A DNA stretch of 64,000 nucleotides, taken from the IMG/VR virus record IMGVR_UViG_3300027766_000001. One strand, 5' to 3'. The notes beneath the pieces are model-generated. The model had not been told where the DNA came from, did not search any database, and saw nothing but the letters and a program-made list of their open reading frames with translations. The position numbers were made by a program, and so were the translations under genes. Positions 1 through 64,000 of this stretch are shown here, piece after piece; positions within the stretch are counted from its first letter, which is position 1; each line of letters opens with the position of its first letter. This stretch comes from a virus. Lineage: Duplodnaviria > Caudoviricetes.

Positions 1-1941
1 TCGTACCGTCAGCGTGATTATGTCACGGTGTCTTATGACGCGTCGGTATTTAAAGTGGTTGACATTCCGGTGAAAACCATGCCGACGTTTTTATCGACGT
101 TGGACAACCGTCAGAAGTTCATCTTCCATCCGCCACGTTTAAATGACGAAACGGATTTGGATGTGGTGTACTTTGATGACCTCGACTTCTGGTTGATTGG
201 TCCTGACGGCACCGGGGTGTTTTTCCACCGTAACCGCAAAGATGCGATTCGTCAGTTGACCCATCGCGACTACGCACTCTGTGTGCAGTACTTGCAGAAC
301 TTTGTACTGCAACAAGGCTGGGGTCAGCTCAACGACTGCACCGTGCGTTGTGTGATGCGTAAAAGCGGCTTTGATCAAAAGCTTGCCTTTAATAGTAACC
401 GTATAAATGAAATGTACAAACTCACCGATGCATTGATTCTTGATGTGATGGTGAACGTGCGTGCAACACTACCCGAATGGTCAGCGGCTGAACTGGAGCA
501 GTGTGACTATATTCGTCTGTTAGGTGCGCAGTATAAATTGCTGAGCTCTAACCTGGTGCGTGATGCTTACGGTTACAATGCCATGACCCAGGTAATGGCC
601 AACACCCCGCTGCTGTTAACCAAAGGCGAAACCAGCAATGGTTACGCAGTACTGTCGCCAAGTCTGCGTGAAAACGTGCAGGTGTACGAGTACGACAGCA
701 ATGGGTTGTATCTCGGCAACTATTACCAGGCAGGTGGCAACCGCTACATCGCATACAACGCTAACGCGGCGATGATTGAAGTCTACAGCGGGAAGGCGAG
801 CAAATCACCACACTACGTCTTTGGTAACGATGACGTGACGCTGTTGAAAGATTACGGTTACCGTGTCTATGCAGCGAAGTGGGACGGGACGACGGTCGAC
901 AACACCACTTGGGCAGACGTCACTAACCTCGATACCGTGTATGCGGTAAATAAAGGTAAGCTTGCGTTTGTGCACAACAAAGTGCGTAACGTGGGATTGG
1001 TGGTGTTTAACGATGTGTTCCTGGGTTACGACTTTACGCTGGATCACCTCGACAAGACACTGGCTTTCTCCATCACCTACGATTGGGTTGGCGGTGGACT
1101 GGAAGCACCGATTGCACCGGGTAACGTTGATATCATCATGAACAAGCGTTCGCTGGTTCCGGGTATCGACTACATCATGAACTACCCGCGGATTGTGATC
1201 ACCAACAAAGCGTATTTGCTCCCTGACCAGCCACAGCAGTTTACTGTACGGTGCACCGGTTGGGGTACACTCGATCTGCAACCACAGCCGGCTAATGAGT
1301 TCGGTTGGGTGACACGCGAGCACATCAGTAATAATGACGTGTTTAACTTGCGTGATGATCGAACGGTACGTTGTGTGATTGCCGGACGGTTAACCCGTCG
1401 GGAAGATCTGGTGTATGCTGAAGACGTTCCGTCAGCAGCAGGACTTGATCCCAGCTATAACGGTCAGCCGTATCACATCAGCAACATCATGGCCAGTGTG
1501 CGTGGCGTAGACGACTACGAAACCTTCCCACAACGTGAAGCAGCACTTGACCTTGACAACCGTCTGGGCGCGTACTTGACGTCGGTGTTCCCACAGCCTG
1601 ACTTTGGTGATCCTAACTTTATTCAGCAGAAGTACGTGGTGTATTCACCGCTGTTACAAAAGCTGATTTACGATTTGAAGTTGGGCTTCCTGATATTGCC
1701 GAAGGACGGTTGGGGATCGGATGAAAAGCTGGACAAGATTCTTGAGCCGTACAAGTGGTGGATGGATTTCGATCATTGCACCAAAGACATCGACTGGACC
1801 TACGTGGTAGTTCAACCGCATAACCAGCCGGGGACGTTGTCGATCACGTCGCTGCAATACGACTTCCTGAATCGTGTTATTGATCTGTACCTGAACAAGC
1901 GCACGTCGCTCTCTGGGTACTTAACCATTGCTGCAGGATAA
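1..1941 (+). CDS. Virion structural protein (tail/baseplate-associated, phiKZ gp27-like by synteny); 5-prime truncated by the window edge
   Basis: Frame 1 is open from base 1 to the stop at 1941; long beta-rich protein two genes before the terminase, as in phiKZ-like phages. Product name is from synteny only. Confidence 0.5.
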   Translation, partial: SYRQRDYVTVSYDASVFKVVDIPVKTMPTFLSTLDNRQKFIFHPPRLNDETDLDVVYFDDLDFWLIGPDGTGVFFHRNRKDAIRQLTHRDYALCVQYLQNFVLQQGWGQLNDCTVRCVMRKSGFDQKLAFNSNRINEMYKLTDALILDVMVNVRATLPEWSAAELEQCDYIRLLGAQYKLLSSNLVRDAYGYNAMTQVMANTPLLLTKGETSNGYAVLSPSLRENVQVYEYDSNGLYLGNYYQAGGNRYIAYNANAAMIEVYSGKASKSPHYVFGNDDVTLLKDYGYRVYAAKWDGTTVDNTTWADVTNLDTVYAVNKGKLAFVHNKVRNVGLVVFNDVFLGYDFTLDHLDKTLAFSITYDWVGGGLEAPIAPGNVDIIMNKRSLVPGIDYIMNYPRIVITNKAYLLPDQPQQFTVRCTGWGTLDLQPQPANEFGWVTREHISNNDVFNLRDDRTVRCVIAGRLTRREDLVYAEDVPSAAGLDPSYNGQPYHISNIMASVRGVDDYETFPQREAALDLDNRLGAYLTSVFPQPDFGDPNFIQQKYVVYSPLLQKLIYDLKLGFLILPKDGWGSDEKLDKILEPYKWWMDFDHCTKDIDWTYVVVQPHNQPGTLSITSLQYDFLNRVIDLYLNKRTSLSGYLTIAAG

Positions 1942-1945
1942 TCTG

Positions 1946-3670
1946 ATGACTGATTTATTGAGCGGTGCGTTCAAGACCACGACCACATTGGCGGCGGCCT
2001 TGCAACCTATCCTTCCCAAAGCAAACGACCTTGTGAGCTTCTGGGATATTCGTAACATCTATAAAGGCCCCGCCTTCATTCAGGAAAACGGCTACTACGC
2101 TTACGTTCCGAAAGAAGGCGATTGGGTCGTTGACCACGACAACGGTTGGTTCTACGTGGCGCATGTTGGCTTAGAAGGTGAGAACCTGTCAACGCTGGTG
2201 CCGTGGGAAGCCCCTGACCGTGCTGGCACTACCGATGATGACCTGGTGATCCTCGGCAACATCTCGCGCATGACCAGTGAGTTCATTACCTGTGGTATTG
2301 ACTACTCGCAAATGCCGCCGGTCATGAGTGTGGATAACCGCATCCAGGTGTTTGGCTCCAATGTGGCATCGGCTAAAATCTGGCTGAACAACGACATTGG
2401 CGTCAACGGGAAAGTGGTCAGCTGTCAATACGACAACTCGGGTAACATCGTGAGCGACACGGTTCCACTGGAACTGGCGAAGTTCAACGATTCACGCAAC
2501 ATTGCAGTGCGTATCCCGATGCCGTGTAACTGCTCCATGAACTTAGCGGACGGGGAAACCCTGACGTTTGCAGCCTACGATAAGAACGGCGGGATCATTC
2601 TGCCCGTGTATCGCATGGTGGTACAGAACACGGCGTTTGTCCGTCGTAATGAAGCGGGGCAAAAATACGTGAAGGCGGTACAGTTGCTCTCGCCATTCAT
2701 GAACGGCGCTGATCCGAACCTGCTTGAGATTCCGGTGTCGATTCGTGACCTGAGTCAGGTGGAGTTCCGTGCGCGTGTCTGGTATACCGACAACTCGTAT
2801 AAGGACTGGCCAGTAGACGGTGAGCGTATGGTGTTAAACGGGGTGCGGGAATATATCCCAACCATCGTCGGACAACAGGCTAACCTGACACTGACGTACT
2901 TTCTGAATGACGACGAGCAAGCGGTCTCTGCAAATCCGGGTGAGAAGAAGCACGTGGATGAACAGTATCGCATTCGTACCACGGAAGCGGTCGGCGCGTA
3001 TGCAGCGAAGCTTTACGGTTATCCGGTGTTCAAGTCGGCAACGCTTGGCTGGCAGATGTCCTGGTGGCTGTATAACCTGGATCGTCAGATGGCGTATGAG
3101 GTGACGGACAAAGTCGAAGTGGCGAAGAACTCTGAGCCGTTTGATGGGTTGAACTACGGGGTGGTGCAGCATCTGTCTTACGCGGTTACGCTGTCAGATG
3201 TGGACTCTCGTTGGAAATCGTTCCGTCATGTGCAGAACATCGATGTGGTCTTGTACGGTGCGCCAGGTCTCGCAACCGGCACTGACTGGACGGTTGGCTT
3301 TGACCCCGGTCAGGATCCCCTGTTCGGTGTGGCGCTTTCCTGTAAGATCACCACCCAGACGGCGAACTCCCGTACGGTGAGGGTGGACTCCGGTATTGCG
3401 ACCTACGCTGAATGGCTGCAGCAGATGTTCTACAACACGCGTCCGTTGCGCTCCATTGCTTCGGAATCAAAAGCCCCTGAGCCGACCCACTTCGAGATCT
3501 ACGTCGACAGCACCCACGTGTACCGCTACCCGGTATCGCAGTGGAATGCGGTTCTCACGATCAGCACGATCCTGAACATTGGTCAGACCGTGTATGTGAA
3601 GTGGCTGAAAACGGACACAGGTAACGTTGAACTGCAGCTGGGTGTTTCTGCCCTGGTGGTCAAGCAGTAA
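1946..3670 (+). CDS. Virion structural protein (phiKZ gp26-like by synteny)
   Basis: 574 aa beta-rich ORF directly upstream of the terminase; ATG at 1946 follows the previous stop. Confidence 0.5.
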   Translation: MTDLLSGAFKTTTTLAAALQPILPKANDLVSFWDIRNIYKGPAFIQENGYYAYVPKEGDWVVDHDNGWFYVAHVGLEGENLSTLVPWEAPDRAGTTDDDLVILGNISRMTSEFITCGIDYSQMPPVMSVDNRIQVFGSNVASAKIWLNNDIGVNGKVVSCQYDNSGNIVSDTVPLELAKFNDSRNIAVRIPMPCNCSMNLADGETLTFAAYDKNGGIILPVYRMVVQNTAFVRRNEAGQKYVKAVQLLSPFMNGADPNLLEIPVSIRDLSQVEFRARVWYTDNSYKDWPVDGERMVLNGVREYIPTIVGQQANLTLTYFLNDDEQAVSANPGEKKHVDEQYRIRTTEAVGAYAAKLYGYPVFKSATLGWQMSWWLYNLDRQMAYEVTDKVEVAKNSEPFDGLNYGVVQHLSYAVTLSDVDSRWKSFRHVQNIDVVLYGAPGLATGTDWTVGFDPGQDPLFGVALSCKITTQTANSRTVRVDSGIATYAEWLQQMFYNTRPLRSIASESKAPEPTHFEIYVDSTHVYRYPVSQWNAVLTISTILNIGQTVYVKWLKTDTGNVELQLGVSALVVKQ

Positions 3671-3732
3671 CTCACTGTACAGGCGTTGGGGGCGAAAGCC
3701 TCCAACCCTGTGCTTTATAAGGAACGCGTTTT

Positions 3733-5913
3733 ATGATACTGTATGGCAATGACTGGTGTAAATACCGCATGATGCCACACGTTCATTATGAGACCAAGAA
3801 CGACAGCTTCTTGAAGGTTGCGAAGAAGATGCATGACATGGGCGTGAAGAACTGCCTGTTTATGCTCTCCTTGTTCAACAAGTCTCTGATCGACGTAGAC
3901 CCGTATGATCCCAACTTAACGGAAGAACAAAAGAAGGCGATCGCCATCGAGTGCAGTATCAACTTCTGGTACTTCATTCGTGAAGTGATTCGCATCCGTG
4001 TTCCGGGTCAGGCTGAAGGTATCCGTTATATCGCCAACCGTGGCAACATGGCCTTGAGTTGGTTGTACCTCTGTCACATCGACGTGTTCTTGATCCAGCC
4101 ACGTCAGACCGGTAAATCGGTTTCTACCGACTGTATCATGTTGTGGTTAATCTACTTCGGTAGCCGTAACAACAACATCTCCCTGATTACCAAGGGTGAC
4201 CTTCGTGCAGAAAACATTAAGCGCCTGAAGGCGATGCGTGACTTCTTGCCGAAGTATCTAATTGTGCGTGACCGTCACGATCCGGACAACTCCGAGTGGA
4301 TCGGTTATGCAGCCCTGAAGAATGCGTACAAAGCTGCTATTGCACAGGGTAACGAAACTGCAGCCAACAACCTGGGTCGTGGTATTACCACGGCGACCAT
4401 TCACATCGATGAAGGCCCGTTCTTGTCATTCGTGGATATCACCATCCCGGCGGCACTGAACGCCACAACCACTGCACGACGTTATGCTGAGAAATTCGGC
4501 ACACCACACGGCAACATCTTTACCACTACGGCGGGTCGACGCGACTCCCGTGAGGGCAAGTACTTCTACGGTATCTTGCAAGATGCAGCGGTGTGGAACG
4601 AGATGTATTATGATTGCGTGGATTTCAAAGACTTGTCTGAAACCATCATGAACAACTCGGGCTCAGAAGCACCGGCGGTGAACATCACCATGTCGCATCG
4701 CCAGTTGGGGTACACTGACGAATGGTTACGTAAAACCATCGCACAGAACAAGAACGACAAGGAGTCGGCAGAACGTGACTTCCTTAACCGCTGGACTTCA
4801 GGTAACCTGACGTCTCCTCTGTCGATCGCACTCAACGAAAAGATCAACGCCTCGCAGCGTGAAGTAGTGTACACCGAGATCACCAAACACAAATACATTG
4901 TGCGGTGGTACATTACCAAGGCCGAGATCGAAAGCAACAAAACGGCCACGCACTACATCGTCGGCATGGATACCTCTGACGCGACGTCAACCGGGGACAG
5001 CAACACCATCGTCTTCCGTGATATCCGTGACATGGGTGTAGTGGCAACCATGAACTTCCGTAACACCAACACCATCAACGTCAACCACATGGTGGCGGAC
5101 TTGCTGGAACAGCACAAGAACTCCACGTTCGTTCCTGAACGTAACCGTGCACAATCCCTGATCGACCACTTACTGATTGAGCTGCCTCGTCGCGGCATGG
5201 ATCCGTTTAAGCGTATCTACAATACGTTGGTGGATGACCAGACCGTGCGTCGTACTGAGTTCATGGAATTGGTCAACACACCACTGGGTGCACGTACACA
5301 GGAATTCTACGATTCCAAACGTACGTACTTCGGGTTCTGGACTGGTTCACAATCGCGTCCGATCCTTTATGGTCGTGTATTGCAAGAATCAGCCAAACAC
5401 ACCGGGTATGCAACGCGTGACAAAGAACTGATCGATCAGATCATGGGGCTGGTTGCGAAAGGCGGGCGTGTGGATCACAAGTCAGGCGGTCATGATGACC
5501 TGGTTATTGCCTGGCTGTTGGGTTACTGGTTTATCACCGATGCGCGTCACCAAGACTGGTACGGAATCGACACACGTAAAGTGATGTGCGTTTCTGAACA
5601 GGCGCAAGGTTACAGCATAGAAGAACAAGCCTGGTTGGATTACCAAGCCCGTCTGCGTGATGAACTGACCAACACCATGGAGCTGTTGAAAACCGCAACT
5701 CATCAGATGGCAATCACCCGTCTTGAACAACAAGTGCGCAATTTACGTGCACAGGTTGTCGATATGGGCAATGATGCTATGACTGTTGACCAGTTGTTGT
5801 TGGAAGCCAAAGAAACGCGTCAGTTGAAAGCACGAGCAGGTCGTAACACTGCACCGCCGACAAATGTTGGTGCGCGTGTCAAATCACGGCGTTACGCTGG
5901 CATGTATTTCTAA
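3733..5913 (+). CDS. terL: Terminase large subunit
   Basis: Walker A QPRQTGKS, Walker B IHIDEG, RNase H-like nuclease motifs VGMDTS and HDDLVIAW; 726 aa, phiKZ gp25-like size. Confidence 0.92.
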   Translation: MILYGNDWCKYRMMPHVHYETKNDSFLKVAKKMHDMGVKNCLFMLSLFNKSLIDVDPYDPNLTEEQKKAIAIECSINFWYFIREVIRIRVPGQAEGIRYIANRGNMALSWLYLCHIDVFLIQPRQTGKSVSTDCIMLWLIYFGSRNNNISLITKGDLRAENIKRLKAMRDFLPKYLIVRDRHDPDNSEWIGYAALKNAYKAAIAQGNETAANNLGRGITTATIHIDEGPFLSFVDITIPAALNATTTARRYAEKFGTPHGNIFTTTAGRRDSREGKYFYGILQDAAVWNEMYYDCVDFKDLSETIMNNSGSEAPAVNITMSHRQLGYTDEWLRKTIAQNKNDKESAERDFLNRWTSGNLTSPLSIALNEKINASQREVVYTEITKHKYIVRWYITKAEIESNKTATHYIVGMDTSDATSTGDSNTIVFRDIRDMGVVATMNFRNTNTINVNHMVADLLEQHKNSTFVPERNRAQSLIDHLLIELPRRGMDPFKRIYNTLVDDQTVRRTEFMELVNTPLGARTQEFYDSKRTYFGFWTGSQSRPILYGRVLQESAKHTGYATRDKELIDQIMGLVAKGGRVDHKSGGHDDLVIAWLLGYWFITDARHQDWYGIDTRKVMCVSEQAQGYSIEEQAWLDYQARLRDELTNTMELLKTATHQMAITRLEQQVRNLRAQVVDMGNDAMTVDQLLLEAKETRQLKARAGRNTAPPTNVGARVKSRRYAGMYF

Positions 5914-5984
5914 TTGGTATTTCGTGACATGGGTGCGCTAACATATAGACTCATGTCACGTTTTATCTTATCAGCGAGGTTTTT

Positions 5985-6278
5985 ATGAAACAAGAAGAGT
6001 TTCGTATCCTTACTGATCTACTTCGCCGTTATGAAACGGAAGTCCCTCCAGGAGTGGCCACCACACTGGGGTTAGACTTAGTAGATCGTATTGTTAACAA
6101 AGTTGCCCGGATGGTGAATGTCGCGCCTGGTATACCGGATTGCCAATTTCTGCAGAGCATGGAACTGATCGGTTACCCGATGCTTCCGCTGCAGCAAGAT
6201 TTGGTGTCGGTGCACTTGTATGGTATCAGTACCAGCAAAGGCTTCATTCATATCAGTCCAATGGCAATGGTTGCATGA
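5985..6278 (+). CDS. Hypothetical protein
   Basis: 97 aa ORF with GAGG RBS, followed by a terminator. Confidence 0.6.
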   Translation: MKQEEFRILTDLLRRYETEVPPGVATTLGLDLVDRIVNKVARMVNVAPGIPDCQFLQSMELIGYPMLPLQQDLVSVHLYGISTSKGFIHISPMAMVA

Positions 6279-6292
6279 TTTTACTCAAACCA

Positions 6293-6335
6293 GCATAAAG
6301 GGGAGGAGCTCACGCCCCTCTCCTTTTTTATGCCG
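6293..6335 (+). terminator. Intrinsic terminator, GCATAA...TTTATGCCG class
   Basis: GCATAAAGGGGAGGAG-loop-CCCCTCTCCTTTTTTATGCCG after the 5985-6278 ORF. Confidence 0.75.
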
Positions 6336-6436
6336 ATCAATTAGTCGAGCTTACGTAACAGGCGAAAGTACCAGTACTTCAAGGTGCGATATTTAGACAT
6401 GCATGCCTCCGGTAGGGTAGTATTATTGTAATCGGT

Positions 6437-6471
6437 GGCATAAGGGCAGGGCCGAAGCCCCACCGCCTATG
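6437..6471 (-). terminator. Terminator hairpin for the minus-strand head gene
   Basis: GGCATAAGGGCAGGGC-CGAA-GCCCCACCGCC just beyond the stop at 6473; reads ...CTTATGCC on the minus strand. Confidence 0.55.
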
Positions 6472-6472
6472 T

Positions 6473-7453
6473 TTATTTCACAGCGCTGTTAATCACCACT
6501 TCAAGTTGCTGAGTAACCTGAAGAGACCATTTGTAGATTTTATCAGCCAGCTTAGAGTTAGCTTCAGTTGCAGACTCCCAGTAGAGGAAGTTCCACTGTA
6601 ACGTGCTCATGGCATCATTATCATCGGCCTCATCAAGGCCATCAAACGTATCCTGCCCGGCACCGTACGTAATGCGGTTGTCTTCAGCATCCATTTCGAT
6701 GTCGACACCCCAGCTCATGAGCTCTTTCATGAGGTCACCAAGTGCTTTGCCGTTTTCAGCAGTCAACGGTGGCAGTTCACTGGATGAGCCAGGCTTGATT
6801 TCAGGCAGATCACTTTTAATGGCGTCAAGATGGGTTTTCAGCATTGCCATCTTTTCATTGGCGAACGCAGTAAGTTCTTCTTGACTCTTACCTTTAAGCT
6901 TCTTGATATCACCCACAACTTTATCAACCAGGCTACCGTACGCTTCGGTCTGCTTCGTGTTGGCGGCGTACACATCAGACATGGTCTTCTGTGCAGAGGC
7001 GAGCGCAGTCTTCAGACTGGCAAAGTCAGAGAAATCACCAATCAACTTCGACAGGTTATTGGTTGTCGGAGCAGTCTCTTTAATCTGCTTACCACCCCAC
7101 CAATTACTGCTAGCGTAAGTGTTGTTGATTTCCTTTTCCACAGGCGCGGAGGTTTTTTCAATGGTGGCTTTGGCTTTACCGCGGCCAAGCTTCTTAAGTC
7201 CGTCGATACCTTTCTTTAACGTAGCAATAAAACCACTAAGCGCTTCAAGACCGGCACCCGGGGTAAAGTGAGTAGGGTAACGTGCAGCTAAACCCAGCTC
7301 AATCAGGTTAACGGTTGCATTATCCAGTGACTCTAAACCAGCACCATTGGCTTGGGCAACAAACTTAGTCAGGAGTTCAACATCTTGTTGCAATGCTTCA
7401 ACACCGGAATGAATAGAAAGTTGCGTGATGAATTCATCAGTAATCAATTGCAT
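6473..7453 (-). CDS. Internal head (ejection-type) protein with cleavable propeptide
   Basis: N-terminal SGVEAL, AGLESL and AGLEAL match the S/A/G-x-E cleavage consensus of the phiKZ-family prohead protease; Ala/Lys-rich helical body. Confidence 0.6.
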   Translation of the reverse strand: MQLITDEFITQLSIHSGVEALQQDVELLTKFVAQANGAGLESLDNATVNLIELGLAARYPTHFTPGAGLEALSGFIATLKKGIDGLKKLGRGKAKATIEKTSAPVEKEINNTYASSNWWGGKQIKETAPTTNNLSKLIGDFSDFASLKTALASAQKTMSDVYAANTKQTEAYGSLVDKVVGDIKKLKGKSQEELTAFANEKMAMLKTHLDAIKSDLPEIKPGSSSELPPLTAENGKALGDLMKELMSWGVDIEMDAEDNRITYGAGQDTFDGLDEADDNDAMSTLQWNFLYWESATEANSKLADKIYKWSLQVTQQLEVVINSAVK

Positions 7454-7462
7454 GGTAAACCC

Positions 7463-8827
7463 TTAAGCAGAATAATGTTTCATGGAGAGGGCGCGCAGAA
7501 TAACGTAGAGAAATAATCCCACACGCACGGTTGCAACGGTTGCCGGTGTACGAATACCGGTTGCCATGCTGACGATCTCATCACCCAGATCACGCATCTT
7601 CAGTAAGCTTTCATTACTGGTACGGCTGGAGCGATAAGCACCTTTCATTTTCGAGATCACATCCGGGATGTCATTCAGACGCAAGTTCTTAGAAGAGATG
7701 TATTCAAACAGATGCTGAATCGTCTCTTGCAAGAGTTTGTCGATGGTGCCCGATTTGTCGTAGCGGTAGTTCGAGGAGATAAACCGCAATGACGTTTCCA
7801 GTGGTGCCGGCGGAATGGTCGGGTTAGACTTGGTGATGATCTCCGCCAACTCGGGACGGTACCAGTCTGACTCGACACCCACGATGTTCTTGATGTAGCG
7901 CAGGTACATAGAGACCACACGTTCCACATCACGAATGTGGCGCACACCATCCAGCTCCACAGAGGACGACCCTTCCGTGATCATGTTCTCTTTCATCTTC
8001 ACGCTATGGAACACGTTGTTGATGGAGTTGATCACGTCACGCAAACGGTCCTGTACGTCACCTACCATGTAGATGACGGCTTTGTCATCGGTCATGCGGA
8101 CATACGTCTCGTAGTGGATACCGGTGCCCTTTGTAATAATTGACTTAGCACGCGCATCAATTAGGGCGTGCCAGCTGCCGTACTGTTTCAGGTCAAATTT
8201 CTTTGACAGCTGTTTGTACGTTTCCATGGCAACCGACTTGTTGGCCGGGTACGGGTAATCGTGCGACAGGATCGATGATAAGTTCTTGTAGTGGAAAATA
8301 CGGACCACATCAATCTTACCTTGCTCGATCTCAGCTGGACTCAACTCTTTCGAGTGGTGCAGGAGGTTTAACAACACCGGCATCGACAAGTTCATGAGGT
8401 CACCCGTTACGTGGAACTTCGGGTTCACGAACATGGTGTTGTGGACATCGTTAGTCAGATCGACTTCATCGGTATCCAGGATACTGTCGAACCATTCATT
8501 ACGATCAGCGATAGTAAACTTGATCGGGTAGACGCCAATCAGGTTACCACCAAAGAAACTGATGTGATCCTGGTTCTTGGTACGAAAGCGGTTGGAGTAC
8601 ATGGCCAGGGCTTTGACCAGTGCGCGGTTAGCAACCAGTGTCGGGCAGTTCTTCAGGAAAGCTTCCTTGATCGTCATGCCGTTGCCGGCTGTCGCGTAGG
8701 ATTCTAAGCCTGCTGACACTTTCTCAAATCCTGCTGCCCAGTCAATTGGGTCTCGTGTCTCTGACCACGGAGCCTGCAACTGCTGATTAGCACCCGACAG
8801 GATATGGTGGATATCCTCAGCAAACAT
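7463..8827 (-). CDS. Conserved virion (probably head) protein
   Basis: 454 aa; AGFEKV and AGLESY maturation-type motifs near the N-terminus; co-oriented with the adjacent head gene. Confidence 0.5.
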   Translation of the reverse strand: MFAEDIHHILSGANQQLQAPWSETRDPIDWAAGFEKVSAGLESYATAGNGMTIKEAFLKNCPTLVANRALVKALAMYSNRFRTKNQDHISFFGGNLIGVYPIKFTIADRNEWFDSILDTDEVDLTNDVHNTMFVNPKFHVTGDLMNLSMPVLLNLLHHSKELSPAEIEQGKIDVVRIFHYKNLSSILSHDYPYPANKSVAMETYKQLSKKFDLKQYGSWHALIDARAKSIITKGTGIHYETYVRMTDDKAVIYMVGDVQDRLRDVINSINNVFHSVKMKENMITEGSSSVELDGVRHIRDVERVVSMYLRYIKNIVGVESDWYRPELAEIITKSNPTIPPAPLETSLRFISSNYRYDKSGTIDKLLQETIQHLFEYISSKNLRLNDIPDVISKMKGAYRSSRTSNESLLKMRDLGDEIVSMATGIRTPATVATVRVGLFLYVILRALSMKHYSA

Positions 8828-8854
8828 AGTGCGTTCCTCTCATTGTAGTTGATT

Positions 8855-8876
8855 TTAAACCTATATTATCCATGTG
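8855..8876 (+). promoter_or_regulatory. Phage early promoter (TATATTA core)
   Basis: TTTTAAACCTATATTATCCATGTG; one of nine related sites; resembles the phiKZ early TATATTAC consensus. Confidence 0.6.
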
Positions 8877-8915
8877 AATATCTTAACCAATTTCTTAACC
8901 TGTAAGGATTTAACT

Positions 8916-9782
8916 ATGCGTGTACTGGCTATGAATCAGTTTGAGAACATGATTCGTTATGATGCGGACCTGCGCAACTACGGAAAGTTTTCTGTCTACA
9001 ATCACCCTACTGCCAAAGACGACAACCTGGCAGTGGTCTACATCCAGATCAACGGCCCACAGTGCTATGCCTTGAAAGTCACCCGTCTGATGGTGAACCC
9101 GGTTAACGTCGACGTCACTGACCTCACGGCTGCGGTGCGTAAACTGGAAGCGGATCTCGGTACCCGCTGGAATAACGGCCTGTTAGCCATCACAGCGCGT
9201 TCACTTCGTTACACAGGTGAATTTACCAACCTTATTAAAGAAAGCCCGCTGAAGGCGTTAGAGGAGGTCCTGAAAGACCCTCTGGGCTTTGACACCGAGT
9301 ACCAGAGCTTTGAAGTACCTCAGGCGATGAAAATGATCGAAGGTGCTAACCTGACCGAGATCACTAACTGGATCCAGAACAACAACGCCACGGTGCGCAG
9401 CTACATTCACTACACGAATGAAGGTGAGCAGTTTGTGGTGCTGGGTCGCCAGTTCCGTGAAGAATCGTTCCTGATGCTGACGTCGTACAACCCCGATAAA
9501 CTGGTGGCGTACTTCGACGGTATGGTAGCGGGTCGTCCGGTGCATCAACGTGTGGCGCTGGAACCGAACAGCTTCCAGGGCGACAAGTTCTTCATGGACC
9601 GCATGGGCAGAAACCCGGTCGAGCATTATGGCTCACTGTGGCGTCTGCGTCACTTCGGTACGGTTGTGACCGAAGACAAAGAACTGTACGTCCGTGGTCC
9701 GCACATCGCTGCTCGCGATCAGTTGAACATTCCTTCACAGGACGACTTCGACTTCTCTGAAAACCGCATCATCGTTATTTAA
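8916..9782 (+). CDS. Hypothetical early protein
   Basis: 288 aa from ATG 8916 with AAGGA RBS; first gene after the early promoter. Confidence 0.75.
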   Translation: MRVLAMNQFENMIRYDADLRNYGKFSVYNHPTAKDDNLAVVYIQINGPQCYALKVTRLMVNPVNVDVTDLTAAVRKLEADLGTRWNNGLLAITARSLRYTGEFTNLIKESPLKALEEVLKDPLGFDTEYQSFEVPQAMKMIEGANLTEITNWIQNNNATVRSYIHYTNEGEQFVVLGRQFREESFLMLTSYNPDKLVAYFDGMVAGRPVHQRVALEPNSFQGDKFFMDRMGRNPVEHYGSLWRLRHFGTVVTEDKELYVRGPHIAARDQLNIPSQDDFDFSENRIIVI

Positions 9783-9790
9783 GGGTTTGT

Positions 9791-10423
9791 ATGCTTAAGT
9801 TCTTTTTGAAGTTATTAGGATTCGGGGGCGTTGGGCGCTACGCACGGGTTAACAACAAGTCGCGGATCGATCCCACCATGGGTGTTGGTCCGTTGCCTGA
9901 TGAAGCCGGTAAGCTTAAAGTTATCGGTGACAATGTTTGGCGCAGGGATCCGGGTGGTACGTGGGTGATCGTCTGTGCCTGGCCGCACAAGGTCATGCGC
10001 ACCGAAGACCTACCTATCCTTGCACCAGATGGTGCTACCTTCGACATCGGTGATGATCGCTGGGTGTTCTTCAACGGGCATTGGTCGAAGTTCGGTGGGC
10101 TTGACAACAACGGACAATTTGTCAGTCGTTTACGTCAAGGCCATCGGTTACACACCGATCACCTACACCGTCGAACCACCCCACGTCTGCCAACCCGTCG
10201 GACACCGTATCCGGTTTCACCGTCCCATCAACGGGAAGATGACAACATGATGAACGCGGTCGCAGCGATGTCCGTACTCAGCATGAACAGCGGTAACGAT
10301 TACCGTAGTAACGACAACGACACGGGACGGCATTATAGCCCATCATGCCACGCCCCCACTCACCATGATCACGGAAGTTACGACAGCAGTCCTTCAGATA
10401 ACAGTTCACCGTCGTGTGACTGA
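9791..10423 (+). CDS. Hypothetical protein with amphipathic N-terminus and S/D/H-rich tail
   Basis: MLKFFLKLLGFGG start; low-complexity C-terminus HHDHGSYDSSPSDNSSPSCD. Confidence 0.65.
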   Translation: MLKFFLKLLGFGGVGRYARVNNKSRIDPTMGVGPLPDEAGKLKVIGDNVWRRDPGGTWVIVCAWPHKVMRTEDLPILAPDGATFDIGDDRWVFFNGHWSKFGGLDNNGQFVSRLRQGHRLHTDHLHRRTTPRLPTRRTPYPVSPSHQREDDNMMNAVAAMSVLSMNSGNDYRSNDNDTGRHYSPSCHAPTHHDHGSYDSSPSDNSSPSCD

Positions 10424-10481
10424 TAAATCCTGTGTCAGCAAAGTCTCTCTTTTTCGTATCACACAGCCAAGGATTTAAGTC

Positions 10482-10751
10482 ATGACTACTAAAACACACT
10501 CATACCCGACCAATGCCGCAAAAGTGGTTGCCTTCCTGAAAAGTGGTGGCATCGCTAAAGCGGGTAAGGTTGTCAAGGGGCAAGGTATCGAACTTGTCGG
10601 TTCAGTTGATGACAGCAAGCTCGAAGACTACCTGGTGGTGGTCCCACGTGTAGGGGTGTGCTCAGCGTACTGGCACGCAGCAACGTTCGGCGAAGTTGGC
10701 GAACACGGTGCAGTGCTGGTGAATAAGGCGGAAGTTTCACTGGTAAAATAA
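10482..10751 (+). CDS. Hypothetical protein
   Basis: 89 aa, AAGGA RBS, in operon. Confidence 0.7.
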   Translation: MTTKTHSYPTNAAKVVAFLKSGGIAKAGKVVKGQGIELVGSVDDSKLEDYLVVVPRVGVCSAYWHAATFGEVGEHGAVLVNKAEVSLVK

Positions 10752-10759
10752 GGCTTAAC

Positions 10760-11320
10760 ATGTCATTCATTTATATTGCAGATCTGGTCAAGATCGATTC
10801 ACAGGATGATCTCAGTAATACCCCGGACTGGGCAATGGGCACAACGAACATCGGGGTGATGTACGGTGGGTTCTGGGTCGGTAGTCAACAGTTCTCGTAT
10901 GGCAGCTGGCTGTGTAAGTTATCCGATGGCACACTCATGGGTCAAACCGAAGAACAGATCCAGGGTATGGCGCTGTCAATGCCGGCACTGGTACGGGCAA
11001 GCCTGGTGCCAACCGGTGATATCCCTTCTGGCAGCATCGGGCGTTTTGTCACCGCGTTTAAGCAAGACGTGGTGTTGATCTACGCGCAAGCTCAGATGGT
11101 TGATGAAGATGATCCTGACAACATCGGGATTAAAGTGTTGGCACGCGCACCTCATCGTGACGAGCTGACACAAACAATCGACCATGAGCGTACGTTTGTG
11201 ATCATTGCAAACGAATACGTCAGTGGGCAGGTGGTTGACGCTGTACGTCTTAGCACTTTCGTTAAGACGCTCAATGCACAACACATCGAGCACACCCTCG
11301 GTCCGCGTGGACCACAGTAA
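10760..11320 (+). CDS. Hypothetical protein
   Basis: 186 aa, tightly packed in operon, terminator after. Confidence 0.7.
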   Translation: MSFIYIADLVKIDSQDDLSNTPDWAMGTTNIGVMYGGFWVGSQQFSYGSWLCKLSDGTLMGQTEEQIQGMALSMPALVRASLVPTGDIPSGSIGRFVTAFKQDVVLIYAQAQMVDEDDPDNIGIKVLARAPHRDELTQTIDHERTFVIIANEYVSGQVVDAVRLSTFVKTLNAQHIEHTLGPRGPQ

Positions 11321-11360
11321 CATAAATCGAGCCTGGGCAATCGCCCGGGCTTTTATGCCG
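11321..11360 (+). terminator. Intrinsic terminator, TTTATGCCG class
   Basis: CATAAA-TCG-AGCCTGGGC-AATC-GCCCGGGCT-TTTATGCCG. Confidence 0.75.
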
Positions 11361-11383
11361 ACTTAACCTGTAGGAGTAGTATC

Positions 11384-12169
11384 ATGAACGCATCTAAAGA
11401 CAGAATTGAAAACGAAATCGTTGACATGCTGAAGCACAACGGTTTCCTGATCGCCTTGGTCGCCGTTGACCCAGAGAACATTGTTCGCAGCGAAGTTATC
11501 GAGCTGGAACAGGGAAGCAAAGAAACTCACACCAGTGTTAACCGTCGTTTTGACGTGGCGGAATCAATCATCGCCTATTTCAATGAGTACGGGTTTAAGT
11601 TTAACTCCGTAAAATGGAACGAGGTTACACGTACGCTGGAACTGGTAATGGATCCGAACGTAATGTGGTTTGGTTCACTGATGCACTACGCCAGCACCCA
11701 ACGCCTGGCCGTAGCGTTCGATCGTATCCTGGCGGAGGTGAAGGACATCATCCACAAGGCGTTTGATGTGCTGGACGAAGACGACACCATGAGCTGGTTG
11801 ACTTACTTCGATATCCTTCGTTCTGAGAAAGGAGGAGGTTGGGCGTACCGTGGTGATGATCAAGGCATTGGGCTCATTGACGGTATGCCGATGAAATCCA
11901 TACTCGATCACTATATCACCTCAACCGGGCTTGATTGGCGTGAAGACGACCGTCAGGCGTTCTGCAAAGACCACGACGTGGCTGAAAACGATCACACTCA
12001 ACCGATTGTGTTCCTGCGTGATGCGTTCACAACACGGGTACCTGATGTAGTGTGCGGGTTACCGCTTGACCGTTTTAACGCCGTACTCGAATCAGTGGGT
12101 CTGTGTGCAACCACCGAAACGATGGCCGAGGCTGGCTTCCGATCTTTCCTGAAAATTGTCAAAGCCTAA
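11384..12169 (+). CDS. Hypothetical protein
   Basis: 261 aa, AGGAG RBS. Confidence 0.75.
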   Translation: MNASKDRIENEIVDMLKHNGFLIALVAVDPENIVRSEVIELEQGSKETHTSVNRRFDVAESIIAYFNEYGFKFNSVKWNEVTRTLELVMDPNVMWFGSLMHYASTQRLAVAFDRILAEVKDIIHKAFDVLDEDDTMSWLTYFDILRSEKGGGWAYRGDDQGIGLIDGMPMKSILDHYITSTGLDWREDDRQAFCKDHDVAENDHTQPIVFLRDAFTTRVPDVVCGLPLDRFNAVLESVGLCATTETMAEAGFRSFLKIVKA

Positions 12170-12178
12170 GGGGTTATC

Positions 12179-12586
12179 ATGTCACACACCGTTAAAGACC
12201 CTTTAGCCTTCCTGGCGGCATTTGACCCAGCCAATTCATCTTCACTAACATCGACCATTCACCTGGTGTTACGTGATATGGACAACATGGCAGATAAAGT
12301 GGATACCGACATCGTTTTCAGCCGGGACACAATGGAAGCCAAAGAAGCCGTGGTGGATTGGTTGCGGCAAAGTCCTCTGTACGTCTGGCCGTATGCGGAT
12401 ATCGAATACACAGCGGATTTCAAACATGCCACGCTGTATGTTCGTGTCGATGCGACAGTTTTCAAAGCGCTGGATATACGGGACGAAGGTATGTCCGTCA
12501 AGTTTGACTTGGCACGCAAGTCAGCATCAACCCTGGCGCGTTTATTTAACCACGTCAACAGGAATCGCAAGATTAGCATTGGGTGA
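12179..12586 (+). CDS. Hypothetical protein
   Basis: 135 aa in operon. Confidence 0.7.
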   Translation: MSHTVKDPLAFLAAFDPANSSSLTSTIHLVLRDMDNMADKVDTDIVFSRDTMEAKEAVVDWLRQSPLYVWPYADIEYTADFKHATLYVRVDATVFKALDIRDEGMSVKFDLARKSASTLARLFNHVNRNRKISIG

Positions 12587-12589
12587 GCC

Positions 12590-12826
12590 ATGGACAAGAT
12601 CCTGGATATCGTAAAGATCGGCTATACGCTGAAGACGCACGAGCTGCCGGGTTGGTTACGCTCCGAGATCGCTATGGGTGGTCCGGGGTTTGTCATCAAC
12701 GGTAAGCAGTTTGACTGGTATGACTACGCGGTGCAAACCGACCGTGGTGTCAAAGGCATGCTCAAAGCAGATGTTGAACGTCTGCTGGACAACGCTGCTG
12801 TTATTAACTCTAAACTCAACAAGTGA
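12590..12826 (+). CDS. Hypothetical protein
   Basis: 78 aa, coupled to both neighbours. Confidence 0.65.
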   Translation: MDKILDIVKIGYTLKTHELPGWLRSEIAMGGPGFVINGKQFDWYDYAVQTDRGVKGMLKADVERLLDNAAVINSKLNK

Positions 12827-13416
12827 GAACAACTATGCAACAGATCGCAAAAGACCCTATCGACTTCATCCGTGGTTTCCGTTTCGCGACCTTTACCTCT
12901 CAGCCAGGTAGTACGGCTGGTCCAACCCGTAAAGAGGTTGCGCTGACCATTTGCCTGATGCACCCGGAACACCAAATGAGTAGTCGCACCGCATACGTCA
13001 ACATCCCTAAGGCGGGCGGTCTGACTATGGATGTTATCGCGGACTATCTGGCCAACGCTAAAGACTTCCAGGTCCTGCCGTATGCGATGGTCACCGACTA
13101 CGACAACGCGATACAGATTAACCTGTTGGTCAGCAATCCGTTTGTTGAACTCGACGATCTGAAAGCTGATCTGGACGGTCTGTATGTGTACATGCAGAAA
13201 GTCAAGCAGTTGGTTGAATCGGGTAACGGTCGTGTACTCACCCCGAGTTATGATCGTGAGCGCATCAGTAACAGTTTAAACAGCGGTAGTAATGGTGGTT
13301 ATCCTGGCGGACCGACAATCGGACAGTCCATCCCGCAGGGCAGTAACCGCACTCCGCAGAATTACGGCGGACGCAACCAACCGACGACCGGTAACGCCAA
13401 CAAAAGCAATTTCTAA
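12823..13416 (+). CDS. Hypothetical protein with G/N/Q-rich disordered C-terminus
   Basis: GTG start overlapping the previous TGA; tail NSGSNGGYPGG...NYGGRNQPTTGNANKSNF. Confidence 0.7.
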   Translation: MRTTMQQIAKDPIDFIRGFRFATFTSQPGSTAGPTRKEVALTICLMHPEHQMSSRTAYVNIPKAGGLTMDVIADYLANAKDFQVLPYAMVTDYDNAIQINLLVSNPFVELDDLKADLDGLYVYMQKVKQLVESGNGRVLTPSYDRERISNSLNSGSNGGYPGGPTIGQSIPQGSNRTPQNYGGRNQPTTGNANKSNF

Positions 13417-13446
13417 TTAACTTAACTACATAGCAGAGGATCTCCT

Positions 13447-14238
13447 ATGGAAAAGTCAAACCAAAACATCGCACGCACCTGTATCTCCTTCATCCCACGC
13501 TTACAACGCCACAAATTCAAAATGGTGTTTACCGCAGTAGGGGTGTGCCGCATTCTGTACATCAAAAGCTGTCCTGCTGAAATGCTGATGCCGTTCTTTA
13601 ACAAGGTCCAGCAGTTCATGGTCGACTACGATATTCAGGGTGCTGTCACCATGGGTCGTGATAATGACCTGTTCCTGACCTTGGATAACTTCCAGTTCAT
13701 GGGTGGCTTCCACGCACACACCGTCAGTGCCGTAGATCTGCTGGACAATATGGTTGCTCAGTTCCAGTACAGTGCTGTGGTCGATTCACCGTTCGGTGAT
13801 GCGGCTGACGAACCTACGATGGCCACCATGTCTCAACCTCAGTTTATGGTGCGCTGCGTCCGTATGCTCGGCGTGCGTTTCGACCAGTTGGATAAAGAGG
13901 GTGGTCAGTTGTTTCAGTTGCGTCGGTTTGTTCCGGGCCCTCCGGGTACGCATGAACGCAATTGGTTCTACACGCTTAACGGGTTTGACCTCAACACCGA
14001 TATGACTATCCCGTTAGCTGAGCGTACTGATAAAGATGACTTCGTTATCGTGTCGACCGAGAACCCGCGCCTACGGAAGGGCTCGTCATCCGGTCCATTT
14101 GCCAGCACGGCATTAACGATTAACGACTTCCTCAAATTAGTACGGGTATTGAACCTAAAGGAGGATGGCCGACAATACACCATCGGCACACCGGATATCA
14201 GTGGTAACTTCTGGTTGCATCAAACGAAGGCTGAGTAA
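13447..14238 (+). CDS. Hypothetical protein
   Basis: 263 aa, GAGGA RBS, last gene before the T10 terminator. Confidence 0.75.
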   Translation: MEKSNQNIARTCISFIPRLQRHKFKMVFTAVGVCRILYIKSCPAEMLMPFFNKVQQFMVDYDIQGAVTMGRDNDLFLTLDNFQFMGGFHAHTVSAVDLLDNMVAQFQYSAVVDSPFGDAADEPTMATMSQPQFMVRCVRMLGVRFDQLDKEGGQLFQLRRFVPGPPGTHERNWFYTLNGFDLNTDMTIPLAERTDKDDFVIVSTENPRLRKGSSSGPFASTALTINDFLKLVRVLNLKEDGRQYTIGTPDISGNFWLHQTKAE

Positions 14239-14248
14239 GTCATCAAAT

Positions 14249-14278
14249 AAGGGGAGCTTCGGCTCCTCTTTTTTTTTT
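14249..14278 (+). terminator. Strong intrinsic terminator, poly-T class
   Basis: AAGGGGAGC-TTCG-GCTCCTCTT followed by a run of 10 T. Confidence 0.9.
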
Positions 14279-14453
14279 GACCTCGAGCCCGCGCCCCGAT
14301 CAATATTGGTCGTCCGGAGTACGACATTCCCTTTAGGGGATGAGATACTTTTAATTAATAAAAATCAGTGTGTGGGGAAGCCTTTAGTATTTCTATACAT
14401 ACGTTTCTGTAATACTATGCAAATGTAAGAATTTGCCCCGGAGCGTACGATAC

Positions 14454-14499
14454 GAATGAATGAATGAAATTATCGAAGATAATGGAATGAATGAATGAA
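14454..14499. repeat. Two copies of GAATGAATGAATGAA, 31 bp apart
   Basis: Direct repeats at 14454-14468 and 14485-14499 in a non-coding gap between convergent genes. Confidence 0.85.
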
Positions 14500-14661
14500 G
14501 TGAGTAGAAGCGGAGGGTAAGGAGAGAGGCAAGAGCCGAACGACATCCTTAGTGTAGTTACACGAGTGCAACGAGTCAGGAAAGTGGGGGACCGGGGGCA
14601 GTCAGTGGGTTGTGCTTATGTATACCTTAGAAATAAAAATAAATTTTAAAAGTAAAACGAA

Positions 14662-14704
14662 GCCGGCATAAAAGGCACTCCATCCCTTTGGGGAATGGAG
14701 GCCT
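14662..14704 (-). terminator. Terminator for the minus-strand head gene, TTTATGCCG class
   Basis: Reads AGGCCTCCATTCCCC-AAAG-GGATGGAGTGCC-TTTTATGCCGGC on the minus strand. Confidence 0.7.
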
Positions 14705-14721
14705 CCAATTATGCTGATGGA

Positions 14722-16092
14722 TTACTCAGACGCTTCGCCGCCTTTAGCCGCTTGTGCAGCAACATCCAGTGCCGCGCCACCGACTTCACCGACCGCAGTA
14801 GGGATACCACGAACCAGTTCGCGTACGCCTTCGATCATAGAGGTTGGGAGTTTGGACAGGGTATAGACCAGCGTCGCAACACCTTTGTCTGCACCAGACG
14901 ACGTTTTCATGGCTTCGTTCAGACCGATGTAGTGGTCCGCGATCTTGCCAAACACACCCAGGGTCACTTTCACGTTACGCTGGATAGCCAGGGTTGCGTT
15001 ACAGGCCTTGATGACTTCGTTGGCGATCTTCACCGCATCCTGAGGAGACAGGGTGCTTTCGAAGACCACTTTGTCTGACTTCTCTTCTTTCGGACGACGC
15101 AGCGCAACACGGGCTTTACCCAGTGCTTTGATGGTTGAGGCGATTTCATTAACAGAATCACCGCCGGTGGTTTTGTAACGCAGATCGAATACCGCGTAAC
15201 CACCCAGGGCGACTTCAGTACGCTTCAGGGTCAGTGCCGGGGTATCCTGGACAGAGATGTTGGCACCCGGGTACGGAGGCGGCACCAGCTTGTCAACGAT
15301 CTTCTTCGCATCAGCCAGGGTCGCAGCAGATTTCAGAGAACCCATTGCGGAGTTCACCGGGCCGTTAGCAAAGCCACCGACTTTCTGCATGTAATCGCCA
15401 GACAGGTCGGTTACCATCTTCGTGAACGAAGACAGATCACCCACCAGGTTGGTAGACACCCTGTCACCTTTCACAGCCAGGTACTTAGACTTCACTTTCA
15501 CCTGACGAGAACCGGTGGCTTTCTGTGCATCCGCGATGATGCCTTCAGCACGTTTCTTCAGACGACCGGCTTTCAGTACGATACCGTCGATGAAACGCGT
15601 GATCGCAGAGTTCATGCCAACGATGGCGCCAGCCACTTTAGTCCCGATGGTGCCTTTGGCATCATTCAGTGCTTCGAGACCCGCAGTCAGGTAAGCAGCA
15701 GACGCTTCTGCATCGTCAAAGCTTTCCAGGCCACCACCGACTTTGGTTGCATCAATGCCCAGCGCTTCCAGTGAAGCCGTGATCTGACCGTGCAGCAGTT
15801 CAGCGACTGCAGGGGTGATGCCGACTTCGATGAACGCTTCCATTGACGCTTGCAGGTTCTGGATGGTATCCATCTGCTGATCGTAGGTTGCCAGGTCAGA
15901 ACCCTGTGCCTGCATGTCCAGTTCAGCTTGTGCGATCTGTGCGTCTTCAACAGCAACGTTACGATCCACAACCAGAACGTTAGCGACATCAACGTCAACC
16001 GGTGCGTCATACACGGTGTCAACCGGAGTAGGCAGAGAAGGCTCTTCGAACGCTTCCATACCCATGTTTAAAATAAGATTGTTAACTGACAT
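14722..16092 (-). CDS. Internal head protein with long acidic propeptide (phiKZ gp93-97-like ejection/inner-body type)
   Basis: GMEAF, ASMEAF, ASLEAL, GGLESF and AGLEAL motifs in the first ~145 aa (acidic), then a basic Lys/Ala-rich mature domain; strongly biased codons. Confidence 0.65.
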   Translation of the reverse strand: MSVNNLILNMGMEAFEEPSLPTPVDTVYDAPVDVDVANVLVVDRNVAVEDAQIAQAELDMQAQGSDLATYDQQMDTIQNLQASMEAFIEVGITPAVAELLHGQITASLEALGIDATKVGGGLESFDDAEASAAYLTAGLEALNDAKGTIGTKVAGAIVGMNSAITRFIDGIVLKAGRLKKRAEGIIADAQKATGSRQVKVKSKYLAVKGDRVSTNLVGDLSSFTKMVTDLSGDYMQKVGGFANGPVNSAMGSLKSAATLADAKKIVDKLVPPPYPGANISVQDTPALTLKRTEVALGGYAVFDLRYKTTGGDSVNEIASTIKALGKARVALRRPKEEKSDKVVFESTLSPQDAVKIANEVIKACNATLAIQRNVKVTLGVFGKIADHYIGLNEAMKTSSGADKGVATLVYTLSKLPTSMIEGVRELVRGIPTAVGEVGGAALDVAAQAAKGGEASE

Positions 16093-16180
16093 ACCTGCTC
16101 CATTAATAAGTGAATGTAACGTTACGATTCATACGATAAGTCCAGTAATACCAAGGGATTCCCGTTACGCTATTATATGA

Positions 16181-16238
16181 CATAAAACTCCTCCACTCAT
16201 TACCCAACCAGGTAGTGAGTGCGAGGGTTTATGCCGGC
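16181..16238. terminator. Long hairpin flanked by CATAAAA and TTTATGCCG between divergent genes
   Basis: CACTCATTACC-CAACCA-GGTAGTGAGTG stem with the TTTATG-type flank on both strands. Confidence 0.5.
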
Positions 16239-16254
16239 TTTATGTAATACAGGA

Positions 16255-16283
16255 AATCTCAAGTCTATATTACTGAGGTGATA
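16255..16283 (+). promoter_or_regulatory. Phage early promoter (TATATTAC)
   Basis: AAATCTCAAGTCTATATTACTGAGGTGAT; core at 16266-16273. Confidence 0.7.
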
Positions 16284-16299
16284 ACCTTACCTTTATTTC

Positions 16300-16965
16300 A
16301 TGGAGCTTAACATGTATCAGCAATTAGCAAAGAACCTGTACCTGGTCCACAACGGCAAAGAATACAACGACGTTTGGGATGCGCGTTGGGACGAGGTCCT
16401 TCCTGAGATCAGCGAGCGTAATCGTACCCCTGATCCGGTAGAACTGTTGTACCCAAACCGTGTCGAGCTCATGGCGGACTACCCGATCCTGGTGGTGTTC
16501 GATGGAATGGAACCGACCATTATTCCGATTGATAAAGCCATCGGTGGTCTGGGTAATCGTCATATCCTGGACTTCTCGGATTTGTACCAGAGCATCATCG
16601 CAAACCACGACGCAGACACCACCAAGGTTCGCCTGATGAGTGTCTATGCAAAACGCCGTGTCGAAGCAGCACATGTCGCCCTGGCCTGTGACCCGATGCA
16701 TCCTCAGTACAAAGATAACGGGATCAAGGTCGAATTCACTACATCAGAAGGTGACGACGGTTCAACCTCCCAAGGTGTAGATGTCACCCAGCATATCCTG
16801 GGTTTCAACAGCTACGGACCACGCTTTAACGTGGTTTACTGTCCGTTCAATCATTATGACTTCTTAGAGTCACTGCCTGAACTGCGTGAATTTAGCGACA
16901 CCCGTAAATGGCGTTTAGAGTTCAACTTTGAAGTCGATGGTCACGCTGCACACTACGCGTTCTGA
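16300..16965 (+). CDS. Hypothetical early protein
   Basis: 221 aa directly after the promoter. Confidence 0.7.
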   Translation: MELNMYQQLAKNLYLVHNGKEYNDVWDARWDEVLPEISERNRTPDPVELLYPNRVELMADYPILVVFDGMEPTIIPIDKAIGGLGNRHILDFSDLYQSIIANHDADTTKVRLMSVYAKRRVEAAHVALACDPMHPQYKDNGIKVEFTTSEGDDGSTSQGVDVTQHILGFNSYGPRFNVVYCPFNHYDFLESLPELREFSDTRKWRLEFNFEVDGHAAHYAF

Positions 16966-16984
16966 GTAACTGGGAGTACCCACT

Positions 16985-17419
16985 ATGAATCACACTGATA
17001 ACATGGCTGTGCAGCAAATCAGCCCCGATGTCTTTGAACATCTCAAACAACAACACCCGGAAGGAGACTGGTTGCGCATCAAGATCAATGATCTGTCTTT
17101 ACGCTGCGAAGAGACGCGGTATTGTGAAGACAGCCGGATCTTCTTTCGTACCGTCTATACTGACCACCGTGGTGCCAATCGCACCATGCAGTATTCCCCG
17201 GGTATCCATCTACCGCTCCAGTGCGACTTTGAGGGTCGCTATGATCTGCATGGCGTCCAAGTAGAGGTCATGTGGGTAAGTCTCTCTCAATGGTTCCTGG
17301 TGCGTGTAGAGAGCGCTGACACCCAACCGCTCTATTACCGCTGTACGTTGGACCTGGTAAAAGCCATGTTCCCGCGCAGCATGTCTATGACTGTTAACCG
17401 TGTATCGGAGGTCGCATGA
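16985..17419 (+). CDS. Hypothetical protein
   Basis: 144 aa, GGGAG RBS. Confidence 0.7.
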   Translation: MNHTDNMAVQQISPDVFEHLKQQHPEGDWLRIKINDLSLRCEETRYCEDSRIFFRTVYTDHRGANRTMQYSPGIHLPLQCDFEGRYDLHGVQVEVMWVSLSQWFLVRVESADTQPLYYRCTLDLVKAMFPRSMSMTVNRVSEVA

Positions 17420-17676
17420 CCACACTACAACTCCAACTTACCGAAAAGCACGGCTTTGTTTTAACTACACCAAACCAAGCCGACCCGTCCAGTGTTAAAC
17501 TCCTGGAAGGGGCTTTCAACATCAACAACGACAAGATGACCCTGAACGGGGTTGAACTTGCCACCATTAACAAAAACGGCGTACAGTTGAACCGCGGGGT
17601 GTTAACCAACACCGTAGGCGACATTCGTCGTGTAGTGCAGCAGCTTCGGTTCTTCTCCAAGACATCGCGTAAGTAA
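17416..17676 (+). CDS. Hypothetical protein
   Basis: 86 aa, GGAGG RBS, ATGA overlap. Confidence 0.75.
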   Translation: MTTLQLQLTEKHGFVLTTPNQADPSSVKLLEGAFNINNDKMTLNGVELATINKNGVQLNRGVLTNTVGDIRRVVQQLRFFSKTSRK

Positions 17677-17765
17677 TTAAAAACAAAGGACTGTGTTACT
17701 ATGTGATACAGTCTTTCTCCTGCGCCTGTCTCATTAGAATAACTAATAAAGTTGTGCCTCTCGCT

Positions 17766-17807
17766 GGGAGTGTCGGTAATCGTGTGCCGCGCTCCCTTTT
17801 TTTTTTT
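17766..17807 (+). terminator. Strong intrinsic terminator, poly-T class
   Basis: GGGAGTG-TCGGTA-ATCG-TGTGCCG-CGCTCCC then 11 T. Confidence 0.8.
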
Positions 17808-17827
17808 GATGTGAAAGGAAATCCACC

Positions 17828-17947
17828 ATGCCTGTTAAACCCGGCTCGTACTGGAATGACGTGCAAGTTGCCACGTTTCGTAAAGCCATGCGCACCCCCA
17901 ATCCCTCACGACGCTCCCAAATGCTGGGGTCGTTGAAACGCCGTTAA
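17828..17947 (+). CDS. Small basic protein, 39 aa (not in ORF track)
   Basis: AAAGGA RBS then MPVKPGSYWNDVQVATFRKAMRTPNPSRRSQMLGSLKRR-stop. Confidence 0.55.
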   Translation: MPVKPGSYWNDVQVATFRKAMRTPNPSRRSQMLGSLKRR

Positions 17948-17964
17948 TCACATAGGAGCTTAAG

Positions 17965-18108
17965 ATGAGTAAGAGCAGACAGGAATCATTAAAAGAGATG
18001 TCCGATATTGCCTTCCGCTTAGGCTGTATCGTGGTTGATCTGCAAGTAAAGAAAGCCCAGATGAAAGCCCGCGGTGATACGTCACCGAAAGGCAAAACCA
18101 AATCCTGA
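17965..18108 (+). CDS. Small basic protein, 47 aa (not in ORF track)
   Basis: TAGGAG RBS then MSKSRQESLKEMSDIAFRLGCIVVDLQVKKAQMKARGDTSPKGKTKS-stop. Confidence 0.6.
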   Translation: MSKSRQESLKEMSDIAFRLGCIVVDLQVKKAQMKARGDTSPKGKTKS

Positions 18109-18151
18109 CTTACGAGTCACCGTGCTTACGAGCACACCCCGCTCTTACGAG
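18109..18151. repeat. Three CTTACGAG direct repeats
   Basis: Copies at 18109, 18125 and 18144. Confidence 0.8.
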
Positions 18152-18198
18152 AGCACCACTACTACCATCAATATCAACACAACCATTAGGAAACCACC

Positions 18199-19200
18199 AT
18201 GAACTTGATTGCCAAAGTAATGTCTGCAGAGAACATCCCAGACAGCGACGCTCGTAAACTGTTTACGCTTTATCCGGTACCCGCAGGCGCCTATGTCGAA
18301 TTCCGTCGTGCCGGTGCTGACCTTCCTGCGCAAATGTACTTTATTCCAGACAGTGATCGTGAACCCAATACCTGTGTGCCCTTAGAAGGGGTGGGGAATG
18401 TTTACGTCCTGCAAGATGGCAAAACCGTCTCGACGTTCAACCCAGACCCGTACCCGGTTAATATCCTGGCAACGTCAAACCGCCAGGTGCAAGGTACGCT
18501 GGTCGACCACACCGGCCCGGGCGAGACCCTGACTGTACAAAGTGAAAACATTCGAATTCACGCAGGTGGTGGCGTAATGCTGCAAAGTCCAAGCCTGACT
18601 ACGGGTGTAGCAAAGAGCGGCGGTATTCCGTTTAATGATCCGGTGTATGCCAATAGTCTGAAAACGTTATTGGGTGACTTGACAGTCAAACAAGACTGGG
18701 CATTAATCCTTAACGCACACGTGGTTTCTCAGGTTGAGCAGATCCCTGCGACTGATTTGCGTCGGGAAGAAAGCTACGGTATCTTCTTACCCAGATTAAA
18801 ACCTGAACAAGATGATGCCACGATGACGCGGTATTTCAATCGCGTACAGGACGCCTTCCTGAACAGCACACCGCGTTACAGTGTGAAGGTTGAAAAACGT
18901 GATGACGGGTATGCTTTACTGCTTTCATCACCGAAAAAAGCCGTGAATGGACCGGTCTCTACGACACCGGGTGAATATCTCGGTGAAACGGTATCTGGCC
19001 TGCTGCTGAATAACGTCGAGCGTGCCGTGTCGTTGTGGGTTGATGGTGCACGTACGGTTGTGCTAACCCGTCCGTTGAAGATCTCCGGTTTAGAACGTGA
19101 TTTAGTTAAAAGCTATTTCATAGAAGTATTAAAAGTGAGCCTGTCGTTCGCCTGCCAAGGTGACAACTACCTGTCGTTCACGTTAACCCCTATCCAGTAA
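18199..19200 (+). CDS. Hypothetical protein
   Basis: 333 aa, AGGA RBS, followed by a hairpin-T terminator at about 19207-19232. Confidence 0.75.
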   Translation: MNLIAKVMSAENIPDSDARKLFTLYPVPAGAYVEFRRAGADLPAQMYFIPDSDREPNTCVPLEGVGNVYVLQDGKTVSTFNPDPYPVNILATSNRQVQGTLVDHTGPGETLTVQSENIRIHAGGGVMLQSPSLTTGVAKSGGIPFNDPVYANSLKTLLGDLTVKQDWALILNAHVVSQVEQIPATDLRREESYGIFLPRLKPEQDDATMTRYFNRVQDAFLNSTPRYSVKVEKRDDGYALLLSSPKKAVNGPVSTTPGEYLGETVSGLLLNNVERAVSLWVDGARTVVLTRPLKISGLERDLVKSYFIEVLKVSLSFACQGDNYLSFTLTPIQ

Positions 19201-19254
19201 CTTGTTAAAGGTGGGGTCACACCCACCTTTTCTTACCGATTACCCGAGGACCTC

Positions 19255-19779
19255 ATGGCACAATTATTAAAAACTAAAATTACCGTTGCTCTGGCCCGTT
19301 TCCCAGTAAGTATTGCTCCGATTGCTTGTGCCAATTCTGGTACGCCGGTGCGTGAAGTTTCTTGTGCCACCATTGAACGTGCGACGGTTAATGGTGTGGA
19401 AATCAAGATGACATCGTCCCAGCACAACCCACGAATTGTATGTGGTGATGTTCCGGGTACAACGTCTGAACTGGTCTTCGATGTTGAGCGTGGTCATATT
19501 TACTGTGAAGCTCCACTGACTGTGGTATTAGACATTATACTGCACTCCTTTGATAAACCTGTTACCACTGACGTATCGTTAAAAGATGCAAACATCAGCA
19601 TCGGTGAGCTGTGGACGCACCACAGCGGTACACGGTACAAAGTCATTAACTTTAGCAATAAAGAGCCTAAGCCCGGTTGGGAAACCAATGTCGTCTATGC
19701 AGCAGTCGGCGCACCTGATGATTGGTATACGCGTCCACTGCGTGAGTTCCTCACGAAGTTTAAACGATTGGATGGCTAA
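19255..19779 (+). CDS. Protein with C-terminal DUF1653-like (SH3-like) domain
   Basis: WTHHSGTRYKV...VVYAA...WYTRPLREF matches the phage DUF1653 pattern (H.KG..Y.V...VVY...W.RP..EF). Confidence 0.65.
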   Translation: MAQLLKTKITVALARFPVSIAPIACANSGTPVREVSCATIERATVNGVEIKMTSSQHNPRIVCGDVPGTTSELVFDVERGHIYCEAPLTVVLDIILHSFDKPVTTDVSLKDANISIGELWTHHSGTRYKVINFSNKEPKPGWETNVVYAAVGAPDDWYTRPLREFLTKFKRLDG

Positions 19780-19954
19780 TATGTCCTGCACACAGCTCGT
19801 ACTTGCACCGAAACAACCGGCTGCTGAAGAACCGAAAGAGTTCAACATCAGCCTTCGCTCACCGTATCCCACGGCAGAGCAGGCCATGAACCAGATGCTG
19901 CTCACCACCCGTGCGGTGCTGGCGTCGTTGGTCTTCGCTGGAAATACGCGTTAG
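19772..19954 (+). CDS. Small hypothetical protein (60 aa)
   Basis: ATG overlapping the previous stop region; hydrophobic C-terminus. Confidence 0.5.
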   Translation: MANMSCTQLVLAPKQPAAEEPKEFNISLRSPYPTAEQAMNQMLLTTRAVLASLVFAGNTR

Positions 19955-19985
19955 TATAAAAATACTACTGCGTATATTAGTATGT

Positions 19986-20194
19986 AAGGTAACTGTCTCT
20001 CGTGGTTCTTCTGAGCTATCGAAGCAGTTACCTTGTTCTGGACTTATGCGCTTCCTTAATAATTGCGGTTTTGAGATGAATGCTCGAGTTGGGCACCTGT
20101 AATGGCCAGACGGCGGGGAATAGGAGACTTGGGATCAGCTGAAAGTATGCTGACGAATACCCGTAACCACGACCAGCCACGTGGTATCTCAAAA
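19986..20194 (+). ncRNA. Candidate structured non-coding RNA / leader
   Basis: 10-bp stem AAGGTAACTG/CAGTTACCTT; 9-bp closing stem TTTTGAGAT/ATCTCAAAA; 8-nt long-range complement TCGTGGTT (20000)/AACCACGA (20165); no plausible plus-strand ORF. Confidence 0.45.
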
Positions 20195-20216
20195 CTTGAC
20201 ATGTAAGGAGGTAGGT

Positions 20217-20435
20217 ATGAAACCACGCGTAAAGTTCCATCAGCGCAATGGCGCGAGTGTGTACACGCTTGACGGCAGACCCATGGACTTCGAAGATGAA
20301 ATCCATTACGGGGTAGAAATGCGCCGGGCAAGAGAGTTGTATGAGCATCATCGTGAAATTGTTGCTGCATTGCCGTACTGGTTACAAAAGCTGTGCAAAC
20401 GTGCCCGGTTCAAGCCGGTAACACAATACTTGTAA
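20217..20435 (+). CDS. Hypothetical protein (72 aa)
   Basis: Strong AAGGAGGT RBS before ATG 20217. Confidence 0.7.
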   Translation: MKPRVKFHQRNGASVYTLDGRPMDFEDEIHYGVEMRRARELYEHHREIVAALPYWLQKLCKRARFKPVTQYL

Positions 20436-20457
20436 TTCACCTAACGAGGACGCTTCT

Positions 20458-21042
20458 ATGGCAGCCATCAATTATGATGCGATTGCGCAAGAACTCAAAC
20501 GTGGTTTAGTTGACCCTGATGTAGCTGGCCCGATTGATTGTTTAGCCCTGGATAAACCCATGGCGCTGAAAGAATTCTTTACGCTTGGAATAGGTGGACC
20601 GCGTCAAACCGGTAAAACCAAATGGATGATCGAAAGCCTGATCCGTGATCCGCTTTCCCGTTTGGTTACCCTTAACCTTTCCTTGCAAGAAGCCGCGGTC
20701 AACTATCTGTCCATGTACGCATCGTTAGATGAGAACACGCAGGATGGTACAAAGGTACCCGACTCCATTTGGATACCGGGTATTGGTTGGGTTCCTGTTC
20801 ATCCGGAAGCAGCAGCGGTGATCCGCCAGAACCCTAATGTTATTGAAGAGGCGAAGTGTCGCATTATTACAGCACATACGCTGCGTGACATGATCAGTCA
20901 AGACAAGGTGTCGAAAGATGACATCCGTCAGATCTTTATTGATCACCGCATTCAGACATTCCATCTGATCCGGTACAGCAAATATTATACGTGGTTAGCC
21001 AAGAAGTCCGACAATTATGTCCTGACGTGGTTAATCGATTAA
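20458..21042 (+). CDS. P-loop protein, terminase-like Walker A
   Basis: GIGGPRQTGKTKW; possible degenerate Walker B QIFIDH. Confidence 0.6.
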   Translation: MAAINYDAIAQELKRGLVDPDVAGPIDCLALDKPMALKEFFTLGIGGPRQTGKTKWMIESLIRDPLSRLVTLNLSLQEAAVNYLSMYASLDENTQDGTKVPDSIWIPGIGWVPVHPEAAAVIRQNPNVIEEAKCRIITAHTLRDMISQDKVSKDDIRQIFIDHRIQTFHLIRYSKYYTWLAKKSDNYVLTWLID

Positions 21043-21051
21043 AAGAATTCT

Positions 21052-21136
21052 GGCGGTGTCGCATAGCGGCAATTGCAGGGGACTGTAAATCCCCCGACTT
21101 CGGTCTTCGATGGTTCGAGTCCATCCGCCGCCACCA
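21052..21136 (+). tRNA. tRNA-Tyr (GTA), 85 nt, CCA encoded
   Basis: Acceptor GGCGGTG/CGCCGCC-A-CCA; anticodon arm GGGGA-CTGTAAA-TCCCC; long variable arm; T-arm GATGG-TTCGAGT-CCATC. Confidence 0.97.
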
Positions 21137-21411
21137 ACTTTGTTCAGGTAAGAGGCACAGGTCTGGCTGGTAACCAACCTGCAGCGATGATCGCGTAGAC
21201 CTACGGCATACCCATAAGTCCGTAAGAGCCGAACACATAAAGGACTACTGTTCCATCTGGATCAGGTAGGTGTTCTGATCGCTGACTGATTACTCGATAC
21301 GACAAGGCCTACACAGCCAACCCTAAACACCGAAATTAAGTTAATGGGCAAATGCATTCATGTTCAGGAAACCACATCTCGCTGACAGCTTTCAGCTTAG
21401 TGGAGATGAAC

Positions 21412-21714
21412 ATGAACATTTATAAAGTGGAACGTACTGACAATCTGGATTGGGATGAATTTGGGGGCATGGTCGTAATTGCTGCGTCTGAGGATGCTGC
21501 TAGGTTACTGCACCCCGGGGTCGTTCACCAATCTAATTGTGATGAAGTGCTGGATTGCATTAAGGAGTCACTGGAACAATTTGAGTGGGAAGCTAAGCGG
21601 TATCATCCGTCCTGGGTTCTACTCAAAGACGTCCATACTCTGCGCGTTACCCTAGTGGGAACAGCACACGCATCGTCCGCTGCTGTGATCCTTACGGATT
21701 ACAATGCCGGTTAA
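21412..21714 (+). CDS. Conserved small phage protein
   Basis: MNIYKVERTDNLDWDEFGGMVVIAASEDAARLLHP resembles a recurrent phage family; GGAG RBS. Confidence 0.7.
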   Translation: MNIYKVERTDNLDWDEFGGMVVIAASEDAARLLHPGVVHQSNCDEVLDCIKESLEQFEWEAKRYHPSWVLLKDVHTLRVTLVGTAHASSAAVILTDYNAG

Positions 21715-21719
21715 CTTAA

Positions 21720-21742
21720 GTCCGGGCATGACCCGGACACCT
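21720..21742 (+). ncRNA. tRNA acceptor-like microhelix
   Basis: GTCCGGG-CATGA-CCCGGAC-ACCT; outer 6 bp and the following ACCTATTC are identical to the tRNA-like element at 22430. Confidence 0.45.
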
Positions 21743-21750
21743 ATTCAGAA

Positions 21751-21836
21751 TTAGATTGATAGCAGCCAATGGGCTTTCACCCCATCACGCCCGGCTGACG
21801 GGAGCGGCGATCAGTCTAAACCCGAGTGCACTCGGG
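21751..21836 (+). ncRNA. Structured RNA element plus perfect palindrome
   Basis: TTAGATTGAT/ATCAGTCTAA closing stem with inner CAGCC/GGCTG and ATGGG/CCCAT; 16-bp palindrome CCCGAGTGCACTCGGG at 21821-21836. Confidence 0.5.
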
Positions 21837-21845
21837 CACCCTTTT

Positions 21846-21931
21846 GAGGTTTCGGACAGCTGCGACTTTCAACTAAGTCATACTCGCTGAAGCCGACCGG
21901 ACTGTACGAATTGCAGTCTGTCCTTAACCTC
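21846..21931 (+). ncRNA. Structured RNA element (multi-branch)
   Basis: GAGGTT-GGACAG-CTGCGA paired with TTGCAG-CTGTCC-AACCTC; inner GACTT/AAGTC hairpin. Confidence 0.5.
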
Positions 21932-22035
21932 GATCCATTTAACATGATGAAGCATACCAAGAGTACGTGAGCGGAACTTGATCCCAATCACATCTGTTTA
22001 TCCATGCGATGATAAACTACTCGAGGAAATTCATT

Positions 22036-22422
22036 ATGTTGAATAAAGAAGTGCTGTTAGCCCTGACCCCGTCTCTGACCGGCTTTAAAGATGAAGACCA
22101 TGACTACGGCCAGGTCTGGTATGACGAATGGTACTTCCGCGTGGAGAACCATGAACGCTACCATATCGTCTTTGGCTGGTATGAGTACGAGGATTACTCA
22201 GGACATTCCTATGTCTTTGGTTACGACAAGGAAGAGGATAAGTTCTTTGAAGTGGTCGCCTACCATTGCTCCTGCTACGGCTTGGAGGAAGGTTGGGATC
22301 CTGAGTACTTCGAATCAACAGCGTTACTGGCTGATTACCTGGCGAAGTTCAAGGGTAAAACCTACTCTTCAGGTCAGCTGACTTTGGTTGCGTTCTTGAA
22401 AGAGTGCGGAATCGAAGTATAA
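22036..22422 (+). CDS. Conserved small acidic phage protein
   Basis: 128 aa, GAGGA RBS, HCSCYGLE motif seen in a recurrent phage family. Confidence 0.75.
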   Translation: MLNKEVLLALTPSLTGFKDEDHDYGQVWYDEWYFRVENHERYHIVFGWYEYEDYSGHSYVFGYDKEEDKFFEVVAYHCSCYGLEEGWDPEYFESTALLADYLAKFKGKTYSSGQLTLVAFLKECGIEV

Positions 22423-22429
22423 CCGAATC

Positions 22430-22529
22430 GTCCGGATAGTTTAATAAGAACGGTGCGCCGGAATGCCCTTAAACTTACTAGGGGTGGTGTGCGCACAGGT
22501 GGTGGGGTCTGATCTCCCTCCGGACACCT
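22430..22529 (+). ncRNA. tRNA-like RNA A (expanded anticodon arm, degenerate T arm)
   Basis: 7-bp acceptor GTCCGGA/TCCGGAC-A-CC; T8A9 plus D-arm GTT-TAATAAG-AAC; GTGCGC/GCGCAC stem enclosing 32 nt; AGGT variable segment; weak GGGG/CTCC T-arm. Confidence 0.55.
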
Positions 22530-22538
22530 ATTCTCAAT

Positions 22539-22690
22539 GCTGGCACTAGCCAAACGGAAAGGCTTATACTTGGACGCTGAGTCGACGCAGTTATCAGCCA
22601 GGTATAGATTGCTCTGACAACACCATGTCATCATTAGACAATGTGATGTCATCATTATCGGGTTCGAGTCCCGGTGTGCTTCAGCTACCT
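22539..22690 (+). ncRNA. tRNA-like RNA B (expanded anticodon and variable arms)
   Basis: D-arm TA-GCC-AAACGGAAA-GGC; canonical T-arm ATCGGG-TTCGAGT-CCCGGT; acceptor GCTGGCAC/GTGC(TT)CAGC followed by T-ACCT; TATACTTGG/CCAGGTATA in place of the anticodon stem. Confidence 0.65.
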
Positions 22691-22691
22691 C

Positions 22692-22810
22692 TTTGTCGTT
22701 AGCCTGATGAGTCGCCGACATTAAACGCGACGAAACGTAGAACATGAAATTCATCCACTGAGGATTCACCACCTCGGTGCCCGCTAGGCATGTTCTATGT
22801 AGCAGTGAAG
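22692..22810 (+). ncRNA. Hammerhead ribozyme, type I, with pseudoknot
   Basis: CTGATGA 22704-22710; stem II GTCGC/GCGAC; GAAA 22732-22735; 12-bp stem III (A)CGTAGAACATG/CATGTTCTATG(T); GTA cleavage triplet ending 22801; stem I GC/GC; loop II CGACA complements TGTCG 22694-22698. Confidence 0.85.
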
Positions 22811-22975
22811 ATTCATTGACCAAGGTGTCTCGAACTTACACAGCCTTCTGCTCATCGGGTCACTCCCGGTACCAAGGTGAGCAGCGGGGTGTGGTAATTT
22901 GTCCGGTTACTGCGTCAAGGGCTGTAGGGGTATGGTCCTGGTTTTATCCTCAGATGTTCCATGTGAAAGCGGCTA

Positions 22976-23008
22976 AACCCCGGGGGTAACACCTCGGGGT
23001 TTATGCCG
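22976..23008 (+). terminator. Terminator closing the RNA island, TTTATGCCG class
   Basis: AACCCCGGGG-GTAACA-CCTCGGGGTTTATGCCG. Confidence 0.8.
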
Positions 23009-23025
23009 TTCTCGCAATGCAGATG

Positions 23026-23050
23026 ATTTCAAACCTATATTACACTGGTG
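23026..23050 (+). promoter_or_regulatory. Phage early promoter (TATATTAC)
   Basis: ATTTCAAACCTATATTACACTGGTG; core at 23036-23043. Confidence 0.7.
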
Positions 23051-23083
23051 ATGAATCCAACCATTTAAAATAAGGAGGTAATT

Positions 23084-23332
23084 ATGTTCATCAAAGCAAA
23101 ACTTTACAACGATGGTCAGAAGTCAACCAAGAGCGTGTTTATCAAAGCAAGCGATATCAGTGTGTGGTCGCAAAACGGCAGTAAAGATAACACGACCAAG
23201 CTGGAATTAATCAGTGGCTCGACAGTAACGATTGTCTGTGTTCCCGATAAGCTCGCGGGTTACATTCACGTGGCGTTGAACAAAGGCGATATCGAAGTAA
23301 ACGAAGACGGCGACGTCACGTATTTGAAATAA
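23084..23332 (+). CDS. Hypothetical early protein
   Basis: 82 aa, perfect TAAGGAGGT RBS, hairpin terminator at about 23336-23370. Confidence 0.8.
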   Translation: MFIKAKLYNDGQKSTKSVFIKASDISVWSQNGSKDNTTKLELISGSTVTIVCVPDKLAGYIHVALNKGDIEVNEDGDVTYLK

Positions 23333-23394
23333 GCATCATAAAGCTCCGGGTAACCCCCGGGCTTTTATAACCCTTAACTTGTAGGAGCAGTAAA

Positions 23395-23802
23395 ATGGCA
23401 TTAAGCAAAAGAACCCTGAAGCGTCGTTTCCACAACCTGAAAGCGATGCACGTATTAATCCTCAGTGCCGCAGCACGGATGGATCATTCCGCTCAGATGT
23501 ACAACGACAGCTTCCAGCAGTCAATGAGCGCTAAGCATCATCCAGACGAAGTCTACCGTGAAGGTATGCAGAACATCCGAACCGGTTTGTGGGCCGCGTA
23601 TGAGAAAGACCGTAAAGTCTTCATCGCACGCAGTCGTAAGTTCGGTAAAGAGCTGACGCAGCAGGTCCTGGCCAAACGTAAGAAAAAGAACCCCCGTGCA
23701 CATTTCGAGGCAATGGGATTAAACAAACCCGCCATGATTCGTAAGCACATCGCTGGGACAAAGAAACCTTTTATCGGTCGTCCCGTTATTAGTAATTCTT
23801 AA
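23395..23802 (+). CDS. Basic hypothetical protein
   Basis: 135 aa Lys/Arg-rich; TTAACTTGTAGGAG leader. Confidence 0.75.
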   Translation: MALSKRTLKRRFHNLKAMHVLILSAAARMDHSAQMYNDSFQQSMSAKHHPDEVYREGMQNIRTGLWAAYEKDRKVFIARSRKFGKELTQQVLAKRKKKNPRAHFEAMGLNKPAMIRKHIAGTKKPFIGRPVISNS

Positions 23803-23851
23803 CTAACCCGCCCGATGTCATGGCTATTTACGCTCTAATAAAGGAGGAACC

Positions 23852-24391
23852 ATGACATCGCGTGAAAGCGAGATCAAACGCTTACGTGACAATGAGCGAT
23901 GGTTTCGAGTACTGTCCGCAGAGCTGCGCTTTAAATTCAATCGGGTTAACCCACCGCAAGAGGCTTTTATGGAAGGTAAAGAAGCATTCATCCGCATCCG
24001 TCAAATCCTGATGACGGTGTGTGAACTCTATGACGTTAAAGAGCAGTACTGGGCAGAAACAGAGTCCTTTGGTGATGCAGCCACCAAACAAGCTCGCGAC
24101 TTACTGGAACGGCAACACCATGCTTTAAATGAAAGCATCTTCCAGCATGTTCAGCAAATAGAAAAGCTAACCGAGTTCTTGACACCTGACTTACTTTTAC
24201 AGGTGAATCATTACATCGATGGCATACGGCCCTACCTGGATAAATGTGTACCGCGCATTACCGGGCCAGATTGTCAAAGCACAGGGGAAAGAAATGAAGA
24301 CCCACAATTGTGGTACCGTGCCAAACAACCTGACCTTCCAGCATCACTTACTTCAATGTATTCGGACATCATCATCAAAAGTGGTGAGTAG
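23852..24391 (+). CDS. Hypothetical protein
   Basis: 179 aa, AAGGAGG RBS. Confidence 0.75.
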   Translation: MTSRESEIKRLRDNERWFRVLSAELRFKFNRVNPPQEAFMEGKEAFIRIRQILMTVCELYDVKEQYWAETESFGDAATKQARDLLERQHHALNESIFQHVQQIEKLTEFLTPDLLLQVNHYIDGIRPYLDKCVPRITGPDCQSTGERNEDPQLWYRAKQPDLPASLTSMYSDIIIKSGE

Positions 24392-24464
24392 CGAAAACAG
24401 TCGTAATGTGGAGCGCGTTGCACAGGAGTTGTTTGCTCAACAAACATATACCAGGAGGTAGCCC

Positions 24465-24755
24465 GTGTTGTTCGATTCGAAACAGATCATGCATTACATG
24501 CGTAATATGGTGGGTAATTACGTATTGGATAAAGCCCACATGAAGATCGATAACTTCGGTCGCGTCTGGCACGGTCGTTACATGGTGAACCTGCATGGGA
24601 TCTCCGAGCCGTACTACGAACTCGCCGGCGCTCTTGCTCCAAACTTCCAGACAGGTGGCCTGATGCTCTTACGTGATCCCGGTATTCAGGATGACGTATG
24701 GGACGCAGTGAACTGTCGTGTTTCCGAAATGCTCCGCACCCGTGCGGCAGTGTAA
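24465..24755 (+). CDS. Hypothetical protein
   Basis: GTG start after AGGAGGT. Confidence 0.7.
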   Translation: MLFDSKQIMHYMRNMVGNYVLDKAHMKIDNFGRVWHGRYMVNLHGISEPYYELAGALAPNFQTGGLMLLRDPGIQDDVWDAVNCRVSEMLRTRAAV

Positions 24756-24786
24756 GCTGTTTTACTTGACATGTGAGACCTACCTT

Positions 24787-25158
24787 ATGAACAATAAACT
24801 GACTGTTGCTGTAGAGTACAACTCATCCATGAACTTGGGTTGGGTTGCTGATCAAGTTGTCCAGCTGGTGAAAAGCCAGACCCGTGACATTTACCTGATC
24901 AGTCAGGATCCGAAGTTCACCTGCGATGTTCTGGCTGCCATTAAAGCCAAGACCGAAGGTGATGCGGAGTACCATCAGGTTGTTCAACGTCACAACATCC
25001 AGATCCACGTTGTCCCCGAAGAATGCCTGAACGAACTCGCCGATGCAGATCCGATTGGTAATGCAGCGGTTGTGGCGCAAGACAGTTTGAGAAAGCGTCT
25101 TGCGCCTTTGATGGCAAACACCGGTTGGCGTCGTCACTCGATGGCTACCAAACACTAA
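24787..25158 (+). CDS. Hypothetical protein
   Basis: 123 aa from ATG 24787; hairpin-T terminator at about 25165-25192. Confidence 0.7.
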   Translation: MNNKLTVAVEYNSSMNLGWVADQVVQLVKSQTRDIYLISQDPKFTCDVLAAIKAKTEGDAEYHQVVQRHNIQIHVVPEECLNELADADPIGNAAVVAQDSLRKRLAPLMANTGWRRHSMATKH

Positions 25159-25206
25159 AACAGTAAAGACCTCTTCGGGGGTCTTTATTTTTTGATTGGG
25201 GTGGGT

Positions 25207-25497
25207 ATGGAAGATGTGTTTAAAGGCAAGTGGGTAGTGCTCGCAGGAGTGTTCGAACATTTCGATCGTCACACTTTGCGTAAGCTACTCATTGAGAAAG
25301 GTGCACGTGTCTGTTCGACAGTGGATCGTCGAATTGATTTCTTTATCGCTGGGGATTGCGCGGGCCGTCGTTTAGAACAGGCGACCTATTTCAAAATTCG
25401 CGTGTTAGGCGAAAGCCACATGCTGGCAATGCTTAAGGACAGTGGCTATGTGGAAGAAAGTGCAACGCTGGATGAATCCGCCGGAAAAGCTCTGTGA
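25207..25497 (+). CDS. Stand-alone BRCT domain protein (NAD-ligase/RFC type)
   Basis: FKGKWVVLAG...RHTLRKLLIEKGARVCSTVDRRIDFFIAGDCAGRRLEQA...IRVLGESHMLAML parallels the LigA BRCT pattern (GK.FV.TG...R.E....I...Gg.v..SVSkkT..lv.G..aGsKl.kA...gv.ii.E..f). Confidence 0.85.
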   Translation: MEDVFKGKWVVLAGVFEHFDRHTLRKLLIEKGARVCSTVDRRIDFFIAGDCAGRRLEQATYFKIRVLGESHMLAMLKDSGYVEESATLDESAGKAL

Positions 25498-25963
25498 GGA
25501 GATTAAGATCCTGCAAAGCTGTAACGTGGATGATCTTCCTCTCCTGGTTATCGATCAGTACGAAGTTGACATTGAAAACACCAATCGGCTGAAGTTACCG
25601 GCCATTACCCATGCGTTGAATGTCGAAGACAACCTGCACCACTATGCGGGCGCATTAATACGCATGCGGTGTAACCAAGCCATTGCCTTTATCATGGCGG
25701 GTGACTATCGCCCAGCCACCATAAAAAATGACTTCCCGAATCCTGTTACGCAAGTACCGGGTGTGGTCGGGTTGCAATTCTGGCATGACAATGGCAAGCA
25801 GTACATTTACTGGGGTTGGCTTAACCCTAAGTACAGGAACCGGGTAGATTTTCCCTCCTTGGTGTTTGATGGACTGGCACGCCAAGGACTCGATCGACGC
25901 ACCGTTGATCACTTTCGTGTTGATTACCGCGGTATGCGGATCTATCAACATCCTTTACTGTAA
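25472..25963 (+). CDS. Hypothetical protein, possible GNAT-like fold
   Basis: 163 aa; YIYWGWLNPKYRNR resembles the GNAT motif A strand; overlaps the BRCT gene end. Confidence 0.5.
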   Translation: MNPPEKLCEEIKILQSCNVDDLPLLVIDQYEVDIENTNRLKLPAITHALNVEDNLHHYAGALIRMRCNQAIAFIMAGDYRPATIKNDFPNPVTQVPGVVGLQFWHDNGKQYIYWGWLNPKYRNRVDFPSLVFDGLARQGLDRRTVDHFRVDYRGMRIYQHPLL

Positions 25964-25981
25964 TAAAAGAGAGATACTAAC

Positions 25982-26563
25982 ATGAGTGAATTAAGTCATA
26001 TTGCTGAACGTAACCAGGAAGAACAACAGTGGGAGCAGAACCTCACTAACCTGGCTGGTCTGAGCGTCAGCATCCGTACACCGGTTAACATGGTGCTGAA
26101 CGAGCAAGGTGTGCTGAACACCGCAAGCTTTAGCATCAGCTACGAAAACGGCGACATGATCCTGGCTAACCAGGAACTGCCGATCGCTGACATCAGTAAT
26201 GCCCTGGTGAAGGCATACCAGCACATTGCGCTGGGCGGTGCGGTCGAGAGCAATGTTCATCGTGGTGACGCACTCGAACACATTCAGGCGGCGATGAAAC
26301 TCATCAATGCGTCTGGTGCTAACGCCATCGTTGCCAATACCCGTGACCAGGGTCAGTTCGAACACGCCGGCAATACCGTGCTGTGGCAGCGTCTGGTTAG
26401 CGGCTCAAAAGTGATCACCAACTTCAACACGACCACGGTCCAGTCTGAAGACAACTCCATCCAGCAGGGTGTGTGGCTGACACTGACTACTAACATCAAC
26501 ACCGTCGCAACGCCGGCTGAGCAGTATGCGGCATATGCGAAAACGTACATGGGCGAGGAGTAA
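25982..26563 (+). CDS. Hypothetical protein
   Basis: 193 aa with optimised codon usage. Confidence 0.75.
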   Translation: MSELSHIAERNQEEQQWEQNLTNLAGLSVSIRTPVNMVLNEQGVLNTASFSISYENGDMILANQELPIADISNALVKAYQHIALGGAVESNVHRGDALEHIQAAMKLINASGANAIVANTRDQGQFEHAGNTVLWQRLVSGSKVITNFNTTTVQSEDNSIQQGVWLTLTTNINTVATPAEQYAAYAKTYMGEE

Positions 26564-26566
26564 GGC

Positions 26567-27244
26567 ATGTCTATCGTTGACGAGGTAATGGAACCTGGTG
26601 GTGTTGGACAGGATACCGTGTTTGTCAACGGTGTGCTGACCTCTGTTCCACGCACGGTGGTGAAACCGGTACTGGCCGAACTCTCTGTTGCCATTACCAC
26701 GATACCGGGTGATGAGTCGCATTATGCGGTAGGGGATAGTAAAGGCGTACCGTACGTCATGTTCTTTGCTAAACCTGGTCTGTGCCTGGTTGATGTGTTA
26801 GCCATGGCGTATCGTAACCTGTTCCTCTGGATTCGCCCGCAAGGCGCCAACAAGGTTTATTACGATCCTTACTCAGATCGTGACACGGCGCTTGGCAGCA
26901 TTAAGCGCGGTATCTTCGAGCTAGTTGGGAAAAGCCCAGAGGGTATGTATGCGAACTACCACGATCGTCGTCAGTTGACCATTGTGGATGAACCGCATAC
27001 CTACGATCTCGTGCGCACTTATGACAAGGTGAAAGACAGCATCACCACCATTGTCATGGAACTGCCGTGTGAGATTGCGGCGTATGACGAAGTACAGGAC
27101 AGTGCACCGATAACGACGTACCGCACAGGCCCAGCCTGGACTGACCCGGGTGATTTCATTCCGGGTGTGTGGACGCCTGATCCAAACTTCGATGCGTCGC
27201 CAAAACCGGTTGATGAACCGCATCCGGACAACGTGCCCAAATAA
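26567..27244 (+). CDS. Hypothetical protein
   Basis: 225 aa, GAGGAG RBS, Pro/Asp-rich tail; terminator at about 27245-27300. Confidence 0.75.
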   Translation: MSIVDEVMEPGGVGQDTVFVNGVLTSVPRTVVKPVLAELSVAITTIPGDESHYAVGDSKGVPYVMFFAKPGLCLVDVLAMAYRNLFLWIRPQGANKVYYDPYSDRDTALGSIKRGIFELVGKSPEGMYANYHDRRQLTIVDEPHTYDLVRTYDKVKDSITTIVMELPCEIAAYDEVQDSAPITTYRTGPAWTDPGDFIPGVWTPDPNFDASPKPVDEPHPDNVPK

Positions 27245-27309
27245 AGCAGAGCGCCTCTTCTCCCTTTACGGGGAGAAGAGTGCGCCCTTTATGCCGGCTT
27301 TCTTTTTTG

Positions 27310-28158
27310 TTAACGTTTCGGTGTTGCCCGACGAATTGCACGGTAACGACCCAGGGTGTTATTGTAGGCCGCTACACGCTGCCAACGTTCCCGGAAGAAG
27401 TCTTTGTAATTCTGTGCGGCATCCGAATACTCCATGATCACTTCACGGAACGCACCCAGTTCAACACCGCCCACTAACTGACCTTGGTCCAACTTGATAC
27501 GCAAGGTGTTATAGATGATCGCCTTGGTTGCCAGAACAGAGAGTTCTGAGAATGCCGGCCAGGAGTTGTTCTTGATGTTGTTCAGTTCCGCATCATTACT
27601 TAAGCGACAACGCAAGGTCAACTGGTTCGTGATGATCTGCGTCTCGTAGATGGCAATGGTGTTGAACCCAACGATTTCAATGTTGGCCAACTGAATTTCC
27701 ACCGCAGGTGCATAAGACTGCATCATCGACGTCATGCCGGCTGTGACCGCACCTTGATACCCATTCTGGTTACCGGAGCCGGAATACGTACCCACACCTG
27801 CACCCGGTGCACCGTACAGTGCATCTGGATAACCGTAGAGCAAAGACAGTATGGACGTGATGCGTAGACCACGTGTCTTTGCCTGGTCAACCCGAAACAC
27901 GGTGGTAAAGTTATCAGGTTTCCAATACTCTGTGTCATACAACGGAATGATGACTTCCTGACCCCCAAGCAGGTCACAGTCTTTTAACACTTTGGCATCA
28001 AAGACTTTGCTGCGCAACACTTCATTCATTGAAGTATTGTATACCTGCCTGGCTCCCGTAGAACTGTACAGCTGACGATCCCCAAGAAATGCCGCACGAA
28101 GTACTTCCATGGGGATTTCAAACAGGATGTCGGAGATGGCATTATCTATAGCACTCAT
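27310..28158 (-). CDS. Conserved chimallivirus protein divergent from phuZ (possibly virion)
   Basis: 282 aa from MSAIDNAISDIL (AAGAGG RBS); back-to-back with the tubulin gene. Confidence 0.6.
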   Translation of the reverse strand: MSAIDNAISDILFEIPMEVLRAAFLGDRQLYSSTGARQVYNTSMNEVLRSKVFDAKVLKDCDLLGGQEVIIPLYDTEYWKPDNFTTVFRVDQAKTRGLRITSILSLLYGYPDALYGAPGAGVGTYSGSGNQNGYQGAVTAGMTSMMQSYAPAVEIQLANIEIVGFNTIAIYETQIITNQLTLRCRLSNDAELNNIKNNSWPAFSELSVLATKAIIYNTLRIKLDQGQLVGGVELGAFREVIMEYSDAAQNYKDFFRERWQRVAAYNNTLGRYRAIRRATPKR

Positions 28159-28243
28159 GGCTACCTCTTTAGTAATGCAATACATACCCAACAATATATA
28201 TGTTGAACCTACACCTATCATAGAAATTAACCGGGAGTGCATC

Positions 28244-29227
28244 ATGTCCAAACGTATTACGCGTATTTTTGCTTGTGGTGGTGGTGCGATTAGCATTACT
28301 TCCGATCTGACCGACTACGTCAATGTCAAAGGTTTCTCTGACACCAAAGTCTCCCGTCTGGATACCTCGAACAAGAACATGACGGCAAACATGCCGGAGT
28401 CATCCAAGTTCGTGCTGACGGGCGCTGATGGCTCAGGTAAACAACGTGACCACAACTACAAACCGGTTGTGGCATCCATGGATAAAATCCTGGCTGAACA
28501 TCCGCCGGAAGATTACAACATCGTGATCTTTACAGCAGGTGGCGGTTCTGGTTCTGTCATTGGCCCGGTACTGGTCGGTGAGCTGTTGAAACGTAAAACC
28601 CCAGTCATTGCACTGGTGATCGGTTCAATCGGCGATGAAACCCAGGCACAGAACTCCGTGAACACCCTGAAGTCACTTGCCGGTATTCAGCAGGCGAACA
28701 AAGTGCCGGTGGTCTTCTCCTACTTCGAAGTCAACCAGCACAACAGCCAGGCCGATGTTGATCAGCAAGTCCGCAGCCTGCTGCCAAGCCTGCTGAACCT
28801 GTTGGACAGTGATAACACCATCATTGACAACAAAGACATCATCAACCTGCTGAACTGGACCAACGTCCGTAAAGAGATCCCGGCGCAGCTGGTTGCGCTC
28901 GAAGTCTTTATCGGTGCTGAAGATCTGGCGACCATCTCAGGTGCGGCACCGGTGACCATGGCGTCGATCTACCCGGATGCAGAACGTGAGTATCTGCCGG
29001 TGACCCCGTCTTATTCAACCGACGGTATCCGTTCAGAACTGTCACGTGAAAACCCCTACTACGGCAAAACCCTGCACTATGTGGTGCATGCTAAACCAGT
29101 GAAGCCTGCCTTCGATTCGCTGGAATCTGCTCTGCGTCGTATTCGCGATGCGCAGCGTTCTCAGCACACCATCGAGTCAGTGCTGGGTAGCGACGATAGC
29201 GTTGACAACAACGGTATGGTCGTTTAA
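28244..29227 (+). CDS. phuZ: Phage tubulin PhuZ/TubZ
   Basis: N-terminal FACGGGAI, GADGSGK, tubulin signature AGGGSGSVIGP, IIDNKDI T7-like loop; 327 aa. Confidence 0.93.
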   Translation: MSKRITRIFACGGGAISITSDLTDYVNVKGFSDTKVSRLDTSNKNMTANMPESSKFVLTGADGSGKQRDHNYKPVVASMDKILAEHPPEDYNIVIFTAGGGSGSVIGPVLVGELLKRKTPVIALVIGSIGDETQAQNSVNTLKSLAGIQQANKVPVVFSYFEVNQHNSQADVDQQVRSLLPSLLNLLDSDNTIIDNKDIINLLNWTNVRKEIPAQLVALEVFIGAEDLATISGAAPVTMASIYPDAEREYLPVTPSYSTDGIRSELSRENPYYGKTLHYVVHAKPVKPAFDSLESALRRIRDAQRSQHTIESVLGSDDSVDNNGMVV

Positions 29228-29327
29228 CGGCTATTATATGTAATGTAAAGACTGACTGAGTTATATCCTTCTCAGTGGGTTGATTAGCGCTTCTGGCTGG
29301 GGGCGACCTGATCCATTACCTTTCGCG

Positions 29328-29362
29328 CATAGCCCCCAGGTTCGTCCTGGGGGTTTATGCCG
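29328..29362 (+). terminator. Terminator, TTTATGCCG class
   Basis: GCATAG-CCCCCAGG-TTCGT-CCTGGGGG-TTTATGCCG. Confidence 0.85.
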
Positions 29363-29371
29363 TTTAAATAA

Positions 29372-29398
29372 TTTTGTTCCTACATTACTACTGTGTAT
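29372..29398 (+). promoter_or_regulatory. Phage early promoter (TACATTAC)
   Basis: TTTTGTTCCTACATTACTACTGTGTAT; core at 29381-29388. Confidence 0.65.
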
Positions 29399-29442
29399 AA
29401 CCTAACATGTATGACCTATTACATAGGGCGTAGTCCTTTTAT

Positions 29443-30807
29443 GTGAAAAGGGTAACAAGGGAGTCAAAAGCCGTGAACTATAACTCAAACACGTTCGTTA
29501 TCTCTACGGGCGAACATTTAGCAGCCATCGCATTTTCCGCTCCGTGGGTTAACGGTCAACCAATGAATCACGGTCAAGCGTGTATGGTGTTTGCCGCTGT
29601 GCACGAAGAAGTCTTTAATGAATTGTTTGCATGGGCCAACATTGATAACACTGTGCAAAAAGTGTTGTCGACGATTTACAACGGGGTGAAGATCTTAGAG
29701 CCGTCTCATCCTAAGCACTGGGTGTACCAGGGTAACTCATGGGTGCGGATCAGTGAATCGGCGCCATTGGGGCCGGGTAAGCATTTGGTACGGCTACCGC
29801 CTCGAAGTAACTTACCCCGTACACCGGATCCGAGTGCGGTGTATCAGGTACCGGGTGGGCAACACTACGTGGATTGGCTAACCGGGTTTGTCAATGTGAC
29901 GCTGCACAACCTGGCGTGTTATCTGCGTAATGAACTCAATCGTTATCTGGGCAGTATGAAGGATTACGAGTGGTGGTTCGAATACAGTGGCAACGGTGTG
30001 GTTTACAGTCGTCAGAATAAAGCGACCATTAACTACGTTAACCCGGTGGAACTGGTGACCGAAGCGGATCATGTGAACTTTGAAATCGGGCTGATGCCGC
30101 GTATGCCGCAGAAGACCAAACAGATGTTGGTCATCAATGCCGACGCACACGAAGCCGAAGGTCTTGAAGCTGAACGTCACTTGCGCGATCTGCTGGCTAA
30201 AGTGCCTGACATGCTGATGCAGTATTACAGCATGCTGGCGCAAGCCGGTCGCACTGAAGGCGACGTAATGATCAAGTATCGCAGTCATGCTGTACTGAGT
30301 CACGTGGAAGAAACCATTCGTCAAATCAATACCTCCTTGCCGATCCGTTTCAACCTCATCAGTGAAAAGCAGCAGGAACACCAGATCATCACTCAGCACG
30401 CCGTGAACAGCATGGAGCGTAATCTGGAACGCCGGTCGATTGAGGTAATCAATAAGCAGCAGAACCATATTGCAAATACGCTGATTGAAACCCGTAACAA
30501 AATCATCAAGCGCAAACGGGTCACTGAACTGGATCAGAAAGTGATTGCCTCGGTGGCACCGGATGTGTTTAAGGAAACATATCTTCACGATGATTTACGT
30601 CAGTCGATCATGGATCCTTCTACCTGGTACAAGTTTGATGGGATTAACCCTGCTGAACTGCCAGAGCCTGTTGTGGTCACGTGTTTGCTGATCAGTAACT
30701 ACGTGGACAATTTAATCGGTAATGGCACGACACATCGTCTGCCGGTTTATGAAGGCCGTAAACCAGCTGAGACATTGTTATCAGCAATCCCGCTTTACAC
30801 CAATTAG
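29443..30807 (+). CDS. Hypothetical protein (first of the phuZ-DNA polymerase block)
   Basis: About 454 aa ORF; start codon uncertain (GTG 29443 or later). Confidence 0.7.
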   Translation: MKRVTRESKAVNYNSNTFVISTGEHLAAIAFSAPWVNGQPMNHGQACMVFAAVHEEVFNELFAWANIDNTVQKVLSTIYNGVKILEPSHPKHWVYQGNSWVRISESAPLGPGKHLVRLPPRSNLPRTPDPSAVYQVPGGQHYVDWLTGFVNVTLHNLACYLRNELNRYLGSMKDYEWWFEYSGNGVVYSRQNKATINYVNPVELVTEADHVNFEIGLMPRMPQKTKQMLVINADAHEAEGLEAERHLRDLLAKVPDMLMQYYSMLAQAGRTEGDVMIKYRSHAVLSHVEETIRQINTSLPIRFNLISEKQQEHQIITQHAVNSMERNLERRSIEVINKQQNHIANTLIETRNKIIKRKRVTELDQKVIASVAPDVFKETYLHDDLRQSIMDPSTWYKFDGINPAELPEPVVVTCLLISNYVDNLIGNGTTHRLPVYEGRKPAETLLSAIPLYTN

Positions 30808-30816
30808 TGAGTCGGT

Positions 30817-31164
30817 ATGTATCTAAACATTAATATGCAGCCAACCTTGTATCGTTGGTTCAGCAGTGAGATGTTGGATAACCCCATAACGCGCTACGCC
30901 ATTACAGACCTGTTGCAGTTCGTGTCAGAATCAGCGGTAGGTACTGAGTCCGAACTTGACGTTATCGGTCCTTCGTCCTACCTGGTGGGTCTGGGTACGC
31001 CAAAGGAAACGGTCGAAAAGTTTGTACAAGTCGCTGCCCAAGAGATTCATTTATTCTACATGAATAATACGCAACCTGAATGGCGCAGTTGGGGTCGACA
31101 TCGAATAGTAATAGATGCGGCATACAACATTTTTATTCAGTTAGGAATTGACCCGTATGTCTGA
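30817..31164 (+). CDS. Small acidic protein, array member 1
   Basis: 115 aa, translationally coupled. Confidence 0.7.
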   Translation: MYLNINMQPTLYRWFSSEMLDNPITRYAITDLLQFVSESAVGTESELDVIGPSSYLVGLGTPKETVEKFVQVAAQEIHLFYMNNTQPEWRSWGRHRIVIDAAYNIFIQLGIDPYV

Positions 31165-31516
31165 ACATGATCAGGTGTATGTCATTGACTGTGGCGGGAT
31201 CGTTGCTCGCTACAAAATCCGTTGCCCTAACCTGTCCGAGGACAACCTACACGCCATCGTTGCAGCCGGTGCGGTCCATGCCGTTGACAAAGTGTATGTC
31301 GACCCAATCCTGGAGCAGCCCGAATACGGCCAACCCATCAGTTTGCGTGATGCCTCTATCATGAGTAATGCGGTCGCCCAGGAATTGCGAGAGCAACTGG
31401 AACCTGTTATCCGTGCGATGATGCGTCATGCCTCTGACACCCAGTGTGTGAAAACCAAATGCACACTGGAAGGGACGGCCGTGGTTGTGACCCTGGCGTT
31501 AGATGAGGAGGAGTAA
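31157..31516 (+). CDS. Small acidic protein, array member 2
   Basis: MSEHDQVYVIDCGG start, overlapping the previous stop. Confidence 0.7.
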   Translation: MSEHDQVYVIDCGGIVARYKIRCPNLSEDNLHAIVAAGAVHAVDKVYVDPILEQPEYGQPISLRDASIMSNAVAQELREQLEPVIRAMMRHASDTQCVKTKCTLEGTAVVVTLALDEEE

Positions 31517-31942
31517 ATGTACCCGTATGGTAAACGTAGCTATCTGCCCAATCAGTTTATCGTTGACCTGAACACCTTCATCTGGACCAACCCAAATAAC
31601 ATCCTGGGTATCTTCTCCCACACGATGTTGTTTGATGCCTACACCAACACCCTGTTCAACTCCATTGGTAAAGTTGAGTACGATTACGGCTCACTGATGG
31701 AGTGGGTAGACAAAGAACTGGGTGTGGACGGCAATCCTGACTGTGACGTCACGCCACTGGTGAATGACCCTGCTTTCATTCAGTATATGCAATCCAGTGT
31801 GGTGGCCGGGTTCTGTGATTTTGTCACCAACAACCGTGTGTACGTTGCCCGTACATTAATCCCGGTGTTGAACCAGGTAAGCGATGTGGTCATGGTTGCG
31901 CAAGACGACGCGTCTCACACCGTACGCCTTGAATACATGTGA
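31517..31942 (+). CDS. Small acidic protein, array member 3
   Basis: 141 aa, GAGGAG RBS. Confidence 0.7.
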   Translation: MYPYGKRSYLPNQFIVDLNTFIWTNPNNILGIFSHTMLFDAYTNTLFNSIGKVEYDYGSLMEWVDKELGVDGNPDCDVTPLVNDPAFIQYMQSSVVAGFCDFVTNNRVYVARTLIPVLNQVSDVVMVAQDDASHTVRLEYM

Positions 31943-31949
31943 GGTAGCT

Positions 31950-32324
31950 ATGGGTCCGTTCTTTGTTGTTGACTTGCGTGGTTACGCCCCACAGATCACT
32001 GACCACTATGGTTCGTCACCTGCTCGGTTGGTTGGACCGTTTCACCATTTCATGATGACGTTGTTGGCGATGTATAAGTCTATCCATAACAGCGCTGGCG
32101 ATGAAGATGTGGTGTTGGATAACTACATCAACGGGAGCATGGTGACACTGAACGACGCAGCACAGCAGCACCTTCATGTGGTCATGCAATCGATGATGGG
32201 GTTGTTAACGCGACTGGGAATGGTGTACGGGGAAATCCACCCAGGGTTAATCCGTAACCTGGTTTTTGACCAAGAGAGCTGGACCTTGCTTATTGAGTTC
32301 GGAGGAGAGAATGATCAAGCATGA
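31950..32324 (+). CDS. Small acidic protein, array member 4
   Basis: MGPFFVVDLRG start, GAGGT RBS. Confidence 0.7.
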   Translation: MGPFFVVDLRGYAPQITDHYGSSPARLVGPFHHFMMTLLAMYKSIHNSAGDEDVVLDNYINGSMVTLNDAAQQHLHVVMQSMMGLLTRLGMVYGEIHPGLIRNLVFDQESWTLLIEFGGENDQA

Positions 32325-32739
32325 AATGAATGCCATCGTGTTCTCAATATTACCGCAACGTGATGAAGCATTGCATCAACTGGTCCGTCGACATCTGATC
32401 AACATCGGCGACATCGATATTAACCTGCTGGTCTACATGGCGCTCAATCAACTGACCATCAATCAGCTGGTGAGTGCAGCACAGACCAAAAATATCGAGC
32501 AGCTTTGTCATCAGCATTTGCCGAACAACAGTTACGAACATTATCAGGTTGTGATGTTCGTGTGTGAGCAAATTGCTTTGTTGCTGTACAATGACTACCG
32601 TATCGCGATCGAGCAATCCCGGATGCCGTTACCGTCTCGAATGATTGAGGCGAAGTACAGTAACGGTGTGGTCACAATGGTCTTTGAATCGATGGATGAT
32701 CAATCATGCGTGTATTCGTACACGACTTTGCTCCAATAG
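32311..32739 (+). CDS. Small protein, array member 5
   Basis: GGAGGAG RBS before ATG 32311. Confidence 0.7.
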   Translation: MIKHEMNAIVFSILPQRDEALHQLVRRHLINIGDIDINLLVYMALNQLTINQLVSAAQTKNIEQLCHQHLPNNSYEHYQVVMFVCEQIALLLYNDYRIAIEQSRMPLPSRMIEAKYSNGVVTMVFESMDDQSCVYSYTTLLQ

Positions 32740-33137
32740 TTTCAGGGCTCATGGGTGAGCTGACACAGATGGAAGATGCGTGCGTGACGTATGAAGATGT
32801 CATTGACTTCTTACTCGGGAACCGGGAGCCCCTCGACAACCCGTCCGGGTATGAAGATTACATGGTGGATTACTTCTGCGACTGTAAGGATCTGAACATC
32901 CACGATCGGCACTTGGTAAGGTCAAGCTACTATCGACTGAAGCCACTGGTTGAATCCCTTTTCCCGCAAGCACACGGTAAATGGGTATGTTGTGGGTTTG
33001 TTGGAACTGTCGGGTATTTTATACACAGCCACCTACCAGATGACCCCACGATAGATTCTCTCCGTGTTGCGGTTACTCAGTCGATTCGATCACTTTGGGG
33101 TTACTATGATTCTCGCCTTACGCACGCCCGCTTTTGA
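32706..33137 (+). CDS. Small acidic protein, array member 6
   Basis: 143 aa, overlapping both neighbours. Confidence 0.65.
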   Translation: MRVFVHDFAPIVSGLMGELTQMEDACVTYEDVIDFLLGNREPLDNPSGYEDYMVDYFCDCKDLNIHDRHLVRSSYYRLKPLVESLFPQAHGKWVCCGFVGTVGYFIHSHLPDDPTIDSLRVAVTQSIRSLWGYYDSRLTHARF

Positions 33138-33456
33138 TCGGGTCTTCAACGCCGTGAAACAAGTCGTTGCCACGGATCACCTCTCTGAAAGCATTAACCT
33201 GGGGGTGATCAACGATGTGGTGTATGAGTTGTTTCGCCAATGTACCGAGCGGGTGAACATTGTTGATGTTGATCCCGAATACCAAAGCCTGTATCAGCCA
33301 TTTTATGAAGCACTGAACGAACTGCTATTGCTACACAACGTCCCGGTAATCGCTGTCTCAGGATTATTGGTGGACGGTCCGGATTTCTGGACCATCATCC
33401 TCGTTGTGGATCAGCGGTTAATGTATACTGTCGGGGGATGTCAACATGGGGTATGA
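33106..33456 (+). CDS. Small acidic protein, array member 7
   Basis: 116 aa from ATG 33106. Confidence 0.65.
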   Translation: MILALRTPAFDRVFNAVKQVVATDHLSESINLGVINDVVYELFRQCTERVNIVDVDPEYQSLYQPFYEALNELLLLHNVPVIAVSGLLVDGPDFWTIILVVDQRLMYTVGGCQHGV

Positions 33457-33856
33457 GTTACTGGTCAAAGGAGCAACGGTGGATTTCATCGTTGAGGCAC
33501 CTGAGATCTTAACCAGTGGATTTACGAACGCGAAGATCATGGCTGATCTGGATATGGAAACCGCACAGGCGTTGGGGCTTGATGTGCAAGCCAAACACCA
33601 AAGCCTGTACCCGCTCATTAAAGGAAAGGGCATTGCTGATGACCCGTCTTCATACGGCTACATTCGTGTGCAGAAAGAAAGCGGGTCCATTGTCATGCTC
33701 GGTATTCCATGGATCAAGGAATCCTCCATTGTCGCGAAGCAACGTCGTCGCATCACAGTGGACATTCCTGACGTGGGGACCAATGACATCGCTATCGTGA
33801 AAGCTGCATTGGAATCCAATGGCTATCCAGATGCCGTGGTGAAATTGGTAGATTGA
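33446..33856 (+). CDS. Conserved chimallivirus protein upstream of the DNA polymerase (phiKZ gp49-like by synteny)
   Basis: 136 aa; terminator at about 33858-33897 follows. Confidence 0.55.
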   Translation: MGYELLVKGATVDFIVEAPEILTSGFTNAKIMADLDMETAQALGLDVQAKHQSLYPLIKGKGIADDPSSYGYIRVQKESGSIVMLGIPWIKESSIVAKQRRRITVDIPDVGTNDIAIVKAALESNGYPDAVVKLVD

Positions 33857-33961
33857 ACCATGGGGGCTTAGGCTCCCGTGGTTTTCTTTTATGCCCAGCA
33901 TTTATTTTTTGACATTGTTGGGCTATCCAATAGAGACCATTTTCGGCCGTAAGGATATTCC

Positions 33962-36073
33962 ATGGAATTATTCGTTAATAAGGCTAGCGAGTACAAACGT
34001 GACTTGCGCATTCATCACCACTATTGTGAGAATAAAGCCAAATCACTGTCGCTGCTTTTCAATGAGCCGATGGAGAAGACACGTGAGTTCGTCACTCGTG
34101 TCACTGCACCTGGCGGTAAGCATGGGGTAATTGATCCCCGTGTGCGTATTTTGATTCGTGGTAAGAACGGTGACCGCGAACTGAAGTTTACGACCTTTAA
34201 CAAGTTTCTTAATGCGGTGGATAAACGTCAGGCGATTTTGAGTCCGTCGTTAACAGCGTACCTGAACCCAAAAGAAAAAGTATCACAGTACGCGGTATCC
34301 ACTGACAACAACATCAAAGCACGTAAAGTCATTAAGAAAGAGATGTTCCTGGCTGAGCAACGTGGTGACGTCACCACAGCCCAGATTAAAGATATCATGC
34401 AGACGGGTCGTAAGCTGACCAACAACGGAATGTCCGGTGGGTTCTGTACCGCGTCCACACCGTTCTATTGTCGTTCTGCCCACAGTTCGTTAACGTCGTG
34501 CTGTCGTTCTGCAACGTCGTCAACCAACGCCTTTAACGAGAAGTTCTTAGCCGGTAACCGTCACTATCACTCGCCTGAGATTGTGATGGAGAACATAGCC
34601 TCGATCTGTCTGCACTCGAACTATGAGTTGATTGATCAGGCGATGCGTGAATTCAACCTGGCCTACCCAACGGTTGATCAGGTGATCGCGTGTATCTATC
34701 GTGGTTCACGTCGTTACTGGTCAGACCGTCGTTACATGGCGATGATCCATCAGCAAGTCAGTAACATGACACCGGGTGAGCGTGCCGCGTTCATGTTTAC
34801 CAGTGACATGTATCACATGCGTGTGGTCAACCCTGACTTCGTGCGTCAGATGCTGGTTGATATTGCTGAGAAAACCAAAGTGGGTATCAGTGAAGACGTG
34901 GCGCTGAAAGATGGCGATGCTCGTGTACTAGCCACCATGAAGTGTGCGGAAGACATTATCCGTGTCGGTGTGAAAGAGTCTGAGAACTCGGATGAGATCA
35001 AAGACCTGGTGAAAGCCAACTACCAGCTGTCTGTACAAAACATCGAGAAGTACCGTTCGTATGTGCGTGCATTCTTGGTAACACCAAACACCCCTGCGTC
35101 GATTGCCATGATGCCGCACCATGTGCGTGAAGTTGTGTTAGCGTCCGATACCGACTCCTCGATCTTTACTGAGCAGGAATGGGTAGACTGGATTGAGCCA
35201 AACTACGATCTGCGTCAAGAACGTATTCAGGTTAACGCCGCAGTAACCTTCCTGGTTTCTCAACAGGTTGTGCATTTGCTGGCGATTGTGTCGGGTAACA
35301 TCGGTGTATCTGAAGACCAGATGTTCCGCTTGACCATGAAGAACGAATACTACTTTGAGTCGTTTGTGTTGACCAACATGGGTAAACACTACTTTGCCAC
35401 TCAGACGGCGCGTGAAGGGAACTTCTATGCGAAGCCGAAGCTGGAGCTCAAAGGCGTGCACTTGCGTAACTCCAACGTGCCAAAAGAGATTCGTGATCGT
35501 GGTAACAAGATCATCAACGACATCCTGGATAAGTCCAACAGCAACACCCAGTTCTCAGTGGTTGAACTCCTGCAACAGGTGGGTGACATTGAGCGCTTTA
35601 TCATCAACTCGATCCAAAGTGGTGAGCCGGTGTTCTTGGCGAAAGCCACCATCAAGGACAAAGACTCCTACACCAAACCGCTGAGCAACAACTATTACCA
35701 CTACCTCATGTGGGAAGAAGTATTTGCACCGAAGTACGGCCCAGCACCACAGCTGCAGTACTTAGGCTTGAAAGCGAAGTTAGGATTGGAATCGCGTACG
35801 GCTGTGAATGAATGGCTGGATGAGTTGGAAGACCAAGGCTTTGCGCAGCGTATGCGTGACTTCATGGTGAAGTACGGGAAAGACAAGTTGTCACAGGTAA
35901 TCTTACCAGCGGACATCGTTATGACTCAGGGGTTACCGCAAGAGGTGATTCAGGGGATTAACATTCGTCAGCTGATCATGGAAAACCTGGCCATGGTGTA
36001 CTCTTGCTTAGAATCGTTAGGGCTTTACTTTACGAATCCGAATGCAACCCGCCTTGTATCAGACGAACACTAA
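33962..36073 (+). CDS. B-family DNA polymerase catalytic subunit (phiKZ gp50-like split polymerase)
   Basis: Palm motif VLASDTDSSIF, K-x3-N-like RKLTNNGMSG, KPKLELKGVHL; no exonuclease domain evident, consistent with a split enzyme. Confidence 0.85.
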   Translation: MELFVNKASEYKRDLRIHHHYCENKAKSLSLLFNEPMEKTREFVTRVTAPGGKHGVIDPRVRILIRGKNGDRELKFTTFNKFLNAVDKRQAILSPSLTAYLNPKEKVSQYAVSTDNNIKARKVIKKEMFLAEQRGDVTTAQIKDIMQTGRKLTNNGMSGGFCTASTPFYCRSAHSSLTSCCRSATSSTNAFNEKFLAGNRHYHSPEIVMENIASICLHSNYELIDQAMREFNLAYPTVDQVIACIYRGSRRYWSDRRYMAMIHQQVSNMTPGERAAFMFTSDMYHMRVVNPDFVRQMLVDIAEKTKVGISEDVALKDGDARVLATMKCAEDIIRVGVKESENSDEIKDLVKANYQLSVQNIEKYRSYVRAFLVTPNTPASIAMMPHHVREVVLASDTDSSIFTEQEWVDWIEPNYDLRQERIQVNAAVTFLVSQQVVHLLAIVSGNIGVSEDQMFRLTMKNEYYFESFVLTNMGKHYFATQTAREGNFYAKPKLELKGVHLRNSNVPKEIRDRGNKIINDILDKSNSNTQFSVVELLQQVGDIERFIINSIQSGEPVFLAKATIKDKDSYTKPLSNNYYHYLMWEEVFAPKYGPAPQLQYLGLKAKLGLESRTAVNEWLDELEDQGFAQRMRDFMVKYGKDKLSQVILPADIVMTQGLPQEVIQGINIRQLIMENLAMVYSCLESLGLYFTNPNATRLVSDEH

Positions 36074-36074
36074 A

Positions 36075-36117
36075 CCGGCATAAGGGTCAGAGGGGGTCAC
36101 ACCCCTCTGACCTGCCG
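36075..36117. terminator. Bidirectional terminator between convergent genes
   Basis: CCGGCATAAG-GGTCAGAGGGG-GTCACA-CCCCTCTGACC. Confidence 0.75.
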
Positions 36118-36125
36118 TCTGATAA

Positions 36126-37235
36126 CTATTTGTCTTTAATACGCTGCCGTATGCTGGCAAGTTCTTTTGTAATAACTTGATCGATACTTTGTGGCATTCC
36201 ACCAATACGAAAGGTATTGTCGTTCTTGATGATGTTCAGGCTGTGTAACACCTCGTTAATCAGAGCACCTTCTTTACGGCCACGGTTAAACGAGTATTCC
36301 ACTTCCAGTAAGAAGTCGACCAACCAGCTGCGTGCAATGATCCACGCCCAACGACTTTGACGCATATCCAAATCAATGGGTAGGCGAATAGCGTTGTAGC
36401 CAGACTGTGTAAAGGTCGGCATCATCATCAGTACGGCTTCCCAATACCGAGGTGTGCGTTTGAGCTCTTTGACGTTGTGCGCAATCACGTTATCGGCCAG
36501 TGTCATGTCATCCATTAGCCAGAACGGTTGACGAGGATTGAGACTGTGGCCTTTAATGCCGCGATACGCTTTGATGGTCCGGTTGATTAAAGCAATGTCG
36601 TTGTGTGACTTCACCAGGTTCTGTACCGGATAGCAGGCTACAAACTGTTGAATGGTCGGGACCGGTTTAGGGTTGGTCTCAGCCACCCACTGGTTGAACT
36701 TGAGCCACTGCAGCGCTAATAAAGGAATGTTAACACTGAGTACAGCAATACCACTTCCACCCATGATCTGACGTTTATCGAGCAGACCGTAGTTGGAGAC
36801 GTCATAAGGGTGACGGTGAACACGCACCGGTTCCATGTCATACCAGGGTGTGGTTAACGCTTCTTCATAGGTAGTCGACGTGGCGATCACAATCTCCATG
36901 ACGCTATCAGGGTAGAAGCTGGATTTACTGATGGTGCCGTAACTGGTACTGGAGGTCATTCCCACGGCATTGGCTAAACGGTAATCACGCAGACGAACTT
37001 CATCGTAGTATTTACGAACATCTTGCGCCGATAATTGTGTAAGCTTGCCCGGTAATTTTATTTGTTTGAGTAGCCTGCAAACCACGTGATTGTTTTGGAC
37101 GTGGAAAGTATTGCGTCTAAAATAATCTTGTGCACGCCCGAGGTTAAGCATAGCAATGTCCCGTAAACGGTCCATCTGCGGGTTCATCATGTTACCATGA
37201 TTGAGCTGCATATCGTTACTGAATAAGGTGTACAT
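36126..37235 (-). CDS. Conserved chimallivirus core protein between DNA polymerase and chimallin
   Basis: 369 aa, GAGGT RBS on the minus strand; typical syntenic position. Confidence 0.65.
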   Translation of the reverse strand: MYTLFSNDMQLNHGNMMNPQMDRLRDIAMLNLGRAQDYFRRNTFHVQNNHVVCRLLKQIKLPGKLTQLSAQDVRKYYDEVRLRDYRLANAVGMTSSTSYGTISKSSFYPDSVMEIVIATSTTYEEALTTPWYDMEPVRVHRHPYDVSNYGLLDKRQIMGGSGIAVLSVNIPLLALQWLKFNQWVAETNPKPVPTIQQFVACYPVQNLVKSHNDIALINRTIKAYRGIKGHSLNPRQPFWLMDDMTLADNVIAHNVKELKRTPRYWEAVLMMMPTFTQSGYNAIRLPIDLDMRQSRWAWIIARSWLVDFLLEVEYSFNRGRKEGALINEVLHSLNIIKNDNTFRIGGMPQSIDQVITKELASIRQRIKDK

Positions 37236-37348
37236 AGCGACCTCGGATATGGCATTCGGTAATAAAAAACATAGTGAGTTATACTATGTGAGATAACATC
37301 TCTCCTCTAGGTTAACGCCTAGTTGCCGAGTGGAGACAGATTCAAACT

Positions 37349-37376
37349 TTTTACAACCCTATATTACCTAAGTGTA
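37349..37376 (+). promoter_or_regulatory. Phage early promoter for chimallin (TATATTAC)
   Basis: TTTTACAACCCTATATTACCTAAGTGTA; core at 37360-37367. Confidence 0.75.
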
Positions 37377-37452
37377 ATTACCATGGTAATTTCATTCGCG
37401 AATGTTAAATATAAGTGGCCCCGCCACTGAACACCAAAAAGGAACAAGCAGT

Positions 37453-39504
37453 ATGAAAACTCGTAACGACCAGCCGCAACCAGCTAACAACTCTCTGGCC
37501 GATGCACTGAACCAGGCGAACGCACAGCAGCAGCCTCAGGCACAACCGCAGGCGCAGCCACAACCTCAGGTTCAACAGCCGCAGGGTACTGCTCAGCAGC
37601 AGCCGATCTTCCAGCAGCCGCAACAGGGCTTCGCTGGTCAGGCGCCGCAGCAGGATGGCCAGGATCGTAACTCTAAGATCTTCGGTCTGAACAACCGCAT
37701 GTCGCGTACCTTCTCTTCTCAGACCTATTCTGAGAACTTCAAGATCGCGAACGAAGCGGTGCAGGAATTCTGCAAACCGTACGAAGGTGATGGCTTCAAC
37801 CAGACCTTCTTCGTAATCCCACTGCAGGACCAGAACCTGCACTGTGCTGCACTGATCTACGTCATGGCTATCAGCCAGTCCGCTTACGGCGTGTACACCT
37901 ACATGCTGGAAAACACCGGTAGCCCGCTGAAGCCGCTGGTAGGTAACGACCAGTTCACTGGCGAGCGCTATGAGCTGCCGCGCATGACCGGTTCTCAGTA
38001 CGATGATATCTACTGGGGTGCCGTGAAGGGCGCAGTAATCCGTCATCTGAAACTGCAGAACAACTCTGCTGTCCAGATCATGGAAGCTGGCGCGGGTGTT
38101 ATCCATGCGGAAATGGATTGGAAAGACGGTGGCGCAATCGGTCGTCTGCTGAACAACGCAGAAAACGCCGTGTACGCTTACGCGAACCGCATCTCTGGCT
38201 ACAAGATCGAAGAGCCGCTGAACCTGGCAACTGCGATCAACCCGCTGGTTGACCGTCTGTCCGCTGGTTTCAACTTCAATCCGCAGCCTCTGATTACGGC
38301 TGATGGTCAGCCGATGCGCAACGACGTAGAGATCAAACTGACCGTGTCTTCTGAAGGCAACGTGCAGGTACAGAACTCTGAGCCGTTCACTACCGTTCAC
38401 GGTTACGTGGAACTGGTAAGCGCAGGTCCGCAGCCGGTCATGATCCCGAACGGTTACGGTCAGATGATGCAGGCGCCGCAGCGCTACTACCCGCAGCTGG
38501 CAATCACTGCCGTTGACCAGGGTATCTTCGACGCAGAAGCACCGGAGTTCCAGGTGCTGGGTCTGTACGTAGCCACCCTGTTGCTGGAAAACAACAACTG
38601 GATGAATGCGTTCGCACCACGTATGGTCGGCGGTGTTGATATCAACGATATCGGCGCACTGAACTACGAACTGCGCATGGGCGTGGATCCGCAAGATCCT
38701 AACGCGCGTCCGAAGAAGATCGATACCAAAACGCACGAGTTCAACAACAACGCACTGCAGCAGCTGCTGAGCCAGGCGTGCTTCCCGAACATGTCCGTAG
38801 TCATGGACATCGAAGAAACTGGTCACCGTAACTGGGTGAACTCCATGTTCCTTCAAGCGGGCGGTATCCCGGGTTCTAACGCAACCATGCTGCCGCAGGA
38901 CGGCCGTCTGGCGCACGAAGCAGTTATCGCTGCTGCGAACAACCTGACCAATGGCGAGTTCAGTAAGTTCTTTACTGACACTACCAAACTGATCACTATC
39001 CGTGACGGTTCTCGTATCCAGGGTGGTTACTACCTGAGCGACGATGGTAAGCGTCTGGACGTTCGTAACGTTGACCTGGTAGCAGTACTGAACTTCCTGG
39101 GTGAATCTGATCCGCGTCGCGTTGAAGAATGGAAAATGATCTGTTCTTCTACCTCTGGCCTGTCTGGTCCGAAACGCATCGCACTGCGTCAGCAGTTCCT
39201 GCAGACTATCCTGGGTGCATCGTACGTGCAGAAATGCTACTACGAGCGCGTCATGATTTCCAACGACTTCCTGGCCGCACTGCGTTCTGCAATCATCGCA
39301 GCCGGTGTTCAGGTTCGTCCGGAGAACATGTCTAACCAGTACAACGCCATGTCTTACGGCATGCCGCTGGCCGCACAGTATGGCTTCAACACCCATACCG
39401 CGTCTTCGCTGCAGGCTGCAGGCTACGGTCAGCTGGATCAGCAGGGTCGTGTCGTACAGTTCGGTAACTACCGTACTCCGTTCGGCCACTTCAACGTCCA
39501 GTAA
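37453..39504 (+). CDS. chmA: Chimallin, major phage nuclear shell protein
   Basis: 683 aa; extremely optimised codons; immediately upstream of the nvRNAP beta-prime gene and two genes from the DNA polymerase (phiKZ gp54 synteny); Q/P-rich N-terminal extension. Confidence 0.85.
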   Translation: MKTRNDQPQPANNSLADALNQANAQQQPQAQPQAQPQPQVQQPQGTAQQQPIFQQPQQGFAGQAPQQDGQDRNSKIFGLNNRMSRTFSSQTYSENFKIANEAVQEFCKPYEGDGFNQTFFVIPLQDQNLHCAALIYVMAISQSAYGVYTYMLENTGSPLKPLVGNDQFTGERYELPRMTGSQYDDIYWGAVKGAVIRHLKLQNNSAVQIMEAGAGVIHAEMDWKDGGAIGRLLNNAENAVYAYANRISGYKIEEPLNLATAINPLVDRLSAGFNFNPQPLITADGQPMRNDVEIKLTVSSEGNVQVQNSEPFTTVHGYVELVSAGPQPVMIPNGYGQMMQAPQRYYPQLAITAVDQGIFDAEAPEFQVLGLYVATLLLENNNWMNAFAPRMVGGVDINDIGALNYELRMGVDPQDPNARPKKIDTKTHEFNNNALQQLLSQACFPNMSVVMDIEETGHRNWVNSMFLQAGGIPGSNATMLPQDGRLAHEAVIAAANNLTNGEFSKFFTDTTKLITIRDGSRIQGGYYLSDDGKRLDVRNVDLVAVLNFLGESDPRRVEEWKMICSSTSGLSGPKRIALRQQFLQTILGASYVQKCYYERVMISNDFLAALRSAIIAAGVQVRPENMSNQYNAMSYGMPLAAQYGFNTHTASSLQAAGYGQLDQQGRVVQFGNYRTPFGHFNVQ

Positions 39505-39510
39505 GTTGTT

Positions 39511-39558
39511 AGCATAACCCCATGGAGGAGAGGGAAACCTCTCCTCCTTTTATGCCCT
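39511..39558 (+). terminator. Terminator after chmA, TTTATGCC class
   Basis: GCATAA...GGAGGAGAGG-GAAA-CCTCTCCTCC-TTTTATGCCC. Confidence 0.85.
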
Positions 39559-39594
39559 ATCACTATTTTTTTACCTGTTGGAAGAGGATAAGTC

Positions 39595-41067
39595 ATGCAG
39601 CCAATAGCCAATGGCGGTGTGTGCGCAACGGTAGCTGATCACGACAAAGCGTTTTTACAGCTGACGTATAGCCCGGTGTTAATCAATGATTTTGATCTTA
39701 GCATCGAAGCAGAACGTGCCAAGCTGAATGCGCAAATGCGTGTGAGCTACGATGCGGACATGTTTAGCGTGAAGCCACGTTGTTTCTGTGGTAAGTTAGA
39801 AGGGGGCGAAAAGGTTGGGCGTGTATGCGGTTCATGTAACACCAAAGTTACAGTGGTAACTGAGGAAGCCATTGAATCACAACTCTGGTTCCAAACACCT
39901 GTAGGCGTTGCCGGCTTTATTAACCCACAGATCTGGACGTTGTTGTTCCAGCCGTTTGTGGTGAAAGGATTCAACCCACTGGAATACTTTGCTGACCGTC
40001 AATATACGCCAGCAAAAAGCAGTGGTGATTACCGTAACAAAGAAATCTACAAACTCTGTAAAGAGATGGGTTTCCCCCGTGGCATGAACAGCCTGGTAGA
40101 GAACTTCGATAAGATCATGACTACGCTGCTGAACTCGTCAGTGGTGCGTGGCAGTAACATCTCATCAGAAGCCCTGCGTAACTATGCGGGTCTCTATCAA
40201 CAATACCGTGAAGTGATCTTCTGTAAGTATCTGCAGCTGCCGTCAAAGCTGGTATTCATTGTTGAATCCAATGCAACCGGTCGCTATGCAGAGCCTGGTA
40301 TGAAGATGGCCCAGGATGCGGCTCTAACGATCTGTGATGCCCGCAAGGAACTCATTGATCAACACGACTTACGGTATAACGAAAACATCGCTATCAAGGT
40401 TGTGCGTGGCCTGGCAAGCTTCTACGCAACCCATGATAAAGATATCTTCGCAGGTAAACCGGGATTGCTTCGTAAGAACATCGGTGGTTCACGCATGCCC
40501 TTTACGGCACGCTGTGTTATCACCTCGAAGACCGGTAATCACGACATGGATGAAGTGGATATCCCGCGGTGTATTGCGATTCCGTTGTTGCGGTTCCACA
40601 TTGCCAACAAGCTGAAGTTACTGGGTTATAATCCGATCCAGATACTGTCGATGATTACCTCATCGATTAAACAGCCGGTGGACGTGATTGATAAGGTGCT
40701 GGATGAGTTAGAACTGGATCCGAACGTTACGGGACCTACAGCACGTCTGATCAAGATCTTCTTGTTACGTAACCCAACCTTACGCTGGTTGTCTAACCGT
40801 CGTTTCTGGGTGCGTATCAACCGCAATCCGGAAGAGATCACCATCAAGATCTCAACCCTGTCTATTATCTCCTCGAACGCTGACTTCGACGGTGATGAGT
40901 TGAACCTGTTAATGGTCACTGATGAAATCATGTCCACGTATGCGGAAGCATTCGGATCCCACAACTGTGTGTTGGATATGAACAGTCCCTTAACCGTATC
41001 GGGTGACATTGCGTTACCGGCTACGTTAATTTCAACCATGAACCGTTGGGCGTACAGTCACGATTAA
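39595..41067 (+). CDS. Non-virion RNA polymerase beta-prime N-terminal/catalytic subunit (phiKZ gp55/56.1-like), uninterrupted
   Basis: Zn motif CFCG...CGSC; RNAP motifs LLRNPTL and catalytic NADFDGDE. Confidence 0.92.
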   Translation: MQPIANGGVCATVADHDKAFLQLTYSPVLINDFDLSIEAERAKLNAQMRVSYDADMFSVKPRCFCGKLEGGEKVGRVCGSCNTKVTVVTEEAIESQLWFQTPVGVAGFINPQIWTLLFQPFVVKGFNPLEYFADRQYTPAKSSGDYRNKEIYKLCKEMGFPRGMNSLVENFDKIMTTLLNSSVVRGSNISSEALRNYAGLYQQYREVIFCKYLQLPSKLVFIVESNATGRYAEPGMKMAQDAALTICDARKELIDQHDLRYNENIAIKVVRGLASFYATHDKDIFAGKPGLLRKNIGGSRMPFTARCVITSKTGNHDMDEVDIPRCIAIPLLRFHIANKLKLLGYNPIQILSMITSSIKQPVDVIDKVLDELELDPNVTGPTARLIKIFLLRNPTLRWLSNRRFWVRINRNPEEITIKISTLSIISSNADFDGDELNLLMVTDEIMSTYAEAFGSHNCVLDMNSPLTVSGDIALPATLISTMNRWAYSHD

Positions 41068-41115
41068 TCCGGTGGGCGGGGTGTAAACTCCCCCGCCTCT
41101 TTTCGGAGATCTTCC

Positions 41116-41805
41116 ATGTACGAGAAATATAAACACAGGCTATCGGAAGCCGAGTTTATCGATTTGGGCAGAACCATTTACGAACGGGATGGATTCTTTA
41201 ACGCGCCTTACTTTCAATACATCGTGGTAGCCTGTAACCAGCCGTCGTTTGACGCGGTGCTGTACTACCTGGCGGTGGTAAAGAAAGAAGTTCGTTTGGA
41301 GCTGATAGAACGTTACAGTAATGAATACGCACATGCTGGCGGTTATACGTTGCGTTATTACAATGGACAAACCGTGGTAAATATTCTTGGCCTCCACATG
41401 AAGGATGTCGATAATTATAACCACTACAGTGCTGACTCTTTCTTCGACGTTCTAGCGCATGAAATCCAACATCTGCTAATCGCATACTACCAGCGGTTTA
41501 ACATCAACCCGGTGTTGGAAGAAGAACCGCATGCGTATATGTCTGGTCTGCTGATGAGAAAGATCCTGCGTATTGTGCGTGCCAACTACGCCGCTGGGTT
41601 TATTCACGTGCCGAACAAGGTGTACGGTTGTGTGGATGGTTTGGGTTTGTTGCCGACCGCTATGCAACCCAGTGTCTTAACTGTATTGTCAGGGACTGTC
41701 AATCAGATGATGACGAACTCAAGTGGGTTAGTAGGGTACCAAAAAGGTATCTGGCAAGCCACCACATACTTCTCAGGGGGTGAATATGTCGAACGCACTC
41801 GTTGA
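41116..41805 (+). CDS. HExxH (zincin-like) motif protein
   Basis: VLAHEIQHLL followed by EEEPHAY. Confidence 0.6.
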   Translation: MYEKYKHRLSEAEFIDLGRTIYERDGFFNAPYFQYIVVACNQPSFDAVLYYLAVVKKEVRLELIERYSNEYAHAGGYTLRYYNGQTVVNILGLHMKDVDNYNHYSADSFFDVLAHEIQHLLIAYYQRFNINPVLEEEPHAYMSGLLMRKILRIVRANYAAGFIHVPNKVYGCVDGLGLLPTAMQPSVLTVLSGTVNQMMTNSSGLVGYQKGIWQATTYFSGGEYVERTR

Positions 41806-42439
41806 GCGTGGGCAACAGGTGATGGATGAGTTTGCACTCAATTGTGCGCCTTTTACTTACCAGGCGTATCTGGTGTTTAACGAACCTGACCTGTTGGCGC
41901 TGAAATCGTATCTGGAAACACTTATCTTACATGACGGTGCGGGGTGGGAAACCTTTAAAGATCTGGATCGCAATTTTGATCTGCTGCATCTTAAAAATGC
42001 TGCAGGCAACAGAGCATTGTCCATCATCTACATGCCGGTGTTTAAGTTCCAGCAACTGGGTACGAACTTCCTGGCGGTGTATCGACGCATAGCGTTACAC
42101 ATCTCTGAGATTGTGTTCAGTGCCGCAGACCTGGCTGGTTATGGTTTAGATAAAAGCCGGGATATGTTTAATCACCTGGTGGGTAACCTGGCCTCGGGTG
42201 CGCTGGTGATGATCGGCCGATACATCGGGGGTAATGTTTGCGCTACGTCAGATGAAGCACGTTTCCTGGACCAGAACCTCACTCGTGAACAATGGTACTA
42301 TGTGGATCGTCTGACACCGACAGCACTGTCTACAGTGGCTCGTGAGCACTTCATGACCGTTACCAATGGACAGGCGTATATCGACTCAAACGGCAATTGG
42401 TTTGCCAAAACTTACTTCCATGACAAACAGCCAGGGTAA
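41786..42439 (+). CDS. Probable divergent paralog of the preceding gene lacking HExxH
   Basis: Shared AP[YF]..Y...N.P...A...YL N-terminal and G.W.A.TYF C-terminal patterns. Confidence 0.55.
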   Translation: MSNALVERGQQVMDEFALNCAPFTYQAYLVFNEPDLLALKSYLETLILHDGAGWETFKDLDRNFDLLHLKNAAGNRALSIIYMPVFKFQQLGTNFLAVYRRIALHISEIVFSAADLAGYGLDKSRDMFNHLVGNLASGALVMIGRYIGGNVCATSDEARFLDQNLTREQWYYVDRLTPTALSTVAREHFMTVTNGQAYIDSNGNWFAKTYFHDKQPG

Positions 42440-42472
42440 CCTGGCTTTTATGCTGATTAAAAGGAAACTTGT

Positions 42473-43177
42473 ATGGGTACTTATTACGGCGTTAACATTC
42501 GTCTTAAATTGAAGAAGGATGCACCAACAGCTGTTCAGCAGTTCATGGACAAGGCGTTGATCGAAGCAGAACTCGAACAGGCGTTGACGGAATTAGCGTT
42601 TCAACCTGTCGATGAAACACATGCGGTGAAGATCGCTAATCTTCGTCAGCATGACGAACTGGGCAATCTGTGCAGTATGATTTGTCAGCGTTCTACGCAT
42701 TTCAGTACTTGGTGCTGGAACGTTAAAGAAGACCGCGGTGATCATTGGTTGTATGAAACGCGTGGTGGTTGCAGTAGCCGCCGTATCGACAAAGTGTTAT
42801 TAATGATGCTGGTTGCGGTACTGGCGCCGTATCTTGATACGGGTGACGATGATATCCTGGCACGTATTCTGGGTGAAGAAGACGTTGAGGAAGACGTGCT
42901 GGTGATCGACCCCACTGGTCGTGAAGCTAATTGGTTTGACGGTTATCGTTACGAAACCCTTAGTGGTGATTTGCACGACAGCGATCACCCAGCTCAATCC
43001 TACTACTCTGGTGTTCTGTCTGATGCAGACGACACACAACCCCACACGCGTTTAATCGCTGAAGATGCCGAGTTCACACCACCGTGGAACTACAAGGCGC
43101 TCGAAGAGTTAAACCAAACTAACAAAGCTAAATGGGATGAAGAAAACGCTGCCAACTGGTGGCAATCCCTTAATTAA
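42473..43177 (+). CDS. Acidic hypothetical phage protein
   Basis: 234 aa, AAGGA RBS; MGTYYGVNIRLKLK start. Confidence 0.7.
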   Translation: MGTYYGVNIRLKLKKDAPTAVQQFMDKALIEAELEQALTELAFQPVDETHAVKIANLRQHDELGNLCSMICQRSTHFSTWCWNVKEDRGDHWLYETRGGCSSRRIDKVLLMMLVAVLAPYLDTGDDDILARILGEEDVEEDVLVIDPTGREANWFDGYRYETLSGDLHDSDHPAQSYYSGVLSDADDTQPHTRLIAEDAEFTPPWNYKALEELNQTNKAKWDEENAANWWQSLN

Positions 43178-43189
43178 AAGAGGCAGTCA

Positions 43190-43633
43190 ATGAGTCGTTA
43201 TTATAAGAAGTCAGACAGCAGCTATGGTGGCGAATGGCAGACGGGTGCGATTGTTCGTGACGTGTGTATTTTGTTCGTGGTGTTTATCGTGTTGTCTATG
43301 GCAGGTTGTCCGTATTACCGTGTGTGGGATCAGCAACAAACTGGTAAAGCCGCGTTAGCACGTGCCGTACAAGATCGTCAGATCTCAATCGAAGATGCAC
43401 GTGCTAAGAAAGAAGCGGCTAAGATGTTGGCTGATGCAGAAATTGAACGGGCTAAAGGCGTGGCGGAAGCTAACCGTATCATTGGTAACTCGTTGAAAGG
43501 TAATGACTCGTATCTACACTACCTCTGGTTGGATTCACTGAAAGACACCAAGAACCAGGTGATCTATGTACCGACCGAAGCCAACATGCCTATCATGGAA
43601 GCCGGGCGGATGGTTGAGACTCCAAACAAGTAG
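43190..43633 (+). CDS. Single-pass membrane protein with SPFH/band-7-like coiled coil
   Basis: Hydrophobic VCILFVVFIVLSMAGC segment, then AEIERAKGVAEANRIIG...YLHYLW...VIYVPTE. Confidence 0.7.
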   Translation: MSRYYKKSDSSYGGEWQTGAIVRDVCILFVVFIVLSMAGCPYYRVWDQQQTGKAALARAVQDRQISIEDARAKKEAAKMLADAEIERAKGVAEANRIIGNSLKGNDSYLHYLWLDSLKDTKNQVIYVPTEANMPIMEAGRMVETPNK

Positions 43634-43655
43634 AAACCTACATTACTACCGTGTA
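43633..43655 (+). promoter_or_regulatory. Phage early promoter (TACATTAC)
   Basis: GAAACCTACATTACTACCGTGTA; core at 43639-43646. Confidence 0.65.
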
Positions 43656-43730
43656 GCCTAGTAAAACCGTACATGGTGGACGCATGCTATACGTAGTAAT
43701 GATCAATACCCCTAAAGTTCAGGAGGACAC

Positions 43731-44363
43731 ATGTTCATTCCAGGCGGTTATGATGCCATGGACGCCGTCCTAGGTCATCGACCACAGGAAAGCACGTTGC
43801 AGTATTTTGATAACCAATATCAGAATATGATGGTGGCGGCACAGCAGGTCGGTAACTCGGCATTGCAGCAGATTTACCAGATCGCACAGCAGACGTATAA
43901 CTACGTGATGGATACCCGTCCGTGGGAGATTGCAGAAGCGCTGACTCGCCAAGCTACACACATGTTTAACCCGAACGCAATTCGCAGCTTAGCAACACTG
44001 GCGGATCTGCAAACGGCGAAGCCTGTGATGCAACGCTGGATCATGGCGAACCCAGAAGTGCGTGAGATGTATCACAACAGCCAGATCGACGGCTACTCAG
44101 CCACGTATGAAGATGCACAACCGGGTATGATCGGTGTGAATCATTACGACTGGCGTTTGGCTACGACTGGCATGGTGGAACACAACGTGGTCGACGATCA
44201 ACCAAGCTGGGCTTCAACCACGTACGTGGAAGAACTCATCGAAGGCGATACTGCACTGTCGTTCCAAGACAAGTGCGATATCAAGATCAGTTGGGCCGCG
44301 TGTCAGCATTTCATGCAGACGCAGCAGTACGATCCAACGTCGGTGTGGAACAACAAACTGTAA
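43731..44363 (+). CDS. Conserved chimallivirus core protein (phiKZ gp59-like by position, tentative)
   Basis: 210 aa, AGGAGG RBS, own early promoter and terminator (about 44368-44398); lies between the nvRNAP beta-prime gene and the SbcD block. Confidence 0.45.
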   Translation: MFIPGGYDAMDAVLGHRPQESTLQYFDNQYQNMMVAAQQVGNSALQQIYQIAQQTYNYVMDTRPWEIAEALTRQATHMFNPNAIRSLATLADLQTAKPVMQRWIMANPEVREMYHNSQIDGYSATYEDAQPGMIGVNHYDWRLATTGMVEHNVVDDQPSWASTTYVEELIEGDTALSFQDKCDIKISWAACQHFMQTQQYDPTSVWNNKL

Positions 44364-44417
44364 TAAAGAAGCCTGGGGTAACACCCAGGCTGTTATGACG
44401 ATCAGAGGTGACTTAAC

Positions 44418-44606
44418 ATGTTTGCAGGCTATGAGCAATTCAACGAGATCTTTGCTGATAAGAAGCAAGAACCCAAGACTCCGCAATACACGCAGGAGCA
44501 TCCTTTATACACCTATGGTTCTGGTACAACCGTAGTGAATGGACAAACGCTGTATACCGCTGGCTCACAACCCCTTCCGAAAGACCAACAACTTTACTCG
44601 TATTAA
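44418..44606 (+). CDS. Small hypothetical protein
   Basis: 62 aa, GAGGTG RBS. Confidence 0.6.
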   Translation: MFAGYEQFNEIFADKKQEPKTPQYTQEHPLYTYGSGTTVVNGQTLYTAGSQPLPKDQQLYSY

Positions 44607-44617
44607 GGATAGCTGTC

Positions 44618-44875
44618 ATGAAAGAGCTTATTGAAACCAAACCGCTGGACTCTGCTTGCAGCGATGTTCAGAAGTTAGGTCGTTTGAATCGTCCAAGTGA
44701 AGTAGACCCAGTCATCATGGAAGTAGGTAATTACCTCGCCACTCCACGTGCCATGGGTCCTGGCCCGCAGAACATGCGTGAGGGCCGTGAACTCAAAGAG
44801 CTGCTTGGCAAAGACAAGTGCTGCAATTGCGGTAACAACTGCGCCAGTAAAAAGGACCGCAGCAATGAAGCGTGA
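44618..44875 (+). CDS. Small hypothetical protein with C-terminal Cys cluster
   Basis: 85 aa; KCCNCGNNC. Confidence 0.6.
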   Translation: MKELIETKPLDSACSDVQKLGRLNRPSEVDPVIMEVGNYLATPRAMGPGPQNMREGRELKELLGKDKCCNCGNNCASKKDRSNEA

Positions 44876-45032
44876 GTTTCAGGATCAATCTGCTATGGGT
44901 GCAATACTGGCCGAAGATGAAACCGTCATCGATCTTAAACGCCCTGAGCCGCGCATCATCTATCATAAACCTGTCAACGGAGTAGACGTCCATGAGATTC
45001 CCTGGCCGCCGAAAGTACAAGCGCAAAAGTAA
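44865..45032 (+). CDS. Small hypothetical protein (55 aa)
   Basis: AAGGA RBS, ATG 44865, overlap coupling. Confidence 0.5.
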   Translation: MKREFQDQSAMGAILAEDETVIDLKRPEPRIIYHKPVNGVDVHEIPWPPKVQAQK

Positions 45033-45306
45033 GTGGGGGACCGGGCCGACGTTGTGTATACCGCCTGACCCGGCGCTGGACAATTTGCTGGCTTCATGGG
45101 GTGATCAATGTCTGGGTCGTGTTGATCCTGGTTTAATACCGGGTTCAATGATCGGTGAACTCAAGCGTGGTGATATGTGTAAGATGGGTGCATTAGAAGG
45201 TGGCCCGCTTCTGGCATCTGCCGCACGTAGTCAGTTGTTGCGCGCTCATGTCCAGATGCTTTCTGGGGGCACAGAGAAGACCGGTTTCGAGCACAAGGAG
45301 CAATAA
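44992..45306 (+). CDS. Hypothetical protein
   Basis: 104 aa, GGAG RBS; stop overlaps the next start. Confidence 0.45.
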   Translation: MRFPGRRKYKRKSKWGTGPTLCIPPDPALDNLLASWGDQCLGRVDPGLIPGSMIGELKRGDMCKMGALEGGPLLASAARSQLLRAHVQMLSGGTEKTGFEHKEQ

Positions 45307-45572
45307 TGTCAACGTCCTTCACGATCAGGCACTATGCTCGCAAACACCGTAGTTGGCGCCATCCGTTATACCACGGTAATGTGTGCGAAGAGCTGTATCA
45401 CCAGATCGCTGAACTCAAGGTTATTCGTCATCACTACGCCTTGCTCCTTAAAACGAACAAGTCTAGTTATAACCGTAATATGTTTGACGCGCTCTGTGTT
45501 AAGATCAAAGACCTGCGTGACCAGTATCATGTCGCGTATCGGGAATCTGATCCTCATCGTAAACCATCATAA
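45306..45572 (+). CDS. Small basic protein
   Basis: 88 aa, AAGGAG RBS, terminator at about 45569-45605. Confidence 0.7.
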   Translation: MSTSFTIRHYARKHRSWRHPLYHGNVCEELYHQIAELKVIRHHYALLLKTNKSSYNRNMFDALCVKIKDLRDQYHVAYRESDPHRKPS

Positions 45573-45634
45573 CAGGCAGGGGTTTCGACCCCTGCCTTTA
45601 TGCCGTTTCTTTTCTTTTATTTTTAAGTTGCAGA

Positions 45635-45666
45635 AAATCTCAGACCTATATGACTGAGGTGTATAA
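45635..45666 (+). promoter_or_regulatory. Phage early promoter variant (TATATGAC)
   Basis: AAATCTCAGACCTATATGACTGAGGTGTATAA, near-identical to the 16255-16283 site. Confidence 0.65.
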
Positions 45667-45724
45667 GAGCAATAAGCTCTGCACATAACCCATTCTTCTG
45701 ATCAATCCAATTAAGGAATTCACT

Positions 45725-45982
45725 ATGAACACCACTGAACTGAACAACGCAACTGTAAACGTAACTGGCCAGGTTGAAGTCGTAGCGGTATCTGCAGCGA
45801 CCAAGAAGCTGAAGAAGATCGCCCTGTTCTCAGTTGGCGCAGCAGCAGCCGGCGTCATCGCTTACCACGGCTACAAGCTGTTCAAGAAAACCCGCGTCGT
45901 TGTCGAAGTAGTCGCTGATCCAACTGTAGACAACGCATCTGAAACTGAAGCAGCGGCGCCAGCAGAAACTGCGCAAGCTTAA
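45725..45982 (+). CDS. Small putative membrane protein
   Basis: 85 aa; KKLKK-IALFSVGAAAAGVIAY-HGYKLFKK hydrophobic segment; optimised codons; AAGGA RBS. Confidence 0.7.
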   Translation: MNTTELNNATVNVTGQVEVVAVSAATKKLKKIALFSVGAAAAGVIAYHGYKLFKKTRVVVEVVADPTVDNASETEAAAPAETAQA

Positions 45983-46052
45983 CTTCCTGTTGGCCTCTGC
46001 GGAGGCCTTCCTTTGTATCACCCGTATCACCTTAACCTGTTGGAGTAACACC

Positions 46053-46508
46053 ATGGAATTCTTCGATCGCAACTTCTGGTCCGTCATGACCCTTATGGCT
46101 CTGTTCTGCACCGCCTACGGCGCCTTCATGTACAGCACCACAAACACCCACGCTCACCGTGCTGCTTTAGCATGGATCAGCAAAGAACTCAGCCTGGTCG
46201 ATTACAACTACCAAGCTAACCTGCGTGCCTGCCTGCGTAATCTCGATAAAGACTTGAACTTCTGTCAGTCTGAGAACTTCCTGGCTAACATGCGCAACAA
46301 AGTTAAGCTTATTAACGATGCAGAAGCGGATCTGTTAACCAGCCGTCAGCAGTTGTCTTTACTGGATACTTTATTAGGTACCCACACCAAACAACACCAC
46401 GTACGTAAAATCACTAAGACACGTACCGTACGTGACATCGTTAATATTGCTACCCAACACATGTCTGGCGGTGACCCACGTGTCGCCATCAGTGCACTGT
46501 TTAGTTGA
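46053..46508 (+). CDS. Putative membrane-anchored coiled-coil protein
   Basis: FWSVMTLMALFCTAYGAFMY N-terminal transmembrane segment; GGAG RBS. Confidence 0.7.
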   Translation: MEFFDRNFWSVMTLMALFCTAYGAFMYSTTNTHAHRAALAWISKELSLVDYNYQANLRACLRNLDKDLNFCQSENFLANMRNKVKLINDAEADLLTSRQQLSLLDTLLGTHTKQHHVRKITKTRTVRDIVNIATQHMSGGDPRVAISALFS

Positions 46509-46516
46509 GGTGGTCA

Positions 46517-46569
46517 TTGCCCGCGCATGCGGGCAAGCCCAGCTGTTCCCCTGGGCTCTTTTTTTTTTT
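46517..46569 (+). terminator. Double hairpin plus poly-T terminator
   Basis: TTGCCCGC-GCAT-GCGGGCAA abutting AGCCCAG-CTGTTCCC-CTGGGCT, then C and 11 T. Confidence 0.85.
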
Positions 46570-46612
46570 GTTGATTTATCTCTATGTAGACACGGATAAA
46601 TCAGGAACCATT

Positions 46613-47014
46613 ATGACTCCACAAAAGGTAGTGCCCACGATGTCTGTGGATGGTTGGGTGGTGGGCGTCAAACAGCGCATTGACCGCTTGTTTGCTTATT
46701 GGCTGGCTAACCAAAAATCACAGTCGTATCTGACCGATAGTATCATCTCGTTTCAGTACGATGTGCAGCAATGGGGTGAGAACCCGGATCAGCTGGCCAT
46801 TATCTCCGGTAAGAATCTGGAGAATTACCTGGCCGCCCATTTTGATCAGGTCACGGTTGTTGTTACGGTGAAATACCCGAATGGTGATGGTGTGCCGCCG
46901 TATCACTTGGAGTTCGATGTCAAGCTGGCCGAGAAAGGTGTCGGTTACAATGTTGGTCGAACGTTGATTGAAATCAAAGACGGAACCTTCTTCCGCATAA
47001 TCGAGACTCAGTAA
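46613..47014 (+). CDS. Conserved chimallivirus protein (SbcD block)
   Basis: 133 aa from MTPQKVVPTMSVDGWV; AGGA RBS. Confidence 0.65.
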   Translation: MTPQKVVPTMSVDGWVVGVKQRIDRLFAYWLANQKSQSYLTDSIISFQYDVQQWGENPDQLAIISGKNLENYLAAHFDQVTVVVTVKYPNGDGVPPYHLEFDVKLAEKGVGYNVGRTLIEIKDGTFFRIIETQ

Positions 47015-47015
47015 G

Positions 47016-47639
47016 ATGGACGAGACACATCCAGATTGGGCTAACTACCAGCGTGGTGTTAGCGGTGAAAGAAAAGTAGCACGTGACTTTTCACGTGTCA
47101 CCAACCCACAGCTGCAAGAATCCGTTTTCCGTAGCGTGTTCTTGCCAATGTTTGTCGGCGGTGGTGAATTCATGAACCGGGATGCCTGGCGTGCAGTAGC
47201 CGGCAGTATGTTAAATGAGGTGGATATCTTCTCAGGTCACGAGTACCTGTTTACGGTGCCGCCGGTTGACCTGGAAGTGACTTCTGCGGTTTCAGCCCGT
47301 GGTCCGGATGGTTCCATGGGAAACACCTTAACCGGTGCGCTGTTAAACGCAGCAGAAGAAGCCAGTGGGTACGAAGCACAGATGCTGGTTAATAGCCAGA
47401 TTGCGCAAGCGCCCTCCATGGTTGTGGATAAGCGTGAAGAATACATGGCACGTTGGGACGCGATCTTTAAACGCTACGGTATCGACTACAAAGAAGTGCG
47501 TCGTGAAGTGGCTATCGCGAAATACGGTGCGGCTGCAGTAGTTGGTGTAAAAGATGACATAGTCGATTCATCTTCTAAGAAGATAGATGAAGGAATTGAG
47601 TTCGATGACTCCGACGACGATGACATCCAAAGTTACTGA
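47016..47639 (+). CDS. Conserved chimallivirus protein with acidic tail
   Basis: 207 aa ending IEFDDSDDDDIQSY. Confidence 0.7.
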   Translation: MDETHPDWANYQRGVSGERKVARDFSRVTNPQLQESVFRSVFLPMFVGGGEFMNRDAWRAVAGSMLNEVDIFSGHEYLFTVPPVDLEVTSAVSARGPDGSMGNTLTGALLNAAEEASGYEAQMLVNSQIAQAPSMVVDKREEYMARWDAIFKRYGIDYKEVRREVAIAKYGAAAVVGVKDDIVDSSSKKIDEGIEFDDSDDDDIQSY

Positions 47640-48780
47640 GTTAAGTAAACTCGTAACGAAAAATCCAAACCGTATCCGTATTCTCCAAACCGGAGATATC
47701 CATCTGTGTCACCGTCGCACACCCACCTCTAACATTCTGCGTACCTTGAACTACATGTTCTTTGAGAACGAGTCGTTAAAAGACGTGGATCTGGTTATTC
47801 TGGCAGGGGATGTGTGGGATGCGCTGACCTCGCAGTCACATGCCGATGCAGAACTGTCGCGTCAGTGGATTCGCTTGTTTGTTGAGGCGTGTTCACAAAA
47901 CGATGTGATCCTGCGTGTGATGGAAGGCACACCCGATCACGACCGTAACCAGTCACGTGAGTTTATCTTGCACCAGACTGGGTGTGACGTGAAGTACATC
48001 GAAACGCTGTGTATTGAACGCATTGAACGACTTGGGTTGGATATCCTTTATATCCCGGATGAGATTCGTATTAACCACGAAGAGATCTGGAAAGCCACCT
48101 GTGAAGTGATGGCAGAGGCAAACCTGACGCAAGTCGATTTAGCAATCATGCACGGTGCGTTTGATTTCCACTTCCCGCCAGGGATGAACATTCCGGCACA
48201 TGACACGTCACGGTACAGTGGTTTGGTTAAACATGCGGTGTTGGTTAACCACATCCATAAAGCAGCCCACAAGGAAAAGGTCTGGGGTCCAGGCTCACCG
48301 GATCGTTTAGCCCATAATGAAGAAGGGCCAAAGGGGTATCACCGCATCACACTGTGCTATCCAGATGATCGGATGGAATTGCAGTGGGTGGAAAACCCGT
48401 TTGCTTGGACCTATCGGGCGATCAACGTTCGCGGTAAAGAACTGGATGAAATCATTCAGGTAGCCAAACTCACTGCTGCGGGTATTCCGCCTGGTTCATG
48501 GGTGCGGTTAGACTTTGGTGACCCAACCGTGATGTCTGGTGCGCTGCACATGCTGCGTCAGGAGTTTCCCCATGTCCAGTGGGAAATCAAGAACGAGAAG
48601 AAGAAAGGTGTGGTGGCTGATAAAACCATCTACAAGCAAGAGCGTTACACCGGTGTGCAAATCACCCGTGACAACGTCCACAACGTCATTACCTCCTGGC
48701 TGCGTAACAAACAACTGTTAGGTGATCACCAGGAGCCGATGTTGGCAAGCTTGCTCAGCACAGCTAACGAGGGGTTGTAA
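47620..48780 (+). CDS. SbcD/Mre11-like metallophosphoesterase nuclease
   Basis: Calcineurin-like motifs GDIH, LAGDVWD, GTPDHD, MHGAF, NHIH, GSPDR. Confidence 0.88.
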   Translation: MTSKVTELSKLVTKNPNRIRILQTGDIHLCHRRTPTSNILRTLNYMFFENESLKDVDLVILAGDVWDALTSQSHADAELSRQWIRLFVEACSQNDVILRVMEGTPDHDRNQSREFILHQTGCDVKYIETLCIERIERLGLDILYIPDEIRINHEEIWKATCEVMAEANLTQVDLAIMHGAFDFHFPPGMNIPAHDTSRYSGLVKHAVLVNHIHKAAHKEKVWGPGSPDRLAHNEEGPKGYHRITLCYPDDRMELQWVENPFAWTYRAINVRGKELDEIIQVAKLTAAGIPPGSWVRLDFGDPTVMSGALHMLRQEFPHVQWEIKNEKKKGVVADKTIYKQERYTGVQITRDNVHNVITSWLRNKQLLGDHQEPMLASLLSTANEGL

Positions 48781-48781
48781 C

Positions 48782-49582
48782 ATGGAACAGCGTACCATTG
48801 GGATGTTACCTATCTCGGTAGGTACGTCGTTAGCGTTTGAGTCGTTGATTGCCAATCCCAAGCACCAGATCGACAACCTGATGTTGAATGTCTCGACGAT
48901 CTTTCGTAATGTGTTTCAAGCGTACGACACCAATGTGCGCAACACCATTAAGGCAGATCAGCTGTATCAGGACATGATCCAGGACTTAGGTGGGATTCAT
49001 GAGGTGTTGGGTCGGATCAGTAAAAACAAGACCCCTAACATGATTGCCTACTACTGCAGTTATGCGGGATTGGCGAAACGGTTTAAACATGCCAAGATCT
49101 GGACACCGCACAAACCCATTCAGTTAGCGTACGCACAAGTCGAAGACGAAGTTGTCAAACGCTTGTTATCGCAGCTGCGTGGGCACGTACGTTTGTGTGA
49201 TCACACGATCCCCAATGGTCTACGTAATACCTATGTGGTGACCAACCACATTGTGGATCTGGTTGTGCCTAACGGGTACGGTGAGATTACGTTAATCGAA
49301 TCACACACCGCAGCCTTGAAGGAAAAAGACCAGTGGTACACGAAACTTACGGGCGGTAGTAAATTTGAACGGATTCCATTTAATCCTTTGACATTACAGG
49401 TCTTTGGTGACAATTCGACGAACTTCAAATCTAACGACTTTAAATACAAAGCGATTATCCATGAGCTGGCCGAGAAATACAAGTGGACACCTATGACCAC
49501 GGTAGAGCGTGTCAAGCTGGGTATCGCGAGTGTGCAGGATGAAGACCTGCGCGAACAACTTTCACAGATGCTAAATGCATAA
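48782..49582 (+). CDS. Conserved chimallivirus protein, possible PIN/FEN-like nuclease fold
   Basis: 266 aa between sbcD-like gene and chmC; NLMLNVSTIFRN N-terminus resembles 5-prime nuclease folds (weak). Confidence 0.5.
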   Translation: MEQRTIGMLPISVGTSLAFESLIANPKHQIDNLMLNVSTIFRNVFQAYDTNVRNTIKADQLYQDMIQDLGGIHEVLGRISKNKTPNMIAYYCSYAGLAKRFKHAKIWTPHKPIQLAYAQVEDEVVKRLLSQLRGHVRLCDHTIPNGLRNTYVVTNHIVDLVVPNGYGEITLIESHTAALKEKDQWYTKLTGGSKFERIPFNPLTLQVFGDNSTNFKSNDFKYKAIIHELAEKYKWTPMTTVERVKLGIASVQDEDLREQLSQMLNA

Positions 49583-49605
49583 CGCCATTAACAGGAGCAC
49601 TACCC

Positions 49606-50349
49606 ATGGCCCGTCCTCAATTTACCCCACGTGAAAAATCGTTCCTGAATGACTGGAACACCTGCATGAAAGGACCGACGCAGAACGGTGCGCAGCATCC
49701 GTCTGAATTCCGTATGGTTATGGCCGGTAACAACGTGGCTATCCAGATCGAAACCAAACTGCGTGATGCCAAGAACTACGGTCGCTTTGAAGTCAAAGTC
49801 CCGTACACCTCTGCAATCGGCGTGCTGGTGACAATCGACTACCTGCTGAAGAACAAAGACAAAGGCAAGCTGTCTTATGCCATGAAAGACTTCGTCTTCT
49901 TCGGCCCGGGTAAACGTTCTGACAGCCCGATGGAGAAAGGTAAGCTGACCGTGGGTCGTGATGCAGACGGTTGTCTGTACATGGGCCTGTCGGGCAAAGA
50001 CATCACTCCGATCAAATTCGTGTTCGTGCCGGCGATGTTCGATGAATGGCTGGATGAAAGCGGTTCACGTCTGGCGCCTGCGCCGCAGTCTGAGCTGGCT
50101 GCAACCATGTTCTACGAAACCTATCGCGGTCTGCTGCCGGTCATCGCAACCATGTACTACAAAGAGCCTGAGAAGAAAGAAGGCGGTAATGGTGGTAATG
50201 GCGGCGGCGGAAACGGTGGCGGCTACGGCGGTGGTAACCGTGGTGGCAATGGTGGCGGAAATGGCGGTGGTGGTAACTGGGGTGGTGGCGGTAATAACAA
50301 CTCTGGTGGCGGTGATTCTGGCGGCTTCGACGACAGCATTCCGTTCTAA
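49606..50349 (+). CDS. chmC: Probable ChmC nucleus-associated RNA-binding protein
   Basis: 247 aa with a folded N-terminal region and G/N-rich low-complexity tail; syntenic position upstream of the gp68-like gene; ends FDDSIPF. Confidence 0.65.
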   Translation: MARPQFTPREKSFLNDWNTCMKGPTQNGAQHPSEFRMVMAGNNVAIQIETKLRDAKNYGRFEVKVPYTSAIGVLVTIDYLLKNKDKGKLSYAMKDFVFFGPGKRSDSPMEKGKLTVGRDADGCLYMGLSGKDITPIKFVFVPAMFDEWLDESGSRLAPAPQSELAATMFYETYRGLLPVIATMYYKEPEKKEGGNGGNGGGGNGGGYGGGNRGGNGGGNGGGGNWGGGGNNNSGGGDSGGFDDSIPF

Positions 50350-50372
50350 GCAGTACCAGTTAATGCGCTAAC

Positions 50373-50410
50373 TCATACGGGCAGGACTTCGGTCCTGCCT
50401 TTATGCCGGT
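50373..50410 (+). terminator. Terminator, TTTATGCCG class
   Basis: CATAC-GGGCAGGAC-TTCG-GTCCTGCCT-TTTATGCCGG. Confidence 0.85.
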
Positions 50411-50446
50411 TGATGGTATGAACTTACTATTGGGTTAGAGGCGTTT

Positions 50447-51217
50447 ATGCTTGAGGCATTATTATCTTCACCGCCTTTAATAAAGGCAGCCCCTGGTCAG
50501 GTACAATATGTCATAGCGGGAACATATTCATGGAAGGTTCCTGATGGGGTGAAATCTATCTGTGCAGTCTGCATCGGGGGTGGGTCACAAGCTTCATCAA
50601 CTGGCGGGTTCTTCGGTGGGATGGGCGCGGCGTTACGTTGGGAAAACAACATCCCTGTCACACCAGGCGAAACCTTGACTATTGTTGTGGCGGCAGGAAA
50701 ACCATCGATTGGCTACACGGGTGCATTGGGTTATTCTGCCGGTAATGATACGATTATCAAACGCGGATCAACCATTTTGCTTAAAGCAGCCGGTGGGCGT
50801 CAAACCAGTGATCAGCAAATTGCTGACTCAGTGGGTGTCAATGGCGGTAATGGTGGGGTACGTATCAGTGCACCCAATAACAACTCGGGTATTCCTGGTT
50901 CAGGTACGGGTGGTTATTTTGGGGACGGTGGCGGTAGTTCAGCGAATGCTCAGCCTACTGATACCACCGCAGGTAAAGCAGGCGGAACAAGTGGCAACTC
51001 TGTAAACGGACAATACATCAGTGGCGGTGGTGACGGCACTGGTGCGTTCCTCACAGGGCAAGGCGGCTCAGGCACACGTTGCGGTGCCGGTGGTGGTTGT
51101 ACTAGCCGTTCGAGTGATTACGCCAAAGCATACGGTCCCGGCGGTACAGGTGGTTGTCGAATCATTTGGGGTACCGATCGTTCGTACCCAAGCAATGCTT
51201 TAGATGTAGCAGCATAA
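50447..51217 (+). CDS. Glycine-rich domain protein (tail-fibre/virion accessory type)
   Basis: AGTYSWKVPDGVKSICAVCIGGG ... GGTGGCRIIW glycine-rich repeat-domain pattern; terminators on both sides. Confidence 0.65.
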   Translation: MLEALLSSPPLIKAAPGQVQYVIAGTYSWKVPDGVKSICAVCIGGGSQASSTGGFFGGMGAALRWENNIPVTPGETLTIVVAAGKPSIGYTGALGYSAGNDTIIKRGSTILLKAAGGRQTSDQQIADSVGVNGGNGGVRISAPNNNSGIPGSGTGGYFGDGGGSSANAQPTDTTAGKAGGTSGNSVNGQYISGGGDGTGAFLTGQGGSGTRCGAGGGCTSRSSDYAKAYGPGGTGGCRIIWGTDRSYPSNALDVAA

Positions 51218-51332
51218 TTACCGGGCCGGGGAGTCATACCCGGCCTTTATGCCGATCTGGCGCGGTTTCTCCGTTTTTTCTGACATAAACCCCCTACCTT
51301 ATAAGTGTCAGTATTACGCAATAAAACCAAAC

Positions 51333-51361
51333 ATTTTTAAAGCCTACATTACTAATGTGTG
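51333..51361 (+). promoter_or_regulatory. Phage early promoter (TACATTAC)
   Basis: ATTTTTAAAGCCTACATTACTAATGTGTG; core at 51345-51352. Confidence 0.7.
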
Positions 51362-51386
51362 TGATCACCATTGAGGATCTTTACCT

Positions 51387-52922
51387 GTGAACTTAAGTTA
51401 CACATCCAAGCAATCCACATCGGGGCTAATGCTTGCCACGATTCTGGTCAGCCACAACGGTGAATCCATTACGTTTAACCAAGATGGATTCTTCAAGTCC
51501 AGTCAGAAAGATCACCAAGGTACGTTTGACGAATTAAACGGTTATATTGCGGCCTACCTCAACCCGCAACAACAACAGCAGATGTTCAGTGTGTATCAGC
51601 GTATTCGCTACATTCTGGATACTGAGCAGGCAACGCCGAAAACGTTACTGCCAAAGTTGCAACCTCTGGTTCGTGAACTGTATTCGCTGGTGAGTATTAA
51701 TGACGTTAACCTTTACATGTACAACAATAACCTGACCCACATTCCCAGTGGTGTGCATGAAGTTGCGGTGCAGAACAAAGAGTATTCCGATGATACCACG
51801 TACTTAAAAGCCGATTACATCCGTCTGGTCAACTTGTCAGTGTTGTTGCACTTGATGGCACCGGTGATTGCTGACTACGTCAATGCCGTAGGTGCGGTGA
51901 CGGGTGTGCAGTTCAAAGAGATTGCTGCACTGGCGTTGTTTACCTATGCAGACATCTATCACTGCGAAGAGATGGTGAAAGTTCGCCGTTACGTAGAAGC
52001 CCACTGTTATAAGCAGCCTGTGCCGTTGTCCGCAACGCTCGGTGGTTTGTCAGAGGAAAGCTTCCCGAAATGGATGCTGGCTTCTATCATTGCTCGTCGA
52101 CTGTGTATCAACCACGTTCGTCATGATGACACCAGTGGTCACCTGGTGACACAGATCTTCATGCACATTCGCTACAACATCCGTTTAGACGGAAAGTTTG
52201 GTGGCGGTGTGATGGCGAAGAACGGTCGTCATGTGGTGGGCGATGATGAGCAGGAAAAGCCCGTCATTGAAAACTGGAAGACCAAACAGGAGATCTACGA
52301 AACGGATATCCAGATTTGTGAAGAAGGGTACGTTGAACCGTACTTCCCTGCTTCGCATATCGAGCCCGGTCTTTCGCGTGACATGTTAGACAAGTGTTTG
52401 AAAGCCATCCCCACTGACTGGAACTTTGAACTGACCGAGCATCAGGTAATGTTGATGCAATGGGTGAGTGCAAAGTTTACCCCTCCGGCAGCGGTTGAGT
52501 ATTTCAACTTTAACGTCGACATGGTGTTACTGGCGATCACGCAAGCAGTGCTGTGGCATCGTGGGTTCCCACAACTGGCAGCGATTGCCGGCACGTATCG
52601 TGCAGATGTGCAAATCGATGAACTGCCGGTGCCGCAACAGGCATTGCCACAAAACGTGAAAGCTGAACTGGAGAAGATGTACAATATCCAACTGGATAAA
52701 CGTCAAGGCACCAACGACGGTTTAGTGCATCGCACCATTGAAGCGTTTACCCGATCTGTCATGGTCGGTACGTATAAAGTGGTCGGCCCGGATGAGTTAC
52801 TGATCGCATCGCAGATTGTCGATTACGAACGTATCCTGGTTGTACCGAATAACCTGAACTTCTTGATTGCAGACTTAATTCGTTACGTCGCAACCGAAGG
52901 TCAACTTGAAGTCGCTAATTAA
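51387..52922 (+). CDS. nvRNAP promoter-specificity (sigma-like) subunit, phiKZ gp68-like
   Basis: 511 aa, GTG start with GAGGA RBS; size and position three genes before the beta subunit match gp68. Confidence 0.65.
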   Translation: MNLSYTSKQSTSGLMLATILVSHNGESITFNQDGFFKSSQKDHQGTFDELNGYIAAYLNPQQQQQMFSVYQRIRYILDTEQATPKTLLPKLQPLVRELYSLVSINDVNLYMYNNNLTHIPSGVHEVAVQNKEYSDDTTYLKADYIRLVNLSVLLHLMAPVIADYVNAVGAVTGVQFKEIAALALFTYADIYHCEEMVKVRRYVEAHCYKQPVPLSATLGGLSEESFPKWMLASIIARRLCINHVRHDDTSGHLVTQIFMHIRYNIRLDGKFGGGVMAKNGRHVVGDDEQEKPVIENWKTKQEIYETDIQICEEGYVEPYFPASHIEPGLSRDMLDKCLKAIPTDWNFELTEHQVMLMQWVSAKFTPPAAVEYFNFNVDMVLLAITQAVLWHRGFPQLAAIAGTYRADVQIDELPVPQQALPQNVKAELEKMYNIQLDKRQGTNDGLVHRTIEAFTRSVMVGTYKVVGPDELLIASQIVDYERILVVPNNLNFLIADLIRYVATEGQLEVAN

Positions 52923-52939
52923 CTTGTAGGAGAGAACAC

Positions 52940-54430
52940 ATGAGCATCGGGACACACGCCGGCGGATTTATCGAAATGGGTTTAATGTGCCGTACCACGC
53001 GGTACCACACGCAATACCGTCGCCCAATGCACGCAAACTTTGGTCAGAACATCAACGCTCTGGCAGAAATTGCAGCAGGCAACGACTTCAGTAAAGAACG
53101 TCTGGCGCCGATTGCAGCGACTTCTCTGACCATGAACCCGCAGATTGAATCAGAAGCGGGTATCATCGGTGGTTGGGGTGAAGAGCGCTGCCTGTTTGCG
53201 CTGAAGATTGTTCACCAAACCAACCATGCGGGTACCATGCGTTTAGTGCAGTACCTGCAAGGTTATACCGACCATATGGGTATGCACATGGGTGCAAATG
53301 GCATCATCGGTGGTTCTGCCGGTAAGATCTCCATTAACCCTGCTATGCGTCTGTTCTTTAACAGCAGCTTAATGTTCCAGGAGCACACGCACGTTAACGG
53401 CTACGGTCAGCAGCAGACCACAGTTACGCCGGTAGAAGCCAGTCAGCTGTTAATGGGTACCACGGCCTCATTGCACCAAGGTACGTACACGCTTCGCCCT
53501 GAAGATGTGTACAGCCTGATGCACACGCAGGAAGTGGTGAACTCGGTTAGCCGTTATCAGGAAAATAACGGTCAGGGTGCACAGGTCAATATGCAAGATG
53601 GTCGTGTGATGTTCCAAAACGGTCAGCCGTTGAAGAAGTCTGCACGCACCAACTTAATCCCGTCTAACTACATGTCACAACTGTTAACCACACCGTCAAA
53701 CATCATGATGGCGTATCAAGGTGAGCAGAACGTTGACGTTGCTAATAAAGCGGCGACATCGTTGTCAAGTGGTTACGTGGCATCTGATCAGACCCTCGGC
53801 ATGATGCTGGAACGCACCGGTCTGTCTGAGAACGGCTCGATCACGTACGGTGAACTGTGTCAGCTGTTCCAGAACGCGGATAACACCATTGTCCGTCTGG
53901 GTATGGAATCAGCTCAAGTTCAAGGTGCTCACGGTCAGAACTCTGAGTACATGAACGGTGCGAACTGGGAAACCATTATCTCGCAGATGCTGCAGAACGT
54001 GGTAGCGGCGCTGATGGTGGAAACCTCCATGCGTAAGATCATGCTGGCAGGTGATAACTTCTCTGGGTCGGACATGATGCAGGGTACCATCGCTGGTCAG
54101 TTCAAAATCAACGCATTGAACGGACAGTCGTTCATTGCCGGTCGTCCGTGGGAATATTCCTGCGAACAGGTGAAGATGCGTTTGATCCAGGAATTCCTGG
54201 TAGGCTTTACTGGTCACAACTACGTGCCAATCGGTTTCTCTCTGTACATTGACCTGTATGGCGAATGCGTCATTGACGTAACGTATAATGGTGGCCCGGT
54301 GACTCGCTACGCTACACCGATGTTTGGTGATAGCCTGTACTCACCAATGTTGACGGATAACCGTGCTACCCTGGCACACATGTCCGCGGAAACCCGTCAA
54401 GTTACACACAACCTTCTCAACGTACTGTAA
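52940..54430 (+). CDS. picA: Probable nuclear import factor PicA/Imp1 (phiKZ gp69-like)
   Basis: 496 aa directly after the gp68-like gene; assignment from synteny and size. Confidence 0.55.
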   Translation: MSIGTHAGGFIEMGLMCRTTRYHTQYRRPMHANFGQNINALAEIAAGNDFSKERLAPIAATSLTMNPQIESEAGIIGGWGEERCLFALKIVHQTNHAGTMRLVQYLQGYTDHMGMHMGANGIIGGSAGKISINPAMRLFFNSSLMFQEHTHVNGYGQQQTTVTPVEASQLLMGTTASLHQGTYTLRPEDVYSLMHTQEVVNSVSRYQENNGQGAQVNMQDGRVMFQNGQPLKKSARTNLIPSNYMSQLLTTPSNIMMAYQGEQNVDVANKAATSLSSGYVASDQTLGMMLERTGLSENGSITYGELCQLFQNADNTIVRLGMESAQVQGAHGQNSEYMNGANWETIISQMLQNVVAALMVETSMRKIMLAGDNFSGSDMMQGTIAGQFKINALNGQSFIAGRPWEYSCEQVKMRLIQEFLVGFTGHNYVPIGFSLYIDLYGECVIDVTYNGGPVTRYATPMFGDSLYSPMLTDNRATLAHMSAETRQVTHNLLNVL

Positions 54431-54439
54431 GGAATTAGC

Positions 54440-55993
54440 ATGGAACTGTTACAACACTACAAAGCTTTCGTAGAATCGGTCCCGGGTAACATCGTCGACC
54501 AGACCGGTCATGTTCTGCGTGAGACCAGTGAAGGGCTGAAGCCAGTCGTGTGGGTAGGTAAAGAAGTGGTGCTGCCTACCCCTGAATTCCTGGCATCTCC
54601 GGACTGGAACAAATACATTCCTTTCCACCCGATGTGCGAATCCATCGCACGTGGTGAGTCGGACATCATTCAGCTGGCGCAGACCTTTGTGCGTATCTCT
54701 CTGTGGGATCGCTTCATCGATGTTGCGCGTACCCTGCTGCAGATCGCAGCAGATCAGTCACTGCAGACCAAACTGACGCCGGCACAACAGAAACTGCTGA
54801 GTGCAATTTCTGAAGCGGATGCGACCACCCTGGAAAACTTCGGTAAGATCATTGCGAAATCTCGTCATGATTACTCTGAAGGTCTGGATCGTCGTATCAT
54901 CGCGGTGTACTTGCGTCGTGGTGGTTCACAGGACGGCCAGCGTTTCTCACGCACCTTCGTGACGCGCTTCCCGCTGTACAACGAGCTGCTGAAAGCAGAA
55001 GATGCGAAGGATGCCAAAGACCGTAAGGTATTTGATGTCCAACTGCGTGCAAAAGACATCCCGGTGTTGAAAGCACTGCACGAAACCATCTTCCCGGGTG
55101 ACGAGTCGACGTACACCATCGGTACGAACTCTAACCTGGCGCCGTACTACACGGTCCTGCTGAACGGTTATGCAAACATGGCGGGTCAGTTAAACTCGAT
55201 CATCAAGCCGTTTAGCAAAACCAAAGGCGTGAACCTTAAACTGATCGACCTGAGCTGGGACCAAGGTGATGACCTGACGCGTTTCCGTAACGCGATTCCG
55301 GCACTGCCACACAACGAAGGTAACGATCCGGTTGCAGATCCGAACGCGGCACCGCAGGCCACACAGCCGGTTGCTCAACAGCAGCCGACTCTGCAGACCG
55401 CCTTTGCTCAGCCGATGTCACAACCGCTGGCGCAGCCTCAGGCACAACCTGTCGCTGATACCTTTACCAAACCAACGGCAACCATCGGTTCCGCTAATCC
55501 GTCACACGCAGCGCCTAAGCCGGCCGCCAACAACAGCAACACTGTGGGTTGGAATGACCTGGCTAAGCAGAATCAGCCGCAGATGGGTTACGGTATGCCA
55601 CAACAGGGATACGGTTACGGTCAACCGATGATGCCACAGCAGGGTATGCCAATGATGCCGCAACCAGGCATGATGCAACCGCAGGGTATGTATCCGAACA
55701 CCCCGCAGTTCCAACCACAGCAGCCAATGATGCCTCAACAACAGATGATGTATCAGCAACCGCAACCTGGTTTCAGCTACGGCCCGATGATGGCAAACGG
55801 TATGCCGCAACCACCAATGCCACCAACAACGCAGCCTCAGCAGCCGCAAATCATGCAGGGTCAACCTAACATGATGTACCAGCCGCAGATGCCGCAGATG
55901 ATGTACCAGCAGCCGGGCATGCCAATGATGCAGCAACCGGGAATGATGCAGCCGCAGCAGTATGCGCCGCAGTTCCAGTTTGTTACGCGTTAA
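54440..55993 (+). CDS. Conserved core protein (phiKZ gp70-like) with long Q/P/M-rich prion-like tail
   Basis: Folded ~295 aa N-terminus then ~220 aa low-complexity region, e.g. QPMMPQQGMPMMPQPGMMQPQ. Confidence 0.65.
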   Translation: MELLQHYKAFVESVPGNIVDQTGHVLRETSEGLKPVVWVGKEVVLPTPEFLASPDWNKYIPFHPMCESIARGESDIIQLAQTFVRISLWDRFIDVARTLLQIAADQSLQTKLTPAQQKLLSAISEADATTLENFGKIIAKSRHDYSEGLDRRIIAVYLRRGGSQDGQRFSRTFVTRFPLYNELLKAEDAKDAKDRKVFDVQLRAKDIPVLKALHETIFPGDESTYTIGTNSNLAPYYTVLLNGYANMAGQLNSIIKPFSKTKGVNLKLIDLSWDQGDDLTRFRNAIPALPHNEGNDPVADPNAAPQATQPVAQQQPTLQTAFAQPMSQPLAQPQAQPVADTFTKPTATIGSANPSHAAPKPAANNSNTVGWNDLAKQNQPQMGYGMPQQGYGYGQPMMPQQGMPMMPQPGMMQPQGMYPNTPQFQPQQPMMPQQQMMYQQPQPGFSYGPMMANGMPQPPMPPTTQPQQPQIMQGQPNMMYQPQMPQMMYQQPGMPMMQQPGMMQPQQYAPQFQFVTR

Positions 55994-56001
55994 TCGGTAG
56001 G

Positions 56002-56060
56002 CCGGCATAAGTAAGAGGCGATGTGGGGGAAACCCCACATCTGCCCCTTCTTATTTTTTG
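56002..56060. terminator. Bidirectional terminator
   Basis: CCGGCATAAG ... GATGTGGGG-GAAA-CCCCACATC ... TTCTTATTTTTT. Confidence 0.75.
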
Positions 56061-56062
56061 TC

Positions 56063-56413
56063 TCACTTATTAGTGTAGTGAAGCGTGATCAGCCCTTGCA
56101 GCATTTGATCTGATTCATCGATGACCAACATCCCCTCTCTTAAGAAGTCCCAGATGAACGGATCGATGATGTCGTTAATGCGCATGATCAGCCAGTGCAG
56201 ATGCATTGGCGTACCGAATTCCTTTAACACCATGCGAAAGTCACCACGGTCATTCTCTTGTGCGAGAAGGGACGGTGCCTTATCACCCGTTACCAACGTA
56301 GCACGTGCTTTCAGGAGGTCAATATGTTTCTCCAGCTTAGAGCGAAACACCGGATCGTTGAACAGTTTGTTACTGGGATACTTGATTTTGTTTCTGGCCG
56401 TGATCATCGTCAC
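56063..56413 (-). CDS. Small conserved protein on the opposite strand before the nvRNAP beta gene
   Basis: 116 aa, GGAG RBS on the minus strand. Confidence 0.6.
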   Translation of the reverse strand: MTMITARNKIKYPSNKLFNDPVFRSKLEKHIDLLKARATLVTGDKAPSLLAQENDRGDFRMVLKEFGTPMHLHWLIMRINDIIDPFIWDFLREGMLVIDESDQMLQGLITLHYTNK

Positions 56414-56433
56414 CCTGCTCCATCTTAGAATAG

Positions 56434-56460
56434 CTTAAGCCTATATTATCTAAATGATGA
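56434..56460 (+). promoter_or_regulatory. Phage early promoter variant (TATATTAT)
   Basis: CTTAAGCCTATATTATCTAAATGATGA; core at 56442-56449. Confidence 0.5.
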
Positions 56461-56488
56461 GACTACACTTGTTTGAGGATAAACCAGT

Positions 56489-58600
56489 ATGACATCCCCT
56501 GTAATTGAAGCCAGTGAACTATCTGCTGACATTCTGTCATCAGTACTTTCGTTGAACGCCACGGTGCACGGTGACTCATCACCGCGTTCAGCGATGTTTG
56601 CCGGTCACGCCGGACAAGCCGTAACCATTGCGGGCGCAACACCCAATCCGTTGAAAACGGGTCAGGAGTATGAGTACGCCAAAGGAACGTTTAAGATTGA
56701 AGCGCCTTGTGACATGTTGGTCATTGATGTGATCCAGCGTTTCTCTGAGACGTGGGGTAAAGGCAGTGTGCGCAGCAACCCGGAAACCTTTGTCTTGTAT
56801 GAACGGGTATCGGATAAGCGTACCGCGTTAGAACAGGCATCTAACGTGTTTGGTGTACTGCGTATTCCTGCGTACCATACGCGTAACCATGCGTTGGGCT
56901 TTAAGTATGTGCATCATGTTGCGAACCAACAACTGTTGCGCCCAGGTAACGTGGTCTTAAAAGGCACTGTGTTTGCTTACTCACCGAACGTAACAGCCGG
57001 TGGGGATTACAAATACGGGCGTTCAACCAACGTTGCCTTTATGTCGATCCCTGAGGTCGAGCAGGACGGCATGGTGGTCACGGAATCGTTTGCACGAGCC
57101 ATGGCCTGTACCAAGATCGAAAGCCGTATTGCCCAGTGGGGTGAAAACAAAGTCCTGCTGAACCTTTATGGTACCGCGGATGTGTACAAACCGTTCCCAG
57201 ATATCGGCGAGAAGATCCGTCCGGATGGTCTGTTGTTTGCGGTGCGTACGATTCGTCCTGGTGTGGGTATTGTTAACCTTACGCCAAAAGCCCTGATGCA
57301 GTTCGACGATCTGTTCGATGAAGGGAAGTACGGCGAAGCCGGTGCCACCATCATTAACATTGCGGTGAAGTCTGACCGTATGCGTACCGGGCGTAGCGAA
57401 GTTCAGTTCTACGACAAACAAGCCGACCGTTATGAGCGTGCTGCTCGTTCGTTCTCGACTCGTCTGCGTGAGAACTACGAAAAGCTATTGCGTCAACATC
57501 CGCACACTCTGTTGCTCGAAGATGAACTGAACCGTATGATGACCGATGCGATTTCGGACACCGGTGGTTTGGATCGTCGTATGAACCATCAGGGTGAAGT
57601 CATCAGCATGGACAAAGGTGCCCAGATTTACAACAAGGTACCGATTGGTGACTGGCGTGCAGAAATCACCTTCGTGAAGAACCTGGAAGCCGGTGTGCGT
57701 TTCAAGATTACGGACGTGCATGGCGGTAAGGGGGTTATCGTTAAGGTGATCAAGGATGAAGATGCACCAACGGACATGAACGGCAACCGTGCTGACGTTA
57801 TCATGGATAACTGTTCTATTACCAAACGTATGAACCTGGGCAAACCGTCTGAGCAGTATATCAACGGGGCGTCGGCGTATGCAGGTAAGGTTGCGCGTCA
57901 ACTGCGTGATGCGGGTGACACAGATGGTGCGTGGAATCACCTGATGAGTTACTACGAAGCTGCAGCGTACGAACAGTGGCAGGCAATGCAGTCGCCGGTG
58001 TATGAAACCAAAACCAACCGTGACTTCCATGTGAACTGGGTGTGCGAGCATGGTGTGGAATTGTTCTGCCCAACAGACCGTAAGTTCTTTGGCGCTGAGC
58101 AGATCCGTCGCATCATGAAACATCACGACTTCCCAACCACACCGGTTCAGTATCGTGCGCCGAACGGTGAAATGGTCTGGACCAAAGATCCGGTGGTGAT
58201 TGCACCAATCTACATCATCCTGCTGGAGAAGATGGGGGAATACTGGGCGTCGTGTGCGATTCCTAAGCTCACGCACTTTGGTATCCTGTCTACCCTGACG
58301 CAAGTCGATAAGTATTCGTTGCCGTGGCGTAATACGCCGACACGCTTTACGGGTGAATCGGAAGTGCGTCTGTTCCTGGCTGCGTGTGGTGGTTGGTTCA
58401 CGAACCGTCTGCTGTCGTTTGCAAACACGCCAACCATGCAGAAAGCCGCTGTGGTGAAAATCCTGCGGGCCAAAGATCCGATGCGCTTACCGAGTATGAT
58501 TGATGAGAAGGAAACCCCGTTAGGTCGTGGTCGTCCTCTTCAGATGTACAAACATATTCAGGCGTGTCGTGGTATTCAATTGGAACGTAGTGCGGCTTAA
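56489..58600 (+). CDS. Non-virion RNA polymerase beta C-terminal subunit (phiKZ gp71-73-like), uninterrupted
   Basis: EQDGMVV, PDIGEKI, FKITDVHGGKGVI, KRMNLG, RFTGESEV motifs of RpoB-like proteins. Confidence 0.92.
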   Translation: MTSPVIEASELSADILSSVLSLNATVHGDSSPRSAMFAGHAGQAVTIAGATPNPLKTGQEYEYAKGTFKIEAPCDMLVIDVIQRFSETWGKGSVRSNPETFVLYERVSDKRTALEQASNVFGVLRIPAYHTRNHALGFKYVHHVANQQLLRPGNVVLKGTVFAYSPNVTAGGDYKYGRSTNVAFMSIPEVEQDGMVVTESFARAMACTKIESRIAQWGENKVLLNLYGTADVYKPFPDIGEKIRPDGLLFAVRTIRPGVGIVNLTPKALMQFDDLFDEGKYGEAGATIINIAVKSDRMRTGRSEVQFYDKQADRYERAARSFSTRLRENYEKLLRQHPHTLLLEDELNRMMTDAISDTGGLDRRMNHQGEVISMDKGAQIYNKVPIGDWRAEITFVKNLEAGVRFKITDVHGGKGVIVKVIKDEDAPTDMNGNRADVIMDNCSITKRMNLGKPSEQYINGASAYAGKVARQLRDAGDTDGAWNHLMSYYEAAAYEQWQAMQSPVYETKTNRDFHVNWVCEHGVELFCPTDRKFFGAEQIRRIMKHHDFPTTPVQYRAPNGEMVWTKDPVVIAPIYIILLEKMGEYWASCAIPKLTHFGILSTLTQVDKYSLPWRNTPTRFTGESEVRLFLAACGGWFTNRLLSFANTPTMQKAAVVKILRAKDPMRLPSMIDEKETPLGRGRPLQMYKHIQACRGIQLERSAA

Positions 58601-58610
58601 GGGGTAGTGG

Positions 58611-60578
58611 ATGCAAACTTATAACTGGCAAGATCTGTTGGCAATGAATGAAGAGCAGATCTGGTCGATTGATACCGGTAACAACCCTACCATTCAGGTG
58701 GTAGCACGGGACAAGTCATTTGAGATCCTTTCTCGACTGGTGATCGTGAGCTGGTATTGTTGGCCACTGCAACGTGCCTTTGCTGGAATGCCGCTGGATA
58801 AGCGGCACTTCGCAACTGCACACCGTTTATCCAACAAAACCATTCTGGGGATTCTGACACAAGGCTACCGCGATTACGTCGATGCCTTCCCAGGAATCTT
58901 TGATGTGGTTGACATTAATAGCCGGGTGGCGAAAGCCGTCAACATCATTAACAACGTGTTCGTGATGAAGATTCCGGAGTATGTGACAACTGCATCGATG
59001 CGTCAGTACATTGAGGTACTTGACGACCCAGAACTGGCAGCAGTACGTAAAGCCATGGAGCCGAACCAGAACTCCATCCGTGAAGGCTATAAGACTGGCT
59101 TGGCAATCATTAAGCGCCCGGAGAAGTTTCTGGGTAATCAGATTGCTGAGGACATCAAACAGGGATCGGTGTCGGACGGTCAGACCTCGCAGGTGTTTAT
59201 TGCGCGTGGGTATCTGACTGACCATAACTCCCGTATCTTTGTGCGACCGGTCATGGCGTGTTATGCGGAAGGCTTGGGGCGGTTCTATGACTCGTTGGTG
59301 GAATCCCGTTCAGCAACCAAAGCGATGCTGTTCCAGAAGAAACCACTGGAAGACTCCGAATGGTTCAACCGTAAGATGCAGCTGGTTGCTCAGGCGGTTC
59401 AGCGCATCCACATGAACCAAGACTGTGGTTCCACGACCACGGTTCCGGTGCTGGTGAAAGATGGTTGGCTCAGTCGTTTAGCCGGTAAGTATTACTACGC
59501 TGACGACAACAAAACCCTGAAATGTGTTTCCGATAAAGACGACCATCTCATTGGCCGCATTATTCATATGCGATCCCCAATGTATTGTAATCATCCGGAT
59601 CGCTCAGGGGTGTGTTCGACCTGTTATGGGAAACTGGCCTTAAGTCTGCCGTACTTTAATGCCTTGAGTGAAGTCGGTCGTAACGAAATCATTCTCGGTC
59701 ATATCAGTGCAACAGAAATCGGTCAGGACCTGTCGCAGAAGATGCTGTCCACGAAGCACCTGGATACATCGTCGACCACCGAGCCATTCATTCCACGTCG
59801 GCAAGATGCCATGTATATTGTAGAGGGACTACGCGATAACGCCGTGCGTTTACACCCGCGTCTGAAGAAAGACAAGGTGAAGTTGAAAGTAAACTTTAAC
59901 AAAACCACGGCATTATCTGACATCTACATGGCTGAAAACCTGGATGAGGTTGCAACACGTGCAGGCGGGTTTACTGAGATCGTTCTGGAGTTTGAACGCG
60001 ACGGTGGTTTCACCGAATCGATTCCCATTCCAACTGTACAAGGCTCACGCCAAGGGCAGTTTACGGTCGACTTCCTGCGCTTCCTGCAAAAGGCGAACTG
60101 GACCAACGCAGAGAAAGGTTTCATTGTGATTGATCTGTCGTCGTTCGAGTATGACATCGATGTGGTTGAACTGCCACTGGTGCATCAGGACATGACGGTC
60201 TACCAGAAACAGATCGAAGCGTTCATCAGGTTCAGTAAAGAGTCTGCGAAGTGGAAAGGTAAGTTCGTGACACCAGAGGATGCCGGTTTAGCACTGAGTG
60301 AATTCTACACCCTGCTGACTGAGCGTTTGAAGGTGAACATCGTGCATGCGGAAATCATGCTGTATTCAGTGATGACACTGGACCCGGCTAACTATGACTA
60401 CCGTCTGCCCCGTGCTAACGAAAACCGTCAGTTCTCTTCGTACCACGAATGTATTGAGTTCCGTTCACTGTCGGTCCAGCTTCTGTATCAAGAGCAGGCA
60501 ACCATCATGGCGAAACCCACCACGTTCCTGGTTAAGAACCGCCAACCTCACCCAGCCGACAGCATCTTTGTTGACTGA
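58611..60578 (+). CDS. Non-virion RNA polymerase beta-prime C-terminal subunit (phiKZ gp74-like)
   Basis: Bridge-helix-like SRSATKAMLF...RKMQL, DCGS, RSPMYC...GVCSTCYG Zn site, trigger-loop-like IGQDLSQKMLSTKH. Confidence 0.9.
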   Translation: MQTYNWQDLLAMNEEQIWSIDTGNNPTIQVVARDKSFEILSRLVIVSWYCWPLQRAFAGMPLDKRHFATAHRLSNKTILGILTQGYRDYVDAFPGIFDVVDINSRVAKAVNIINNVFVMKIPEYVTTASMRQYIEVLDDPELAAVRKAMEPNQNSIREGYKTGLAIIKRPEKFLGNQIAEDIKQGSVSDGQTSQVFIARGYLTDHNSRIFVRPVMACYAEGLGRFYDSLVESRSATKAMLFQKKPLEDSEWFNRKMQLVAQAVQRIHMNQDCGSTTTVPVLVKDGWLSRLAGKYYYADDNKTLKCVSDKDDHLIGRIIHMRSPMYCNHPDRSGVCSTCYGKLALSLPYFNALSEVGRNEIILGHISATEIGQDLSQKMLSTKHLDTSSTTEPFIPRRQDAMYIVEGLRDNAVRLHPRLKKDKVKLKVNFNKTTALSDIYMAENLDEVATRAGGFTEIVLEFERDGGFTESIPIPTVQGSRQGQFTVDFLRFLQKANWTNAEKGFIVIDLSSFEYDIDVVELPLVHQDMTVYQKQIEAFIRFSKESAKWKGKFVTPEDAGLALSEFYTLLTERLKVNIVHAEIMLYSVMTLDPANYDYRLPRANENRQFSSYHECIEFRSLSVQLLYQEQATIMAKPTTFLVKNRQPHPADSIFVD

Positions 60579-60588
60579 GGGGTGATCC

Positions 60589-62142
60589 ATGCGCCATACC
60601 GCAACCATTACGTTAAGCAGTCACGGCTTTCGAGTGACTGACTTTAACAGTGAGTTCGCGGGACATCTCATGCAGTATTGTCGGCGCTTCATTTTGCACA
60701 AGATGGAATCCAAGGTTGTTCAAGGACGAAGAACCTTGGTAAAGATTCCTGACCGTGTATTTGCGTCGGCAACCAAGGACCGCAAGGAGTTGCGGTTCCA
60801 CATTAACTGCTTTGAGGATTTCAAGAACTTCATGCGCAATTGCGGTTACAACACAGACCGCTTTAAGATTGTGCAGCTCGAGGTTCCGGAAGGGAAACAG
60901 GCGCTGTTTGAGTTCGCGATGGACGGCATCGCACCGCGTGAGCATCAAGTGGAATGGCTGGACTACCAGTTAGACCTTAGCCCGACGGATGTGAACACAA
61001 AGATCAACACCTTGCAAACCGGCAAGGGGAAGACCTTCTGTGCGATCTACCAGATGGTGAAGATGCAAAAGCGGACTGTGATTACCTTAATGCCCAAGTA
61101 CATTAACACGTGGTTGGTGGGGTTAGCTGACTTTGTCAAGTTAAATCCTGAAGACATCATGGTAGTGCAGGGGTCGTTAGAACTCAATGCTGCCATGCAG
61201 GCGGCTGACAACGGTAGCTTAAAGGCAAAGATCGTTATTGTATCACTGCCTACCTTCCAGTACTTCATGTCCGAGTACGAAGATAACAACGGGATCATGA
61301 CCCACTACAATTACACCCCGGACCAGTTCTGGGATGTAATGGAGCCTGGGTTACTGGTGGTGGATGAAGGGCACGAATCGATTCATGCGCTTTATCGTTA
61401 CGACATGTACTGTAATGTCCGCAACAAGATCGTACTGAGTGCGACGCTTGAAGCAGACAATCCGTTTATCAATGAGATGTACGGCATCATCTATCCCAAG
61501 GCGATTCGCTTCAGGGGTGGTGAGTACGACAAATACATCGAGTCGATTGCGGTGATGTACGGGTTGAACAACACCAAGAAGATCAAGTTCGGTGGATTTG
61601 GCGGCACCTATTCTCATGTGAAGCTTGAACAGAGCATCATGAAAGACCGACGGATACTCGACGAATACCTGCGCTTCATTGGTGGGGTCGCCGACTTCTT
61701 TTTCTTTAAGGTCAAAGAGGAGGGGCAGAAGCTACTGATCTACTGTGCCACGGTCGACATGTGTATCAAGGTGATTGCTTACCTGCGTCATATTCACAAA
61801 GACAAAGGGTTGGTGATTAACAAGTACACCCAGGAAGACCCAAAGACGACGTTGTATGAATCTGATATCACCGTCTCGACACTGATGTCTGCAGGTACTG
61901 GGGTCGATATCCCAGGGCTGCGCACAGTGATCATGACAGTGGCCATTGGGTCCAAACAAAAGAACGACCAGGCATTGGGTCGTCTACGTCGTTTGAAAGA
62001 CTACCCGAACGTCACGCCAACGTTTGTGTATTTTGTGTGTGGTCAGATTCGTCCACACATGGAGTATCACCGTAAGAAGTTGGAAAACTTCGCGAACAAA
62101 ACGCTGAGCCAACGAACGTTCAACAGCGGCTTCTCACTTTAA
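60589..62142 (+). CDS. Superfamily 2 (DExH) helicase, phiKZ gp75-like
   Basis: LQTGKGKT, VVDEGHE, LSAT, GTGVDIPGL, QALGRLRR. Confidence 0.92.
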   Translation: MRHTATITLSSHGFRVTDFNSEFAGHLMQYCRRFILHKMESKVVQGRRTLVKIPDRVFASATKDRKELRFHINCFEDFKNFMRNCGYNTDRFKIVQLEVPEGKQALFEFAMDGIAPREHQVEWLDYQLDLSPTDVNTKINTLQTGKGKTFCAIYQMVKMQKRTVITLMPKYINTWLVGLADFVKLNPEDIMVVQGSLELNAAMQAADNGSLKAKIVIVSLPTFQYFMSEYEDNNGIMTHYNYTPDQFWDVMEPGLLVVDEGHESIHALYRYDMYCNVRNKIVLSATLEADNPFINEMYGIIYPKAIRFRGGEYDKYIESIAVMYGLNNTKKIKFGGFGGTYSHVKLEQSIMKDRRILDEYLRFIGGVADFFFFKVKEEGQKLLIYCATVDMCIKVIAYLRHIHKDKGLVINKYTQEDPKTTLYESDITVSTLMSAGTGVDIPGLRTVIMTVAIGSKQKNDQALGRLRRLKDYPNVTPTFVYFVCGQIRPHMEYHRKKLENFANKTLSQRTFNSGFSL

Positions 62143-62211
62143 CTGCGTGTCTGACATGGAAGCTGAGCCTGTGCTCAGTTTCTGTGTCTTTCTTTTTACA
62201 AGGATTTGGGT

Positions 62212-62544
62212 ATGCAAGACAATAATGACGTTGAAGTACGAAGTGATGTAGAGCTTCTGGATTTATTGACCGAAGCACGCAGTGAAAGAAAGGTATTGGT
62301 TGTGGGTCATGATGAACCGGCTTTCCTGCCAAGGAAGCGTCGTGTTGGGATGGTCTCTGGTCTTGCCATGGCTGCGTGTGCATTGGCTGTGCATACCCCA
62401 CGCTTTATTAACTGGGGTTCGGATGAAACCTGGGATGATTACCGTTTGCGTATTCGTCGTGAACAGGTAAGTAAACAAACGCGCATTCCGCCCAAGAAGG
62501 CGCGTTGCAGTGGTCGTCATAAAGGCCGTCGTTTTAAGGGGTGA
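62212..62544 (+). CDS. Small basic protein with central hydrophobic segment
   Basis: AAGGA RBS; Arg/Lys-rich tail. Confidence 0.6.
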   Translation: MQDNNDVEVRSDVELLDLLTEARSERKVLVVGHDEPAFLPRKRRVGMVSGLAMAACALAVHTPRFINWGSDETWDDYRLRIRREQVSKQTRIPPKKARCSGRHKGRRFKG

Positions 62545-62547
62545 AAC

Positions 62548-63006
62548 ATGTTTGAGCAAAAACCCATGCTATTGTCCAAAGATTTTAAAGCTGCCTCCAA
62601 AGAAGTGGAGACCACCGTTAGTCAGGAAGAATGCGTTGTCATTGAAGAGCCCGACTATGTTGACTTTCTCATCTACGATGGGAACTACGGCAAGTTTACA
62701 GCGCGTTGGCATTCCGAGCGTGAGAACATGTTAGAACCAGGTTACTACTACGCCATGCTGTTGCAGCAGGGGTCGGGTATGGGTCTGGTGCAGTTGCTTG
62801 ATGCCACCAGTGAGAACGAAGCGTACAAACACGCCACCTTTACTGCGCGTGAACTCAATGTACCGGTGTCTGCTATTGATGTGTTCTACTGTATCGAAGC
62901 CGGTGTTAAAGACGCCGTAGTACTATGGGGTAGTCCTTATACGGAAAGACCCAGTGCGGTGACGTTTGAGAAGAACGGCAACGTCATCATTAAATCCATT
63001 CACTAA
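62548..63006 (+). CDS. Hypothetical protein
   Basis: 152 aa in operon. Confidence 0.7.
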   Translation: MFEQKPMLLSKDFKAASKEVETTVSQEECVVIEEPDYVDFLIYDGNYGKFTARWHSERENMLEPGYYYAMLLQQGSGMGLVQLLDATSENEAYKHATFTARELNVPVSAIDVFYCIEAGVKDAVVLWGSPYTERPSAVTFEKNGNVIIKSIH

Positions 63007-63021
63007 TAAACGAGAACCTGT

Positions 63022-63414
63022 ATGAACACTAAACACCATCTCCGCCGTAGCGTCTCACATTACATCACCAAAAAGACGGTGGTTAATGGTCAGATCGTTA
63101 ATCGCCCCTCACTCTTTCGCACGCTACAAATGTGGCAGCTGAGATTCGGTCACGTGATTGATCTTCAAGCGTATGCCCGTAAGCACCGCATTCCAACCAT
63201 TAACGATATCCTGTTTCCCGATGCACCACGTCGAACCAGTGACGGTGCCGTGACGGCGTTCAGCCTGTCGATGAAGCATTTGGAACAGGGTCTTAATATG
63301 GGTGCAGTCTATCCGCTGGATGAGCGCGGTAAAGTATTGCTTGCCCTGGCCATCCACAACTCAAAAGGACGTCAACCGCATGGCACTCCTGCACTCACTT
63401 TACGCACCCGTTGA
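63022..63414 (+). CDS. Basic hypothetical protein
   Basis: 130 aa in operon. Confidence 0.6.
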   Translation: MNTKHHLRRSVSHYITKKTVVNGQIVNRPSLFRTLQMWQLRFGHVIDLQAYARKHRIPTINDILFPDAPRRTSDGAVTAFSLSMKHLEQGLNMGAVYPLDERGKVLLALAIHNSKGRQPHGTPALTLRTR

Positions 63415-63622
63415 TTATCGTCGTTATGCGGACCGCATTCCGGTTGAACCTGTTGTTGAACCCGAACCTGTAAAAACTCCAGAACAACTGTTTTGGGACG
63501 ACTGGTTAAACGACCTGTGTTTTACAGCAGGTCCGTTTGATGGTCCTCAAGCCAGTGTACTTAATCAGCGTGCTAAAGAGTTCCGGCATGCCGGTTTTTA
63601 TCAACGCCAAAAAGGTCACTAA
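63380..63622 (+). CDS. Small hypothetical protein
   Basis: AAGGA RBS before ATG 63380; overlaps the previous gene. Confidence 0.55.
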   Translation: MALLHSLYAPVDYRRYADRIPVEPVVEPEPVKTPEQLFWDDWLNDLCFTAGPFDGPQASVLNQRAKEFRHAGFYQRQKGH

Positions 63623-63626
63623 CATC

Positions 63627-64000
63627 ATGGCTAAAAATGCCGATTATTATACCCAGATTCACAACTACGTGAAAGAACTGGGAATGGACCGGGTGGATGC
63701 AGAACAGATCGCTACCACCTTGTCCGTCTTGATCCCCATGAGCCATACCTTCGGTTGCGCCGACGGTAGCTACGCTGAAGCCAATCAGCACGTGGTGGAG
63801 AACATTAAGAAATTGCACCAGGGTAAACCGTATTTCCGTATCTGGCCGCTGGAGCTCAAACTCCCGGTCATTACTGTGGAGTCGTATGGCGATTTGCCGG
63901 GTTCTACAACGTACGGTCAGCAGTACATCATCAGCTCAGACGGTACTCGTCTGGAAACCCGTGAGAACGGCTTGACCGAAGTGGTGAAGTATGTCTCCAA
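63627..64000 (+). CDS. Hypothetical protein, 3-prime truncated by the window edge
   Basis: MAKNADYYTQIHNYVKELG... open to base 64000. Confidence 0.6.
   Translation, partial: MAKNADYYTQIHNYVKELGMDRVDAEQIATTLSVLIPMSHTFGCADGSYAEANQHVVENIKKLHQGKPYFRIWPLELKLPVITVESYGDLPGSTTYGQQYIISSDGTRLETRENGLTEVVKYVS

Follow-up and report, generated by a model that had tools for sequence, protein, structure and literature searches.

The window analysed here, a 64,000-nucleotide stretch of virus DNA (IMG/VR record IMGVR_UViG_3300027766_000001), comes from a nucleus-forming, Chimalliviridae-type jumbo phage, as the initial annotation had supposed: it encodes the nuclear shell protein chimallin (positions 37402–39504; phrog_4795, E 2e-148) and split RNA polymerase beta subunits. 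We followed up a cluster of structured RNAs and small genes in this window (Table 1) by comparing five lineages, namely the window itself, its closest relative, SA002, pEa48 and UViG11242. The elements that the initial annotation had listed are all present, at or close to the positions first assigned to them. Its description of the cluster as a non-coding RNA island holds for the structured RNAs and fails for two of the open reading frames; because ORF1 and ORF2 match real phage protein families (phrog_5444 and phrog_8792), the island is not purely non-coding.

The island is likely the 3′ end of a single early transcription unit, with a probable start at 16265 and its terminator at 23000. The promoter consensus agrees with published promoters of phiKZ, 201phi2-1 and EL (PMC7058600, Table 2), and the terminator signature of this phage, a hairpin followed by TTTATGCC, occurs at 16228 and 23000 with no instance in between, in line with the earlier reading of co-oriented elements uninterrupted by a terminator. 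An early unit of the phiKZ group is recognised by a promoter motif of the TATATTAC type, a terminator hairpin and a multisubunit RNA polymerase encoded by the phage, and all three are found here. A scan for sigma-70 promoters performed no better than chance, and a terminator-like site at 22918–22939 was dismissed because its U-run varies among relatives.

Table 1 Features of the island and of its transcription unit, in window coordinates.
Feature	Position	Strand	Basis or remark
phiKZ-type early promoter motif CTATATTAC	16265–16273	+	motif search and sequence contexts; nearest upstream of the island
tRNA-Tyr (GUA), CCA encoded	21052–21136	+	ARAGORN; Rfam RF00005, 52.7 bits
Block A, conserved structured non-coding RNA	21137–21345	+	directly 3′ of tRNA-Tyr
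ORF1, 100-aa phage protein	21412–21714	+	phrog_5444, E 2.2e-20; in five of five lineages
Acceptor-type minihelix 1: 7-bp stem, 5-nt loop, ACC	21720–21741	+	fold −13.8 kcal/mol, z −4.4
Structured insert	21746–21840	+	window and closest relative only; fold z −2.9
Block B, long conserved hairpin RNA	21844–21933	+	fold z −5.1
ORF2, 128-aa phage protein	22036–22422	+	phrog_8792, E 4.3e-23
tRNA-like RNA C	22430–22528	+	covariation in five lineages
tRNA-derived element D	about 22576–22692	+	canonical T arm at 22659–22673
Type I pseudoknotted hammerhead	22694–22807	+	intact core; family covariation
Hammerhead 5′ pseudoknot strand	22694–22698	+	
Hammerhead stem I	22699–22703 with 22802–22807	+	
Hammerhead core CUGAUGA	22704–22710	+	
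Hammerhead stem II, 5 bp	22711–22715 with 22727–22731	+	
Hammerhead loop II	22716–22726	+	
Hammerhead GAAA	22732–22735	+	
Hammerhead stem III, 11 bp	22736–22746 with 22789–22799	+	
Hammerhead U16.1 and A17	22800 and 22801	+	predicted cut between 22801 and 22802
F RNA, 207-nt conserved structured RNA	22802–23008	+	predicted cleavage site to terminator
Terminator hairpin, phage-wide UUUAUGCC(G) tail	22975–23008	+	same signature at 11 plus-strand sites; kept in all relatives
Following early promoter motif TTTCAAACCTATATTAC, N4, GTG	23027–23050	+	opens next unit

ARAGORN and the Rfam tRNA model find one canonical tRNA in the island, the tRNA-Tyr that had been described as perfect. It is carried by four of the five lineages and is absent from UViG11242; pEa48 has a tRNA-Asn as well. 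Adjoining block A retains 77–79% nucleotide identity to distant relatives, compared with 67–70% in the neighbouring coding sequence, and has indels that would shift a reading frame. Covariation for A, B, C and F was assessed over five sequences only, which represent about three to four independent lineages; in this sample RNAalifold assigns 44 pairs to block A, seven of them changed on both sides, and the consensus fold of block B is retained in all five lineages with four such pairs.

Minihelix 1, which corresponds to the acceptor microhelix noticed at the outset (helix 21720–21738, then ACC), is kept in five lineages and includes one compensatory change from U-A to C-G. A second minihelix (21821–21836 followed by CACC, to 21840) closes the structured insert, which is missing from SA002, pEa48 and UViG11242. 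Inserts in this locus are gained and lost from lineage to lineage. ORF2 occurs in three lineages, is replaced in pEa48 and is absent from UViG11242, while the matches of ORF1 in the protein atlas are viral hypothetical proteins only; family searches with both proteins gave no functional lead. Rfam searches at permissive E-values returned nothing credible for A, B, C, D or F (microRNA-type noise and a wrong-strand terminator hairpin only), and motif scans of IMG/VR with blocks A and C recovered their own clade only.

Two tandem tRNA-like folds had been proposed downstream of ORF2, and the first of them stands. RNA C has a 7-bp acceptor stem followed by ACC, a D arm, a T-like arm and a 14-bp anticodon arm in two parts (6 bp, an internal loop and 8 bp), which is tipped by an invariant 7-nt loop, AACUUAC (22472–22478), with A at the U33 position. 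The acceptor, D and T-like stems are present and covary, and the T loop is non-canonical. Across the five sequences 97.4% of cells pair and 13 pairs are changed on both sides, against 0–3 in slid controls, which points to structural selection on a fold with an expanded anticodon arm. C received no ARAGORN call and no match to the Rfam tRNA model at E-values up to 10; its own covariance model weakly matches a real tRNA-Leu (20.7 bits). Judged by these features, C is tRNA-like and not a tRNA, departing as it does from the canonical cloverleaf.

The second fold, element D, fared less well. Outside its T arm it is expanded and degenerate, with an internal 12-nt direct repeat and a fold z of just −1.1. 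It is found in three of the five lineages, in a different form in each, is missing from the other two, and strongly differs from the copy in a relative whose flanking gene is 95% identical. Such a history, together with the gain and loss of inserts, would suit a decaying tRNA array in which the tRNA-like pieces are relics, the window's hammerhead has been inactivated by a lesion in stem I, and the remainder persists through recent divergence or hitch-hiking. The behaviour of C and of the distal F RNA argues against this reading. In F, which comprises 64 pairs, 94.7% of cells pair across the same five sequences and 17 pairs are changed on both sides, against 0–4 in slid controls; helices of C and F have thus survived many double substitutions, and 13 and 17 compensatory pairs are not expected of relics. 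Blocks A and F are, moreover, conserved above the flanking coding sequence. We regard decay of the array as an unlikely explanation of the locus, including when the condition of the window's hammerhead (below) is taken into account.

F corresponds to a further structured RNA of about 170 nt in the initial annotation; structure and covariation bear this out, and the length is 207 nt. A 70-aa open reading frame (22777–22989) overlaps F and is not considered coding, since its indels in relatives have lengths that three does not divide. For the 5′ end of F, we prefer an in-register helix, 22805–22810 with 22836–22841, that has three covarying positions. A closing helix of 22802–22808 with 22907–22913 was set aside; it fits the window and its closest relative, and SA002 and pEa48 need a 3-nt register shift. 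Also set aside was a 15-nt motif from F, whose 58 IMG/VR loci are chance matches.

Between D and F lies the hammerhead, whose core had been called complete and is indeed intact in the window (22704–22735 and 22800–22801): C3 U4 G5 A6 N7 G8 A9, G12 A13 A14, the A15.1-U16.1 pair and an H17 that is not G. The bare core motif carries little weight, being found once in the window against 0.55 expected, and at least once in 42 of 100 shuffles. Rfam gathering scores were not reached either (best, Hammerhead_3, 30.3 bits against 48.5; 26.1 bits for a compact relative), and the type III model imposes the wrong topology on this hammerhead. Both observations are what one would see if hammerhead-like and tRNA-like motifs had arisen accidentally in intergenic DNA. 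We therefore take significance not from the bare motif but from synteny in the five related phages and from covariation over 17 members of a subfamily. The hammerhead is syntenic in all five lineages with its invariant core nucleotides intact in each, which also speaks against decay; in pEa48 the sole core change affects N7, a position free to vary, and stem II of UViG11242 shows a compensatory change. With the same architecture in 17 distinct sequences, and every helix and the pseudoknot covarying, accidental resemblance is effectively refuted on the comparative evidence, and the ribozyme is real at the level of the family.

Pairs of the subfamily were tallied by script over the 17 members, as MAFFT misaligns the 3′ halves of compact hammerheads; RNAalifold output for the hammerhead region was discarded, the core being mis-paired. 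Positions 1–4 of stem I pair in 17, 17, 16 and 15 of the 17 members, with three to five pair types each. All five positions of stem II pair in every member and three of them (2–4) covary, positions 2–5 of stem III keep pairing, and at these positions of stems I–III two to five pair types occur. The pseudoknot pairs GUCG with CGAC invariantly, and its fifth pair forms in 16 of 17 (UA 4, AU 6, CG 5, GC 1, one mismatch). Within the core, only N7 (U or C) and H17 (A, C or U, never G) vary among the 17 members. By these tallies, stems I, II and III and the 5-bp pseudoknot all covary.

All 17 members lie on phage-like contigs, several of them over 170 kb, and the subfamily had no match in 185,579 bacterial and archaeal species genomes. 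Within tRNA arrays, its usual place is directly downstream of the CCA end of a tRNA or tRNA-like element: such an end lies 2–17 nt upstream in L010, L016, L076, L077 and L079, and in the window clade the hammerhead is likewise placed just 3′ of a tRNA-like end. The hammerhead site carries no annotation in GenBank relatives, and the sequence motif of the subfamily was found neither in the accessible part of the supplements of PMC3088659 nor in a full-text literature search. Since the subfamily falls below Rfam thresholds and goes unannotated in GenBank relatives, phage annotation would gain from a model dedicated to it.

The window's own copy is the most deviant of the 17. Its pseudoknot (UGUCG with CGACA) is joined to the core by a linker of 5 nt instead of 6 through a unique 1-nt deletion. 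Its stem I, with two G-C pairs, one G-U pair and an A-A mismatch at position 3, is the weakest of the 17. By thermodynamic folding, the hammerhead-compatible structure lies 6 kcal/mol above the minimum free energy in the window and is itself the minimum in the closest relative. Mutagenesis has found that such spacing changes can lower hammerhead rates by orders of magnitude (PMC3088659). Since its stem I is the weakest of the family, the predicted self-cleavage activity of the window copy is uncertain; the weak stem and the deletion are also the features of the hammerhead that decay would predict.

On this comparative basis, the locus is a conserved multi-RNA cluster in which selection acts on the RNA structure of C, of F and of the hammerhead family; the covariation in relatives that the initial annotation had named as a check is present in C, in F and, over the 17 members, in the hammerhead helices. 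As the best explanation of the whole, and one that we consider reasonably probable, we propose that the cluster is transcribed as one RNA that is cut by the hammerhead and by host processing. The long primary transcript would probably be divided into discrete products by these two routes. The type I hammerhead would be stabilised by its 5-bp pseudoknot, in which the 5′ flank of stem I pairs with loop II, and we infer cleavage between A22801 and G22802. Because the hammerhead is type I, the ribozyme would remain on the upstream fragment, ending in a 2′,3′-cyclic phosphate, and the cut would free the 207-nt F RNA with a 5′-OH, running to the terminator. The ribozyme may be of benefit by producing a defined end independently of host RNases and by giving the downstream RNA a 5′-OH that stabilises it.

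The second route would be served by tRNA-Tyr, the two ACC-tailed minihelices, C and the degenerate D, which may act as punctuation for host RNase P and for 3′ trimming or CCA addition, in the manner of the phage T4 tRNA operon and its stable RNA species 1 and 2, and would also part the ORF1 message from that of ORF2. The RNA of bacterial RNase P base-pairs with the RCC segment of tRNA 3′ ends, and the RNase P route is suggested because 7-bp acceptor helices precede ACC. According to a review, hairpin RNAs and phage RNAs are further substrates of RNase P (PMC11143913); its cleavage of a 7-bp minihelix is putative. The initial annotation had proposed a self-processing RNA operon that releases tRNA-shaped RNAs. 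A shared transcription unit accords with the data, but we predict a single ribozyme cut, at 22801/22802, that would free F and not the tRNA-shaped RNAs; release of the latter would need host RNase P together with 3′ trimming or CCA addition.

Alternatively, as the initial annotation had suggested, processing could serve only to make anti-defence decoys. Released early, the tRNA-shaped RNAs, along with the single tRNA-Tyr and possibly F, would then titrate or replace what host tRNA-directed defences and toxins attack; anticodon nucleases, PARIS, retron PtuAB and colicin-type nucleases are examples. The locus does belong to an early unit (virion RNA polymerase type), and the invariant AACUUAC loop on a covarying stem of C looks like a recognition surface. 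The only retained tRNA is Tyr (plus Asn in pEa48), both of the QUN-anticodon group, whose tRNAs colicin E5 targets (PMC1635277). Against this, the loop of C has no U33 and its arm is about 9 bp too long for an anticodon stem-loop mimic in the tRNA frame, UViG11242 has no tRNA-Tyr and two lineages have no D, and no defence-related protein family was found adjoining the island. The sequence holds nothing specific to a decoy or anti-defence function, and we consider it quite improbable. A broader proposal joins these ideas: the GUCG/CGAC-pseudoknot hammerhead would provide host-RNase-free punctuation of phage tRNA arrays, as an opposite-polarity counterpart of theta ribozymes, and in nucleus-forming jumbo phages early tRNA-Tyr, C and 5′-OH F would work as decoys or regulators that counter host factors directed at tRNAs or at the ends of RNAs. 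We put it forward as a speculative combination with a low chance of being right in full. Processing by hammerhead and host enzymes remains the reading that we adopt in the comparisons below.

Perreault and colleagues (2011; PMC3088659) described type I hammerheads with a pseudoknot between stems I and II, including phage and prophage examples. The present subfamily shares with them the core (C3–A9, G12–A14, A15.1-U16.1 and an H17 that is never G), the three helices, the pseudoknot, and a location within phage transcripts, for which those authors proposed a role in processing long RNAs. It differs in its fixed pseudoknot strands (N-GUCG with CGAC-N), constant 6-nt linker and 11-nt loop II, as well as in its tight placement after tRNA or tRNA-like 3′ ends, its restriction to phage-like contigs and its scores below Rfam gathering.

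The HDV-like theta ribozymes that lie beside phage tRNAs (Kienbeck and colleagues 2024; PMC10879173) are likewise small, self-cleaving and located directly 3′ of phage tRNA genes, and independence from host RNases was proposed for them too. In the genome the position beside a tRNA is all that is shared: Rfam scans of the window and region gave no match to the HDV family with its nested double pseudoknot. An HDV-like ribozyme cleaves at its own 5′ edge, which trims the trailer of the tRNA, whereas the type I hammerhead of the window is predicted to cut at its own 3′ edge, staying on the tRNA side and setting the 5′-OH of the next RNA. The hosts also differ, with enterobacterial and environmental jumbo phages here and gut phages of Bacteroidota and Bacillota for theta. 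Should the hammerhead prove to cleave, a second class, in large environmental and enterobacterial phages, would join the theta ribozymes of gut phages as self-cleaving ribozymes linked to tRNAs, and building RNA processing into the transcript would look like a general strategy of phages.

For the RNase P route, the nearest analogues are non-tRNA substrates such as the P1/P7 C4 antisense RNA precursor, M3 RNA and the 4.5S RNA hairpin precursor (reviewed in PMC11143913). In these, a helix with an RCC(A)-type 3′ tail can serve as the unit of recognition, and the minihelices and C likewise combine 7 bp with ACC, but the helix here is just 7 bp and the substrates are putative. tRNA punctuation and plant mitochondrial t-elements (PMC1920247) offer only a resemblance to the way in which the locus may operate: tRNA-like folds within polycistronic transcripts would mark cleavage sites for RNase P and RNase Z and so set the ends of mRNAs. 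That system belongs to an organelle and not to a phage, and cleavage at the present locus is predicted.

Chimalliviridae-type phages keep transcription physically apart from the enzymes of the host. The covarying RNA C and F RNA appear to be new structured RNAs in this group, whose early RNA biology is poorly understood. Their closest architectural parallel is the tRNA operon of phage T4, in which true tRNA genes are followed on one transcript by stable RNAs of 100–140 nt with tRNA-like parts, species 1 (rnaC) and species 2 (rnaD), at the distal end of the cluster. T4 rnaC combines a canonical T arm with expanded arms, as does element D; the covariance model of C had no match in the T4 tRNA region, so the likeness to rnaC and rnaD is architectural only. 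The T4 operon has no ribozyme in that place, whereas the present locus has one and is interleaved with protein genes and minihelices, and it thereby offers candidates for a question now 50 years old, the role of the tRNA-like stable RNAs of phages.

The window belongs to a jumbo phage of phiKZ/Chimalliviridae type; it codes for a nuclear shell protein as well as several split RNA polymerase beta-type subunits. A recurrent intergenic motif on its + strand, TTT..CTAYATTAC followed after 4-5 nt by GTG, agrees with the promoter consensus published for phiKZ, 201phi2-1 and EL (PMC7058600, Table 2); the nuclear shell protein gene has a copy immediately 5′ of it. The phage has its own terminator signature, in which TTTATGCC(G) comes straight after a G+C-rich hairpin. 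It is present at 11 sites on the + strand, and the early promoter motif is often found within ~30 nt 3′ of it. Around the island the signature is found at 16228 and 23000 and is absent in between, each time with a promoter motif shortly after it (16265 and 23035); 21052-23008 is therefore the 3′ end of a ~6.7 kb transcription unit. This supports the single transcript without an intervening terminator proposed in the initial annotation, and the elements described there (tRNA-Tyr, ORFs, minihelix, tRNA-like C and D, hammerhead core and F) were confirmed. The island is not purely non-coding, since ORF1 and ORF2 are members of phage protein families without assigned function. The tRNA-Tyr is genuine. 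Within ORF1, a 26-nt stretch (21638-21663) is invariant in five of five lineages despite varying neighbouring codons and is a candidate RNA or DNA element lying within the coding region.

Features of the island and transcription signals in the window
Feature	Position	Details
Block A	21137-21345	
ORF1	21412-21714	
Minihelix	21720-21738	followed by ACC; pairing kept through a U-A to C-G change
Second minihelix	21821-21840	
Block B	21844-21933	
ORF2	22036-22422	
RNA C	22430-22528	
Element D	~22576-22692	
Hammerhead core and stems	CUGAUGA 22704-22710; GAAA 22732-22735; stem III 22736-22746 with 22789-22799	stem II 5 bp; stem III 11 bp
RNA F	22802-23008	
Nuclear shell protein gene	37402-39504	phrog_4795, E 2e-148
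phiKZ-group early promoter motif	8861, 16265, 23035, 29380, 37359, 43638, 45646, 51344, 56441	+ strand
Terminator signature	6327, 11352, 16228, 23000, 27288, 29354, 33888, 39549, 45597, 50400, 51246	+ strand

The closest GenBank records, Salmonella phage vB_SalM_SA002 and Erwinia phages pEa_SNUABM_48 and pEa_SNUABM_37, are 73-77% identical across the island, and the locus is annotated there with tRNA-Tyr and hypothetical proteins only. The same locus occurs on three IMG/VR contigs, one of which shares 95% nucleotide identity with the window over the flanking gene (94% in protein). A six-sequence alignment of the locus gave the block order tRNA-Tyr, A, ORF1, minihelix, lineage-specific insert, B, ORF2, C, D, hammerhead, and F with the terminator. 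The tRNA-Tyr is missing from the related locus UViG11242, ORF2 is variable between lineages, and tRNA-like D is present in three of five. Non-coding block A retains 77-79% identity to distant relatives versus 67-70% for adjoining coding sequence, F (70-74%) is conserved about equally with that coding sequence, and the non-coding blocks contain indels whose lengths are not divisible by three. An extra structured insert of ~120 nt separates A from ORF1 in SA002 (L001:1845-1975), pEa_SNUABM_48 (L002:1842-1972) and UViG11242 (L004:4775-4905); it is missing from the window and its closest relative, which have a 93-nt insert at 21746-21838 instead.

Rfam has no matching family for A, B, C, D or F. 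RNA C folds as a cloverleaf: its 7-bp acceptor stem is followed by ACC, it has a D stem and a T-like arm with a bulge, and its anticodon arm, extended to 6 + 8 bp, ends in the invariant loop AACUUAC. In five lineages, pairing is kept in 97.4% of cells, and both sides have changed in 13 of the 31 pairs, versus 0-3 with slid partners. C is not a decoding tRNA, since neither ARAGORN nor the Rfam tRNA model reports one there and its anticodon arm is overlong. For F, 64 consensus pairs were obtained, with 94.7% of cells pairing and 17 pairs changed on both sides (0-4 in slid controls), and block B is a hairpin of strong stability (z -5.1). Element D has a perfect T arm, is otherwise degenerate, and evolves fast; its 12-nt direct repeat (ATGTCATCATTA) at 22625-22636 and 22646-22657 suggests recent duplication or slippage. 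The 7-bp helices with ACC appear consistent with RNase P and CCA-type recognition, and non-tRNA phage RNAs are among known RNase P cleavage targets (PMC11143913). The interpretation given in the initial annotation is supported in part. Possibly the island's RNAs act as decoys, as it proposed, but no observation in this analysis points specifically to that role.

By itself, the hammerhead core motif has no significance within one window. Scanning IMG/VR and the JGI/ENA metagenomes by pattern brought up 17 distinct sequences of this hammerhead architecture, whose pairs were tallied by script. Stem I positions 1-4 are paired in 17/17, 17/17, 16/17 and 15/17 members, with 3-5 pair types each; all five stem II positions pair in every member, three of them covarying, and stem III pairs show up to five pair types. 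N7 is U or C, and H17 is A, C or U. The GUCG lying 6 nt 5′ of the core and the CGAC of loop II are both invariant and complementary to each other, and a fifth, adjoining pair takes all four Watson-Crick combinations, covarying in 16/17. Judged by these patterns, the 17 sequences amount to a sharply defined subfamily of pseudoknotted type I hammerheads, a class for which Perreault et al. 2011 (PMC3088659) gave a general description, and the subfamily is very likely catalytic. It has no match among 185,579 bacterial and archaeal species genomes and among GenBank phages is restricted to the three relatives, where the site is unannotated; its motif does not occur in the searchable literature, and a literature search found no paper joining hammerheads with jumbo or phiKZ-type phages.

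In the window, U16.1 (22800) and A17 (22801) are followed by GCAGUG, able to base-pair with the nucleotides immediately preceding the core; on sequence grounds the topology is type I, with cleavage predicted between 22801 and 22802. The Rfam score is only 30.3 bits, with the type III model. This copy is the single member of the 17 with a 5-nt linker. It also has an A-A mismatch in position 3 of stem I, and its hammerhead-compatible fold lies 6 kcal/mol above the minimum free energy; in the closest relative this fold is itself the minimum. Published mutagenesis (PMC3088659) shows a strong effect of the spacing around the pseudoknot, and catalytic activity of the window's copy is uncertain. After cleavage, 22805-22810 could pair with 22836-22841, a helix with three covarying positions that would sequester the stem I strand.

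A position shortly 3′ of a tRNA or tRNA-like end recurs in the subfamily. In the metagenome or IMG/VR loci L010 and L016, 2-5 nt separate the end of a tRNA-Leu from GUCG; in L076 and L079, within tRNA arrays, the gap after a tRNA-Arg or tRNA-Met is 9-17 nt; in the window clade the ribozyme comes after tRNA-like D or C. Locus L077 (L078 is the same) has a canonical T arm and CCA directly 5′ of the hammerhead at ~2510-2610(+) with no ARAGORN call, a candidate for another tRNA-like RNA. On the 3′ side follows a structured RNA of ~200-260 nt and then an amidoligase gene or more tRNAs; in the window the terminator takes this place. L009, L010 and L016 share a conserved structured leader of ~230 nt after the hammerhead; the next gene in L016, the one tested, matches Pfam Amidoligase_2, and the L009 and L010 products are N-terminally similar. 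In L076 (~220-470(-)) and L079 (~8925-9170(+)), the hammerhead precedes a shared conserved RNA with a long hairpin, which may be another unnamed structured RNA, and then tRNA-Asn.

Cleavage would uncouple the downstream RNA from tRNA processing and fix its 5′ end independently of host RNases. A 5′-OH end is a poor substrate for the 5′-monophosphate-dependent RNase E pathway. The tRNA-adjacent placement parallels that of theta (HDV-like) ribozymes, which adjoin gut-phage tRNAs (PMC10879173), but the polarity is opposite: the type I hammerhead would stay on the tRNA side and set the 5′-OH end of the next RNA. The locus also resembles the T4 tRNA operon, where the stable tRNA-like RNAs rnaC and rnaD, without assigned function, come after the tRNAs; unlike that operon, it adds a ribozyme and interleaved protein genes.

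What the first reader, a model, noticed from the sequence alone, without database searches (positions are those of the whole stretch)
21720..22690. Shared A-C-C-T 3-prime signature and a repeated CCGGACACCTATTC module
Seen: CCGGACACCTATTC occurs at 21733-21746 and 22520-22533. Each copy closes a GTCCGG-initiated helix just after an ORF stop, with a 7-nt insert in one case and an ~84-nt insert in the other. tRNA-like B also ends with ACCT (22687-22690). All three helices therefore end A-C-C-T, one base from ACCA, whereas the real tRNA-Tyr encodes CCA. Inference: a common processing or CCA-repair signal. The 7-bp hairpin would be a natural acceptor microhelix.
Basis: partly seen in the sequence, partly recalled or inferred. 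Interest (0 to 1): 0.6.

Follow-up and report, generated by a model that had tools for sequence, protein, structure and literature searches.

The report
tRNA-style end tags in jumbo phage
Two RNA helices in a giant, nucleus-forming phage, a small hairpin and the stem of a tRNA look-alike, each sit just after a gene and carry the same tRNA-type 'ACC plus U-rich' tail, so they probably mark where host tRNA-processing enzymes cut a long early transcript; this is plausible but unproven.

Summary
CCGGACACCTATTC occurs exactly at 21733-46 and 22520-33. Each copy is the 3' strand of a GTCCGG-initiated helix plus an 8-nt single-stranded tail, 5 and 7 nt after an ORF stop. Copy 1 closes a 7-bp hairpin. 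Copy 2 closes the acceptor stem of a covariation-proven tRNA-like RNA (29 pairs, 12 compensatory).

The exact 14-mer is not remarkable in itself: 24 direct repeats of 14 nt or more occur in the window. Only this genome has it. What four related jumbo-phage genomes share is the design: helix GYCCRGR, then ACC, then a U-rich trailer. ACC is kept in 5/5 tRNA-like A copies (one reads ACCA), 4/5 hairpins and 3/3 tRNA-like B copies as RCC, offset by one U. Lineage-specific RNA insertions carry their own hairpin+RCC.

The modules lie inside an early operon, lack the phage's standard terminator tail (UUUAUGCCG) and are not repeated genome-wide.

Best reading (0.45): tRNA-type punctuation like plant mitochondrial t-elements. 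RNase P cuts 5' of the helix using RCC. RNase E and RNase T trim back to CC, and the host CCA enzyme may add A.

Other notes of this scan cover the same locus on this same genome.

The parts
21052..21136 (+). Genuine tRNA-Tyr(GTA) with encoded A-CCA, followed by a U-rich trailer. It is the reference for the tRNA-type end.
   Evidence: ARAGORN; Rfam tRNA 52.7 bits
21412..21714 (+). Conserved 100-aa ORF of unknown function. Its stop lies 5 nt before hairpin 1.
   Evidence: ORF list. tblastn gave 82% identity in L053. It is annotated as a CDS in SA002 and pEa48. No Pfam hit.
21720..21738 (+). Hairpin 1: a 7-bp acceptor-stem-like helix GUCCGGG / CCCGGAC with a 5-nt loop. Its 3' strand is the first 6 nt of 14-mer copy 1.
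   Evidence: Sequence. It appears in the MFE and centroid folds. Orthologues read GCCCGGG/CCCGGGC, a compensatory U-A to C-G change, with G-U in pEa48.
21739..21746 (+). Tail ACCUAUUC of hairpin 1, a single-stranded linker.
   Evidence: Unpaired in the fold. Orthologues read ACCUAUUC (L053, pEa48), ACCUCUUC (L023) and ACUCAUUC (SA002).
21821..21845 (+). Hairpin 1' (CCCGAG-UGCA-CUCGGG) plus C-ACCC-UUUU. It is the positional orthologue of the single hairpin+tail of SA002, pEa48 and L023, and it ends a window/L053-specific RNA insertion (21747-21820).
   Evidence: L053 has a 7-bp version followed directly by ACCC.
22009..22422 (+). 137-aa ORF of unknown function in a variable cassette position. 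It is replaced by another ORF in pEa48 and absent in L023. Its stop lies 7 nt before tRNA-like A.
22430..22525 (+). tRNA-like RNA A. It has a 7-bp acceptor stem and a 4-bp D arm without GG. Its anticodon arm is extended (6 bp, internal loop, 6 bp) and ends in an invariant 7-nt loop AACUUAC. The T arm is 6 bp and non-canonical. The 3' acceptor strand holds 14-mer copy 2.
   Evidence: Alignment A1 and pair counts: 29 pairs, 98.6% paired, 12 compensatory, 0/500 shuffles as good. The MFE fold reproduces the cloverleaf. It is single-copy per genome by covariance model. It is not called by ARAGORN or Rfam.
22526..22533 (+). Tail ACCUAUUC of tRNA-like A (A73-C74-C75, then a U and an AU-rich trailer).
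   Evidence: Orthologues read ACCUAUUC, ACCAAUUU, ACCUAUUA and AACCUUUU. It is unpaired in the fold.
22539..22690 (+). tRNA-like RNA B with a canonical T arm, an 8-bp terminal helix with a UU bulge, then U-ACC-U.
   Evidence: The orthologous tails are U-ACC-A (L053) and U-GCC-A (pEa48). B is absent in SA002 and L023.
22692..22810 (+). Type I hammerhead ribozyme directly downstream, listed here only for context. Predicted cut after A22801.
   Evidence: Rfam Hammerhead_3 core, 30.3 bits, below the gathering score. The core and long stem III are conserved with an A-U to G-C change in relatives. It is treated in another report.
16265..16273 (+). phiKZ-type early promoter motif CTATATTAC that opens the operon containing the RNA locus.
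   Evidence: Consensus in PMC7058600 Table 2.
22974..23008 (+). Standard terminator of this phage (12-bp hairpin + UUUAUGCCG) that closes the operon. The next early promoter is at 23035.
   Evidence: It is conserved in all five genomes.

Best explanation
The repeated 14-mer is the 3' half of two acceptor-stem-type helices (consensus G-Y-C-C-R-G-R paired to its complement) plus a tRNA-type 3' flank: A73-C74-C75 and then a U/A-rich trailer. One helix is a bare 7-bp hairpin. The other is the acceptor stem of a conserved tRNA mimic. Both lie a few nucleotides after ORF stops inside one long early transcript of a nucleus-forming jumbo phage. That transcript also carries a real tRNA, a second tRNA mimic, other folded RNAs and a hammerhead ribozyme.

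Most likely they are tRNA-style punctuation marks, like plant mitochondrial t-elements and 'acceptor-stem-like stem-loops'. Host RNase P would use the helix and the RCC to cut at G+1. This would end the upstream mRNA just after its stop codon and free the downstream RNA. RNase E would cut the AU-rich trailer and RNase T would trim back and stall at CC. The host CCA-adding enzyme could then add A76, which would explain why position 76 drifts between U and A.

Shown here: the helices, their covariation, the single-stranded tails, the orthologous retention of RCC, the position inside an operon, and the non-terminator character.

Inferred: every enzymatic step.
For: - The helices are real and the tails are unpaired.
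- RCC is kept at orthologous sites: tRNA-like A 5/5, including a natural ACCA; hairpin 1 4/5; B 3/3 as RCC; hairpin 1' in window and L053.
- A further hairpin+G-ACC-UUAUU ends an RNA module found only in SA002, pEa48 and L023.
- Both helices keep the G-Y-C-C-R-G-R pattern in all five genomes while covarying independently.
- Each helix starts 5-9 nt after a stop codon, whichever ORF occupies the cassette.
- No early promoter and no UUUAUGCCG terminator lies between 16266 and 23000. The modules are therefore internal to an operon whose downstream parts must still be transcribed.
- L023 has no canonical tRNA yet keeps the modules.
- Enzymology from the literature: RNase P pairs with R73-C74-C75 and cleaves hairpin model substrates (PMC12710915, PMC11143913). 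RNase E and RNase T process the trailer, RNase T stops at CC and the CCA enzyme repairs the end (PMC5824355). t-elements and acceptor-like stem-loops define mRNA ends (PMC1920247).
Against: - No transcript ends are known for any of these phages.
- Only five genomes are available, at 70-93% identity, so retention of 3 nt is weak statistically.
- SA002 has ACUC after hairpin 1.
- B's RCC is one nucleotide out of register.
- Hairpin+ACC and the tail motif are at chance frequency window-wide and in relatives' genomes.
- The exact 14-mer identity is specific to this genome and is of a length that recurs by chance.
- A 7-bp hairpin with a 5-nt loop lacks the T-arm stack that makes good RNase P and CCA-enzyme substrates.
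- tRNA-like A lacks a canonical T loop.
Confidence: 0.45

Rival explanations
1. Common descent without a shared signal. Hairpin 1 would be a relic or duplicate of the acceptor end of a tRNA-like gene, or the reverse. It would now serve only as a generic 3' stabiliser or attenuating hairpin for the upstream mRNA. On this view the shared tail is inherited sequence that is slowly drifting.
For: The tails drift independently in the more distant genomes: ACUCAUUC against ACCAAUUU in SA002, and ACCUCUUC against AACCUUUU in L023. The identity of the tails is no higher than the local background of about 75-80%. GC-rich CCGGG-type hairpins are the phage's common hairpin type. The 14-mer identity exists only in the window.
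Against: The duplication would have to predate the split of all five genomes, yet both helix patterns and the ACC persist. Two independent lineage-specific RNA insertions each carry a hairpin+RCC+U-rich tail. tRNA-like A is under strong structural selection.
Confidence: 0.25
2. Hairpin 1, and perhaps the acceptor helix, act as weak intrinsic terminators or pause sites for the phage RNA polymerases. The U-rich tail would be an imperfect U-tract.
For: The helix is GC-rich. In SA002, pEa48 and L023 the tail continues ACCUAUUCUUAUUUGG, with 8 U in 14 nt. The element sits directly after a stop codon.
Against: The terminator scan did not call it; the tail has only 3 U in the first 8 nt. This phage has a sharply defined terminator class, hairpin + UUUAUGCCG, with 10 exact copies in 64 kb, and the modules lack that tail. 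The downstream ORF, tRNA mimics and ribozyme have no promoter of their own.
Confidence: 0.12
3. The strong version of the first reader's idea. The ACC-ended helices would be completed to CCA and then charged or bound as tRNA mimics, including the 7-bp microhelix. They might act as decoys for synthetases, EF-Tu, or host anticodon or acceptor nucleases.
For: The acceptor-type helix with A73-C74-C75 is conserved, and natural ACCA variants exist. tRNA-like A has an invariant 7-nt loop AACUUAC. L023 keeps the mimic without any real tRNA.
Against: No identity elements could be assigned. The D and T loops are non-canonical, and the loop has A rather than U at position 33. Nothing distinguishes this reading from mere processing. 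The hairpin's ACC is not universal.
Confidence: 0.1
4. Pure coincidence: two unrelated helices that happen to share 14 nt.
For: Repeats of 14 nt or more are common in the window. The pattern-specific shuffle test is only 5/100.
Against: Both copies sit in the same structural position (3' strand + tail) and the same genomic position (just after a stop). The same helix-ACC-U-rich design is present at both orthologous sites in four other genomes, where the helices differ in sequence.
Confidence: 0.06

Closest known systems
Plant mitochondrial t-elements and acceptor-stem-like stem-loops (the tRNA punctuation principle)
   Same: Non-canonical tRNA-like folds and bare acceptor-like hairpins lie next to mRNA ends in polycistronic transcripts. 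They are proposed or shown to direct RNase P and RNase Z cuts. Released t-elements even receive non-encoded C, CC or CA (PMC1920247).
   Different: Here the setting is a bacteriophage early operon, not an organelle. The RCC is encoded, which suits bacterial type-A RNase P. RNase Z is not expected to be the 3' enzyme. No ends have been mapped.
Bacterial RNase P hairpin model substrates and non-tRNA substrates with a 3' RCCA (pATSer-type hairpins, P1/P7 C4 RNA, phi80 M3 RNA, polycistronic mRNAs)
   Same: A helix starts with G+1 and is followed by single-stranded R-C-C, the three residues that pair with the P15 loop of the ribozyme (PMC12710915, PMC11143913).
   Different: Hairpin 1 has only 7 bp, whereas the usual model substrate has a 12-bp acceptor+T stack. 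Cleavage has not been tested.
Phage T4 tRNA cluster (dimeric precursors; absence of the 3' CCA in precursor variants lowers tRNA yield)
   Same: Phage RNAs are processed by host RNase P, and the presence of the 3' CCA affects how much mature tRNA is produced (PMC11143913). From my own knowledge, not checked here, some T4 tRNA genes lack an encoded CCA that the host enzyme then adds, and T4 also carries stable tRNA-cluster RNAs of unknown function.
   Different: The RNAs here are not decoding tRNAs. One module is a bare hairpin. They are interleaved with ORFs and a hammerhead in a nucleus-forming jumbo phage.
Intrinsic (Rho-independent) terminators
   Same: A GC-rich hairpin after a stop codon with a U-containing tail.
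   Different: There is no U-run next to the stem. The module differs from this phage's own hairpin+UUUAUGCCG class, and it is internal to an operon.

Membership tests
Canonical tRNA gene | Detected by tRNA covariance model or ARAGORN at default settings | tested here: not met
   Only tRNA-Tyr is called. Relaxed ARAGORN gives inconsistent anticodons and borders across orthologues.
Canonical tRNA gene | 7-bp acceptor stem followed by N73-C-C-A | tested here: inconclusive
   The 7-bp stem and A-C-C are present in 5/5 tRNA-like A copies, but A76 is encoded only in SA002.
Canonical tRNA gene | D-loop GG, T-loop UUCRA, and a 5-bp anticodon stem with a 7-nt loop carrying U33 | tested here: not met
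   The D loop is AAURA. The T loop is variable, at 5-7 nt. The anticodon arm has 12 bp in two helices, and its loop AACUUAC has A at position 33.
Bacterial RNase P substrate (RCCA-dependent hairpin type) | Helix with G at +1 and N-1 not paired to N73 | tested here: met
   G21720 and G22430 start the helices. N-1 is A or C, and N73 is A.
Bacterial RNase P substrate (RCCA-dependent hairpin type) | Single-stranded R73-C74-C75 immediately 3' of the helix | tested here: met
   ACC directly follows both helices and is unpaired in the folds. The exceptions are SA002 hairpin 1 (ACU) and B, which is offset by one U.
Bacterial RNase P substrate (RCCA-dependent hairpin type) | Cleavage by RNase P at +1 | not testable with these tools
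   This needs an in vitro M1 RNA/C5 assay or end mapping in an rnpA ts host.
t-element / tRNA punctuation | tRNA-like or acceptor-like fold abutting an mRNA end in a polycistronic transcript | tested here: met
   The helices begin 5-9 nt after ORF stops in all genomes. They are internal to an operon bounded by a promoter at 16266 and a terminator at about 23000. The mRNA ends themselves are inferred.
t-element / tRNA punctuation | Mapped transcript termini coincide with the ends of the element | not testable with these tools
   No transcriptome is available for these phages.
Intrinsic terminator | U-tract starting within 0-2 nt of the stem | tested here: not met
   The tail ACCUAUUC has 3 U in 8 nt. 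The scan did not report it.
Intrinsic terminator | Matches the phage's own terminator class and lies at the end of a transcription unit | tested here: not met
   It lacks UUUAUGCCG, which has 10 exact copies after hairpins elsewhere. The downstream genes have no promoter motif.
Dispersed repeat / mobile element (REP-like) | Many copies across the genome | tested here: not met
   There are two copies in the window. tRNA-like A is single-copy per genome. The tail motif is at control frequency in relatives' whole genomes.

The most novel reading that the evidence does not exclude
A nucleus-forming jumbo phage builds its early RNA locus from portable cassettes, each a folded RNA plus an acceptor-type helix with an encoded RCC tag. 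The tags recruit the host tRNA maturation line (RNase P, RNase E and RNase T, CCA-adding enzyme). That line would dice one early transcript into mRNAs and a set of stable CCA-ended tRNA mimics that then act on host tRNA-directed factors. This would be bacterial-virus 'tRNA punctuation' working alongside a self-cleaving ribozyme.
Probability: 0.25. Interest if true: 0.7.

Novelty: new variant of a known kind. Interest (0 to 1): 0.45.

Why it matters
If the tags work as proposed, this would be a case of tRNA-type punctuation in a phage operon. Until now that principle is known from mitochondria and from scattered RNase P substrates. It would explain how a chimallivirus turns a 6.7-kb early transcript into separate mRNAs and stable structured RNAs using host enzymes together with its own hammerhead. 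It would also give simple, mutable handles (ACC, G+1) for studying the unknown tRNA mimics next to them. If the tags do not work this way, the repeat is only a relic of duplication, and the interesting objects are the neighbouring RNAs themselves.

Tried and rejected
- Rfam at permissive thresholds found nothing for hairpin 1, tRNA-like A or tRNA-like B.
- Relaxed, intron and mitochondrial ARAGORN modes gave mutually inconsistent calls, so the intron-containing-tRNA reading was rejected.
- Genome-wide signal tests were negative. These covered hairpin+ACC counts, other ACCTATTC copies, which all lie in CDS without hairpins, and the tail motif in three whole relatives against the reversed control.
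- The search for more homologues gave little. One IMG/VR pattern scan yielded L023 and L043. It added only L174, which is the same phage as L053. Covariation therefore rests on five genomes.
- No phage CCA-adding enzyme (PF01743) was found in SA002, pEa48, L023 or L053.
- The neighbouring ORFs have no Pfam function.
- I recalled a resemblance of the 21137-21350 RNA to RNase P RNA S-domain motifs. It found no support in Rfam or in blastn against E. coli genomes, and I dropped it.
- The terminator reading was examined and ranked low.
- A resemblance of the tail to the 16S rRNA 3' end, and of the acceptor and D region to tRNA-Arg, were only memory-based leads. They were not tested and are not used.

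Full report
**What the window is.** The window encodes a nuclear shell protein (chimallin, 37402-39501), split multisubunit RNA polymerase beta subunits, a DNA polymerase and a large terminase. It is therefore a nucleus-forming jumbo phage. Its closest database relatives are:
- Salmonella phage vB_SalM_SA002 (L001) and Erwinia phage pEa_SNUABM_48 (L002);
- two uncultured contigs, L053 (the same phage as L043 and L174) and L023 (the same as L037; a complete 273-kb genome).

No whole genome is held for the window itself.

**The observation.** CCGGACACCTATTC occurs exactly at 21733-46 and 22520-33 and nowhere else at up to 2 mismatches.
- Copy 1 is the 3' strand (CCGGAC) of hairpin GUCCGGG-CAUGA-CCCGGAC (21720-38) plus the tail ACCUAUUC. 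The hairpin starts 5 nt after the TAA of ORF 21412-21714.
- Copy 2 is the last 6 nt of the acceptor stem of tRNA-like A (22430-22525) plus the same tail. That helix starts 7 nt after the TAA of ORF 22009-22422.
- The 7-nt and 84-nt inserts, ACCT at 22687-90, and the encoded CCA of tRNA-Tyr are all as described.

**Is it more than chance?** As a bare repeat it is not.
- The window holds 24 distinct direct repeats of 14 nt or more. Markov shuffles average about 10 repeated 14-mer pairs, and at least one pair within 1 kb in 20% of shuffles.
- Hairpins followed by ACC are at the expected frequency window-wide: 2 of 138 on the + strand against 2.2 expected.
- The three other ACCTATTC copies lie inside coding sequence without hairpins.
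- GRCACCTATT occurs at control frequency in three complete relatives.

The case therefore rests on structure, position and orthology.

**Structure.** MFE folding independently returns hairpin 1, a single-stranded ACCUAUUCAGAA linker, a 69-nt stem-closed RNA, a second hairpin (21821-36) and a further folded RNA (z = -5.6). It also returns a cloverleaf-like tRNA-like A with an unpaired ACCUAUUCUCAAU linker before tRNA-like B.

For tRNA-like A, a five-genome alignment gives 29 pairs with 98.6% of cells paired. Twelve pairs carry compensatory changes, no shuffle out of 500 does as well, and all slid-register controls collapse. The RNA has:
- a 7-bp acceptor stem;
- a D arm without GG;
- a two-helix 'anticodon' arm ending in the invariant loop AACUUAC;
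- a non-canonical T arm.

It is single-copy in every genome and is not recognised as a tRNA. Hairpin 1 changes from GUCCGGG/CCCGGAC (window, L053) to GCCCGGG/CCCGGGC (SA002, L023), a compensatory pair. pEa48 has a G-U at one position.

**Orthology of the tails.**

| Element | Window | L053 | pEa48 | SA002 | L023 |
|---|---|---|---|---|---|
| tRNA-like A | ACCUAUUC | ACCUAUUC | ACCUAUUA | ACCAAUUU | AACCUUUU |
| Hairpin 1 | ACCUAUUC | ACCUAUUC | ACCUAUUC | ACUCAUUC | ACCUCUUC |
| tRNA-like B | U-ACC-U | U-ACC-A | U-GCC-A | absent | absent |

The ancestral state at both sites was therefore helix + ACCUAUUC. The exact 14-mer exists only in the window, because two covarying acceptor pairs happen to match there. 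L053 shares only about 10 nt between its two sites.

In all five genomes both helices follow G-Y-C-C-R-G-R. tRNA-like B's RCC is one nucleotide out of the tRNA register.

Two lineage-specific RNA insertions bring their own tag.
- In the window and L053, the module 21747-21845 ends in hairpin 21821-36 + C-ACCC-UUUU. This hairpin is the positional orthologue of the single hairpin of the other three genomes.
- In SA002, pEa48 and L023, an extra RNA of about 105 nt ends in GAUCCGGG-UACGU-CCCGGAUC + G-ACC-UUAUU. Two of its pairs are compensatory in L023.

**Transcriptional context.** The phiKZ-type early promoter motif ccTAYATTAY..GTG occurs eight times, all on the + strand, including at 16266 and 23036 and just upstream of chimallin at 37360 (published consensus in PMC7058600, Table 2).

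This phage has a sharply defined terminator class, a GC hairpin followed immediately by UUUAUGCCG. It has ten exact copies in 64 kb, among them 16228 and 23000. Neither signal occurs between 16266 and 23000. The tRNA and RNA locus is therefore the distal part of a single early operon, and both modules are internal to it.

The generic terminator scan does not call hairpin 1. The terminator reading is therefore weak.

**Mechanism (inferred).** In Enterobacterales, RNase P RNA pairs with R73-C74-C75 of its substrates and cleaves hairpin model substrates and several phage and mRNA substrates (PMC12710915, PMC11143913). A76 is not part of that pairing.

3' trailers are cut by RNase E. RNase T removes AU-rich trailers efficiently and is blocked by terminal CC. 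The CCA-adding enzyme restores the A, and all host tRNA genes encode CCA (PMC5824355).

A helix + ACC + UAUU is exactly the substrate that this pathway would convert to helix-ACC(A). That makes the U/A drift at position 76 understandable.

The closest biological analogue is the plant mitochondrial t-element system. There, non-canonical tRNA-like folds and even 'acceptor-stem-like stem-loops' define mRNA 5' and 3' ends via RNase P and RNase Z, and released t-elements carry non-encoded C, CC or CA (PMC1920247).

I found no description of such punctuation in phages in the held literature. No phage CCA-adding enzyme gene is present in the relatives. L023 lacks any canonical tRNA yet keeps hairpin 1, tRNA-like A and the hammerhead, which argues that these are not just leftovers of a tRNA cluster.

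**Weighing.** I put 0.45 on tRNA-type punctuation and processing tags. The rivals are:
- 0.25 on inherited similarity with only generic hairpin function;
- 0.12 on weak termination;
- 0.10 on full tRNA mimicry with CCA completion and charging or decoy action;
- 0.06 on coincidence.

Weak points are the small number of genomes, SA002's ACUC, B's offset, chance-level counts, and the shortness of the hairpin as an RNase P or CCA-enzyme substrate.

**Relation to other notes of this scan.** Other notes cover the same locus of this genome: the hammerhead, tRNA-like A and B, and the minihelices. I re-derived the hammerhead core and its long stem III from the orthologues. I re-tested tRNA-like A by covariation. 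I used the pointer to the second minihelix at 21821.

Noticed in passing
window 6327, 11352, 16228, 23000, 27288, 29354, 45597, 50400, 51246 (+) and 14672 (-): Ten exact copies of TTTATGCCG, each immediately after a GC-rich hairpin. This is a sharply conserved terminator tail for this phage. Several copies are followed within about 40 nt by the early promoter motif.
   Followed up: partly
window 8862, 16266, 23036, 29381, 37360, 43639, 51345, 56442 (+): The phiKZ/201phi2-1-type early promoter motif ccTAYATTAY..GTG, all copies on the + strand. One lies directly upstream of the chimallin gene.
   Followed up: partly
window 21137-21350 (orthologues L001 2655-2850, L023 2005-2200): A non-coding stretch of about 210 nt after tRNA-Tyr, highly conserved in all five genomes. 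L023 keeps it although it lacks the tRNA. There is no Rfam hit and no E. coli similarity. It is probably a structured RNA of unknown kind.
   Followed up: partly
L001 2850-2960; L002 2367-2477; L023 2199-2309: An extra RNA module of about 105 nt, present only in SA002, pEa48 and L023. It ends in hairpin GAUCCGGG-UACGU-CCCGGAUC followed by G-ACC-UUAUU. The window and L053 lack it.
   Followed up: partly
window 21747-21820: A 69-nt RNA closed by a 10-bp stem (21751-21819), within an insertion specific to the window and L053 that lies between two hairpin+ACC tags. This suggests cassette-like gain of RNA domains.
   Followed up: partly
window 21844-21933: A folded RNA of about 90 nt, conserved in all five genomes. 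Its closing stem covaries by eye between the genomes (not formally counted). Its 3' flank again contains CC(A)+AU-rich sequence, but 2-3 nt from the helix.
   Followed up: no
L001 about 4046-4092; L002 about 3536-3562: Mini-ORFs of 7-8 codons with good Shine-Dalgarno sequences just upstream of the hammerhead in SA002 and pEa48. The stop codon (ATC TAA GTCGTA) overlaps hammerhead stem I. The window has no such mini-ORF.
   Followed up: no
window 22803-22826 and 22854-22878: Two hairpins in the post-hammerhead RNA are each followed by ACCAAGGUG. The first ACCA-NGGUGUCUCG is conserved in all five genomes.
   Followed up: no
L284 1268-1395: An unrelated metagenomic contig carries an expanded tRNA-like RNA directly after a normal tRNA. 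It has an 8-bp acceptor GGUCGCGA/UCGCGACC, a canonical T arm, a long insert and no CCA.
   Followed up: no
window 22009-22422 versus L002 2988-3266 versus L023 2700-2800: The slot between hairpin 1 and tRNA-like A is a variable cassette. It holds a 137-aa ORF in the window, SA002 and L053, a different 92-aa ORF in pEa48, and no ORF in L023.
   Followed up: partly

What the first reader, a model, noticed from the sequence alone, without database searches (positions are those of the whole stretch)
22539..22690. tRNA-like RNA B: canonical D and T arms with expanded anticodon and variable domains
Seen: class II-like D-arm (TAGCCAAACGGAAAGGC) and an intact T-arm (GGGTTCGAGTCCC). The anticodon position is a 9-bp helix (TATACTTGG/CCAGGTATA) capping 24 nt with a CTGA/TCAG hairpin. 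The variable region is about 50 nt with two hairpins (TGACA/TGTCA and CATCATT/AATGTGATG). Inference: retention of the D/T elbow with replaced decoding parts suggests elbow mimicry, as tmRNA and Y-like RNAs do. Alternatively the anticodon insert is a removable intron: reading the loop from 22570 gives TT-GGA, i.e. Ser.
Basis: partly seen in the sequence, partly recalled or inferred. Interest (0 to 1): 0.7.

Follow-up and report, generated by a model that had tools for sequence, protein, structure and literature searches.

The report
Anticodon-less tRNA look-alike in giant phage
A roughly 150-base RNA gene in a nucleus-forming giant phage folds like a transfer RNA and is kept in that shape by compensating mutations, but its codon-reading loop is replaced by a long arm tipped with an almost unchanging 24-base cap, so it is a maintained tRNA mimic of unknown job, not a decoder.

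Summary
Window 22539-22689 (+) folds as a class II-type cloverleaf: an 8-bp acceptor-like stem, a 3-bp D stem with A14/G18/A21, a 9-bp helix in place of the anticodon arm, a variable hairpin and a canonical T arm. Only three distinct homologues exist in the collections searched (window; Erwinia phage pEa_SNUABM_48/37; one IMG/VR contig). Even so, 96% of pair cells are paired and 10 of 27 pairs show compensatory double changes, against 0-2 in slid controls. The tertiary elbow pair 19:56 switches G:C to U:A. The 24-nt cap is nearly invariant.

It is not a decoding tRNA. ARAGORN (with introns) and Rfam find nothing, two of three copies lack U33, there is no BHB or group I intron, the acceptor/T stack is 13-14 bp, and the tail is URCC.

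B sits in a 660-nt non-coding locus of a chimallivirus: tRNA-like A, B, a pseudoknotted type I hammerhead, a 3' domain and a terminator. B is accessory: two related complete genomes keep A, the hammerhead and the 3' domain without it.

The closest analogue is phage T4 RNAC, whose function is also unknown. This scan has noted comparable anticodon-less tRNA look-alikes in other phages. Function is inferred, and no expression data could be obtained.

The parts
22535..22538 (+). Invariant 5' leader CAAU, with U at -1 before the first paired G; proposed RNase P site after 22538
   Evidence: Columns 1-4 are invariant in A4. The RNase P preference for U(-1) is own knowledge and was not tested.
22539..22546 (+). 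Acceptor-like stem, 5' strand (GCUGGCAC)
   Evidence: Pairs with 22676-22679 and 22682-22685. Four of 8 pairs show double changes across relatives.
22547..22563 (+). U8-A9 and a class II-type D arm: 3-bp stem GCC/GGC, 9-nt loop with A14, G18, G19, A21
   Evidence: The stem is invariant. Loop position 19 is G here and U in relatives, covarying with T-loop position 56.
22565..22573 (+). 5' strand of the 9-bp helix that replaces the anticodon stem-loop
   Evidence: Pairs with 22598-22606. Four pairs have double changes; one pair is broken in two sequences.
22574..22597 (+). Nearly invariant 24-nt apical module ACGCUGAGUCGACGCAGUUAUCAG. Likely a 4-bp hairpin GCUG/CAGU with 8-nt loop AGUCGACG, which holds the palindrome GUCGAC, above an asymmetric internal loop.
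   Evidence: 22 of 24 positions are identical in three sequences whose stems differ. RNAalifold fold. Unique in the window.
22598..22606 (+). 3' strand of the 9-bp helix
22607..22642 (+). Linker: conserved GAUUG, then lineage-specific sequence. Holds the first copy and the start of the second copy of a 21-nt tandem duplication (22616-22636 / 22637-22657).
22643..22655 (+). Variable-arm hairpin GUGAU-GUC-AUCAU abutting the T arm; shared position with relatives (AAUGAU-GCUG-GUCAUU)
   Evidence: RNAalifold columns 108-123
22657..22675 (+). T arm: 5-6 bp stem and loop UUCGAGU (U54 U55 C56 G57 A58)
   Evidence: C56 becomes A in relatives, together with G19 becoming U.
22676..22685 (+). Acceptor-like stem, 3' strand GUGC-uu-CAGC; the UU bulge is in the window only
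22686..22689 (+). Single-stranded tail UACC (UACC / UGCC in relatives); not NCCA
22430..22528 (+). Context: tRNA-like RNA A, present in all five lineages of the locus
   Evidence: The acceptor stem covaries: GUCCGGA, GUCCAGA, GCUCAGA.
22695..22801 (+). Context: pseudoknotted type I hammerhead ribozyme. Features are GUCGU at 22695-22699, the core from 22704, loop II CGAC at 22716-22719, and a predicted cut after A22801.
22802..23004 (+). Context: conserved 3' domain, then a terminator-like hairpin (22975-23004)

Best explanation
B (22539-22689, + strand) is a tRNA-derived RNA gene that no longer decodes.

What it keeps is what makes the L-shape and what tRNA-handling enzymes read: an acceptor-like stem, U8, A14, G18, the 19:56 elbow pair, A21 and a T loop U54-U55-N56-R57-A58. 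The anticodon stem-loop has been replaced by a 9-10 bp helix that presents an almost invariant 24-nt apical module.

Proposed mechanism:
1. B is made as part of a long + strand polycistronic transcript that also carries tRNA-Tyr, two small ORFs, tRNA-like A, a hammerhead ribozyme and a 3' RNA domain (inferred from gene order, one strand, and a single terminator-like hairpin at 22975-23004).
2. Host RNase P cuts after the invariant CAAU leader, 5' of G22539 (inferred).
3. The 3' side is freed by cleavage or trimming in the U-rich spacer 22690-22694 and by the hammerhead cut further downstream (inferred).
4. The released ~150-nt RNA is stabilised by its tRNA body and acts through the invariant apical module, which binds a still unknown protein or RNA (inferred from conservation).

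It is not aminoacylated or used on the ribosome. It is an accessory gene: the rest of the locus exists without it in two related phages.

Shown: the fold, its maintenance by selection, non-membership of the decoding tRNAs, and the presence/absence pattern.
Inferred: transcription, the processing steps and the partner.
For: Fold and selection:
- 96.3% of cells are paired, and 10 of 27 pairs have compensatory double changes. None of 500 shuffles matches this; slid controls give 0-2.
- RNAalifold recovers the same cloverleaf independently, and so does the single-sequence MFE fold.
- The tertiary 19:56 pair switches G:C to U:A. A14, G18, A21, U54, U55, R57 and A58 stay fixed.
- Eight G-U cells fix the + strand as the RNA strand.

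Invariant cap: 22 of 24 nt are identical while the flanking helix changes at 5 of 9 pairs.

Non-coding: the only long ORF over it is antisense, 149 aa with a TTG start, and is not kept in relatives. The gap is unannotated in both GenBank relatives.

Not decoding:
- ARAGORN finds nothing, with or without introns.
- The Rfam tRNA model has no hit at E<=10.
- There is no 7-nt loop and no U33 in 2 of 3 copies. The acceptor/T stack is 13-14 bp. The tail is URCC.

Accessory and single copy:
- A covariance model built on B finds it once in pEa_SNUABM_48 and not at all in the complete genomes of vB_SalM_SA002 and IMG/VR UViG_3300011242_000002.
- In UViG_3300011242_000002, A abuts the hammerhead; in vB_SalM_SA002 a 61-nt spacer separates them.

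Slot logic: the same hammerhead subtype always follows a tRNA-shaped element.
- A, in L134 and SA002.
- B, in the window, L004 and Ea48.
- A bona fide tRNA-Leu(UAA), in metagenome contig L114.

Precedent: T4 RNAC, a stable RNA from the T4 tRNA cluster, folds into a closing stem, a long arm, a hairpin and a canonical T arm.
Against:
- There are only three distinct sequences, so the covariation counts rest on few independent events.
- The acceptor-like stem is irregular, with a UU bulge in the window and a C-A mismatch in Ea48. The tail is URCC, not RCCA. RNase P and CCA-enzyme handling are therefore plausible but unproven.
- The folding-energy z-score is unremarkable at -1.13.
- B is dispensable in two related phages, and its variable region is in flux (a 21-nt duplication). 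That would also fit a slowly decaying element.
- No partner for the cap was found. There is no complementary site in the 64-kb window and no informative co-occurring gene.
Confidence: 0.5

Rival explanations
1. B acts only in cis. It is a tRNA-shaped punctuation mark and folding insulator. It recruits RNase P and tRNA 3'-processing enzymes to cut the polycistronic RNA. It also keeps upstream sequence from mispairing with the pseudoknot strand of the hammerhead that starts 6 nt after its tail. The excised RNA itself has no job.
For: - The hammerhead of this subtype always lies directly 3' of a tRNA-shaped element: A in L134 and SA002, B in the window and L004, and a real tRNA-Leu in L114.
- B keeps exactly the features that processing enzymes read.
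Against: - A alone fills this slot in two phages, so B adds nothing to that role.
- Punctuation would not need a 24-nt invariant cap on a covarying 9-bp helix.
- In Ea48 a 47-nt hairpin separates B from the hammerhead.
Confidence: 0.22
2. B is a former class II tRNA gene in slow decay. It has no function of its own and is tolerated because it sits in a non-coding stretch.
For: - It is lost from SA002, whose spacer aligns weakly to the 3' third of B: score 45 against 26 +/- 4 for shuffles, partly driven by hammerhead-proximal bases.
- It is absent from G001.
- It has a bulge or mismatch in the acceptor stem, a duplication in the variable region and a non-CCA tail.
Against: - Ten compensatory pair changes, including a tertiary pair, at about 70% overall identity are not expected of neutral decay.
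- The cap is nearly invariant while the surrounding helix changes.
Confidence: 0.1
3. B is a working tRNA-Ser (anticodon GGA) whose anticodon loop carries a short removable intron, as the first reader suggested as an alternative.
For: - The body is class II-like, with a 3-bp D stem and a long variable arm.
- Reading from 22570 gives UU-GGA. The relatives would read AGA, also a serine anticodon.
- Phage tRNA-Ser species with 8-bp acceptor stems are known (PMC5389517).
Against: - Positions 32-33 are AA in two of three copies, and their changes are compensated on the other strand.
- There is no bulge-helix-bulge motif, and the insert is far too short for a group I intron, the only intron type known in bacterial and phage tRNAs (own knowledge).
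- ARAGORN -i finds nothing at default stringency and gives inconsistent anticodons when forced.
- The acceptor/T stack is 13-14 bp, and there is no NCCA tail.
Confidence: 0.03
4. B regulates the neighbouring hammerhead, or self-associates, through its apical loop. GUCGAC contains both strands (GUCG and CGAC) of the ribozyme's loop II pseudoknot and is self-complementary.
For: - The loop AGUCGACG is invariant.
- The predicted loop-loop self-duplex is -10.3 kcal/mol. Pairing to either pseudoknot strand is -5 to -6, similar to the pseudoknot itself at -6.3.
- A palindromic kissing loop cannot drift by single mutations, which would explain the invariance (inference).
Against: - 4.6% of random 8-nt loops hold a 6-nt palindrome.
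- Complementarity to the ribozyme is only 4 bp.
- The ribozyme is conserved without B in two phages.
- The invariance extends well beyond the palindrome.
Confidence: 0.1

Closest known systems
Phage T4 RNAC (species 1 RNA, rnaC) and RNAD, small stable RNAs of the T4 tRNA cluster
   Same: - A phage-encoded RNA of about 140 nt lying in the tRNA region.
- A canonical T arm (CCGGG-UUCGAAU-CCCGG).
- A closing acceptor-like stem with mismatches.
- A long hairpin arm where the anticodon arm would be, and a second long hairpin at the variable-arm position.
- Biological role unknown (PMC3014915, PMC9697503).
   Different: - No detectable homology: the B model scores rnaC at 12.7 bits, no better than a real T4 tRNA-Gly at 14.3 bits.
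- The rnaC MFE fold shows no D arm, whereas B keeps one.
- B carries an invariant cap and abuts a hammerhead.
- The host phage is a nucleus-forming chimallivirus, not a T-even phage.
Class II elongator tRNAs (Ser, Leu, Tyr), including phage 8/4 tRNA-Ser and allo-tRNAs (Mukai et al., PMC5389517)
   Same: - A 3-bp D stem, a long variable arm, a T loop and elbow nucleotides.
- An 8-bp acceptor stem, as in 8/4 tRNAs.
- Some allo-tRNA-like sequences are thought to be non-translational.
   Different: - No 5-bp anticodon stem with a 7-nt loop.
- The acceptor/T stack is 13-14 bp, not 12.
- The tail is URCC.
- Not detected by ARAGORN or Rfam RF00005.
tRNA-like processing modules in long RNAs (mascRNA of MALAT1 and the NEAT1 tRNA-like element; PMC12941219 abstract, otherwise own knowledge)
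   Same: A tRNA-shaped module inside a longer non-coding transcript, which would be cut out by tRNA-processing enzymes and so define the ends of its neighbours.
   Different: These are eukaryotic, and their processing is shown experimentally. For B, processing is inferred only. B also has a conserved apical module that a mere processing signal would not need.
tRNA-like domains of bacterial and phage Y RNAs (YrlA) and of tmRNA
   Same: Elbow mimicry: T and D arm contacts are kept while the decoding function is lost. Some jumbo phages carry Ro/TROVE proteins with a tRNA-like RNA partner (PMC7824862).
   Different: - No Rfam match to YrlA or tmRNA, and no ARAGORN tmRNA call.
- In B the RNA termini are at the acceptor end, and there is no Ro-binding stem or tag ORF.
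- None of the 28 window ORFs scanned against Pfam matched a Ro/TROVE family; the scan was partial.

Membership tests
Canonical elongator tRNA (Rfam RF00005) | Detected by tRNA covariance model or ARAGORN | tested here: not met
   Both tools find only tRNA-Tyr at 21052-21136. There is no RF00005 hit on B at E<=10, and ARAGORN finds none at default stringency, with or without introns.
Canonical elongator tRNA (Rfam RF00005) | 5-bp anticodon stem with a 7-nt loop, U33 and an anticodon | tested here: not met
   A 9-bp covarying helix with a 24-nt cap takes its place. The would-be position 33 is A in 2 of 3 copies.
Canonical elongator tRNA (Rfam RF00005) | 7-bp acceptor plus 5-bp T stem (12-bp branch) and an N73-CCA end | tested here: not met
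   The acceptor-like stem is 8 bp, with a bulge or mismatch, and the T stem is 5-6 bp. The tail is UACC or UGCC.
Canonical elongator tRNA (Rfam RF00005) | D/T elbow: G18, the 19:56 pair, U54-A58, U55, R57; also U8, A14, A21 | tested here: met
   All are present. The 19:56 pair covaries from G:C to U:A.
Intron-containing tRNA | Group I intron (catalytic core over about 200 nt) or a bulge-helix-bulge splice motif in the anticodon arm | tested here: not met
   The insert is 24-33 nt. The helix runs on without 3-nt bulges flanking a 4-bp helix. No group I family appears in the Rfam scan.
tmRNA | tRNA-like domain with an alanine-type acceptor, a tag reading frame and pseudoknots | tested here: not met
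   ARAGORN -m finds none, and there is no Rfam tmRNA hit.
YrlA / Y RNA | Match to the Rfam YrlA / Y RNA models; a Ro-binding stem formed by the termini | tested here: not met
   No hit at E<=10. The termini close the acceptor-like stem instead.
YrlA / Y RNA | A Ro60/Rsr (TROVE) protein encoded nearby or in the genome | tested here: inconclusive
   None of the 28 window ORFs scanned against Pfam matched TROVE. Only 64 kb of the genome is available.
T4 RNAC-like phage stable tRNA-like RNAs | Lies in the phage tRNA region; about 120-150 nt; canonical T arm; closing stem; long arm in place of the anticodon arm | tested here: met
   A real tRNA-Tyr lies 1.4 kb upstream on the same strand. B is 151 nt. 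Architecture was compared with the rnaC fold.
T4 RNAC-like phage stable tRNA-like RNAs | Sequence or structure homology to T4 rnaC | tested here: not met
   The B model scores rnaC at 12.7 bits, no better than an ordinary tRNA. They are analogues, not demonstrable homologues.
T4 RNAC-like phage stable tRNA-like RNAs | Accumulates as a discrete stable RNA cut out of a precursor by RNase P | not testable with these tools

The most novel reading that the evidence does not exclude
The tRNA body is only a chassis. Under this reading, the invariant apical loop AGUCGACG (palindrome GUCGAC) makes B pair loop-to-loop. It would pair with a second B molecule, or with the two strands of the neighbouring hammerhead's pseudoknot. 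B would then be a tRNA-shaped building block of a higher-order RNA assembly, or a trans-acting switch of a self-cleaving ribozyme, in a nucleus-forming phage.
Probability: 0.1. Interest if true: 0.75.

Novelty: new variant of a known kind. Interest (0 to 1): 0.5.

Why it matters
Phage tRNA clusters have been known since T4 to hold stable tRNA-shaped RNAs (RNAC, RNAD) whose function is still unknown after fifty years.

B is a clean, testable example of that kind.
- Its elbow is demonstrably under selection, down to a covarying tertiary pair.
- Its decoding arm is replaced by a frozen 24-nt module that must be the working end.
- Natural knock-outs exist in sister phages.

It also sits in a fixed order with another tRNA mimic, a hammerhead ribozyme and a released 3' RNA. 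This is in a chimallivirus, where transcripts are made inside a protein-walled nucleus.

Finding the partner of the cap would give a function to a widespread but unannotated class of phage RNAs. None of these is in Rfam 15, and genome annotators miss them.

Tried and rejected

2. More homologues. All of these searches added no further B copy.
- The exact 18-nt cap in IMG/VR gave one true hit (L004) and one coding chance hit.
- In genome contigs it gave 18 hits. The twelve screened with the B model (L115-L126) gave at most cap-only matches at E>0.4; five (L128-L132) were not screened.
- The hammerhead-subtype pattern in metagenomes gave L113 (the same sequence as L004), L112 and L114.
- The A-based pattern gave L134 and L135, which lack B.
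- A protein-anchored search with the upstream ORF found no relative in IMG/VR. The downstream ORF has no match in INPHARED.
- BLAST of the locus against INPHARED found 3 records only.

3. General phage hammerheads. 88 segments carrying the same stem II were scanned with ARAGORN and none has a tRNA nearby. The tRNA adjacency is therefore special to this subtype.

4. Paralogues of B in the window: none.

5. Antisense targets of the cap in the window: none on the opposite strand. An 8-nt complementarity to 22909-22916 in the 3' domain is not kept in Ea48, and that segment is used in a covarying helix of its own (reading).

6. Minus-strand C/D-box sRNA-like hits (sR5, sR14 and others, 9-17 bits, far below threshold) come from the duplicated AUGAUGA words and were rejected.

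7. Phyletic profile.
- 84 window ORFs were compared with the complete genomes of SA002, Ea48 and G001.
- Only ORF 43190-43633 shares B's pattern cleanly (ORF 45334-45657 does so only through a partial match).
- It has no Pfam family, and its absence from the 37%-complete L004 contig is uninformative.

8. Coding potential: the antisense 149-aa ORF is not conserved.

Full report
**Where it is.** The finding lies in a 661-nt stretch (22423-23083) between two + strand ORFs (22009-22422 and 23084-23332). The window belongs to a nucleus-forming jumbo phage. It encodes chimallin (37402-39501), a PhuZ-type tubulin (28109-29224), a phiKZ-type internal head protein and split multisubunit RNA polymerase subunits. 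ARAGORN and Rfam at gathering thresholds see only one RNA gene in 64 kb, tRNA-Tyr at 21052-21136.

**Relatives of the locus.** BLAST against 50,697 phage records finds the stretch in three records at 68-72% identity. These are Erwinia phages pEa_SNUABM_48 and _37 and Salmonella phage vB_SalM_SA002. In the two whose annotation was checked (pEa_SNUABM_48 and SA002) it is an unannotated gap just downstream of tRNA-Tyr. Pattern scans added further relatives:
- an IMG/VR contig (L004, the same sequence as metagenome contig L113);
- a more distant complete 273-kb phage (L134, which is G001) and its near-twin L135.

All four whole genomes compared are syntenic with the window and roughly equidistant from it, at a mean 55-58% amino-acid identity.

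**Anatomy of the locus.** From 5' to 3':
1. tRNA-like RNA A (22430-22528), present in all five lineages, with a covarying acceptor stem.
2. B (22539-22689).
3. A hammerhead core (CUGAUGAG 22704-22711, stem II UCGC/GCGA, CGAAAC 22731-22736).
   - It scores 30.3 bits against Rfam Hammerhead_3, below the gathering score.
   - By its layout it is a type I hammerhead, like 80-odd other phage hammerheads with the same stem II.
   - It has a long covarying stem III, a GUCG::CGAC loop II pseudoknot of the kind described by Perreault et al. (PMC3088659), and a predicted cut after A22801.
4. A conserved 3' domain.
5. A terminator-like hairpin (22975-23004).

**The observation.** On the alignment of the three distinct B sequences (A4) I tested an explicit structure:
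- an 8-bp acceptor-like stem (22539-22546 with 22676-22679 and 22682-22685);
- the D stem GCC/GGC;
- the 9-bp helix 22565-22573 / 22598-22606;
- a 6-bp T stem (22657-22662 / 22670-22675);
- the tertiary pair between D-loop position 19 (22557) and T-loop position 56 (22665).

The result was 96.3% of cells paired and 10 of 27 pairs with changes on both sides. None of 500 shuffles reached these values, and sliding the 3' partners by 1-3 columns gave 29-47% paired and 0-2 double changes. RNAalifold, which was not told my structure, returned the same cloverleaf. So did the MFE fold of the window sequence alone, although its energy z-score (-1.13) is unremarkable. Eight G-U cells would be A-C on the other strand, so the RNA is the + strand.

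**The elbow.** This is the most telling detail. The 9-nt D loop reads A-A-A-C-G-G-A-A-A in the window and U-A-A-A-G-U-C-A-U in the relatives. The T loop reads UUCGAGU against UUAGAUU. A14, G18, A21, U54, U55, R57 and A58 are therefore fixed, and the 19:56 pair changes from G:C to U:A in step. A dying tRNA gene would not do that.

- The closing stem has 8 pairs, with a UU bulge in the window only and a C-A mismatch in Ea48.
- The ~50-nt variable region is a recent 21-nt tandem duplication. Only the hairpin next to the T arm (22643-22655) has a counterpart in relatives.
- The CTGA/TCAG hairpin of the cap is broken by a U-C mismatch in L004. GCUG/CAGY with loop AGUCGACG fits all three. Because the cap barely varies, neither hairpin can be proven.

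**Not a decoder.**
- ARAGORN finds nothing at default stringency, with or without its intron option. At 80% stringency it forces fits with different anticodons in different phages.
- The Rfam tRNA, tmRNA and Y-RNA models do not match at E<=10.
- Read as an intron-bearing tRNA-Ser, the window would give UU-GGA, but the relatives give AA-AGA. The differences are matched by changes on the opposite strand, so selection is on a helix, not on a loop.
- There is no bulge-helix-bulge motif, and 24-33 nt cannot be a group I intron.
- The stacked acceptor/T branch would be 13-14 bp rather than 12, and the tail is UACC/UGCC rather than NCCA.

**Not coding.** The only long ORF across it is antisense (149 aa, TTG start) and is broken in the relatives.

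**Distribution.**
- A covariance model of B (R1) finds it once each in the window, L004/L113 and pEa_SNUABM_48.
- It finds B nowhere in the complete genomes of SA002 and G001.
- In G001, A is followed after 11 nt by the hammerhead.
- In SA002 a 61-nt spacer stands in B's place. It aligns weakly to B's 3' third, in line with a deletion.

B is thus an accessory, single-copy gene inserted between A and the ribozyme.

**A rule of order.** The hammerhead of this subtype always follows a tRNA-shaped element, whether A, B or a real tRNA. In an unrelated metagenome contig (L114) that element is a genuine tRNA-Leu(UAA), whose CCA end is 2 nt from the ribozyme's GUCGU. Other phage hammerheads with the same stem II have no tRNA nearby.

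**What it most likely does.** Because A alone can occupy the slot before the ribozyme, B's reason for existing should lie in what is unique to it. That is the 24-nt apical module, identical at 22 of 24 positions while the helix beneath it has changed at five of nine pairs.

I therefore read B as a tRNA-bodied carrier. The tRNA part lets host enzymes cut it out of a long transcript and keeps it stable. The invariant CAAU leader puts U at -1, which bacterial RNase P favours (own knowledge). The cap would then bind a partner, but I could not identify one:
- There is no complementary site in the window.
- The one ORF that cleanly shares B's phyletic pattern (43190-43633) has no known family.

The loop contains the palindrome GUCGAC. 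This could support loop-loop dimers (-10.3 kcal/mol) or contact either strand of the ribozyme's pseudoknot. However, 4.6% of random 8-nt loops hold such a palindrome, so this stays a minority reading.

**Comparison with known RNAs.** The nearest analogue is T4 RNAC.
- I fetched the T4 tRNA region and folded rnaC. It has a mismatched closing stem, a ~60-nt arm, a 22-nt hairpin and a textbook T arm.
- Two reviews confirm that the roles of RNAC and RNAD remain unknown.
- There is no detectable homology: 12.7 bits, less than an ordinary T4 tRNA scores.
- I therefore call B an analogue, not a family member.

Irregular phage and soil tRNAs with 8-bp acceptor stems are known (PMC5389517), but they keep anticodon loops. 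Earlier notes of this scan (unchecked AI notes) report other anticodon-less tRNA look-alikes in unrelated phages. If those hold, B belongs to a broad, unannotated class.

**Verdict.** The feature is real and under selection. The intron reading is rejected and the elbow-mimicry reading is supported in general terms. Function is unknown. It is a new variant of a known but unexplained kind, of moderate interest.

Noticed in passing
window 22430-22528: tRNA-like RNA A is present in all five lineages. Its 7-bp acceptor stem covaries (GUCCGGA / GUCCAGA / GCUCAGA). It has an extended anticodon arm ending in an invariant 7-nt loop AACUUAC, which is a Lys-type CUU triplet but with A at position 33. Its tail is ACC, and ACCA in SA002.
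   Followed up: partly
L114:960-1080 (- strand), metagenome contig Ga0302322_100548894: A bona fide tRNA-Leu(UAA) is followed 2 nt after its CCA by the same pseudoknotted hammerhead subtype (GUCGUA...CUGAUGAG-UCGC-CGACAUUAAAU-GCGA-CGAAAC). A second GUCGUAC word lies about 250 nt downstream.
   Followed up: partly
window 16266-16273, 23036-23043, 37360-37367: TATATTAC occurs three times (0.96 expected). Each copy is 34-41 nt upstream of a + strand ORF start, and one of those ORFs is chimallin. It resembles the early promoter word of phiKZ-like phages (own memory). No copy lies between 16266 and the RNA locus, so the locus may be the tail of a 6.7-kb early operon.
   Followed up: partly
window 22854-22873: Inside the 3' domain, AUCGGG-UCACU-CCCGGUACC repeats the stem of B's T arm (AUCGGG...CCCGGU) and its ACC tail, but with a 5-nt loop. 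This may be a fragment of a further tRNA-derived module. It is not seen in Ea48 or SA002.
   Followed up: no
window 43190-43633: This 147-aa ORF has no Pfam family. It is 76-81% identical to a pEa_SNUABM_48 gene (neighbouring accessory genes are about 40%). It is absent from the complete genomes of SA002 and G001, the same presence/absence pattern as B.
   Followed up: partly
L001:3252-3298 (pEa_SNUABM_48): An extra 47-nt hairpin (GAUCAAAUU...AAUUGAUC), containing a second GUCGU word, is inserted between B and the hammerhead in this phage only.
   Followed up: no
window 22616-22657: This is a 21-nt tandem duplication inside B's variable region. On the minus strand its AUGAUGA and CUGA words draw weak, sub-threshold hits to archaeal C/D-box sRNA models (9-17 bits), judged spurious.
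   Followed up: yes
window 23007-23042 and 8832-8868: A 37-nt stretch around the promoter-like word downstream of the terminator has an 84% identical copy just upstream of ORF 8874-9782. This suggests a shared regulatory element.
   Followed up: no
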